A program made the position numbers and the translations under genes. Below, piece after piece: positions 1 to 33,415 of a stretch of 33,415 bases of DNA. The notes under the pieces were generated by a model. The model was not told where the DNA came from. It did not search any database and was given only the letters and a program-made list of their open reading frames with translations. The stretch comes from an uncultured virus (IMG/VR IMGVR_UViG_3300011785_000001) (Duplodnaviria; Heunggongvirae; Uroviricota; Caudoviricetes), in the IMG/VR virus record IMGVR_UViG_3300011785_000001, positions 62,001-95,415 of that record; one strand, given 5' to 3'. Numbering within the stretch: position 1 is the stretch's first letter; each line of letters starts with the position of its first letter.

Positions 1-192
1 AGTGTTTCGTGGCTTACCGTAGTTAGGGTTTGGAATCTGCTTCTTAACCTTCTTTAATAGCTTAAGTTTCACAGGGTTTTTAGACCAAGCCAATCGAATA
101 CAACCTCGAATGTATGAAAAGTACGCACTTTCTGTTTTCCATATTTCAGGGTTTTCTTCAAGAATCTTCTTAATCTTGTTATCAATACTCAT
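1..192 (-). CDS. 5' part of a putative HNH-type nuclease (truncated by window edge)
   Basis: Manual translation MSIDNKIKKILEENPEIWKTESAYFSYIRGCIRLAWSKNPVKLKLLKK...; the WKTESA..S.IRG..R.AWS..PVK N-terminus resembles conserved nucleases found downstream of the exonuclease in FelixO1/PAK_P1-like phages; ATGA overlap with upstream stop. Confidence 0.6.
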   Translation of the reverse strand, partial: MSIDNKIKKILEENPEIWKTESAYFSYIRGCIRLAWSKNPVKLKLLKKVKKQIPNPNYGKPRNT

Positions 193-611
193 AACTCATC
201 CTCTGGAACAAGTCTTCCACCACCACACTTACAAACCATACTCCAGAACTTACTACATGTACAATCCTTCCAAACCATGACAGGAGGAGCTGGAACAAAA
301 GGTGGTCGTGGTTCACCATCACTAACACCATCAAGATGTCTTGGTTGGTAAGGTGGAATGTTTATAAAAGATTTACGGTTTAACTCTGCCAAGTCTTTTT
401 CCAAGTATTCTTTGAAATCCCTCATCCTATCTTCAATAGACTTCTTCGATGTGTGTTTCTCGTGTTCTGGAACTTTACCGATAAACCCATTGTTATAAAC
501 TACAGGGTATTTAACATTCTGGATCAAAGTTAGCTGTTCACGTAACAGTTGTAAATCTTCTTCACTTAATGTCTCTGCATATCGCAACACATCGTATTTA
601 TCAATATTCAA
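189..611 (-). CDS. Hypothetical protein with Pro-rich region and C-terminal CxC..CxC
   Basis: ORF track 189..626; TTG at 611 follows GGAGAG and is the likelier start. Confidence 0.7.
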   Translation of the reverse strand: MNIDKYDVLRYAETLSEEDLQLLREQLTLIQNVKYPVVYNNGFIGKVPEHEKHTSKKSIEDRMRDFKEYLEKDLAELNRKSFINIPPYQPRHLDGVSDGEPRPPFVPAPPVMVWKDCTCSKFWSMVCKCGGGRLVPEDEL

Positions 612-1605
612 CACTGCACTCTCCATCTCTAAAGTCTTTAAACCTACGATCTTTTTCCGTATTCAAACCGTATCTTTTAAAATATCTAATCATGTTAGCA
701 GATTCAACACCAAATGACTTACAAAAATCTTTAAAACCGCGTTTTCTCTGACGGTAAAAATCATACACAGCTACTAAATCTTCTTTTGAGTAGTTTGTCA
801 ACGCCTTGTTATACTTACAAGCAACCTCTCCTAAGTACACAATTTCGTATTGTTTCGGAAATCTTTTAACAAATCCAACTGCTTCTTCCCTAGTCATACC
901 ATATTTACTAAGTCGCTTCTCGGCTGTTTTTACATTAACACCTGTCTCATGACAAGCTTCCAATTTAGACCACCATCTGTTGTTAAAGAAAACCCACTTA
1001 CTGTGGTCTGAGTTCGAGCTGATAGGTTCTATATAGAAGTTCCCTAGCGTGAACCCAAGCTCCTCGTCAATAATCCTTAAAACCTTACTCGAAACATCCA
1101 AACCAATACACCTGTCTTCCAAGTGTATAGCAAACAACTTAAACCCGTAGTCCGTTAGAAAATTGAAGTCTATAGGTAAATTACGCTGTTTACACGAATC
1201 CAAAAGTTTCGCAAACTTGTTATAAAGAGTTTGATTAACAATACCACCGTGTTTGTAGTTTGATTTTATACCGCTAAAATAACCACCCACTGCAATGTTC
1301 CAACCAACCCTTTCAACAGGTCTTAGTAAAAACTCCTTGTTTTGTATATAATCTGTACTACCACAGTCTATCACTGAAAACAACAAGTCTTCGCTGTTGA
1401 AAGACTTTAAAAAGTCTCTTGTATAATAAGCTCGTTTAGGTTTGTAATTTTTCAATGCACTATTGTGAGCCATTAACCTTCTACTTGGGTTGTTTGTTAT
1501 CCCAACATAACCCTCAGTAAACATGTCTTTATGAGTCTTCTTTCTAATCCAATAGAGGTAGCATTCATGTGAATACTTAATGTCTTTTGTATCATTAATA
1601 ATCAA
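601..1605 (-). CDS. GIY-YIG homing endonuclease-like protein with extra degenerate HNH-like and HTH modules
   Basis: N-terminal YLYWI...GYVGIT.N...R...H (GIY-YIG motif); C-terminal ACHETGVNVKTAEKRLSKYGMTREEA HTH-like segment; overlaps both neighbours. Confidence 0.75.
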   Translation of the reverse strand: MIINDTKDIKYSHECYLYWIRKKTHKDMFTEGYVGITNNPSRRLMAHNSALKNYKPKRAYYTRDFLKSFNSEDLLFSVIDCGSTDYIQNKEFLLRPVERVGWNIAVGGYFSGIKSNYKHGGIVNQTLYNKFAKLLDSCKQRNLPIDFNFLTDYGFKLFAIHLEDRCIGLDVSSKVLRIIDEELGFTLGNFYIEPISSNSDHSKWVFFNNRWWSKLEACHETGVNVKTAEKRLSKYGMTREEAVGFVKRFPKQYEIVYLGEVACKYNKALTNYSKEDLVAVYDFYRQRKRGFKDFCKSFGVESANMIRYFKRYGLNTEKDRRFKDFRDGECSVEY

Positions 1606-2659
1606 TACAATACTCCTTTAGTAAACTCTCAAATGTCACAGAATCATTGTCCTTGATTCTCATATATGCACAAGAGAAATAAAGCTCTGTTAGCGACAAC
1701 CAATTGTGTTTCTGATGACTACCATCCCAAGCAGTATACTCAATAACTTCTGGAAGCTTTGTTTTAAGGTTTTCAACAGTTTTAGTAAGAACTTCTTCTA
1801 TGGTTTTTAAATCCTTAAAATCCTTATAAAAACTCTTTTCACCATACTGTTTCTGATAAAACTGATTCAAGCAGTAGTTGTCAATTTTATCATACAAAGT
1901 TGTTTGGAACATTAACCACTTCATTCCACAACCCTTGATACCAGCAGAGGTTTCCCACAACTTCCCAACACCACCTTTGTAATCTGTGGTTGATTTATCG
2001 TCTGGATTATACACAGAAATATCGTATGTGATATTTTGTTTAACATCTTTATCATTAGATAAGACAACAGCTTTTATACCTTGATTATAAATCTCAAACA
2101 AACGTTGTTGTACGAAATCATCAGTCTCTCGACCAGATACTCGAATAGCACCCATTACTCGCTGATAGTATTCTTTGGTTTCAGACAACCATTGAGGTCT
2201 TTCAGAATGGTCTCGATCTTTGTAACGATCAATCAAAGGAATGTCTCTACGGAAGTTACCCTTACCCTCAACATATATTTCATAGTGTGTAGCACCAACA
2301 GCTTTCATAACGTTATTCACAAACCTTTTCGCTGTTTCCAAACAAAATGCTAGAGGTTGAACTTCTTTTTTATCCTCGATAGAATAATCTTCAAAGTTTT
2401 TAGCTTTGTCTTTACACCACTCTTTAAACTTTGTACGAGTATCAAATTCTTTTGTCTTTCCGTTTTTATTGCTAACAACGATGTATTTTCTCTCGGTTGC
2501 TGCGGAAGACTTGTAGGCTGCAATGTCCCCATCAATAACTAAAACCACATCGCCTTCTTTATATTCCTTACGAGGAATGTCTTTCGGATGATACTCCACA
2601 TCCCACCACTCTTTAACTGGGAATTGCTTTTCAGCACTCTGGAACTGTTTATCTGTCAA
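1595..2659 (-). CDS. 5'-3' exonuclease / RNase H (T7 gp6/FEN-like)
   Basis: Motifs LVIDGDIAAY, GNFR, YK..R, ETDD, SNDKD, DKIDNY. Confidence 0.9.
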   Translation of the reverse strand: MTDKQFQSAEKQFPVKEWWDVEYHPKDIPRKEYKEGDVVLVIDGDIAAYKSSAATERKYIVVSNKNGKTKEFDTRTKFKEWCKDKAKNFEDYSIEDKKEVQPLAFCLETAKRFVNNVMKAVGATHYEIYVEGKGNFRRDIPLIDRYKDRDHSERPQWLSETKEYYQRVMGAIRVSGRETDDFVQQRLFEIYNQGIKAVVLSNDKDVKQNITYDISVYNPDDKSTTDYKGGVGKLWETSAGIKGCGMKWLMFQTTLYDKIDNYCLNQFYQKQYGEKSFYKDFKDLKTIEEVLTKTVENLKTKLPEVIEYTAWDGSHQKHNWLSLTELYFSCAYMRIKDNDSVTFESLLKEYCIDY

Positions 2660-2700
2660 AACTTTCTCCTTTATGAAAATAAGAAAGCCTTTATTTAAAA

Positions 2701-2733
2701 TAAATAAAGCACCAAGATTTCTCCCAGTGCTTT
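2701..2733 (-). terminator. Rho-independent terminator with GAAA tetraloop
   Basis: Minus strand AAAGCACTGGGA-GAAA-TCTTGGTGCTTT followed by ATTTA; G-U pairs work only on this strand. Confidence 0.75.
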
Positions 2734-2767
2734 TGAATTTAATTCAAGACTTTCAGAAAACTTTAGG

Positions 2768-2977
2768 TTAATCTTTTAACTCAACCTCTGTGGATGAAAC
2801 ATTTGTGATAATTACTGAGATGAAAATTAACACCCACAAAGTCATGAAGATTGCAAAACCCCACATTGGTAGTGCGTAAAAGTCAAAGAACATATACGCA
2901 AAGAATGGTGTTAAGATGCTTGTACGTAACGGTAGGTTTTTACGACTTAAATGCTTACGTTTATTCATCTTCATCAC
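2768..2977 (-). CDS. Small membrane protein
   Basis: Basic N-terminus and two hydrophobic segments; start could be ATG at 2968. Confidence 0.7.
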   Translation of the reverse strand: MMKMNKRKHLSRKNLPLRTSILTPFFAYMFFDFYALPMWGFAIFMTLWVLIFISVIITNVSSTEVELKD

Positions 2978-3335
2978 ACTCGTCAGATTTGTTGTTTACG
3001 GATTCTTTTTCCGTAATCTCCTTAACAACCTCAAGGACATCTACATAAGATGTTTTTTCTTGAATAATATCTGTTAAGTTACCACTATCGTAATCAGAGA
3101 TTAAACTCTTAAACTTAGCAACAGACAATCCTAGATTCTCAGCACTACCTTTAATATCTTCACGTAACCCTTCAGCACGTTGTTTTTGCAACTCAATATC
3201 TTTAGCTAAACGCTTAATCTGAAATACTAGAGCTTCTCGTTTTTCTTTCGATAATAGAATCGAGTCCATAGCTAAAGCATCGGCTTGTTTAGCAGAAGGT
3301 CGTCCTGCTGTTTTACGTTCAAATTTCTCTGTCAT
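2961..3335 (-). CDS. Putative dsDNA-binding protein (T4 DsbA/GapR-like coiled coil)
   Basis: Helical IKRLAKDIELQKQRAEGLREDIKGSAENLGLSVAKFKSLISDY pattern, acidic tail; family assignment tentative. Confidence 0.5.
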   Translation of the reverse strand: MTEKFERKTAGRPSAKQADALAMDSILLSKEKREALVFQIKRLAKDIELQKQRAEGLREDIKGSAENLGLSVAKFKSLISDYDSGNLTDIIQEKTSYVDVLEVVKEITEKESVNNKSDECDEDE

Positions 3336-3502
3336 TATTTAATCTCCTTAATATCAATCTCTGTGTTATCGGCATCAACTGCACTCAAATCACTCAAAAA
3401 ATCAAATACACTCTCTTCAGCAAGCTCTTTGTTCTTTGCCTCAACATTCACTTTAAATGTTAAGGTTACGGTTGCCTCATACTCATTTAACTTATTGCTC
3501 AT
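3335..3502 (-). CDS. Small acidic hypothetical protein (55 aa, not in ORF track)
   Basis: MSNKLNEYEATVTLTFKVNVEAKNKELAEESVFDFLSDLSAVDADNTEIDIKEIK; TAATG coupling at both ends. Confidence 0.75.
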   Translation of the reverse strand: MSNKLNEYEATVTLTFKVNVEAKNKELAEESVFDFLSDLSAVDADNTEIDIKEIK

Positions 3503-3687
3503 TATTCATCTTCCTCAAATTCAATTTGATCAACAATCATTGATTCAATCTTATATGCCCAATCATCAAAATCGACAGCACTATGACGCAATCCAAATTC
3601 ATCAGCAATTCGATTCTCACACTTACGAAGTTCACTATAAATAAACTTACTCGCTTCAGTGTAGTTTTTATATTTTCCTTCACGCAT
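3502..3687 (-). CDS. Hypothetical protein
   Basis: 61-aa ORF, TAATG coupling to both neighbours. Confidence 0.7.
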   Translation of the reverse strand: MREGKYKNYTEASKFIYSELRKCENRIADEFGLRHSAVDFDDWAYKIESMIVDQIEFEEDE

Positions 3688-3911
3688 TATTTGTCTGCCT
3701 CAACTCTAATCATAGTTTCTATGTGGACATTAGAAGCTTTCAAAACTTCTGCTAATTTCCCTAAACCTTTAGCATTCTCAATAAGACCTTCAGCAATCAT
3801 CTCAATAGCGTTAACAGCTTTAGCATCGTATTTCACACCTGTGAATGTACAATTTGAAATCTCTTTCTTATTAGAGTTCTCAATTGCGCTAATAATTTCT
3901 TTTTTCTTCAT
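3687..3911 (-). CDS. Hypothetical protein
   Basis: 74-aa ORF, GGAG upstream, tightly packed. Confidence 0.7.
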   Translation of the reverse strand: MKKKEIISAIENSNKKEISNCTFTGVKYDAKAVNAIEMIAEGLIENAKGLGKLAEVLKASNVHIETMIRVEADK

Positions 3912-3913
3912 CC

Positions 3914-4069
3914 TTACTCTCCATCAATAACACGTTTATCAATAATCATGGATAGAACATCATACAAGTATTCAAGTTGTTTCAAATCTAAACTGTGAAA
4001 CATTTCACCAATCTTTTGTTCATCGTAAGCAATCGGAATACTATTAAAATCTTCTGTAATAGCGTACAT
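3914..4069 (-). CDS. Small hypothetical protein (51 aa, not in ORF track)
   Basis: MYAITEDFNSIPIAYDEQKIGEMFHSLDLKQLEYLYDVLSMIIDKRVIDGE; AGGAG SD, TAATG overlap. Confidence 0.7.
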   Translation of the reverse strand: MYAITEDFNSIPIAYDEQKIGEMFHSLDLKQLEYLYDVLSMIIDKRVIDGE

Positions 4070-4449
4070 TATTCAATATCTCCTAAAATTTCATCAATTG
4101 AATTTAAAACTTCTTCCTCATTCTCTTTAATACGTCTCTCATTCTCTTCTTGAGCACGTTTAAGTTTTCTTTCATTAATCTCTTTAATAAGATTCTTCTT
4201 GAAGTTAACCCCACCATAATTCTTTTGCATATAAGCTGAATATTTCTGACGAGATAAAGTTGTAATATCTTCTAGCAATGCAGGGTCTCTACGCCATAAC
4301 TCCATAATCAACCTACGAGTTAAACGCTCAAGCTCTTTATCACCATAAAATCCTTTAGAGATATTCCTTTTAAACTCTTGGAGAATGAAACTACTATTTA
4401 CTGTGACAACTGCTGCACTACGCCTATTGTCATAAGGGTTTCTAGCCAT
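4069..4449 (-). CDS. Hypothetical protein with C-terminal coiled coil
   Basis: 126-aa ORF with AGGA SD directly downstream of the tRNAs. Confidence 0.7.
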   Translation of the reverse strand: MARNPYDNRRSAAVVTVNSSFILQEFKRNISKGFYGDKELERLTRRLIMELWRRDPALLEDITTLSRQKYSAYMQKNYGGVNFKKNLIKEINERKLKRAQEENERRIKENEEEVLNSIDEILGDIE

Positions 4450-4477
4450 TGTGTTTTGTTCCTATAAATATGTTCTA

Positions 4478-4552
4478 TGGGACTTGTCGGACTCGAACCG
4501 AACGATCTGACAGTTATGAGCCGTCTGCTTTTACCACATAAGCTAAAGTCCC
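4478..4552 (-). tRNA. tRNA with CAU anticodon (most like tRNA-Ile2; Met not excluded), CCA not encoded
   Basis: GGGACTT TA GCTT ATGTGGTAA AAGC A GACGG CT-CAT-AA CTGTC AGATC GTTCGG TTCGAGT CCGAC AAGTCCC A cloverleaf. Confidence 0.9.
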
Positions 4553-4554
4553 GT

Positions 4555-4628
4555 TGGCAGCCTGACTCAGAGTTGAACTGAGACTAAAAATTTAGAAGAA
4601 TTTTGTGCATCCTTTACACTATCAGGCT
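4555..4628 (-). tRNA. tRNA-Arg(UCU), CCA encoded
   Basis: AGCCTGA TA GTGT AAAGGAT GCAC A AAATT CT-TCT-AA ATTTT TAGT CTCAG TTCAACT CTGAG TCAGGCT G CCA cloverleaf. Confidence 0.85.
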
Positions 4629-4631
4629 ATT

Positions 4632-4657
4632 AAGAAAGAGCCTACCGAAGTAAGCTC
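4632..4657 (-). terminator. Rho-independent terminator (UUCG loop) after SSB gene
   Basis: GAGCTTAC-TTCG-GTAGGCTC-TTTCTT. Confidence 0.8.
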
Positions 4658-4686
4658 CCTAAAGTTATTATTGATTACCTTAACGC

Positions 4687-5322
4687 TTAGAAGTCATCGT
4701 CATCATCTGATGTAGACCCAACAGTTGCTTCCTGTTGTTGTGCTTGCTTTGGAGCTTCAGCTAAACTCTTAACATTACCTAGAACATTGTAGTTAGCACC
4801 ACCAGAAGCAGACTGTTCAACAACTACTAAATCATCAACTCGAATGGCTTGTAGTTTAGCAAATGTACCGAAGTCATTTGAATTGGTTTGGAATTGAACC
4901 GTACCAACACTACCATTCCCTACAAGTCGATCAAAAGTAATATCTTCAAGATTACCTTCACCATCTGATAAGAATACACGAGGGATGTATTGTTCAGGGA
5001 TTGGTACAAGTGTTCCTGTAGTTTTATCCTTATACTGTGCAGCTTTCTTCATTTTAATAACGAATTGCTCATCACCATCGAAAGGTACTTTCTCAGCTTT
5101 GAATTTCTCCATAAACTCATCATTATCAAGTTCTTTAGCTTTCTGTTTAGGAAACTGTTTGTTCCAAGCTTTAGCTGTAGTTTTATCAACAACAACATCT
5201 ACAGTGTATTCACGCTCTGTTTGACTACCAAACTTTAAAGATGGTGTTTTTATCTTCGTATAATAAAGAACAGCGTTCTCGATAATACCTTGTTCAAAAT
5301 TAACATTTACTGAATTAGCCAT
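4687..5322 (-). CDS. Single-stranded DNA-binding protein (T7 gp2.5-like)
   Basis: Beta-rich core, VGNGS.G and L.AI.V..LV motifs, acidic tail ending DDDDDF; ATG 5322 preceded by GGAGG. Confidence 0.75.
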   Translation of the reverse strand: MANSVNVNFEQGIIENAVLYYTKIKTPSLKFGSQTEREYTVDVVVDKTTAKAWNKQFPKQKAKELDNDEFMEKFKAEKVPFDGDEQFVIKMKKAAQYKDKTTGTLVPIPEQYIPRVFLSDGEGNLEDITFDRLVGNGSVGTVQFQTNSNDFGTFAKLQAIRVDDLVVVEQSASGGANYNVLGNVKSLAEAPKQAQQQEATVGSTSDDDDDF

Positions 5323-5399
5323 GTATTCCTCCATAGAATAATTGAATAGGACATTAACAGTTCCTATTGGCGTTTATTATAGAACTTTATGTTCTGCTT

Positions 5400-5455
5400 A
5401 AAATAATAAAACACCTACAGATTTAAACATAAAGTCTAAATTCAAATAGGTGTTT
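5400..5455 (-). terminator. Long terminator-like hairpin
   Basis: AAACACCTA...ATTTAGAC-TTTAT-GTTTAAAT...TAGGTGTTT followed by TATTATTTT. Confidence 0.6.
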
Positions 5456-5527
5456 GTGTAATTGAGATTGCAGCAGTTTAAGTGTAAATCACAAAAGGGT
5501 TAATGATATTCCACCGCAATCCCTATG
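5400..5527 (-). ncRNA. Candidate ~125-nt structured small RNA or SSB leader
   Basis: Lies between a sigma70 promoter and a U-tailed hairpin; 13-bp stem 5523-5511/5476-5464 with four G-U pairs; no credible ORF. Confidence 0.45.
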
Positions 5528-5533
5528 TGGTGT

Positions 5534-5562
5534 ATTGTAGACAAATACGAAATCTGTGTCAA
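5534..5562 (-). promoter_or_regulatory. Host sigma70-type promoter
   Basis: TTGACA-17 bp-TACAAT with AT-rich UP-like region upstream. Confidence 0.85.
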
Positions 5563-5596
5563 TACCTTTTAAGGATTTATTTAATAAATAATTTAA

Positions 5597-6208
5597 TTAT
5601 TCACTGACAGCTTCTTCAAACTGTTTAATACCAATTTCTACAGCTCGTTTAGCTTCTTCAAGATTACTCCAATACATAGAATTAATAAACATATATTGCC
5701 ACCCTTCACGATGCTTTAAGACTTGTTTGATTAATGCCTCAGTTTCTAAATCAACACCACCATCCAACCAAACAGGAACAGTATGATCAATAGCATCATT
5801 GATATACCACAAGGCTTTCTCTAGGTCTTGTTTGTCATCCCACTTCTTACCAACACGCCAACAATACTTAAAAGAGTCACCTAAATTTGCAGACATTTTA
5901 CGCTTGATTTGGATACACTCAACACCACTAGAGTCTGTTGCGTAGTGTTTAGGGGAATTAACTAGGTCTTCAATAACTTGACGTTCAGCGTATTTAACAA
6001 CCTCAAGGTCTTTTGATGACATATACCAACTATAGCCATCACATTTTTTAATAAGTAGGTTGTTTCTTGAACTACTACCTACAAGGTGTTCTACAAACTC
6101 CACAACCTCTCCAATTTCTAAATTAGCATCACCAATAGAAGTGTAATCCAAAGAAACAATCTTTAGTTTGTCACCACTCTTTAAACTTACATACTCTTGC
6201 TTATTCAC
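5597..6208 (-). CDS. DUF3310 (T7 gp1.7-like nucleotide kinase) domain protein with N-terminal SH3-like barrel
   Basis: DLVNSPKHY...GVECI...LGDSFKYCWRVGKK....DLEKALWY signature. Confidence 0.8.
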   Translation of the reverse strand: MNKQEYVSLKSGDKLKIVSLDYTSIGDANLEIGEVVEFVEHLVGSSSRNNLLIKKCDGYSWYMSSKDLEVVKYAERQVIEDLVNSPKHYATDSSGVECIQIKRKMSANLGDSFKYCWRVGKKWDDKQDLEKALWYINDAIDHTVPVWLDGGVDLETEALIKQVLKHREGWQYMFINSMYWSNLEEAKRAVEIGIKQFEEAVSE

Positions 6209-6226
6209 TTTAAATCTCCAATATTT

Positions 6227-6451
6227 TTAAATAAAACCTAAGTGTTGTTTCACTAAACGCTTAACTTGAGCTAATGTTAAATCATCTCTATCTGAAACAC
6301 AATACCCTTTAATACATTTTAGGCGCAAGTCTGATGACTTGCAAGCCCACGTATCATTATATCTTTTACATAACCTCGTAGCGACTGATGGCGATAATCC
6401 ATCATCCACTATGAAGTGTTGATTGTCGGTGGTTAGGATGTAGATAAACAT
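6227..6451 (-). CDS. Hypothetical protein
   Basis: ATG at 6451 overlaps the polymerase stop (TAATG). Confidence 0.65.
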   Translation of the reverse strand: MFIYILTTDNQHFIVDDGLSPSVATRLCKRYNDTWACKSSDLRLKCIKGYCVSDRDDLTLAQVKRLVKQHLGFI

Positions 6452-8835
6452 TAGTGGCAACCATACCAGTTCTTATGCACTACCCACTCCATACCCAACT
6501 CAACCTTCAATCGAGTTTCTTTTTCAGCCATTTTAATTGCCTCTGTAATTGCTTTTGATACAGGGTTTGGTAAGGCAATACGAAACTTACCACTCGATAA
6601 CTCCGTTTTTGCTCCAAGCTGCTCACCTTTCCAGCTATCAATAAACAAATCACAATCTTCTTCAGTTTCAAAATCCTTGAAGTGGATAAGTTTTGGATTA
6701 ACCGCTAACTGGCATTCATCGTGATATTCGATCATACCACACATATCCAATGCGTTATTTGTAAACGGGTCACATCTGTAACCTTGCTCCTCCAACAACT
6801 GATAAATAAACACTGTCGAGTATTTAGCACAAATAACACCTCCGGACTGAAACAAAGCATTTAACAGAGAATGTTGAGAGCGCGTCATAATCTTACGACC
6901 ATCAACGCCAATAACATATTTACTTCCACGCTCTTTCCACTTTCTAGTTACAGCATCTCGCAAGTCACTTAGTGGTTTTACAGCAGACCAATAGTTGTCT
7001 ACCAAAACTTTAGCCTCTTGCATTGAAATACCTAACATTGTTTTTGCCCTAGATGCCGACCCACCGTACATAAGCATGTATGATACTGATTTTGCTTGAT
7101 CTCTCGGAATACCTAGTTTTTTACCGTTGATTGTGTGGATGTCGTTAGGCTTACTTGCAAGCAACTGTTCCGCAAGCTCATCACCCTCGAACGGTAGGAT
7201 ATAGTGCCCTTGAATCCTAGCCTCTAGTGAAGAGAAGTCAAACCCAAGTTGAAACATCCCTTTACCACACCCAAAAAGTGAACGCATTTCTTTACCGTAA
7301 ATTGAGCTTGCACGAGCAACATTACAAACACCTATATGGCGGTAGCGATTAGTTGAAGCTCCAATCTCAATAGATGGTGTTGGTACTCTCCCATCAACCT
7401 CACGATACATTGATAAGAAGCCTGTGTTTGGGTACTCCTCGTCAAAATCCATGTCCTCAATATCACCACCAGCAATACTACTCTTTCTATGCTTGTACGT
7501 TAAATATAAGGTAAAATCGTTAGCAAATGCAACTCTAGAACCTAGTTTAACAAGATTAGGGCAAAGCTCTTTCTCAATTCCCACACGAACACAAGGCGAA
7601 GTTGGTACACGTACAGGTTTATCTTCTGAAAGTTTAGGTAAAAGTTTTCTTCGGATAACCTCTTTATCAACACCCATCTCTAACTCTTTAAGTCTGTGCT
7701 TTTTGTACTTACCCTCATCAAATGTCTGGTTAAGCCATGTATCTAAAGCTTTAACCCTTTTCTCGTAAGGGATACTTTGCTTCTTGTGATTCTTGGTTAA
7801 GTCACGAACCTTAAACTCAGTTGGATTCCAACCCAAACTAATCAGATACATTTTAACATGATCTAGATCAGAAATACTCGCTGGTTCTTCCGTAAGCAAT
7901 GGTTCTGTGATCGGCAGTAAGTAATCCTTTCCATAAAACGTGTAAACTCTTTCCGAAACCTTAATCCCTCCATGCTTCTCAATAAACTTTATCATATGTG
8001 ATGACAAGTTTTGATCTTTTTTAATTTGATTAGCTGGCGGAGTAAAATCTTTCAGTCGAGTTTTTGTCATCGGTTTTGGCGGTAGGATTGGATTAACTTT
8101 ATTTGCCAACTCAGTCATCTTCTCAGTCAAATCCTCAAGGCACTTCACAGCAAGACCCTTATCAAAGTTAAATCCATAAGTTTCTCGTCTAACAGCAAGA
8201 TCAGCAAGCTTATTTTCAAGCTTCTCTGCTTTCTTCCAACCAATGTAAGATTTAAACTCTGACTCAAGCTCCTTAAAAACCACTACAGTAACTTTTGTGT
8301 CTTGTTCACAATATTTCACCATAATTTCCGAATAGACTTTAAACTCAGCACCTTTAGGTGCGTTGTTAGGAATTAATCCAGCATCAATACTCTGCTGCCG
8401 AAAGTCATCCTTGTAATTACCCAACCGATTACCCCAAGCTTCAAGGCTGTGTCCTCCATACCTATCTGGATTAAACAGTCGTGACCTAACAAGAGTATCT
8501 GTAATTTTTACAGGCTTACCAAAAACTTTATCCTCCTGTCCTAAATAGCCAACATTGTAATCTAGTAAACCAAATAGCTTCAACGCTATCAAGTCAAACT
8601 TAATTCCATTATGGGCAATGATTTCTGTAACACCAGAGAGGGCTCCCTCTAATTGATCTTTCGTTATAGTTTTCCCTGTCTTACTTTTCAATACTACTAA
8701 GTCATCTGTATCGACATCTCGAACAACAACACACCATAACTTTGCATCACCGTTAAGTTTATAAGGGAGGCTAGAATAATCAAGCATATTTGCTAAAAGA
8801 TCATTAGTCTCAATATCCACCGTAACACGCTTCAT
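6451..8835 (-). CDS. DNA polymerase family A (T7-like) with 3'-5' exonuclease
   Basis: Exo motifs DIET, HNGIKFD, YCEQD; polymerase motifs A FDFSSLEAR, B RDQAKSVSYMLMYG, C YHDE. Confidence 0.97.
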   Translation of the reverse strand: MKRVTVDIETNDLLANMLDYSSLPYKLNGDAKLWCVVVRDVDTDDLVVLKSKTGKTITKDQLEGALSGVTEIIAHNGIKFDLIALKLFGLLDYNVGYLGQEDKVFGKPVKITDTLVRSRLFNPDRYGGHSLEAWGNRLGNYKDDFRQQSIDAGLIPNNAPKGAEFKVYSEIMVKYCEQDTKVTVVVFKELESEFKSYIGWKKAEKLENKLADLAVRRETYGFNFDKGLAVKCLEDLTEKMTELANKVNPILPPKPMTKTRLKDFTPPANQIKKDQNLSSHMIKFIEKHGGIKVSERVYTFYGKDYLLPITEPLLTEEPASISDLDHVKMYLISLGWNPTEFKVRDLTKNHKKQSIPYEKRVKALDTWLNQTFDEGKYKKHRLKELEMGVDKEVIRRKLLPKLSEDKPVRVPTSPCVRVGIEKELCPNLVKLGSRVAFANDFTLYLTYKHRKSSIAGGDIEDMDFDEEYPNTGFLSMYREVDGRVPTPSIEIGASTNRYRHIGVCNVARASSIYGKEMRSLFGCGKGMFQLGFDFSSLEARIQGHYILPFEGDELAEQLLASKPNDIHTINGKKLGIPRDQAKSVSYMLMYGGSASRAKTMLGISMQEAKVLVDNYWSAVKPLSDLRDAVTRKWKERGSKYVIGVDGRKIMTRSQHSLLNALFQSGGVICAKYSTVFIYQLLEEQGYRCDPFTNNALDMCGMIEYHDECQLAVNPKLIHFKDFETEEDCDLFIDSWKGEQLGAKTELSSGKFRIALPNPVSKAITEAIKMAEKETRLKVELGMEWVVHKNWYGCH

Positions 8836-8853
8836 AAACCCTTCACTCTCCTT

Positions 8854-9450
8854 TTAATCGTTTATATCAACCTCATAGTTGATTAAAGCTTCGTATGCCC
8901 TGTAGTCTATCACATCCTTCCATGCTTCTGCAATCGACTTGATATGGTTTTCTTTGTGAAGCTTGTAAACCTGAAATGCCTCTTCAACGGTTTCATATCG
9001 ACCAAGAAATTTAGGTTTGTTATTAACCCACATCTTAGCTGTAAATTTGTTCCTACTTTTGTCAAAAATTACACCAATAGGAAATTCACCTCTTAAAGCA
9101 TCAGCTTTAACAATAACGTTGTTAATCTCCATAGGGACAAAAACACAAGTATCTTCTGAGTAAATTTTATTACATTTAATCAGCAAGTCTTTATCTAAAT
9201 TCCAGCCATCGTTTCCAAAACCAACTTGTTTGTTGCACCACTCGTAAAAATAGGTGTAATTTTTAAAATTCTCAGATACGCTACAACCTCGATAAGCTGG
9301 TTTCCTTTTAAGGTTGATTTCGCTGTAACATCGAGAAAGCATACTTCGCCATAAAGAATGCTCCTTAGTGTTAGTTGCTGAATATTTACCCTCGTTATAA
9401 CCAACCCCTGCAACAAGTTTAACACCAGCTTTATATCCATTATTCCGCAT
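8854..9450 (-). CDS. Free-standing HNH-type homing endonuclease with AP2-like C-terminal domain
   Basis: W..ML.RCY...Y.GC.V....KNY..F..W, LDKDLL...NKIYS..TC.FVP..IN, then PIGV...KF.A......K.LGRYET.EEA. Confidence 0.85.
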   Translation of the reverse strand: MRNNGYKAGVKLVAGVGYNEGKYSATNTKEHSLWRSMLSRCYSEINLKRKPAYRGCSVSENFKNYTYFYEWCNKQVGFGNDGWNLDKDLLIKCNKIYSEDTCVFVPMEINNVIVKADALRGEFPIGVIFDKSRNKFTAKMWVNNKPKFLGRYETVEEAFQVYKLHKENHIKSIAEAWKDVIDYRAYEALINYEVDIND

Positions 9451-9461
9451 AATATCTCCTT

Positions 9462-9487
9462 AAAATAAAGAGGGGTGAAAACCCCTC
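9462..9487 (-). terminator. Rho-independent terminator after primase-helicase
   Basis: GAGGGGT-TTTC-ACCCCTC-TTTATTTT. Confidence 0.8.
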
Positions 9488-9492
9488 AATGA

Positions 9493-11394
9493 TCACCAGT
9501 CAGGTAATTCCACATCATCTTCGTCCTCTTTAATAATATCAGAAACGATCTCATTAATCTCAGAAGTATCAACAATTTCTTCAAACTCTTGAGCAGACAA
9601 ATAAAAACCTAAATCATCCTCTACAATATCTCCAATCTTATCGTCAATGAAAAATCCATGCTTTTCAGCATAAGAGTATGGGTACAGTCGAGAACAGCTT
9701 GCTCGATAGAATGATTTAGCCACCAATTCACCTGTCATTTCAAAGTCACGATTCTTTGGCACAGAGTAATAAGTTGTGTTTCTTTCAACCCAATCTTCGG
9801 CATTCTTATTACGACTAAGAGTGATAATTAGTGATGATGATTTAGAAATACTACCACTACCCTCGATACTATCCTCCTTTTGTACACCACCATCACTTCC
9901 TGATTTCTCCCCAGAAGTAGCTTTTCGTGTGTGTGTACCTAATAGAATTAAAACACCGTAACGCTTCTTAATCTTCTCTAGAAACAACATAAAACTACGC
10001 TGCTCTTCGTTTGTCTTGTTGCCGATGATATTTTGTATAGGGTCTCCAATAATAACCTTACAACCATAAACAGTGATTAAACGAAGAATACATTTCTCAG
10101 CTTCAGCGATTGTATCAAAATCACTATCAGCAAAATAGAACCGATGATCACCATTTTCATCAAGATAGAAGTCATCAATTTTTGACTTATATTTCAACTG
10201 TAGATCAATCTGTTCTTCCTTACTTAGTCGATTCAAAGGTACACCAATGATACGAGAGTGCATCTTTTGAGCAAACTTCTTACGAGAAGCTTCTAGAGAA
10301 AGAACACCAGTCTTAGCCTTAGATGACATAATAATTGACGACATCGTTGTGTCTAAGTTTGCTGTTTTGCCGATCGAAGTAGACCCGACCAAAAGAACAA
10401 TCGAATCGTACATGAACATTGGGACATAGGGTTTCAAATCAAGCATGTGAAATGGAATAGGTACACCTTCATCATTTGATGCTTCAATACCGTACTCAAA
10501 CAAATCACCACTACCAATAATTCCATAATCCTCAACAGGACTAGCATTCCAATAAGCATCTTGCATATAGGATTCTACATCTTTATTTCGGATATAATCA
10601 TTAGCATCTTTATATCGTAAATTAGCTGTAAACAATTTATCCTTTGGTAGAAAATCCAAACACTTCTGAGTTGCTTTCTTACCAGCGTCATCATTATCCA
10701 ATGCAAGAATAATCTTCTTATGTTTGTTAACCCAGTCAATCTGAGCTTTTAAACAATCTGCTGTACTGTCCTCACCCAATAAACTTGTAACAACATTGAT
10801 CTGACGATTATATTTCTTCTCAATTGGAGCTAACATTTGTTTAGCAGAAACCAGACAGATTTCACCACCAACAACTACAATGGTGTCAGCAACAGCCTGA
10901 GTTTGACCACCAAGAAGGTTTACCTTACCAACATAACCAGTTGAAAAGAAGTTTTTAGGTTTATGACGAATCTTATAACCAGAAATCTTGATCTCACCAT
11001 CTTCAACATATCGTGCTGGAAAATACATATCAGAAACTTTACCTTCTTCATCATACTTCCAACGAATACCCAATTGAGCACAAATATCTTTATCTAAACC
11101 TCGATACTTTGTATTAAGAGTAGGTGATGTTTCGTCTAAAACTTTACTTAAAGCATCTTCATCAAATTTCTTTTCGTTAAACTTGTTACGATCTGTATTT
11201 GTAATTGTCACGCTTTTAAATCCTCCACTTTCTTTCATCTCTTCTAAAAAATCTTCACTATGCTCGGTATAACCACAACTAAAACAGTGACCACCTCGCT
11301 CATCTCCATACCAGTAGAAATTATCTCCTGAACTATCTCTACCTTCTTTTATACAGTTTTTACAAGGGTTCTTACCGAACACGTAAACACTCAA
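9493..11394 (-). CDS. Primase-helicase (T7 gp4-like: Zn finger, TOPRIM, SF4 helicase)
   Basis: CKNC...HCFSC, YKIR, LDNDDAG, KDAND, Walker A GSTSIGKT, SLE, IIGDP, THTRK, GSG, KNR. Confidence 0.93.
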   Translation of the reverse strand: MSVYVFGKNPCKNCIKEGRDSSGDNFYWYGDERGGHCFSCGYTEHSEDFLEEMKESGGFKSVTITNTDRNKFNEKKFDEDALSKVLDETSPTLNTKYRGLDKDICAQLGIRWKYDEEGKVSDMYFPARYVEDGEIKISGYKIRHKPKNFFSTGYVGKVNLLGGQTQAVADTIVVVGGEICLVSAKQMLAPIEKKYNRQINVVTSLLGEDSTADCLKAQIDWVNKHKKIILALDNDDAGKKATQKCLDFLPKDKLFTANLRYKDANDYIRNKDVESYMQDAYWNASPVEDYGIIGSGDLFEYGIEASNDEGVPIPFHMLDLKPYVPMFMYDSIVLLVGSTSIGKTANLDTTMSSIIMSSKAKTGVLSLEASRKKFAQKMHSRIIGVPLNRLSKEEQIDLQLKYKSKIDDFYLDENGDHRFYFADSDFDTIAEAEKCILRLITVYGCKVIIGDPIQNIIGNKTNEEQRSFMLFLEKIKKRYGVLILLGTHTRKATSGEKSGSDGGVQKEDSIEGSGSISKSSSLIITLSRNKNAEDWVERNTTYYSVPKNRDFEMTGELVAKSFYRASCSRLYPYSYAEKHGFFIDDKIGDIVEDDLGFYLSAQEFEEIVDTSEINEIVSDIIKEDEDDVELPDW

Positions 11395-11424
11395 AACCTT
11401 TCTCCAGAAATTTAATTACAACTC

Positions 11425-11455
11425 AAATAAAAACACCACGAATTATGTGGTGTTT
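11425..11455 (-). terminator. Terminator-like hairpin upstream of primase-helicase
   Basis: AAACACCAC-ATAATTC-GTGGTGTTT-TTATTT. Confidence 0.65.
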
Positions 11456-11501
11456 ATTCGCTACACTCATAAACGTGTTATAAAGCTTGCTTATTCAAAC
11501 C

Positions 11502-11819
11502 TTACTTATACAGATTATCAATAATCTCTTGACGCTTACGTTGAATCTCTAAACCAAGTTTATCACACTCAAATATTAAATCTAATTTACAATCAATAAG
11601 CTCCTCAACAGTGCTTAAGATGCTCTTAGAGTAACTACGTGTCTTACTAACATGATCACTAAAGAAGTTATGTTCATCAGATTTAATCAACTTATATAAC
11701 TCTAGATTAAACTTAACCAACTTAGTAATACGCTTAATACGAGATTGATTATGCTTTAACTTTTTCTTTAACTCAATAGTCTCATGATTTGTTGTTGGGT
11801 ATTTAAAATAGTTAGTCAC
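11502..11819 (-). CDS. Hypothetical coiled-coil protein
   Basis: 105-aa ORF, GTG start with AGGAG SD. Confidence 0.65.
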   Translation of the reverse strand: MTNYFKYPTTNHETIELKKKLKHNQSRIKRITKLVKFNLELYKLIKSDEHNFFSDHVSKTRSYSKSILSTVEELIDCKLDLIFECDKLGLEIQRKRQEIIDNLYK

Positions 11820-11821
11820 AG

Positions 11822-12295
11822 TTACTCTCCTAAAGCTAGTGAATCATCTTGAATCAATTCTACACCACCTTCACTAAGAATAGCAACACTATGCTTGTAA
11901 TTTTCACCACAAGAGTAATGATTGTAGTCTAAGGTTGGACAAACGAACTCCTTGATACCAACCTGAACAATTCCAGCAGCACAACTTGTACAACACCCTA
12001 GCGTAGCGATCATTGTAAGCCCCTCTACGCTTCGATTTAACTTTAGAGCTGTGTATATACTGTTTTGCTCAGAGTGGACTGTATAAGTGTATTTAAGAGG
12101 TCTACTGTTGCGCTCTAGAGTATGTTTAACACCTCTTGGTAAGTCATTAAATCCGCTACTAACAACAACCTTATTCTTTGTGTCGATAATTAAACTACCA
12201 ACCTTCGTATTAGCATCTTTAGACATTGATGCCGTAATGTGTAGTTGCTTAATAAAGAAATCCTTCCAACGGGGCGTTAAATCTTTCCAAGACAT
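11822..12295 (-). CDS. dCMP deaminase family protein
   Basis: SKD..TKVG, SGFN..PRG, HSEQN (HxE) and CCTSC (PCxxC variant) zinc motifs. Confidence 0.9.
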   Translation of the reverse strand: MSWKDLTPRWKDFFIKQLHITASMSKDANTKVGSLIIDTKNKVVVSSGFNDLPRGVKHTLERNSRPLKYTYTVHSEQNSIYTALKLNRSVEGLTMIATLGCCTSCAAGIVQVGIKEFVCPTLDYNHYSCGENYKHSVAILSEGGVELIQDDSLALGE

Positions 12296-12296
12296 T

Positions 12297-12548
12297 TTAA
12301 ATCCCTCGTCTCACTTTAACACCACCTAAGATAAACGTATGCTCATTTACACGCTTGTAAAACTTCTTAAAGTTATGTGTGTCAGTTAATTCAATAACAT
12401 TTGTAATATATTCAAACTCACTATTACGCATATCAATAAAATAAGAACTATCCTCAAGTTGTAATCGTTTAAGACAACCACCTACTTGTTGCAATCCTTC
12501 AAAGAACTTCTGAATCTCTTTGTACTCTTTTTCTTGACCGTTGTTCAT
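12297..12548 (-). CDS. Hypothetical protein
   Basis: 83-aa ORF, GGAG SD, packed. Confidence 0.7.
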   Translation of the reverse strand: MNNGQEKEYKEIQKFFEGLQQVGGCLKRLQLEDSSYFIDMRNSEFEYITNVIELTDTHNFKKFYKRVNEHTFILGGVKVRRGI

Positions 12549-12854
12549 CTATACACTCCATAATAAGTTGTGTAAACTTACATCATCATTTAATACCAAA
12601 CCATCTTCCACCCAATCTTCACCATTATCAATGCAGTAATCTTTATCTTCTGGGTTGGGTCTTAGTACCAGATCAATAGCACAAGGGAATCCACCAGAAC
12701 AACCATCAAAAGTTACAAACAGAGAGTGAATAAGTCCTTCCATGTTTTCCAATTGAGTTCCTTCTTGTTGAGACCAATATTTAGCTAAAACTTTACAGTG
12801 TTTAATAAAGTCCTCTTGCAGTTCTACTTTAGCTTTAGGTTTACTTTCCATCAT
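12549..12854 (-). CDS. Conserved-looking phage hypothetical protein
   Basis: Start reassigned to MMESKPK (ATGA overlap with upstream small ORF); YW...EGLIHSL.VTFDG motif. Confidence 0.7.
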   Translation of the reverse strand: MMESKPKAKVELQEDFIKHCKVLAKYWSQQEGTQLENMEGLIHSLFVTFDGCSGGFPCAIDLVLRPNPEDKDYCIDNGEDWVEDGLVLNDDVSLHNLLWSV

Positions 12855-13000
12855 GAAGTAGCTCCCCACACATACGCTGTAAAACATGCTGCACATACTT
12901 GAAACACAGCAACACAATAAGAAAAATCTAAAACTTCCTTAGATAAAGTGAAATTTACTACAACAAAAACGATATTCATTAGTGTAAAAAATGGTAACAT
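12851..13000 (-). CDS. Small membrane protein (49 aa, not in ORF track)
   Basis: MLPFFTLMNIVFVVVNFTLSKEVLDFSYCVAVFQVCAACFTAYVWGATS; GGAG SD. Confidence 0.65.
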   Translation of the reverse strand: MLPFFTLMNIVFVVVNFTLSKEVLDFSYCVAVFQVCAACFTAYVWGATS

Positions 13001-13156
13001 TTAATTCTCCAAACACCATTTAACAGCTTCTTCGATGGAATAAAAACCACAATCACCAACTGATACGCAAATACAACCTTCATAACCACCAACAATATAA
13101 ATCGTATGGTTATTAACTTCAATAGTATTGCTATAAAAACTAACTTCTACATCCAC
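13001..13156 (-). CDS. Small hypothetical protein (51 aa, not in ORF track)
   Basis: GTG start after GAGG; MDVEVSFYSNTIEVNNHTIYIVGGYEGCICVSVGDCGFYSIEEAVKWCLEN. Confidence 0.65.
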   Translation of the reverse strand: MDVEVSFYSNTIEVNNHTIYIVGGYEGCICVSVGDCGFYSIEEAVKWCLEN

Positions 13157-13167
13157 AACTACAACCC

Positions 13168-13350
13168 TCACATATTATCAATAAATTTATCCAACTCATC
13201 TACAGCTTCTTCAATAGAAACACCTTTATGAAATAGCGAATGAATTTTACTTACGATTGGTTCGTATTGGTAATCATCTTTTGCAATGTAATCACCTGTC
13301 TGTTCTTGATACTCTTTAATAACAGCTTTAGTAAATTGTTGTTTATTCAT
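13168..13350 (-). CDS. Hypothetical protein
   Basis: 60-aa ORF, AAGGTG SD. Confidence 0.7.
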   Translation of the reverse strand: MNKQQFTKAVIKEYQEQTGDYIAKDDYQYEPIVSKIHSLFHKGVSIEEAVDELDKFIDNM

Positions 13351-13403
13351 TTAACACCTTTGTTTAATCTAACATATTAATTTAATACATCGTGCTGAGG
13401 AAC

Positions 13404-13838
13404 TCAGTACAACCACGAGTTATACTGTACATTGAAATCATCACTACTGTCAATCCAATTTAAAACAAAATCGTAATCAGAAATTGATACATCAATAACA
13501 GCATTGTTTTTAATAACACTTGATACAACACGTTCTAATCGTAAGAATCTCTGATCAGTATCATAGAAATGATCGTAACGATTCAAGTAATCCTTATAGT
13601 TTTTACTTGGACTATAATCTTTAGAGTATTCCTCAAAAGTTTTCAACTTCTTCCCGAAAACTTTACCAAACAAAGTTCTATATTGATACGATTTTAACAA
13701 TTTATCATAAGCTTCTTCAACTGTTAGATTAGCTCCACCATTATTTAAGATGAAATCTTGGAAGTTCATAAACCCATACCAAACCATATCGTAGAATTTA
13801 TCAGCATCAATATGAATCACTGTGTTAGTCTTTTTCAT
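13404..13838 (-). CDS. Hypothetical protein
   Basis: 144-aa ORF, AAGGTGAG SD, TAATG overlap. Confidence 0.7.
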   Translation of the reverse strand: MKKTNTVIHIDADKFYDMVWYGFMNFQDFILNNGGANLTVEEAYDKLLKSYQYRTLFGKVFGKKLKTFEEYSKDYSPSKNYKDYLNRYDHFYDTDQRFLRLERVVSSVIKNNAVIDVSISDYDFVLNWIDSSDDFNVQYNSWLY

Positions 13839-13981
13839 TATTTACTCACCTTAATATAAAAACCACACAGGTAATGTGGAATCTTCTCTTTATCAAAATT
13901 AAAAAGTTTAGCTACTCGTTCACTCACATACTCGACACGAATAGTATCACCATAACTCTTTTCTTCTTTAACAATAAACAT
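13838..13981 (-). CDS. Small hypothetical protein (47 aa, not in ORF track)
   Basis: MFIVKEEKSYGDTIRVEYVSERVAKLFNFDKEKIPHYLCGFYIKVSK; GGAG SD. Confidence 0.65.
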   Translation of the reverse strand: MFIVKEEKSYGDTIRVEYVSERVAKLFNFDKEKIPHYLCGFYIKVSK

Positions 13982-13993
13982 TTTTATCTCCAA

Positions 13994-14143
13994 TCAACTA
14001 TAGAAAACCTTACAACCACACTTATTACAACAAACAAAGTAATGTCTGTACCACTTATCCTTACCTTTCTTTATTTTAGGTGTATCGAAATTCAAGCATC
14101 TGTAGCAAAGTTTTTTACTCTTATCAAACTTATCATATAACAT
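13994..14143 (-). CDS. Small Zn-ribbon protein (49 aa, not in ORF track)
   Basis: MLYDKFDKSKKLCYRCLNFDTPKIKKGKDKWYRHYFVCCNKCGCKVFYS; two CxxC; AGGTG SD. Confidence 0.75.
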   Translation of the reverse strand: MLYDKFDKSKKLCYRCLNFDTPKIKKGKDKWYRHYFVCCNKCGCKVFYS

Positions 14144-14173
14144 AAAACACCTATTTAATAAAATATTAAATTA

Positions 14174-14202
14174 ATTATGCACACATTCTAAGTCGGTGTC
14201 AA
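14174..14202 (-). promoter_or_regulatory. Host sigma70-type promoter
   Basis: TTGACA-17 bp-CATAAT. Confidence 0.8.
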
Positions 14203-14204
14203 CT

Positions 14205-14414
14205 CTTAACTTATAAATCTGATAATACCAAAAAATAGGAGAATACCCCTCCCCATACTCTCTGATTTACTAAATACTATCATACACTTACAACACTATT
14301 CAAACAATCACTTGTTATAATACCTATAGTACCCTACTAGGTTATTGCTAATAGGATTATATAGAGCACTATAACGATGTATAATACTCTATAGATAGTA
14401 TTAGGGGATAAAGA
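14205..14414. other. TA-rich non-coding region with clustered short inverted repeats (candidate origin or priming signal)
   Basis: No ORF; many CTA/TAG words; dyads at 14333-14355, 14360-14373 and 14382-14403. Confidence 0.4.
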
Positions 14415-15713
14415 TTAAACTTCTCTTATGACTAAGTTAGTTGTATCACCTAATACCTCTAAGTAACTATCTTTTATCTTAGAATACAGTTGATCTTTAT
14501 ACTTCTTTTGAATAACAAAGCTATCATGGTAACATAGTACAACAATCCCTTTCTCTGTAAAGTGATCAATAACTAATGTAGCAATAGAAGCATCAATGTA
14601 TTGTAATTCACCATACAACTGTTCAGAGAATAAGTATTCCTCAATAAACGGATTATGTTCAACAAAACATTCAATCATGTACTCAGCACTAAGATGTGAT
14701 AATCCATACTCTTTAAGTTTTAATCTAATACCTTTTATAGCACTCGCTTTATTCTTAGAGAAGAGCAGGGGAAACAACATACCTTTAGTGAAGTCTCTAC
14801 TCACCCCTAACTCAATCAGCTTCGGAATAGTATAAGAATCAAAATCATCTGGTAGAGTGATTCCATCTAACGTACTAAGGAACGTACAATGAGCTGATTT
14901 AATATCTAACTCTACTGTTTCTTCTCCATCAATCTTAATGGTCTTTCTACACTCACTTGGTAACGTCTGGAATACAGATTTAGTGTAATATCTTCCACAA
15001 GTGTGAAGATTGTTCTGGAATCTACGTTTGTAGATAATATTGTTACACTCTTTATCCCCATCACCTAAATCAATGGTTATTTTGTGTTTCTCAATAAGGC
15101 TGTTATAAGCCTTTAAGTTTCTCTTTAATTCGGTAATACCTGTCATGCCTCTGGTCTCTTTAAATACAATTGATTTACGTTTGTTCATCTGTCCTGTAGA
15201 CACATTATAAGATTTAGTAACAACTGTTAGTTCATCATTAACAACCTCAATATCATCTTTAGGTTCTTCTCGTCTAGCACCTTGAGATTTTAACAAGGGG
15301 ATGTTGAGAAGATTCAATATTTTTTCATTGATAATTACAGCACTAAGTTCACTGTCTACGTTCTTGTGATAAAACCCTAAGTAGAACTTTATAAAATCTT
15401 CACCATGTAAAATACACAGTAACTCTTTCATCCTTCTTGATGACAGTTTAACATTGAATCGTTTGTTTGCGGAAGAATAGTGATGATCATTAAATGAAAT
15501 TCTATACCCATCTGTACCATATCTAATTGCCTGACCAATGTGTGTAAGGACAACCCAAAGTTCTTGTTCAAATTTCTTACCAACAATATCAATAAGGGTT
15601 TTGTGTGCAGATTTCAAACAAGTGTCTTTTCTCCATATTAAGAAAGAGAAGTATTCTAAGTTACAGATGATACTGTTACGCTCCTCTTTCGGTATCTTTT
15701 TTAATTCAATCAT
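14415..15713 (-). CDS. Minimal superfamily-A / T7-RNAP-like polymerase (TV-Pol-like)
   Basis: CGRYY (cf. T7 RNAP DxRGRxY), IDGEETVELDIKSAH (motif A), RDFTKGMLFPLLF (motif B), LQYIDA, CYHDSF (motif C). Confidence 0.75.
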   Translation of the reverse strand: MIELKKIPKEERNSIICNLEYFSFLIWRKDTCLKSAHKTLIDIVGKKFEQELWVVLTHIGQAIRYGTDGYRISFNDHHYSSANKRFNVKLSSRRMKELLCILHGEDFIKFYLGFYHKNVDSELSAVIINEKILNLLNIPLLKSQGARREEPKDDIEVVNDELTVVTKSYNVSTGQMNKRKSIVFKETRGMTGITELKRNLKAYNSLIEKHKITIDLGDGDKECNNIIYKRRFQNNLHTCGRYYTKSVFQTLPSECRKTIKIDGEETVELDIKSAHCTFLSTLDGITLPDDFDSYTIPKLIELGVSRDFTKGMLFPLLFSKNKASAIKGIRLKLKEYGLSHLSAEYMIECFVEHNPFIEEYLFSEQLYGELQYIDASIATLVIDHFTEKGIVVLCYHDSFVIQKKYKDQLYSKIKDSYLEVLGDTTNLVIREV

Positions 15714-15744
15714 ACATGTCGCTAGACACCCTCCTCAACAAACC

Positions 15745-15948
15745 TTATAAATTCTCTCTAATAAACCTAACTAACCTTTCATCTTGATCATCACCACATT
15801 GATTGCAGATAGATTCAACTACGTTAATCTTCTTACCATTTCTACGTTCTATTACTTTAATAACGCTAGTAACGTACACTCCATTGCAACCTTCGACTAA
15901 GCATTTCTCTATGTTACTCAAGATATTACTCCTCACCAAACCATTCAA
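15745..15948 (-). CDS. Small Zn-ribbon-like protein
   Basis: CLVEGC...CNQC; true start probably a TTG shortly after GAGGAG. Confidence 0.6.
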   Translation of the reverse strand: MNGLVRSNILSNIEKCLVEGCNGVYVTSVIKVIERRNGKKINVVESICNQCGDDQDERLVRFIRENL

Positions 15949-16138
15949 TAAAAATCATTAAACACTCCTTATGATAATAGTATTCTTTCGATGTTACGAA
16001 ACATGCTCTGCTACGCAACATCCACGCCTTATCATATCCACCAAAGTCAGCAATATAATTGATTGCTTCTTCCAGACTAGGTTGTTCATAACCCATCTTA
16101 ATATCCTCAGCAATAATATTATCAAACAATAAACTCAT
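15926..16138 (-). CDS. Hypothetical protein
   Basis: 70-aa ORF in packed run. Confidence 0.65.
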   Translation of the reverse strand: MSLLFDNIIAEDIKMGYEQPSLEEAINYIADFGGYDKAWMLRSRACFVTSKEYYYHKECLMIFIEWFGEE

Positions 16139-16340
16139 AACCAGTAAGTTTAACCAAATGCTCTACATGAAACCCACCATAATAATTTGTGCTGATGATA
16201 CCCTTTGGATTTAACTCATTATCAATATCAACGTACTTACCATGTGTCGGAGTGTGTGCGATATTCTCACTTAACCATTTCAGAGTAAACTCAATACCGT
16301 GTTTGTTTATAAACTTCTTTGCTTTACCATATCCACTCAT
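16122..16340 (-). CDS. Hypothetical protein
   Basis: 72-aa ORF, GAGGAGG SD, ATGA overlap. Confidence 0.7.
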   Translation of the reverse strand: MSGYGKAKKFINKHGIEFTLKWLSENIAHTPTHGKYVDIDNELNPKGIISTNYYGGFHVEHLVKLTGYEFIV

Positions 16341-16540
16341 TCATAACCCTCCTCAAAATCCCTACAACTCTCACACCACTTCTCTCCAGCATATTGATAC
16401 GCTTCACATAACATTTCTTGTGCTGAATCAATTAAACCTTGTAAGTGTTCATCAGCTTCTTGATGGTGTCTTACATTGTCCTCTAACGTATTCTGAATAA
16501 CATGAATACGATCCATAATTTCATACCAATCATAATTCAT
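16337..16540 (-). CDS. Hypothetical protein
   Basis: 67-aa ORF, AAGGAG SD, ATGA overlap. Confidence 0.7.
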   Translation of the reverse strand: MNYDWYEIMDRIHVIQNTLEDNVRHHQEADEHLQGLIDSAQEMLCEAYQYAGEKWCESCRDFEEGYE

Positions 16541-16854
16541 TCTTTAATCTCCTTAATAATCTTACTCATATTTATTGAGTAGTATTTCTTTAAGTTGTGA
16601 ATCTTGTTTCGTAGAGTATTCAACTCCTCCAAGTATTCTCCTTGAAACTCTAGCAGATTCTCTAGTTTATTTATGTCATCAGACAACAACAAACCTTTAA
16701 CATGGTAGATACTGTCGTAATCATTATCTAGGAATACATGTGTTTTCGGATATAAATTATGTAAGTCAGTAATCGTGTGTATCTCTGGACGAAACTCTGT
16801 CTTACTTGGTGTCATATAAACCAAACAGTATTTACCAATTAAATCTTTAGTCAT
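16537..16854 (-). CDS. Hypothetical protein
   Basis: Start reassigned to MTKDLIGK (AAGGAG SD, just after upstream stop). Confidence 0.7.
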   Translation of the reverse strand: MTKDLIGKYCLVYMTPSKTEFRPEIHTITDLHNLYPKTHVFLDNDYDSIYHVKGLLLSDDINKLENLLEFQGEYLEELNTLRNKIHNLKKYYSINMSKIIKEIKE

Positions 16855-16855
16855 T

Positions 16856-17215
16856 TTAAAACATCTCCTTAAAGTTTTTAATATAAGTTTCAATATTCTT
16901 TTTACCAATAGGATTTTTACTGTGAACCACCACATTAAGATGATCAGCTGGAATGTTGTTATCAATAAAGAAATCTACAAGCCATTTTGTAAATGTGTAA
17001 CCAGTAAGCTCACCATTCTCATTAAACTCTTGTAAGTCGTGGTCTAAGCTAAACAAGGTATTCTTGAAATCAATAACATCTTTATATCGAACAATCTCCT
17101 CAATCATTTGAGATGATGTTCTAAAGGTTCTAAACTGTTCAACATTATCAGGATAACTTACCCAATTTACATCAGTGTAGTTCCTTTCATCATCTAAGAA
17201 ATAACAAACTTTCAT
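16856..17215 (-). CDS. Cyclic-phosphate-processing receiver domain (cREC-type) protein
   Basis: FLDDER ... SLDHDL ... TGY ... VHSKNPIG signature. Confidence 0.8.
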   Translation of the reverse strand: MKVCYFLDDERNYTDVNWVSYPDNVEQFRTFRTSSQMIEEIVRYKDVIDFKNTLFSLDHDLQEFNENGELTGYTFTKWLVDFFIDNNIPADHLNVVVHSKNPIGKKNIETYIKNFKEMF

Positions 17216-18111
17216 TTTAAAACATCTCCTTTACTAACGCCTTTCATCTTTAACATCTTAGCAAGAGTTGGATTGTTTAACAAGTGATCAGGAATACCTT
17301 TTGTCGCATTAGGGTTTCCTTTCATACCATCTTCCCAACCTTTAATCATACTCTTAGGGATGAACGGCTCTTTATTCAATTGTTCATCAAGACGTTTCTG
17401 TTTCATGTGTTCAGCGTACAAGTGTTTTGGAATCCATTCTTGTTTCTTAGGTTTCTGTAGGATGTTCTCATTGCTCGTATTTGACATTTTATTTGGTTCG
17501 TGTACGTATGTACCACCTACATCTGTATTCGAGCTATTAGGTGCTGTTTTTAAGCTCTCATGTACATATCCAACAACGATTTCACCAATCTCAATAAAAT
17601 CTCGTTGTTTTGGTTTTAAAACAATTTCTTCATCTAAATTAAAATCTTTTTCGCTGTTAAGATTATTTTTAGATTTAATTAAAGATTCTTTTAGATTCTC
17701 TGTCCCAAATTTACCACCGTTACTAGGAAATTCCACACCGTTTATTGGTAAATTTACCACTGTCTCTTTGTAAATTTCACCATGTTTCTTTGTAGATTCT
17801 TTATCCTCCTGTGGATAACTTTCTTGATTAACAGTGTCAACGTTAATCTTTAAGACTCGAACTTGATTAGTTCCACCTTTACGTTCACCTGTGTCAGATA
17901 TAAGACCTAGAGTAATAAGGTCATTAATCGTGTTCATAACAGTCTTTCTATCCATACCTGTATCCTTAACAACTCTTGCAATTGATGGGAAGCAAGTGTT
18001 CTCTTTATTTGCACGATCTGCTAAAGCTAAAAGAACAAGACGTTTAGCACTTCTCTTAGTTGTTTTTGATAAGTCACATTCCCAAGCAAAACGTGTAGCA
18101 TTAACACTCAT
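17212..18111 (-). CDS. HTH_36 winged-helix replication-initiator-like protein
   Basis: A..FAW...KRLVLLALADRAN....CFPSIAR...DTGMDRKTV...I..L...GLI.DTGERKG.T.QVRV N-terminus typical of temperate-phage initiators; internal direct repeats. Confidence 0.8.
   Translation of the reverse strand: MSVNATRFAWECDLSKTTKRSAKRLVLLALADRANKENTCFPSIARVVKDTGMDRKTVMNTINDLITLGLISDTGERKGGTNQVRVLKINVDTVNQESYPQEDKESTKKHGEIYKETVVNLPINGVEFPSNGGKFGTENLKESLIKSKNNLNSEKDFNLDEEIVLKPKQRDFIEIGEIVVGYVHESLKTAPNSSNTDVGGTYVHEPNKMSNTSNENILQKPKKQEWIPKHLYAEHMKQKRLDEQLNKEPFIPKSMIKGWEDGMKGNPNATKGIPDHLLNNPTLAKMLKMKGVSKGDVLK
17660..17793. repeat. Iteron-like array (4 x 21-22 bp) plus adjacent AT-rich AGATT repeats
   Basis: Units at 17707 AAATTTACCACCGTT, 17728 AAATTCCACACCGTT, 17750 AAATTTACCACTGTC, 17772 AAATTTCACCATGTT; AGATT at 17660, 17671, 17683, 17693. 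Confidence 0.7.
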
Positions 18112-18141
18112 TGTGAATCTCCGAATATTTAAAGTGTGTTA

Positions 18142-18170
18142 AATTTACCACTGTTATATAAGAAAGTAAA
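18142..18170 (-). promoter_or_regulatory. Putative promoter of the HTH_36 gene overlapped by an iteron copy
   Basis: TTTACT-17 bp-TAAATT with extended -10 TGn; 18140-18154 is identical to 17749-17763. Confidence 0.55.
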
Positions 18171-18199
18171 TCGTATTTAGGAAATAAAAAACTTTTGAC

Positions 18200-18235
18200 A
18201 AAAAGAAAACCCACCAAGATTGCTCTCAGTGGGTT
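18200..18235 (-). terminator. Rho-independent terminator ending the structural/lysis operon (GCAA loop)
   Basis: AACCCACTGAGA-GCAA-TCTTGGTGGGTT-TTCTTTTT. Confidence 0.85.
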
Positions 18236-18301
18236 GTGTTTGTTTTTCTAGATTTTAAGTAGCTGTTAATTATTGATAATCAACCCTACTAAATGCTCCA
18301 C

Positions 18302-20734
18302 TCATACTAAATTTATTTGACCTAAACTATAGACATCAAAGAAGAACTCCCCTACTGTACTGCCGACAGGGGTAGCCACCAAATTATTACTCTGACCACT
18401 GAATGTAAAGCTCGGATACGATGTGCCAGCGCCACTTGTCATACCATCTTGTGAAATTAACTTAACAGAGACATCTGTGCTTGCTGGTGTTTTAGTAACC
18501 ATTAATAAATATGTTGCTGTATTGACGGTATATAATGTACTAGCTGGTCGCAATGGGGCTGCACGTACAAACAACATGGCAGAGTATGTATTTGTGTTAC
18601 TTGCCCCGCTAGATAAACTGAATATATTTTCTGGTGTTAGCGAGGTAAATGTAGCAGACTTCTTAAAGGTGCTAAGAGGATTACTGAATACACCTTGACT
18701 ACCATTTGGACCGTATATAGCTTTAGTGAAACTACACTTATTAAGATCAACAGTGCAATTTGTATACGATCCTGCGGTATATACTGAAACAGAGCCATTT
18801 ACCATAATCTCATAAAATTGGTTCACTGTTAGACTAACATAGCTTGTATTGCGTTGCTCTACACGCAACGTACCATAACCTGATAAACTCCTATCATTGT
18901 CATAACCCACACAGTTATTTAACTGCATAGATAGACCCTTATATGTGAATGTTGCATCCAATTCGGCACTAGCAACTAAATACCAGCCTGACTGCTTATT
19001 ATACTCTGCGCCACAGCCATTCATAACAACACCATTGATGTTATTCATTCTATAGCCATACAGGTTAGAGTCGGAGGCACATGCGTTAAATACAGAGTAC
19101 GTCATACTCTCGATATAGAAGCCAGAGGACGCATTATCTAAAGCGTAAGCATTTTCAAAATAGCATGATGTGTGATTACCGCGAAATCTATAGCCATCAC
19201 CACCATTCTTTGCTCTACAATGACGAATTGTGGTCATAAATTGACCCAGAAAGTCATAGCAGCTACCCAATACATCTCTCGATTGCACTCGATCAATCAC
19301 TAACTGGCAGTTGGTTCTCGTGGATCGGAACACAACACCATGCCTAGCTTTCTTATTGCCTTGCACGCAAATATCCTGCATACCACAGTAATTGATTTCC
19401 TCAAATACAAGTACATCTTTATCAGTGACTTCGGATGTGTTCCAGTACAGTGTAGTATTCTGCATACCATCTCCAACAATAGTAACAGACGCCAACTTTT
19501 CGTTGGAATTAGTACGCACACGTATCGTATCTGATATAACATAGTTACCGCGTGGGAACTTTACAATCCCACCTGTAATAGTTGCAGATTGAGTTCTAGA
19601 AGCATCAAATGCACGTTGGATAGCATCAGTGTTATCCACACTCCAACCCGCAACAGCACCAAACCAAGTGACATCATAATAACCTAGTGGAGAGTTACGC
19701 TTCCAACGCCGACCCAAAATATCCACAATAATAGTGCCACCGTTATCTGCACTTGTAGTGTCATTAGCATCCAATACAAAATGCCCTGCGATACCTACGC
19801 CCACCACTTCTACTGTAATGCCGCCACCTTTATACTCACGCAACATTGTATAATTCGAGAGTACAACTTTAGCCGTCTCTAAAACCCACCCAGTCATATC
19901 TACATTCGGGTTTGCAGTGTTCCCAACTACTGTGCTTTTTACAACATCACCGTTATCAAGTCGCACTCGCTCATAAAGTGCATAGCTTTTACCTTGCTTA
20001 AATGGCAGCGATGTATATTCCGAAATAGTTTCAACGTAACTTCCGCTAGGATAACTCTTACCTGTCGCTACAGCACTACCACCAACATTCTGATACTCAG
20101 TAGCAACAGTGCTGTCATCCGCAGAACGCACATTGAAATATGCACCATCAGAAACACCTGTAATTGGGTCAACACCAGCTTCTTTTGTGTAATATGTCGG
20201 TAGAGTTACAACCTTAGAAACCGAATCAGGATTCCAGCCAGAAATCTCAACATATTTATTACCACCCCAACGCCATGTTTTATTAGTATCTGTTGTAACG
20301 TAGATTTTCCCACTTTCCCCAACCATAGGTAGATTAGGTGTAGTAAACTCTAAAACATCATTAAAAGAACTCGGTATTTGGTTTTCAGGAATAACACCAT
20401 TAACAAGATCAGCTTTTTGACTTAATGCTAGAGTTGTTTCAGAGCGAGTGTAAACACTTGTCTTATCAGCTTTTAAATCCAAGTTGGTGTCAACGTAGGT
20501 TTTATCAGCTTTTAGGTTTAAGGCTGCTTGTTGTGCTGTACTCACAGGTTTGTCTAGGTCAGATGTGTTGTCTACACTACCCAAGCCAACAAGTTCTTTA
20601 CCAACATCCTGAAAAATGTGATCTTTAATTTGATCAACAGATATTGCATAATCACCACGACCACCTGTAGGAATTTTTTCTGTTCCCTCAACATTAGGTA
20701 GTAAAGGTGCATCAGAGATTCTTAATGTAGACAT
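18302..20734 (-). CDS. Tailspike / capsule depolymerase (pectate-lyase-3-like beta-helix)
   Basis: N-terminal VGLGSVDNTSDLDKPVSTAQQ and LKADKT repeats; VTWFGAV...DNTDAIQRAFD...G.VKFPRGNY.IS beta-helix entry; Asn/Gly ladders. Confidence 0.88.
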   Translation of the reverse strand: MSTLRISDAPLLPNVEGTEKIPTGGRGDYAISVDQIKDHIFQDVGKELVGLGSVDNTSDLDKPVSTAQQAALNLKADKTYVDTNLDLKADKTSVYTRSETTLALSQKADLVNGVIPENQIPSSFNDVLEFTTPNLPMVGESGKIYVTTDTNKTWRWGGNKYVEISGWNPDSVSKVVTLPTYYTKEAGVDPITGVSDGAYFNVRSADDSTVATEYQNVGGSAVATGKSYPSGSYVETISEYTSLPFKQGKSYALYERVRLDNGDVVKSTVVGNTANPNVDMTGWVLETAKVVLSNYTMLREYKGGGITVEVVGVGIAGHFVLDANDTTSADNGGTIIVDILGRRWKRNSPLGYYDVTWFGAVAGWSVDNTDAIQRAFDASRTQSATITGGIVKFPRGNYVISDTIRVRTNSNEKLASVTIVGDGMQNTTLYWNTSEVTDKDVLVFEEINYCGMQDICVQGNKKARHGVVFRSTRTNCQLVIDRVQSRDVLGSCYDFLGQFMTTIRHCRAKNGGDGYRFRGNHTSCYFENAYALDNASSGFYIESMTYSVFNACASDSNLYGYRMNNINGVVMNGCGAEYNKQSGWYLVASAELDATFTYKGLSMQLNNCVGYDNDRSLSGYGTLRVEQRNTSYVSLTVNQFYEIMVNGSVSVYTAGSYTNCTVDLNKCSFTKAIYGPNGSQGVFSNPLSTFKKSATFTSLTPENIFSLSSGASNTNTYSAMLFVRAAPLRPASTLYTVNTATYLLMVTKTPASTDVSVKLISQDGMTSGAGTSYPSFTFSGQSNNLVATPVGSTVGEFFFDVYSLGQINLV

Positions 20735-20755
20735 TCTTCTTGTCTCTCCTAGTTT

Positions 20756-21328
20756 TTATTTTAAAAATAATTGTCTTTCTTTTGTTCTACGATTAACTAA
20801 GCCTTGCAGAGTTCTTCCACCAGCTTTATTCCAGACAAGGAATTGGTCAGCAGCACCCTTATAGTCTTTAACGTTTAGCTTCTTAAGTAATGTTGATTTT
20901 GAGAAAGCACCACTACCGATGTTGTATACAAGGGATGTTAAAGCATCGAATTGATTCTGTGTCAGTGGAACTTTAACAAGAGAGTTTACGTCATCTTCAA
21001 ATTTACTTAAATCGTGGCGTAGGTATTGTTCAGCTTGCTCTAGTGTGATCTCATCACCACGTTTAACTTTGCTACCGTTTGGATAGACTGTCGTACCATA
21101 ACCAATTGTGAATACGCCCACCCCATCATCGTAAGCTGAGAGTCTTAAGCCTTCAAACTCTTTGATGATGTTTAAATTTTTTGTTTTCATCTCTTTTTCA
21201 CCAGCAACCTCTAACATCTCACGAACCATGTTTTCATCAAAGCTAAGAAGTTTATTTGTAGCATCCACCTGTTTTTGAGAGAGCTTTCCACCAGACATTT
21301 CTCTTAATTTGTCGAAAACATCTTTCAT
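20756..21328 (-). CDS. Endolysin, GH24 phage lysozyme
   Basis: IKEFEGLRLSAYDDGVGVFTIGYGTT (E-8-D-5-T), LTQNQFDAL.S.VYNIG, W.KAGG..L.GL..RR..E..LF. Confidence 0.95.
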   Translation of the reverse strand: MKDVFDKLREMSGGKLSQKQVDATNKLLSFDENMVREMLEVAGEKEMKTKNLNIIKEFEGLRLSAYDDGVGVFTIGYGTTVYPNGSKVKRGDEITLEQAEQYLRHDLSKFEDDVNSLVKVPLTQNQFDALTSLVYNIGSGAFSKSTLLKKLNVKDYKGAADQFLVWNKAGGRTLQGLVNRRTKERQLFLK

Positions 21329-21606
21329 TTCTTTACACCTTTCATTCTTTCCAGTCGTTTCAGTTTCCTACTTCTTCGTGTATATTCATGTGCAAGGTAC
21401 TTAAAACCAAAAACAGTCAACGCTACCACAATCAGGAAAACTAGGAGTTGTGCATAATACGATAGTGCAACTAAGCAAATAGCTAATACTGTTCGTAGGA
21501 GGACATTAACAGGATGGTCTGAGAATACTGGGGTGAGTTCGCAAGCAAAAAGGAGTACAGCTTGAATGATTAGGCATATTTGAATAATTGAAATATAAAT
21601 TAACAT
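21325..21606 (-). CDS. Putative holin/antiholin
   Basis: Two to three TM segments, very basic C-terminus, ATGA overlap with endolysin. Confidence 0.65.
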   Translation of the reverse strand: MLIYISIIQICLIIQAVLLFACELTPVFSDHPVNVLLRTVLAICLVALSYYAQLLVFLIVVALTVFGFKYLAHEYTRRSRKLKRLERMKGVKK

Positions 21607-22035
21607 TTAAATACCCTCATCTCTATCTTTGTTTTTAGATTTGAATTTACCTGTTAGTTTATCTACAATACCTTCCACCATATCTGTAATCCCTGAAATA
21701 ACAATGTTTAACCAAACATCAATATTCTTCATAAATAAATCTAAAATCTTTAGAGCAGATAAACCACACAAGATATAGATTAAAAAACTAAATCCGTAGA
21801 TACTTATATTTAGTATTTCAATAACACCGCTACCTAAAGCACCACCCATTGCAATACCAACAAGGATTGCAAAAAAACCTATTAAAGAGATGATAAACTT
21901 TTCAACAGTTCTTTTATCACTCCATACAACATCTTTTCTACGATACCATACAGCTAAAGCACTACCGATAAGGGTTGGAAGCAACCAATGTAATACTGCT
22001 ATAATTGCTCCAATTCCTGTTGTGTTTGCTTCCAT
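21607..22035 (-). CDS. Putative holin
   Basis: Three hydrophobic segments, charged C-terminus, in lysis cassette. Confidence 0.7.
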   Translation of the reverse strand: MEANTTGIGAIIAVLHWLLPTLIGSALAVWYRRKDVVWSDKRTVEKFIISLIGFFAILVGIAMGGALGSGVIEILNISIYGFSFLIYILCGLSALKILDLFMKNIDVWLNIVISGITDMVEGIVDKLTGKFKSKNKDRDEGI

Positions 22036-22072
22036 TTCTCTTCCTTATCTTTGTTGTAATTTTGGTTAAAAA

Positions 22073-23086
22073 TTAGGACACTCTGCGCCAAATGTTAACA
22101 ACAATAGAAGGCTGAACATTCGAGATAGTTTGTGTTCTATCTTTAATTGCCTGCGTTAGAGATTCCAAGACTTCTTGAAGTTCAGTCCTACCAGTACCAA
22201 CAACTAAAGCTCCTTGTTTACTGGTTCTGATCTCATAAGCCTCTCTTTCCCAATCAGAGTACGGGAATGTTACTGTGTTTGAGTAAACCCCTTCAACTGT
22301 TCCTGCAATCTTCGTCCAATTAGGGTCTGATGTTTGATTGGATGAACCAACAATAGCCTTACCTTCGGCATACTTAGTCCATGTACCATAGCCGAGTTTT
22401 ACTGACGGGTTTATACTGTCTGTGGTGAAATACAAATCACCAACCTTGTAAAGCTCCAAATACTTTTGTAACATATCAAAAGTTACAACATCTTTAGCTG
22501 CTGGAGTGTTAATATTCCCACTAAATGAAGCAACTGTTGTACCATCATTTAAAACAACAGGGTTTGTACCGTTGTGAAAAAGTCCATCTCGACTGTGGTT
22601 ATTAAACTGATAACCATCGTTAGTACCAATGCCAGAGTTAGCTGAGAATGATGTACCAACAGCTTTACCTGTCATTACAGGAGTATCTTTGTAGACTAAA
22701 TTATCAGCATGTCCTGCGACATTCTTTGTATCTTGTAAGTCTTGGTATAAATCCAAGTAATCTTGATAGTTAGCAAAAGCAATATCCCAAATATCAGGAT
22801 TAGTATCAGGTTGTTTACCGATGTTTTGCAGTTTTGCTTTATAAATAACTCCATCATACTTTATGTAAGAAGTGTTAGAGTATTCTGTTTCAATATCCCA
22901 ATCAGAAAAACCCTCTTGATATAAGTAAGCTACAGCAGTGTCGTGTTTATTGTGTAACCAGTTAACAACCTCATATGGAGGTTTCTCTACAACAAAACCA
23001 AGCTCCTGAACTTCTGATGCTGGTTCTAATTGGTTTCCACCTTCAGCCCATCTAATAGTAACATTAGGCTTTAGAATTAATGCCAT
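22073..23086 (-). CDS. Tail fibre / baseplate attachment protein
   Basis: WAEGG...GF..EKPPYE..NWL N-terminus; C-terminal YKVGDLYFT....NPS..LGYGTW...NVQP.IVV.IWRR (gp10-C-like). Confidence 0.75.
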   Translation of the reverse strand: MALILKPNVTIRWAEGGNQLEPASEVQELGFVVEKPPYEVVNWLHNKHDTAVAYLYQEGFSDWDIETEYSNTSYIKYDGVIYKAKLQNIGKQPDTNPDIWDIAFANYQDYLDLYQDLQDTKNVAGHADNLVYKDTPVMTGKAVGTSFSANSGIGTNDGYQFNNHSRDGLFHNGTNPVVLNDGTTVASFSGNINTPAAKDVVTFDMLQKYLELYKVGDLYFTTDSINPSVKLGYGTWTKYAEGKAIVGSSNQTSDPNWTKIAGTVEGVYSNTVTFPYSDWEREAYEIRTSKQGALVVGTGRTELQEVLESLTQAIKDRTQTISNVQPSIVVNIWRRVS

Positions 23087-23101
23087 TTATTATTCTCCAA
23101 T

Positions 23102-23752
23102 TTATTCTGTACCAATATATTTTTGTTCTAGTCGATAACCAAGTGGAATAGGTAGTATTCTGTTATCTGACCAAGTTCTTGAAATGAAGTATGACAGCAA
23201 TCCAATGCCATCTTCGACAATGTTCAAGTTGATCACACCATGTCTGTCCCAAGAAACACTGTTTTGTGTAGAGTAACTTAGAAGTTCAACAATTCTTAAG
23301 AACTCATTTGTCCTACAATTTGAATTGTTGTAGATTATTCGAGCTTTAATAACTCTGCGATATTCTTCATCACTTAACACTTTACCTGAAACTTGGTTTG
23401 TAGTTAATTTTGAGAAAAATGGCGCGCCTATGGATGGGTCTGCAACAGTACCGAAAGTTCCACTCTTGTAACTTCCTTCAAAACCAAAGTGTACACCCTG
23501 ATTAAAGTCTACAAGTATTCTTGGTTGTTTAACCAAAGCACCAATAAAATCCAAACCTTTACCAAAACTATTATCAATGTTAAAAACATTCTTAACAAAA
23601 TCTAAGTATTGTTGTTGGTAAAAGTTAATAACTTCTGTTTGAGAGGTGATTAGTGCATCCCACACCTCATCACCTTTAAACAAGTCCGTGTATCTAGTTC
23701 TTGCTAATCTTGTGTAATCAATAAAGTCTACTGTCATATTAACTACCACCAA
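23102..23752 (-). CDS. Baseplate wedge protein (DUF2612-like)
   Basis: G..LDFIG.LV..PR, FGFEG, LSDEEYRRVIKARI..N. Confidence 0.8.
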   Translation of the reverse strand: MVVVNMTVDFIDYTRLARTRYTDLFKGDEVWDALITSQTEVINFYQQQYLDFVKNVFNIDNSFGKGLDFIGALVKQPRILVDFNQGVHFGFEGSYKSGTFGTVADPSIGAPFFSKLTTNQVSGKVLSDEEYRRVIKARIIYNNSNCRTNEFLRIVELLSYSTQNSVSWDRHGVINLNIVEDGIGLLSYFISRTWSDNRILPIPLGYRLEQKYIGTE

Positions 23753-25214
23753 TTAGAATGTCTTCTGGTCTGATTGTCGCAAGCTCATTAAACTTAAGAA
23801 CAATATCATCAACACCAAGATTACCCGAAACTTTACCGATTCTTAGATTTTTAGCACTAAAACCTTGAATTGTATTGATAGGTTCAAATAAACGAGAATA
23901 CAGAATATCTTCACCAACATCTAATGAGTTGAAATAATCAACAATTGCTTGCTTGATCATATTCTTACCATTCGTAGGGAAGTTTGGTAGAGCTTTCAAA
24001 GACATTGAAATTTTAACAGGAATAAGGTTCGGTCTTGATATTTTTACAGAATGGTTTGTACCTGTAATATCAGAAACAAAATATTCCTCTGTACCATTTG
24101 TAACTGTACCAATCGGTAGGTTTCTAAATACCTCATTAGCAACATCTTGACCATTACCACCTTGTACAACAACACTCACACCTTGATTAATTCTTTCACC
24201 ATTTGGTTGTGATGTAATATTCTGTTGAATATTTACAAACTTAACGCCACGAACTCTTAGAAGAGAAGCTAACATTGCATCATAATCACCAAAAGCATTA
24301 GAGGATTTAGATAATCTCCAGCGATAGCGTAAATCTGCGTCACTCTCTACAGGAGTGCTTTCTGCTGTAGCGTATGGGTTTGATACACTCAACCAACCAG
24401 AAGTAGCGCCACTATTAATCTGAGTAACTGTATCCGCATCTTGAGAAACTGCTGTGTATGTTGCACTTGTCGAATAGACAGGCATGTAAGAAGATTCAAT
24501 AGGGAGGTTTGCTGTTGTGTTAAAGAAACCTACATCCATTCTATTTCTAATGTACACATTAACTTTATTTGAATTGGTAACTGTAGCTACAAGATCAGAT
24601 GTTTGTGAATTGATTGTCTGAGCGATACGTGCAGCTAAAGTTTCTTTTGTGTCTGTAGGAAGCGATAACAGCTCGATAGGAGGGTTTTCTGATGGTTTAC
24701 CTTCAACACCATATGTTAATCTGTAAACGCTCTCTACGGGGCTTAAAACCACATCAAACTCAACACCGTTACAAGCTGTAGTGTTGAAAATAACAGGGTT
24801 ATCCAAGTTGAATACATCACCTGTCACTTTACTTCTTGCACTAGCACCTTCATAGATAACACTACCTACTGTACCAAAAACAATCAATAATCCGAAAGCT
24901 GGATCAGAATCTAATCGGTAATCACCTAATGTTAGATAAACAAGATCGTCTAGAATGCTCCCTGCTGCTTGTTGTGGATCAAAAGATGCGACAACAGCTT
25001 GTAAGGCTTCTTCTTGTAGTGCTAATGATTCTGAAAGAATACCTAATTGTCTACCTATAACGCTACTATCATCTGTTGATAATGTTTGTCCGTTGAGTAG
25101 GGGTTCAAACTTAGCATTCGCACTATTTGCTAACCTTTCTCTGATTTGAACTAACCCGTCAATCTCAAAACCATTCTCTGTAAATTTTGCCAATTTAGTA
25201 TTCTCCAATATCAA
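23739..25214 (-). CDS. Baseplate J-like protein
   Basis: FDPQQAAG..LD, ESDADLR.R, VVVQGG...DVA, GT.TNG, YFNSL.VGEDI.YSRL. Confidence 0.85.
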   Translation of the reverse strand: MILENTKLAKFTENGFEIDGLVQIRERLANSANAKFEPLLNGQTLSTDDSSVIGRQLGILSESLALQEEALQAVVASFDPQQAAGSILDDLVYLTLGDYRLDSDPAFGLLIVFGTVGSVIYEGASARSKVTGDVFNLDNPVIFNTTACNGVEFDVVLSPVESVYRLTYGVEGKPSENPPIELLSLPTDTKETLAARIAQTINSQTSDLVATVTNSNKVNVYIRNRMDVGFFNTTANLPIESSYMPVYSTSATYTAVSQDADTVTQINSGATSGWLSVSNPYATAESTPVESDADLRYRWRLSKSSNAFGDYDAMLASLLRVRGVKFVNIQQNITSQPNGERINQGVSVVVQGGNGQDVANEVFRNLPIGTVTNGTEEYFVSDITGTNHSVKISRPNLIPVKISMSLKALPNFPTNGKNMIKQAIVDYFNSLDVGEDILYSRLFEPINTIQGFSAKNLRIGKVSGNLGVDDIVLKFNELATIRPEDILIGGS

Positions 25215-25219
25215 TCTAG

Positions 25220-25630
25220 TTAAGGTGTTGTAATGTATTTATCGTTTTGAGTTAAAAGGGCAAAACCATTTTGTGTTGTAATAATTCTGTATTGAGTTTC
25301 TGTTGATATGCCGACAAGTTTAACAGTAAAATCACAACTGTAATTACGTGTTTGGGTATCAATTATTGATCTGAATTTCGTAATCCTAACTACATTTTCT
25401 TCTTTTAAGATTTCATCTTTAAGTAAGAGATCAACACGAGTTTTATTTCTAACCTTACCAAAGATTTTACCGTAGTAATCAACACCATAGGTTGTATCTA
25501 AAAACCATTTCCCATAATTTGATTTAAGTCGAATATAAAGTCTCTGTGCAACACTATCAAAGTAATCTGAAGTGAGTTGAATATCTCCACCTAACAAAGA
25601 GAGTTTACCATTTGTAAGTTTATAGTCCAC
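25220..25630 (-). CDS. Baseplate wedge subunit (gp25/gp46-like)
   Basis: VAQRL.IRL....G.WFLD..YG.DY...I.GK. Confidence 0.8.
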   Translation of the reverse strand: MDYKLTNGKLSLLGGDIQLTSDYFDSVAQRLYIRLKSNYGKWFLDTTYGVDYYGKIFGKVRNKTRVDLLLKDEILKEENVVRITKFRSIIDTQTRNYSCDFTVKLVGISTETQYRIITTQNGFALLTQNDKYITTP

Positions 25631-25643
25631 TTCTTATCAATCC

Positions 25644-26309
25644 TTATTTTGTGGGTACGAGAGTTTCCGCTTTGTTACCGTCATCGAAGTAACCGTGTGT
25701 ATGTGTTAGCATAAACTGCTTAACACTACCAACACCTCTGATGTTAATATCTACTGCTTCAATCTCTGGGGCTTCTGCAACAATCTTTTGAGGACTTGTT
25801 GCTGTAATGATTCCATCTGAGGCTAACTCAACAGAACACTCGTTATCAGTACCTAAATTGTTATATAACTTTAAAGAACCTTCGATGTATTCTTTTTTAT
25901 GGTTATCGCCATTCCATACGCTATCTTGTGTCGTATTAAAACCAACAAAAGCAACTGCATCTGAAATATCAAAACGTCTTAAATCTAAAGTATCATGAGG
26001 AACTTTTACACCAAGTTTAAACTGGTCAAAACAGTGCTGACCAATAACAAGTAAAACTGTATCACCACGTTTAACAGGGAGGATAATGCCTGCTGTAGTT
26101 GTTGCTGGCATAACTACAGGGACATAGGAGATAACAGGGTATTCATAAGTGTCGTAGTTACCACCACGTTTGTTTACGAGCGGTTGTACATCAACAAAAC
26201 CATTACTGAGATTGTCTGTATTAACAACTTCACCGACCATGCAAGTGTTGATTTGATTAATGTTAAATGAGACAAAAGATTTAAGAATGCTCTCTAATGA
26301 AACTTCCAT
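25644..26309 (-). CDS. Baseplate central spike (Gp138-like)
   Basis: VDVQPL, VPVVMP, PVKRGD.VLL, RRFDISDAVA.VG, C-terminal HxH (HTH). Confidence 0.85.
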   Translation of the reverse strand: MEVSLESILKSFVSFNINQINTCMVGEVVNTDNLSNGFVDVQPLVNKRGGNYDTYEYPVISYVPVVMPATTTAGIILPVKRGDTVLLVIGQHCFDQFKLGVKVPHDTLDLRRFDISDAVAFVGFNTTQDSVWNGDNHKKEYIEGSLKLYNNLGTDNECSVELASDGIITATSPQKIVAEAPEIEAVDINIRGVGSVKQFMLTHTHGYFDDGNKAETLVPTK

Positions 26310-26312
26310 TTA

Positions 26313-27572
26313 TTATTCATCTCCACCTAATACTTCTATTTCTTCATCTTCACCAGCCAAAGCTTTACGGTTAAACTCTGGAGTAAAGTCTGATGTATCT
26401 TCAAGCTCCATCTCAACGTACCAAGCTTGTCCGTGAGTATCTCCTGTAAACTTACAATTACGAACGCGGTATAACCCATCTGTTCTGGGATTACCTGTGT
26501 CAATCCTCACCATACTAAAGGGTTTGATGTCGGGATTAATGAAAGCTTTAGCAGCTAAGAATCTACGATAAACAGTAATTTTCTTTGGAGGTTTAGTCCA
26601 TCGTAAATTACCTTCTTTGTCTTTCTTCTGCTCACCTGTCTTTTTATCAACAACAGCTTTGATTGCTTTTCTTTCTACAACTAAACTCTCTGAAACTTTA
26701 GTATCGTAAGGAACTTTAACATTCCTACTATCTAGATAAGGTTGTCCAACCAACCCAGTATCATAGTTGAGAACAACTGCTGTCTTTGAATCTTTATCTT
26801 CATAAAGAACTCTCATACTTTCTTTCTTATAATTGTCAGTTTTATTATCTGCTGAAAGCTGAACCTTCTTGTTAGCTTTAATAGCTTCAATCAAAGGTGT
26901 ATAAAACCCAACATAGCTTTGATCTGATATGTAAAACATATAATGTCTTTTACCATCTTCAAAAACTTCTGTGTGGTAAGACAATCCAAAGTTATCGCAA
27001 ATCTTCTTGAGATAATCACCAAGAGTTCCAGAAAAAGACCAATTCAAAACAGTTGTTTGTTGAATGATTTTAAGTAACTCTGTCGAGTTTTGTTCTTGGT
27101 CTGGCGTAAGTTTTAGTGAGAACTCTCCACCGAATACTTCACCAATATCTTTTAATAGTTCTTGAATTGATGTGTTAACATACTGCTTACTTTGAACTGT
27201 ACCAAGTCTAAAACTTCTAAAGTTGGCACTAACATTCATTGTGGTTTCAGAAGTGCCTTGACCTTTTGTGTATTTAATCTCTGAAGTCACACCAGCATAG
27301 AACAAAGTTTGAAAGTTTTCTTTGTCACCCTCATAACCAACACTTAAACCAACTTCAGTTTGAAAGTTATTATTTACATAACCACCAAGTTTTTCTGCTG
27401 TAGCTTGTGTTAAACCAAAAATAGTAATTTTACCTGTCGATGAATTTGTATTCTCATCAGCACTTTTAAAGAACTCAAATGAGATACGCAATTTCTGATC
27501 AATAGTAAACTTCTTCTTTGTCACAAGGTTTGTAAATTCAAGTTTACATAATCTTCCTGATTGTATTCTCAT
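26313..27572 (-). CDS. Baseplate hub protein
   Basis: LRISFE..K......T..ITIFGL, LSVGY, TGLVGQP, G.YRV....FTGDTHG..W. Confidence 0.8.
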   Translation of the reverse strand: MRIQSGRLCKLEFTNLVTKKKFTIDQKLRISFEFFKSADENTNSSTGKITIFGLTQATAEKLGGYVNNNFQTEVGLSVGYEGDKENFQTLFYAGVTSEIKYTKGQGTSETTMNVSANFRSFRLGTVQSKQYVNTSIQELLKDIGEVFGGEFSLKLTPDQEQNSTELLKIIQQTTVLNWSFSGTLGDYLKKICDNFGLSYHTEVFEDGKRHYMFYISDQSYVGFYTPLIEAIKANKKVQLSADNKTDNYKKESMRVLYEDKDSKTAVVLNYDTGLVGQPYLDSRNVKVPYDTKVSESLVVERKAIKAVVDKKTGEQKKDKEGNLRWTKPPKKITVYRRFLAAKAFINPDIKPFSMVRIDTGNPRTDGLYRVRNCKFTGDTHGQAWYVEMELEDTSDFTPEFNRKALAGEDEEIEVLGGDE

Positions 27573-27600
27573 TTGTTCTCCAAAAAATAAACTCTATAGA

Positions 27601-27984
27601 TTATTCAACATCACTCAAGTTTCTAAAACCTTCCAATCTCTCAGTTGGTGGTAGTGATACAAAAGCAAGTCTGTAACTGCTACTCCAATTTAAATAATCT
27701 GTAGAGGTTTGTTTAACACCATTAATGGTTAATGCTTCGAGAGTGACATAAACATCCAGTTCATTTAGAAGCATGTTGAAGTTTAAGAAAACCTTATCTA
27801 AATTGGTAAGGAATGTTGGTTTTAGATAAACAATCTCACCATCGTAAGAGGTTAAAGAAATTAACCTTTGCCCTTTGCGACTGTTGTAAGAAGCGGTTAA
27901 TAAACAAGGAACACCGAATATATCAACTGGACACACATAGTTTGGAAAGTTTTTCAACTCAACGTAGGTTATATCTACCGACAT
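27601..27984 (-). CDS. Baseplate protein (plug-like)
   Basis: Position between Dit-like and hub genes; YNSR motif. Confidence 0.55.
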   Translation of the reverse strand: MSVDITYVELKNFPNYVCPVDIFGVPCLLTASYNSRKGQRLISLTSYDGEIVYLKPTFLTNLDKVFLNFNMLLNELDVYVTLEALTINGVKQTSTDYLNWSSSYRLAFVSLPPTERLEGFRNLSDVE

Positions 27985-28817
27985 TATCTAGCCCCTGTAT
28001 AGTAGTTTTCTGGCTTCATAATAACCCAACCTCCAGTATTAGGACTTGGTATTACCTTCCAAGAAACAGCTTTAGCATTACCAGAGCGTATCTCATTGTT
28101 AATAGCTTCCCAAAGGTTTGTTTGTGTAATCTTTGAATCTACTTCACTTTGAGCTTTTGCTAACCTCTTGATTGCATCAGGATCACCTTTAATAGCTTTT
28201 GTTGCAGCAGTCTTACTCGTTACACTTTCATTTGGCGTTGTTTCTGAACCTGTTTCAGTTGCTTGTTTTGCAGTTGTACTTGTTGCGTTTTGATTTAATA
28301 TGGGTACAATTTGAGGAATTGCATTTGGAACATCTTCCTCTGAAACTGTAGCTTGCCTAACTTGCACAATTTGCATTGAAGGGAATACAGCGCCATGTCT
28401 GTCAGCAGTTGTATTAAATACTAAACCCCGCATTACACAACTATCAATACGATCAACTTCTGTACCGCTAATGTCATCCAAACTTGTAGACTTAATAATA
28501 GAGAAAGGTTGCTTAGATTCATAAATGTTTCTAATCCTCTTCTCAATATCAATGTGGGTTTCTACAGGGTTGTTACTTTCATCCCGAACAACAAACTCAC
28601 CATCAATTAAAACAATCTCTCTCTTCATGCTATTGTAGTAAGAGAAGACCCCTGAGATAGAAAACTCAGGGTTTGAAAACACTACATTATCAGAGATAGG
28701 AAAACCAACTTCTGTTTCGTGCATTGTAACAGTTGCAGAAAGGTTTTCACTGAAATCCGTAACACTACTAAAGGAGATGATCTCATCTGTAGATGAAATT
28801 CTAAGACTGTAAATCAT
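27984..28817 (-). CDS. Distal-tail / tube-initiator-like protein
   Basis: E..S.TVT.H..E.G.PISDNV...NP....SG motif; follows tape measure. Confidence 0.7.
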   Translation of the reverse strand: MIYSLRISSTDEIISFSSVTDFSENLSATVTMHETEVGFPISDNVVFSNPEFSISGVFSYYNSMKREIVLIDGEFVVRDESNNPVETHIDIEKRIRNIYESKQPFSIIKSTSLDDISGTEVDRIDSCVMRGLVFNTTADRHGAVFPSMQIVQVRQATVSEEDVPNAIPQIVPILNQNATSTTAKQATETGSETTPNESVTSKTAATKAIKGDPDAIKRLAKAQSEVDSKITQTNLWEAINNEIRSGNAKAVSWKVIPSPNTGGWVIMKPENYYTGAR

Positions 28818-28826
28818 TATATCTCC

Positions 28827-30845
28827 TTAAGGTTGTGTTAGTGTTAGAGGACTTAAATCCCCAAGTCTTGCCGAACCTCGATCTAAAATACGCCCTGCCT
28901 GATCTTTAAGTAAGATATTCACAGTATTATTAGTTGACTTAGGTTCTTGAAAGTCTGGTAATGTGCTAGGGAATCTACTTGTATCTGCTGGCTTGTTTGG
29001 CTTAAATTTTCTCTCAACATACCTAAGAGCGTCTTTAGCATAACCTAAAACTCCAATGTCAGGAATCATATTTGATGCTCTAAAGGTGCTACTATCACCA
29101 AACAACTCTAACGGATTCTTAGCATAATACTTCATTTTCAAGAAGAAGTTATCAATTCTTGAAGATGCTAAATCAATGTTGGCAAACAACAACTGAAACT
29201 GCATCCCAAGTAGAGTTACCCAGTTTACTTCTCCAGAATTACTTCTCTCTAAAGCAGAAAGTGCTTCAAACAACGCCCAAACAACTAANNNNNNNNNNGC
29301 AAGAGTAATGTGTTTAATACTCAGTATTGAAGTTTGCAAGGCGAATAACTTAGACATGTTGGTAGCAGCTTTACCAGCAGTAGTAAACCTGAGAATTAGT
29401 AACAATGCACCAGAAAGTGCTACAAGTAACCTTCCATCTACAGCAGAAGCAAGATTCTTAACACCAACTCCAAAATCCCAAACACCTTTAGTCATCAAAC
29501 CAAAACCTTTAATCATTGGTTCAATAAGCTCTAGGACTTTAGCCATACCAGAGAACACATAGAATAAAGACTTATCCAATCCACTACTCATGATAGTTTG
29601 CGATAATCTATCAATAGCGTTCATGAATCGTTGTTGAGCAACAGCAGAGGTTTGGAGCATCTTGTTTAAGGCATCGTTGTTATTAGCCATAGCTCTCATT
29701 CTGTTTGAGAGGTTTACAGCAATATCTTCAACCTTAACTGCGCCTTTCTGACGCATCTTCTCGTAACCAGCACTATCAACACCATAGACTTCCATAGCTG
29801 ATTGCTTAATCAACTCTTTAGCTGGAAGACCACGTTCAGCCATTTGTCCTTCTTCTTCAGCTTCAATCTTACCTTTCGTAAGCATTTGTCCGAATGCACG
29901 ATAGATACCTTTCTGGTCTTCTACGTTAGCACCCATAGCTGTCATCAACTCACCGAAGCCTGTGAATACTTTTTCAATATCTTCATACTTCATTTTACCA
30001 CGAGCTGACTGCAATACCTTACCAAAAGCCATACCCAACTCTTGTGTACTTTGACCAAGACGATGAGATTCTTTATTTACAAACTGTAGAGCTTCTGCGT
30101 ATTGTTCTTGACCGCTAGCTGCCATCAGAAGAACGTTATTCATTTTAGTCATTTCACGACCACGTTGAACAACTTCTTTAGCTGCAAAACCTGTTGATAC
30201 TAAACCACCAGCGATTGCTGTAGCTGGAGTCATACTACGGAAGAAATCTTTAACACCCCCACCTAATGCGCCAAACATCATTGCGCCACCAGAAGCACTT
30301 GTAGGTGACTGTGGAGGATGAGCTACAGATGGTCTAGGTGAGGTTTGATTACCACCATAATACTTGTTGTTTACAGCAACACTGCCAGTACCTCTACGCA
30401 TGTCAGCCATAGATTGCTTGAAACTACGCATCTCGTTGTTAGCAGAAGAAACATTCTTACGATATGCTTCCCAAGCATTACTACCTTTCCACACAGTAGC
30501 ACGAATATTATTTAAAGCTTTAACAAGAACAGGTTCGTGAGTTGTAATACTCTTGTGTGATTGCTCAACACGTTCAACGTAATTAGCTAAACGACTGTAG
30601 CTTTCAGACATTCCTTTGTTGTTCTTACTCTTAGAGCTTTTACTATCCGAAGCTAAACTTCTATTAAGAGCATCAACTTTCTTTTTAACTAAGGTTAGTT
30701 TATTAGCAACCACACCTAAGTTACGAGCGAACATTGCAGAGTTTTCACGTAGAGTACGTAATCTTGATTCAAACTGTGCAGCACCAGTGTCATCAACCTT
30801 GAATCCAAGTGATGCAAACATTCTTGTTAATTCAGTTTGAGCCAT
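28827..30845 (-). CDS. Tape measure protein (contains N gap near 29289-29298)
   Basis: SLGFKVD start, RAFGQMLTKGKIEAEEEGQMAER tape-measure motif, helical Ala/Gly-rich. Confidence 0.9.
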   Translation of the reverse strand: MAQTELTRMFASLGFKVDDTGAAQFESRLRTLRENSAMFARNLGVVANKLTLVKKKVDALNRSLASDSKSSKSKNNKGMSESYSRLANYVERVEQSHKSITTHEPVLVKALNNIRATVWKGSNAWEAYRKNVSSANNEMRSFKQSMADMRRGTGSVAVNNKYYGGNQTSPRPSVAHPPQSPTSASGGAMMFGALGGGVKDFFRSMTPATAIAGGLVSTGFAAKEVVQRGREMTKMNNVLLMAASGQEQYAEALQFVNKESHRLGQSTQELGMAFGKVLQSARGKMKYEDIEKVFTGFGELMTAMGANVEDQKGIYRAFGQMLTKGKIEAEEEGQMAERGLPAKELIKQSAMEVYGVDSAGYEKMRQKGAVKVEDIAVNLSNRMRAMANNNDALNKMLQTSAVAQQRFMNAIDRLSQTIMSSGLDKSLFYVFSGMAKVLELIEPMIKGFGLMTKGVWDFGVGVKNLASAVDGRLLVALSGALLLILRFTTAGKAATNMSKLFALQTSILSIKHITLXXXXLVVWALFEALSALERSNSGEVNWVTLLGMQFQLLFANIDLASSRIDNFFLKMKYYAKNPLELFGDSSTFRASNMIPDIGVLGYAKDALRYVERKFKPNKPADTSRFPSTLPDFQEPKSTNNTVNILLKDQAGRILDRGSARLGDLSPLTLTQP

Positions 30846-30850
30846 AATCC

Positions 30851-31039
30851 CTACTTCCTATTATTCTTTGCTTCTTGTTCTTTTTGGATTCTGATTTCTT
30901 CAATCTTGTACATCTTACGCATTTCTAAAGCTTCAAGAACATCCTGAACTTCTTCAACTGACATGTTTTTTAAATTGTTATATGTTGCAACAACATCAAT
31001 CTTTTCTTGTTGTAAGATAATCAACCACTCAACAGGCAT
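30851..31039 (-). CDS. Tail assembly chaperone, downstream (gpT-like) frame
   Basis: Directly upstream of TMP; frame stays open upstream to about 31150, overlapping the chaperone 3' end in the -1 frame. Confidence 0.7.
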   Translation of the reverse strand: MPVEWLIILQQEKIDVVATYNNLKNMSVEEVQDVLEALEMRKMYKIEEIRIQKEQEAKNNRK

Positions 31040-31107
31040 TGACCAATCTTGTTCTAACCTTCTTAACTCGTTAGGATTTACCCTCGATGATGAACTTTCG
31101 GGGACTG

Positions 31108-31503
31108 TTAACCCACATTCATACCGAGTTCCGAAAAAACATCTTTGTAGTTATAAAGAACGATTTCAGCAACAAGTTTATAAAGAGTTACATAGTTTTG
31201 AGAGAACTCAGTATCGAAGTCAATCTTACCTGATTCTGTTTTAGCACCAGTCAGAAGTTCTTCAATTAAGTTAAATAATGAATCATCATCCGAATGCTCC
31301 ATAACTGATTGTACAGCTACAGCTAGGTATTCTAAGATTGTGTTATCTTCTTTAAGTGTACCAACTTCTTTAAGTACAGGTGCTAATAGGCGTACAACTT
31401 TCTGTTTAATCTTAAACCCTTTCTTACCAAGAAAAGGCTCTAGGATGTATTTCTTATCTTTAATTTCTACAATTTTATAATTATCTGACATTTTATTCTC
31501 CAA
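31108..31503 (-). CDS. Tail assembly chaperone (gpG-like)
   Basis: IDFDTEFSQNY..LYKL..E....NY..VF motif; position before TMP. Confidence 0.8.
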   Translation of the reverse strand: MENKMSDNYKIVEIKDKKYILEPFLGKKGFKIKQKVVRLLAPVLKEVGTLKEDNTILEYLAVAVQSVMEHSDDDSLFNLIEELLTGAKTESGKIDFDTEFSQNYVTLYKLVAEIVLYNYKDVFSELGMNVG

Positions 31504-31517
31504 CTTAACATTTAAAT

Positions 31518-32102
31518 TTATTCGTTACCAATCTGATTAACATTCAGTAGAGGTCTTCTCACAATATCATCAGCACCTTGATTGTAAGGAAAGCTTGTAG
31601 CATTTCCATCATATCCTGTTGGTGCAGTTTCCGTTGTGATTTTAGCTTTCTCATTTCCAGTGATAGCTCGTCTTGTTTTGATTGAGAAAACAACCGTTTT
31701 AGCACTGCCTTCTTTATCTAACGTTCTTCCACCTAATGAAAGGATGCTTCCAACAAAAGAATCAATCACTTCACCATTCTCGATAACAACAATAGGTAAT
31801 ACAGCTTTCTCTTGTTTTGACATTATGTCTAGCGTTTGTAGAGCACTGTAACATCGTGATGTTGTTAACAAGGTAACTGACAAGGTGATCTCACTAAAGT
31901 CCTCTACAATCGCGTAATATTGAGCGTCAACACCCTTTACTGTTGAAGTCTTAGTATCTTCTGATAACTCTGCTGAGATAATACCATCTAACTCCAACCC
32001 TTCTGCAACAATCACTTTGTTTTTAGATGGGTCGTAAGTTTTGGTTTTCTTTGTAACAACACCTTTAAGGAAATCTTTAGCTTCTCCAATAAGTCCAAGC
32101 AT
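31518..32102 (-). CDS. Tail-tube-like virion protein (DUF3277-like paralogue)
   Basis: TYDPS...V, V.GVD, ..V.LL.TS pattern. Confidence 0.65.
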   Translation of the reverse strand: MLGLIGEAKDFLKGVVTKKTKTYDPSKNKVIVAEGLELDGIISAELSEDTKTSTVKGVDAQYYAIVEDFSEITLSVTLLTTSRCYSALQTLDIMSKQEKAVLPIVVIENGEVIDSFVGSILSLGGRTLDKEGSAKTVVFSIKTRRAITGNEKAKITTETAPTGYDGNATSFPYNQGADDIVRRPLLNVNQIGNE

Positions 32103-32680
32103 TAGAACATCTCCTTAAGTTTAGAAACAGCACCCTGTTGGAATGAGGTTAATTGATCAGTAAAACTGCTAAGGTTAATACCAAACATGTTCGCAACCTC
32201 TAAAGCTCCAGCAAGTAGTTGTAGTGTTTCAATGATTTGATCAGGTTCAACATTACCACCATAAGTATAACTTGGAGCTACACACAAGAATGACCACTCA
32301 CTAACAGAGATTGCACTGTTAAACTCTTTATCTGGTACTGTCTCAAAGAATACATCAGTACAGAAGAAGTTAGTGTCACCACTCTTATCTTTAATACTTA
32401 ATGGCATCTTAAACTCAACACCAGCTCTCTCGTATAACTTATAAATTAAGTGCAACCAAGAATTAGCTGATGATGTACTTTGAAGGGATACAGTGACACG
32501 ATATGGAGTGTGTTTGTTTACCGTGGCTTTAGCACTTCCATCTTGTGCAACTTCAAGAGTTGTTGTAACATCCTCTTTGGTGATTCTAACAACGCTATCA
32601 GATGAGAAGCCTTCCATTTGAACACCAAACAAAGAAACTTCAACTAGGCTTGGAGCATAACTTGCAACTTCTCGTGTCAT
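32102..32680 (-). CDS. Tail-tube-like virion protein (DUF3277-like paralogue)
   Basis: SYAPS.V, GFSSDS, VA.DG, V.LQSTSSAN, I.DKSG. Confidence 0.75.
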   Translation of the reverse strand: MTREVASYAPSLVEVSLFGVQMEGFSSDSVVRITKEDVTTTLEVAQDGSAKATVNKHTPYRVTVSLQSTSSANSWLHLIYKLYERAGVEFKMPLSIKDKSGDTNFFCTDVFFETVPDKEFNSAISVSEWSFLCVAPSYTYGGNVEPDQIIETLQLLAGALEVANMFGINLSSFTDQLTSFQQGAVSKLKEMF

Positions 32681-32715
32681 TGTATTTCCTATTTTATTTT
32701 AGTTACCGATTGGTC

Positions 32716-33245
32716 TTAGTTAATCAACCAATCTTCATCTAGAACATAACCTAGTTGCTCTAATACTTGTTGAACATCAGCACCAGCACGAGTGTTACCA
32801 CCAACATGCCAATCCGAGTAAGGCATGATTACTTGCCAATCGTTAGTAGCTAATGTTCCACCGAATGATTGGTTTGGAAGCATAGTTACACGAGCTTGTG
32901 TACTAAACAAAGCTGTACGACCACTCTTATCAATAATAGAGATAGCAAACAAACCTTGACCACGAAGGTTTTGTTTATCGTACTCGTAGATACGAGATAA
33001 GACATCATTAGAAGATGAAGTTTGTGCTAGGTGTAATGTAACCATAGCTGTTTCATCAATATNNNNNNNNNNNNNNNACCATCTGTACCTACTGAGTGTG
33101 TCCAAGCTGCTTCACCACGTTCAATGTCGATTGCTGTATCATCAGCATATCCTTCGACAACGTGAGTAACACCTGTTGCTGTGTGACTGATAACAGCTAA
33201 TACCTGAGAAGGTACTAAGCTACCAGCCTGACGACCATTTGCCAT
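32716..33245 (-). CDS. Major tail tube protein (one gene split by an N gap)
   Basis: MANGRQ...GYADDT...VGTDG [N gap] IDETAMVTLHLAQTSSSNDVL...IIDKSG; the two ORF-track pieces join across the Ns at 33063-33077. Confidence 0.8.
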
Positions 33246-33259
33246 TTATAATTCTCCTA

Positions 33260-33415
33260 TTAAGCGTAAACTGTACCGCGAATACCATCAACTTTCTGAA
33301 TAGCACCAGCAAGACGAGCTTCAAAAGTGATACCTGAAAGGATACGAGTATTACGAGTAGATGATGGAATGTTATTAGCGTTAGGGACAACTACACGGAT
33401 AGGGTCATCAGCAGT
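33260..33415 (-). CDS. Tail sheath protein C-terminus (partial, DUF3383-like)
   Basis: ...VVVPNANNIPSSTRNTRILSGITFEARLAGAIQKVDGIRGTVYA*. Confidence 0.85.
   Translation of the reverse strand, partial: TADDPIRVVVPNANNIPSSTRNTRILSGITFEARLAGAIQKVDGIRGTVYA

Follow-up and report, generated by a model that had tools for sequence, protein, structure and literature searches.

T7 RNA polymerase (RNAP) primes the primary origin of bacteriophage T7. Among the smaller enzymes of the family A type, the TV-Pols are a known but poorly studied kind. As described by Iyer et al. (PMC2579912), they consist of a minimal family-A-type core without nucleases, and are 400-600 amino acids in length when an additional N-terminal domain is present. 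The core carries a hairpin with an absolutely conserved arginine, two metal-binding aspartates in the palm, a thumb of two antiparallel helices, and fingers that are inserted after the first palm strand and marked by a conserved aspartate and an RxxxK motif. TV-Pol genes are found in neighborhoods with integrase, resolvase, transposase or restriction genes, or with a D5-type helicase, and they are also present in phages that possess their own polymerase. The same study cites the mitochondrial RNAP as an example of a polymerase that serves as an origin primase.

To date, one distant TV-Pol has been assayed. In two reports (PMC7581432; PMC10061031), CcPol of SCCmec is described as a dNTP-using primase-polymerase that requires an SSB-like partner, MP. 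It is a family-A-type enzyme without nucleases, is encoded on a mobile element in one operon with a replication starter, and begins DNA chains primer-free. The same reports state that CcPol alone performs primer extension only (PMC7581432), that it has no N-terminal domain and needs MP for template binding, that MP belongs to no sequence family (PMC10061031), and that CcPol retains residues equivalent to Pol I E710 and F762 and prefers dNTPs. It is also noted that the Pol component of a Pol-SSB pair may in some cases be vestigial, without activity (Rice 2023, PMC10061031).

The window, meaning the whole stretch of DNA analyzed here, comprises 33,415 nucleotides (positions 62,001 to 95,415 of IMG/VR record IMGVR_UViG_3300011785_000001) from the 95-kb genome of an uncultured phage. 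The original prediction placed a second, minimal polymerase beside a full DNA polymerase in this window, and a full PolA is indeed present. The relevant features are as follows.

14415..15713, minus strand: gene for the 432-aa polymerase, an ORF with an ATG start that matches phrog_4756 over its full length (E 2.6e-80)
14237..14414, minus strand: 3' untranslated stretch, ending in a terminator-like hairpin at 14253-14237
15745..18111, minus strand: same-strand run upstream of the polymerase gene, with five small ORFs
16856-17215, minus strand: gene for a cREC_REC protein within the upstream run
17212-18111, minus strand: replication initiator (HTH_36, E 1e-13; phrog_6643 'replication initiation protein', E 8.6e-32)
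6451..8835, minus strand: PolA, 794 aa (PF00476, E 1.7e-11; phrog_17, E 7.8e-99)
8854-9450, minus strand: HNH endonuclease (Pfam and PHROG matches)
9493-11394, minus strand: T7-gp4-like primase/helicase (Pfam and PHROG matches)

The ORFs of the upstream run abut or overlap, and the only terminator-like sites flanking the run from initiator to polymerase lie at 18235-18208 and 14253-14237. The polymerase gene is the final gene of a replication-initiator operon. Its neighbors are the initiator and small ORFs without matches: nine small ORFs near the gene have no PHROG of known function, eleven have no Pfam family, and no gene for an OB-fold or SSB-like partner was recognized among them by PHROG and Pfam searches. 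Nearby in the window there is also no integrase, resolvase, transposase or D5-type helicase. The separate block at 6451..11394 is identified by matches to PF00476, phrog_17, phrog_953, phrog_239, Toprim_2 and DnaB_C. Past the terminator-like hairpin lies a strong promoter-like site, and this downstream sequence is the same in a 97%-identical relative (L005).

The 3' stretch has features of its own. RNA spanning 14225-14414 folds with a z of -3.8, a stability equaled by 0 of 200 shuffles, and 13800-14600 gave no Rfam match; nothing links the folded stretch at 14237..14414 to the enzyme.

Contigs of relatives that are about 93-95% identical reveal the selection acting on the polymerase gene. Third codon positions account for 36 of the 40 listed differences (a further 98 are unlisted), and the gene is under purifying selection. 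As a side observation, contigs of relatives were found in two of the four sequencing runs compared, one of which is an RNA-Seq library, though contigs cannot show transcription; a third run gave two short pieces, and the fourth, a raw-read RNA run, gave 0 reads, a null that carries no weight.

Turning to the protein, the motifs GRxY, ELD..S.H, R...K, Q..D and HDSF named in the original prediction can all be read from the translation, in the order of T7 RNAP. The parts of the protein are given below, with conservation counted over 149 relatives that are mutually no more than about 50% identical.

Residues ~30-145 (15279..15626, minus strand): predicted winged-helix domain (model, DSSP, VIA)
Residues 150-432 (14418..15266, minus strand): predicted polymerase core with thumb region, GR hairpin, palm and fingers (Foldseek, VIA)
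Residues 240-243 (14985-14996, minus strand): GRYY with the beta-hairpin arginine R241 (R241 in 149/149, G240 in 148/149)
Residues 268-275 (14889-14912, minus strand): motif A, ELDIKSAH, with the catalytic D270 (D270 in 149/149, E268 in 146/149)
Residues 306-319 (14757-14798, minus strand): motif B/O-helix, RDFTKGMLFPLLFS, with R306, K310, F314 and F318 (R306 in 147/149, K310 in 149/149)
Residues 371-374 (14592-14603, minus strand): QYID in the long helix before motif C (Q371 in 133/149, D374 in 142/149)
Residues 396-399 (14517-14528, minus strand): motif C, HDSF, with the catalytic D397 (H396 in 148, D397 in 149, S398 in 145 and F399 in 118 of 149)

Since the motif residues are conserved across the 149 relatives, the motifs are not a product of chance, and the aspartates of motifs A and C are as constant as the original prediction required. 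R256 is likewise kept in all 149, while the aspartate of the fingers, D292, is Asp in 132 and Glu in 8. In the AlphaFold model, DSSP places GRYY on a hairpin with strands at 228-233 and 241-244, RDFTK (the R306...K310 part of motif B) on a helix at 306-318, and HDSF in the turn that joins strands 392-395 and 398-402.

The fold of the polymerase core is the firmest part of the assignment. The full-length AlphaFold model (pLDDT 90.8, pTM 0.86) gave 81 Foldseek matches to the PDB at E<=1e-3, the best being 9qsc_A (E 2.3e-6), and every match listed is a family A DNA polymerase. VIA gave 15 chains with Z>=8, each of them either a family A DNA polymerase or a single-subunit RNA polymerase, with alignments that span residues ~150-432 of the model. 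They include the apicoplast polymerase apPol (Z 13.4, 239 residues aligned, rmsd 4.3), Klenow (Z 12.2) and T7 DNA polymerase (Z 11.9) as well as yeast mtRNAP (Z 13.3, 340 aligned, rmsd 7.8) and T7 RNAP (Z 11.6, 333 aligned, rmsd 8.9). The PolA-type palm called for by the original prediction thus appears in the model, together with fingers and a thumb region of the Pol I/T7-RNAP type (Foldseek, VIA). It is well supported by this modeling that residues 150-432 form the smallest workable catalytic core of the Pol I/T7 RNAP kind, with the arginine hairpin (R241), motif A (D270), the fingers helix (R306/K310) and motif C (D397) as its elements. No exonuclease domain is found by Pfam (E up to 10), and the region ahead of the core is modeled as a winged helix; the conclusion that the protein has neither a proofreading domain nor a 5' nuclease domain is also well supported.

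By sequence alone the polymerase is far less apparent. Pfam gave no polymerase or exonuclease match to the 432-aa protein at E up to 10, PF00476 included, and PF00476 matched none of 20 relatives at E up to 0.01. No NCBIfam model covers the family, PHROG covers it without a functional name (phrog_4756 is labeled 'unknown function'), and the ESM Atlas offered unnamed clusters only. HMMER searches of all PDB sequences with the protein and two family profiles found no polymerase; their only matches, TRF2 and TrmB at E of about 0.1, were set aside. With hhalign, one family profile aligned to T7 RNAP as a single sequence with a probability of 0.1 and to the window's PolA with E 0.017 at motif B, and the other to 20 close PolA relatives with a probability of 0.2 over an irrelevant stretch. 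Broader sets gave weak alignments: a probability of 19.5% (E 0.0012, 56 columns) against nine spread T7-like RNAPs, in which D374 falls on T7 RNAP D787 and HDSF on HDSF, and 1.4% against eight spread PolAs, in which motifs A and B are in register. Both of these alignments hold the correct motif register.

Ahead of the core, residues ~30-145 are predicted to form a winged helix-turn-helix, a DNA-binding fold; the assignment is well supported by modeling, with weaker support than that of the core. Modeled by itself, the domain reaches a pLDDT of 93.3, and DSSP gives the order helix 46-64, strand 69-72, helix 76-86, helix 92-104, strand 108-116 and strand 120-128. The recognizable VIA rows are mostly winged-helix proteins (CodY, CtsR, PerR, ORC/Cdc6, PadR, MarR and TFE), with a top Z for the domain of only 6.3 and every winged-helix match below Z 8. 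Foldseek returned nothing for the domain at E<=1e-3, its best match having an E of 0.076.

Compared with T7 RNAP (NC_001604; 883 aa), the window protein has 49% of the size, in keeping with the predicted half, and contains no recognizable T7-type promoter-binding N-terminal domain. The motifs of T7 RNAP follow in the same order, namely GRVY at 424, FDGSCSGIQ at 536, R627...K631...YG, HSQD at 784 and HDSF at 811-814. HDSF is identical in the two proteins and GRxY is shared, whereas the T7-type motif B, RxxxKxxxxxxxYG (RSVTKRSVMTLAYG in T7 RNAP), is not matched in that the Tyr-Gly is absent. The phage's own PolA has D533-FSSL-E538 in motif A, RDQAKSVSYMLMYG in motif B and HDEC in motif C. Family A DNA polymerases are the best structural matches, and the family's motif A pattern, D-[YF]-S, resembles that of DYSQIE-type polymerases. 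Against PF00476 members, however, the window protein differs in having His for the steric-gate Glu, HDS of the RNA polymerase type for HDE, no Tyr-Gly and no exonuclease. The steric-gate position, 275, lies five residues past D270 and is His in 130 and Gln in 11 of the 149 relatives, while the equivalent residues are D537-GSCS-G542 in T7 RNAP. Position 318 in motif B is N in 113, F in 21 and Y in 13 relatives, the window protein having F318-S319.

The likeness to TV-Pols was also part of the original prediction, and it stands on features. The minimal core, R241, D270/D397, D292 and R306/K310 are all found in the window protein, its 432 residues with an N-terminal domain fall within the 400-600 described, the phage has its own PolA, and the neighborhoods of bacterial relatives, with an integrase beside the gene in 10 of 34 loci, a resolvase in 3 and restriction genes in 5, are as in Iyer et al. 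(PMC2579912). Placement in the TV-Pol branch, among the members with an N-terminal domain, is well supported by these features, and the protein would be a further member of the kind. There are differences. The N-terminal domain of TV-Pols was predicted to be all-helical (PMC2579912), whereas a helix-plus-strand winged helix is modeled here, and the window's gene is without an adjoining D5-type helicase, integrase or resolvase. As for the thumb, DSSP gives one long helix, at 193-209, and strands between residues 150 and 235. Nor did any sequence search connect the family to a named TV-Pol, two family profiles having found nothing in Microcystis phage Ma-LMM01. The accompanying remark that little TV-Pol biochemistry exists is partly out of date, given the CcPol assays described in PMC7581432 and PMC10061031, but holds for the present branch, for which a literature search (TV-Pol, A-family primase/mobile element, minimal T7-like RNAP, ICP1) found no assay.

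The family to which the protein belongs is widespread. In a sequence library clustered at 50% identity, it counts 11,686 representatives at E<=1e-3, of which 4,949 reach E<=1e-30. Members are found in ICP1 as well as in numerous marine phages of Vibrio, Aeromonas, Rheinheimera and Pseudoalteromonas; homologues in phages with cultivable hosts include those of the Vibrio natriegens phages PWH3a-P1 and VnaP and of Pseudoalteromonas phage J2-1, the last of which has two copies. Among the matches listed, 39 of 40 phage records carry the annotation 'hypothetical protein'. In the syntenic Acinetobacter phage Phab24 there is no such gene between the tailspike and the primase/helicase, and no Acinetobacter phage is among the 220 phage records matching the protein. 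Phages of this type can therefore do without the gene.

The original prediction proposed an origin-specific primase or a minimal RNA polymerase. The reading preferred here, to which a probability of roughly 55% is assigned, is that the gene product is a two-part enzyme in which a winged helix and a minimal polymerase core act together as a site-directed primase or primase-polymerase. The winged helix would anchor the enzyme at one specific DNA site, which is probably the phage replication origin or close to it, and the polymerase core would start a short chain of RNA or DNA at the bound site without a primer. The phage's PolA and gp4-like primase/helicase could then take over. Such priming would resemble that of T7 RNAP at the T7 primary origin and that of CcPol-MP at the SCCmec origin. 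This reading draws support from the fold match, the invariant active site, the winged-helix model, the purifying selection and the operon position, and also from a family context matching that of TV-Pols and from the precedent of CcPol-MP, a proven family-A-type primase. Counting against it are the initiator and Toprim primase/helicase that the phage already has, the absence of the gene from Phab24, its variable neighbors in other phages, and the presence of two copies in three of the five phage records checked. The SSB-like partner required by CcPol has no recognized counterpart here, and the weak sequence-only links to polymerases and the winged-helix matches below Z 8 also weigh against the reading as the best explanation.

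Alternatively, the protein may be a dedicated minimal RNA polymerase in which the winged helix serves in promoter recognition and the core transcribes a non-coding RNA or a small number of phage genes, perhaps a single one. This is improbable. In its favor, motif C is HDSF as in T7 RNAP and not HDE as in the phage's PolA, and the steric-gate Glu is replaced by His or Gln. The sole functional hint from any library, phrog_414 'RNA polymerase' (E 0.12, residues 373-420), and the top profile-profile alignment, weak as it is, both point the same way. The VIA scores of mtRNAP and T7 RNAP equal those of the DNA polymerases, and the T7-like single-subunit RNA polymerases as a set (Z 13.3, 11.6, 10.0 and 7.7) include N4 RNAPII at Z 7.7, a precedent for small T7-type RNAPs. 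Motif B argues otherwise, since the Tyr-Gly found in both T7 RNAP and PolA is absent and position 318 is mostly Asn, as does Foldseek, whose listed matches are all DNA polymerases. When the 95-kb genome was searched by k-mers for a repeated promoter-like word, nothing came up apart from an AT-rich 14-20-mer present in four to five intergenic places, and a private RNA polymerase would have no obvious use in the small integrative elements that hold the bacterial relatives.

Mobility invites a further explanation, somewhat less credible still, in which the gene is a replicase, or the relic of one, belonging to a selfish element of the TV-Pol type that travels between phages and bacterial islands for its own spread and not for the phage. 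In addition to the absence from Phab24 and the two copies noted above, bacterial relatives adjoin an integrase in 10 of 34 loci and a resolvase in 3, and 9 of 37 viral loci have a homing-endonuclease-type gene no more than two ORFs away, in most cases immediately downstream. This endonuclease excess is modest, however, at 10 of 144 neighbor ORFs. In a FastTree of 71 rows, those from viruses and those from bacteria are intermingled, such that 10 label changes are needed, at least five of them forced by starred branches. Yet the 23 rows of the group that holds the window's protein are all viral (the group's support, 92, is under the star threshold), which suggests long residence in large phages. 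The gene is also embedded in a closely packed operon and subject to purifying selection, and it has no integrase, resolvase or transposase nearby in the window.

Quite unlikely is a polymerase for gap filling, lesion bypass or counter-defense that extends existing 3' ends wherever the winged helix binds and does no priming. The CcPol study, in which CcPol without its partner extends primers only (PMC7581432), the missing proofreading domain and the accessory nature of the gene would suit such a role, but the neighborhood holds no repair or defense pointers and the gene is placed behind a replication initiator. A catalytically dead polymerase fold retained for DNA binding or scaffolding is highly improbable, as both metal-binding aspartates, the hairpin arginine and the fingers lysine are kept in 149/149 relatives and its nearest backing, none of it direct, is the comment on possibly vestigial Pol components by Rice 2023 (PMC10061031) cited above.

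Returning to the site-directed primase, a bolder and doubtful version would make the protein the smallest natural T7-type site-directed polymerase, at ~430 aa. Its winged helix would pick the site and its core would start RNA primer-free, to act as a self-contained origin primase or else as a private transcriptase. This design would be common to over 11,000 sequence clusters, from phages and from bacterial islands, that are unnamed in databases.

The family is very large, is covered by neither Pfam nor NCBIfam and is of 'unknown function' in PHROGs, yet it is found in much-studied phages such as ICP1. Compared with the one distant TV-Pol that has been assayed, CcPol (PMC7581432), the present branch differs at residues that decide between RNA and DNA synthesis, and it carries a predicted DNA-binding domain of its own. 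If the protein does no more than extend primers, it would be an ordinary accessory polymerase. If autonomous priming at a chosen site is true, the family would represent a third route to primer synthesis beside the DnaG and AEP primases, and a compact enzyme of practical interest.

The polymerase gene (window 14415-15713, minus strand) is an ORF with an ATG start that occurs in a single copy in the window and encodes a protein of 432 amino acids. Its translation was read beside T7 RNAP (NC_001604, 883 amino acids), in which GRVY 424, FDGSCSGIQ 536, R627-K631-YG, HSQD 784 and HDSF 811 follow the order of the motifs below. Since the ORF and this shared order are both as the original prediction described them, its observation was exact.

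Motifs of the protein, from its translation
residues 240-243: GRYY
residues 268-275: ELDIKSAH
residues 306-319: RDFTK...F...FS
residues 371-374: QYID
residues 396-399: HDSF

A single-protein word search found 43 relatives, 35 of which were used to build a family profile that was scored against 1.84 billion representatives. The profile matched 11,686 proteins at E<=1e-3, of which 8,618 also reach E<=1e-10 and 4,949 reach E<=1e-30; most of the matches are 400-560 amino acids in size and aligned over their full length. When 149 of these matches are aligned, R241, R256 and K310 are invariant, as are the catalytic aspartates D270 and D397 (149/149), the conservation of which had been singled out for checking; G240, E268, Y294, R306, L370, D374, H396 and S398 are each kept in at least 142 rows. 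The gene is also under selection: compared with contigs of ~93-95% identical relatives, 36 of the 40 differences listed fall in third codon positions, with 98 more beyond those 40. Judged by its sequence, this is a working gene whose motifs go beyond chance.

Pfam returned just a sub-threshold zinc-ribbon match for the protein and zero domains for 20 diverse relatives, while NCBIfam gave no real match. In PHROGs, the full-length match is to phrog_4756 of 'unknown function' (E 2.6e-80), and the sole functional hint is phrog_414 'RNA polymerase' (E 0.12, residues 373-420). Among GenBank phages, 220 records match, every one below 60% identity, including phages of Rheinheimera (115), Vibrio (82, ICP1 among them), Aeromonas (13) and Pseudoalteromonas (5). 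Of 40 matching records listed, 39 are hypothetical or without annotation; the other, from a Pseudomonas phage, reads 'DNA polymerase'.

The AlphaFold2 model of the protein (35-row alignment) has a pLDDT of 90.8 and a pTM of 0.86. Foldseek found 81 PDB matches at E<=1e-3, and all among the rows listed are family A DNA polymerases, led by apicoplast Pol (E 2.3e-6) and followed by Taq, Bst, Aquifex and M. smegmatis Pol1. VIA, a second structure search independent of Foldseek, returned 15 chains at Z>=8, each a family A DNA polymerase or a single-subunit RNA polymerase. Since the model aligns with the DNA polymerases over residues ~150-432, the PolA-type palm on which the original prediction had been staked is present in the predicted fold.

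VIA matches of the model
Apicoplast Pol: Z 13.4, 239 aligned, rmsd 4.3
Yeast mtRNAP: Z 13.3, 340 aligned, rmsd 7.8
Klenow: Z 12.2
Pol nu: Z 12.1
T7 DNAP: Z 11.9
T7 RNAP: Z 11.6, 333 aligned, rmsd 8.9
Human mtRNAP: Z 10.0

Modelled alone (44-row alignment, pLDDT 93.3), residues 1-150 show helices and strands in the succession typical of a winged helix (helix-strand-helix-helix-strand-strand). Of the VIA rows whose descriptions are recognisable, most are winged-helix proteins (CodY, CtsR, PerR/Fur, ORC/Cdc6, PadR, MarR, TFE and kleisin), with a best Z of 6.3, under the caution line of the tool, and a best Foldseek E of 0.076. We take the N-terminal domain to be a likely winged helix.

HMMER searches with the protein or either family profile found no polymerase among the sequences of solved structures, and hhalign of the family gave nothing useful, either with single sequences or with a PolA alignment of little depth. 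Against nine T7-like RNAPs (26-100% identity spread), hhalign reached a best probability of 19.5% (E 0.0012) and paired D374 with D787 and HDSF with HDSF; against eight spread PolAs, it reached 1.4% (E 0.037) and paired D270 with D533 and R306/K310 with R578/K582. These links are weak, the motif register being right and the statistics not significant.

TV-Pols are defined by a nuclease-free minimal core, a thumb of two helices, an invariant Arg in a hairpin, two Asp in the palm, and an Asp plus RxxxK in the fingers; some bear an uncharacterised N-terminal domain, and these adjoin resolvases, integrases or transposases in restriction-gene-rich regions (PMC2579912). The protein has the hairpin Arg, both palm Asp, the fingers Asp (D292, 132/149 relatives) and RxxxK. 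Scanning genomes turned up 47 bacterial loci with a homologue, from Rhodobacterales, Rhizobiales, Desulfobacterales, Planctomycetes, Opitutales, Ignavibacteria and Alteromonadaceae, which resemble the taxa in the figure legend of the TV-Pol paper (PMC2579912). Nine short or cut loci were removed by eye and four of the remaining 38 had no clean ORF, leaving 34 to be analysed with two neighbours per side (125 ORFs). Near the homologue lie Phage_integrase (10/34), Resolvase (3/34), type I restriction or GmrSD genes (5/34) and AlpA or MerR-type small regulators (3/34), and these neighbourhoods fit the published description. Phage Ma-LMM01 is reported to carry a TV-Pol element (PMC2579912), but neither family profile matched it, which counts against membership. 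We class the protein as of TV-Pol type by its Arg, Asp and RxxxK features and by the integrase and resolvase context of its bacterial relatives, not by a direct sequence link.

Motif residues bearing on the substrate
Motif A: phage's PolA D533-FSSL-E538; T7 RNAP D537-GSCS-G542; protein D270-IKSA-H275
Motif B: phage's PolA R578...K582...Y586...Y590-G; T7 RNAP R627...K631...Y639-G; protein R306...K310...F314...F318-S
Motif C: phage's PolA HDE; T7 RNAP HDS; protein HDS

E538 of the phage's PolA corresponds to the steric-gate Glu of Pol I, and in T7 RNAP the 2'-OH is read by Y639. Among the 149 relatives, His stands at position 275 in 130 and Gln in 11, Asn stands at position 318 in 113, and motif C reads HDS in 145. 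The residues at 275 and 318 describe a family without the DNA-polymerase gate and without the RNA-polymerase Tyr, and the sequence does not reveal substrate choice. That the protein is a private RNA polymerase, with motif C as in T7 RNAP and Phe at the place of the Tyr, is doubtful. CcPol, the sole assayed TV-Pol, retains the Pol I Glu and Phe equivalents and prefers dNTPs (PMC7581432).

The window makes up the right-hand third of a virus record of 95,415 bp with 98% completeness. The phage also has a tail and baseplate module, a lysozyme and a dCMP deaminase, and the full DNA polymerase named in the original prediction is its PolA.

Replication genes of the window and adjoining genes
6451-8835, minus strand: PolA, 794 amino acids
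8854-9450, minus strand: HNH endonuclease, adjoining PolA
9493-11394, minus strand: T7-gp4-like primase/helicase
16856-17215, minus strand: cREC_REC protein gene
17212-18111, minus strand: HTH_36 replication initiator

From the initiator (18111) to the polymerase stop (14415), every ORF is on the minus strand and abuts or overlaps the next, and the region has terminator-like hairpins only upstream of the initiator (18235-18208) and downstream of the polymerase gene (14253-14237). Because of these continuous ORFs and the hairpins at both limits, the polymerase gene appears to close the initiator operon as its last cistron. The region's best sigma-70-like site (14202-14174, 11/12 positions) comes after the second hairpin. 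As the small ORFs between the initiator and the polymerase gene match no known family, no SSB-like partner was recognised among them.

The 160 nt from stop to terminator, within the 3' untranslated stretch at window 14225-14414 (minus strand), fold better than 200/200 shuffles (z -3.8), and the stretch contains several inverted repeats with TATAG. It matches no Rfam family, is conserved in a 97% relative and patchy in a 57% relative, and shows no link to the enzyme. An AT-rich word (TATTTAATTAAATATTAAAT-like) is intergenic at 16075, 20098, 37667 and 49883 of the whole genome (G000), with a partial copy at 76161 (window 14161) directly after the strong sigma-70-like promoter at 14202-14174. Two Cys-pair (zinc-ribbon-like) ORFs on the minus strand, neither with a family match, encode 49 amino acids just past that promoter (13994-14143) and 67 directly upstream of the polymerase gene (15745-15948). 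Some close PolA relatives (P0208, P0209, P0248, P0280 and P0306) are 1,013-1,092 amino acids long with intein or HNH domains (PF14890, PF07591, PF13392); the window's PolA has neither, and a separate HNH gene lies beside it (8854-9450). N runs at 29289-29298 and 33063-33077 break up the tape-measure region and the right end; the window has 25 N and the genome 45.

The polymerase gene is accessory to this phage type, since in Phab24, a syntenic Acinetobacter phage of 93.6 kb, the interval from tailspike to primase/helicase holds small genes only, and the 220 GenBank records include none from an Acinetobacter phage. Of 50 viral loci, 37 were kept (144 neighbouring ORFs); 13 were removed by eye as near-duplicates, contig-end cuts or without an ORF (L012, L014, L020, L034, L035, L039, L043-L046, L050, L051 and L054). 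Homing-endonuclease-type genes (HNH, GIY-YIG, phrog_681) are found no more than two ORFs from the homologue in nine of the 37 (L008, L009, L010, L015, L016, L018, L030, L041 and L042), mostly directly downstream. A helicase is upstream in 2/37 and a replication initiator nearby in 1/37; the remaining neighbours are mostly of unknown function. Three of five phage records checked (G001-G003, behind L008, L009 and L038) carry two distant family copies, and two matches in these genomes have one in-frame stop each. A quick FastTree was built of 71 rows (38 viral and 33 bacterial, without L075), and the tool warned of several long-branch joins in it. The protein belongs there to a group of 23 rows, all of them viral, whose support of 92 falls short of the star threshold. 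Elsewhere, viral and bacterial rows interleave, with ten label changes needed and at least five forced by starred branches. A replicase of a selfish element might keep such company; for a gene that looks like part of an initiator operon, we regard this as unlikely. An accessory polymerase that only extends primers is quite improbable for a gene placed behind the replication initiator. A dead polymerase fold is scarcely credible given the intact catalytic residues.

The most economical reading, to which we assign a probability of roughly 0.55, is a site-placed chain start followed by hand-over to the phage's enzymes. The winged helix would bind DNA and set the minimal, nuclease-free polymerase on a specific site, where the core would begin a short chain de novo; PolA and the gp4-like helicase-primase would take over afterwards. 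TV-Pols were predicted in 2008 (PMC2579912), and the member CcPol-MP, an SCCmec primase-polymerase, was characterised in 2020 (PMC7581432). The literature searched contained no assay of the branch bearing an N-terminal domain. The protein is a real, intact and widespread enzyme without a name, of a kind that is known but barely studied.
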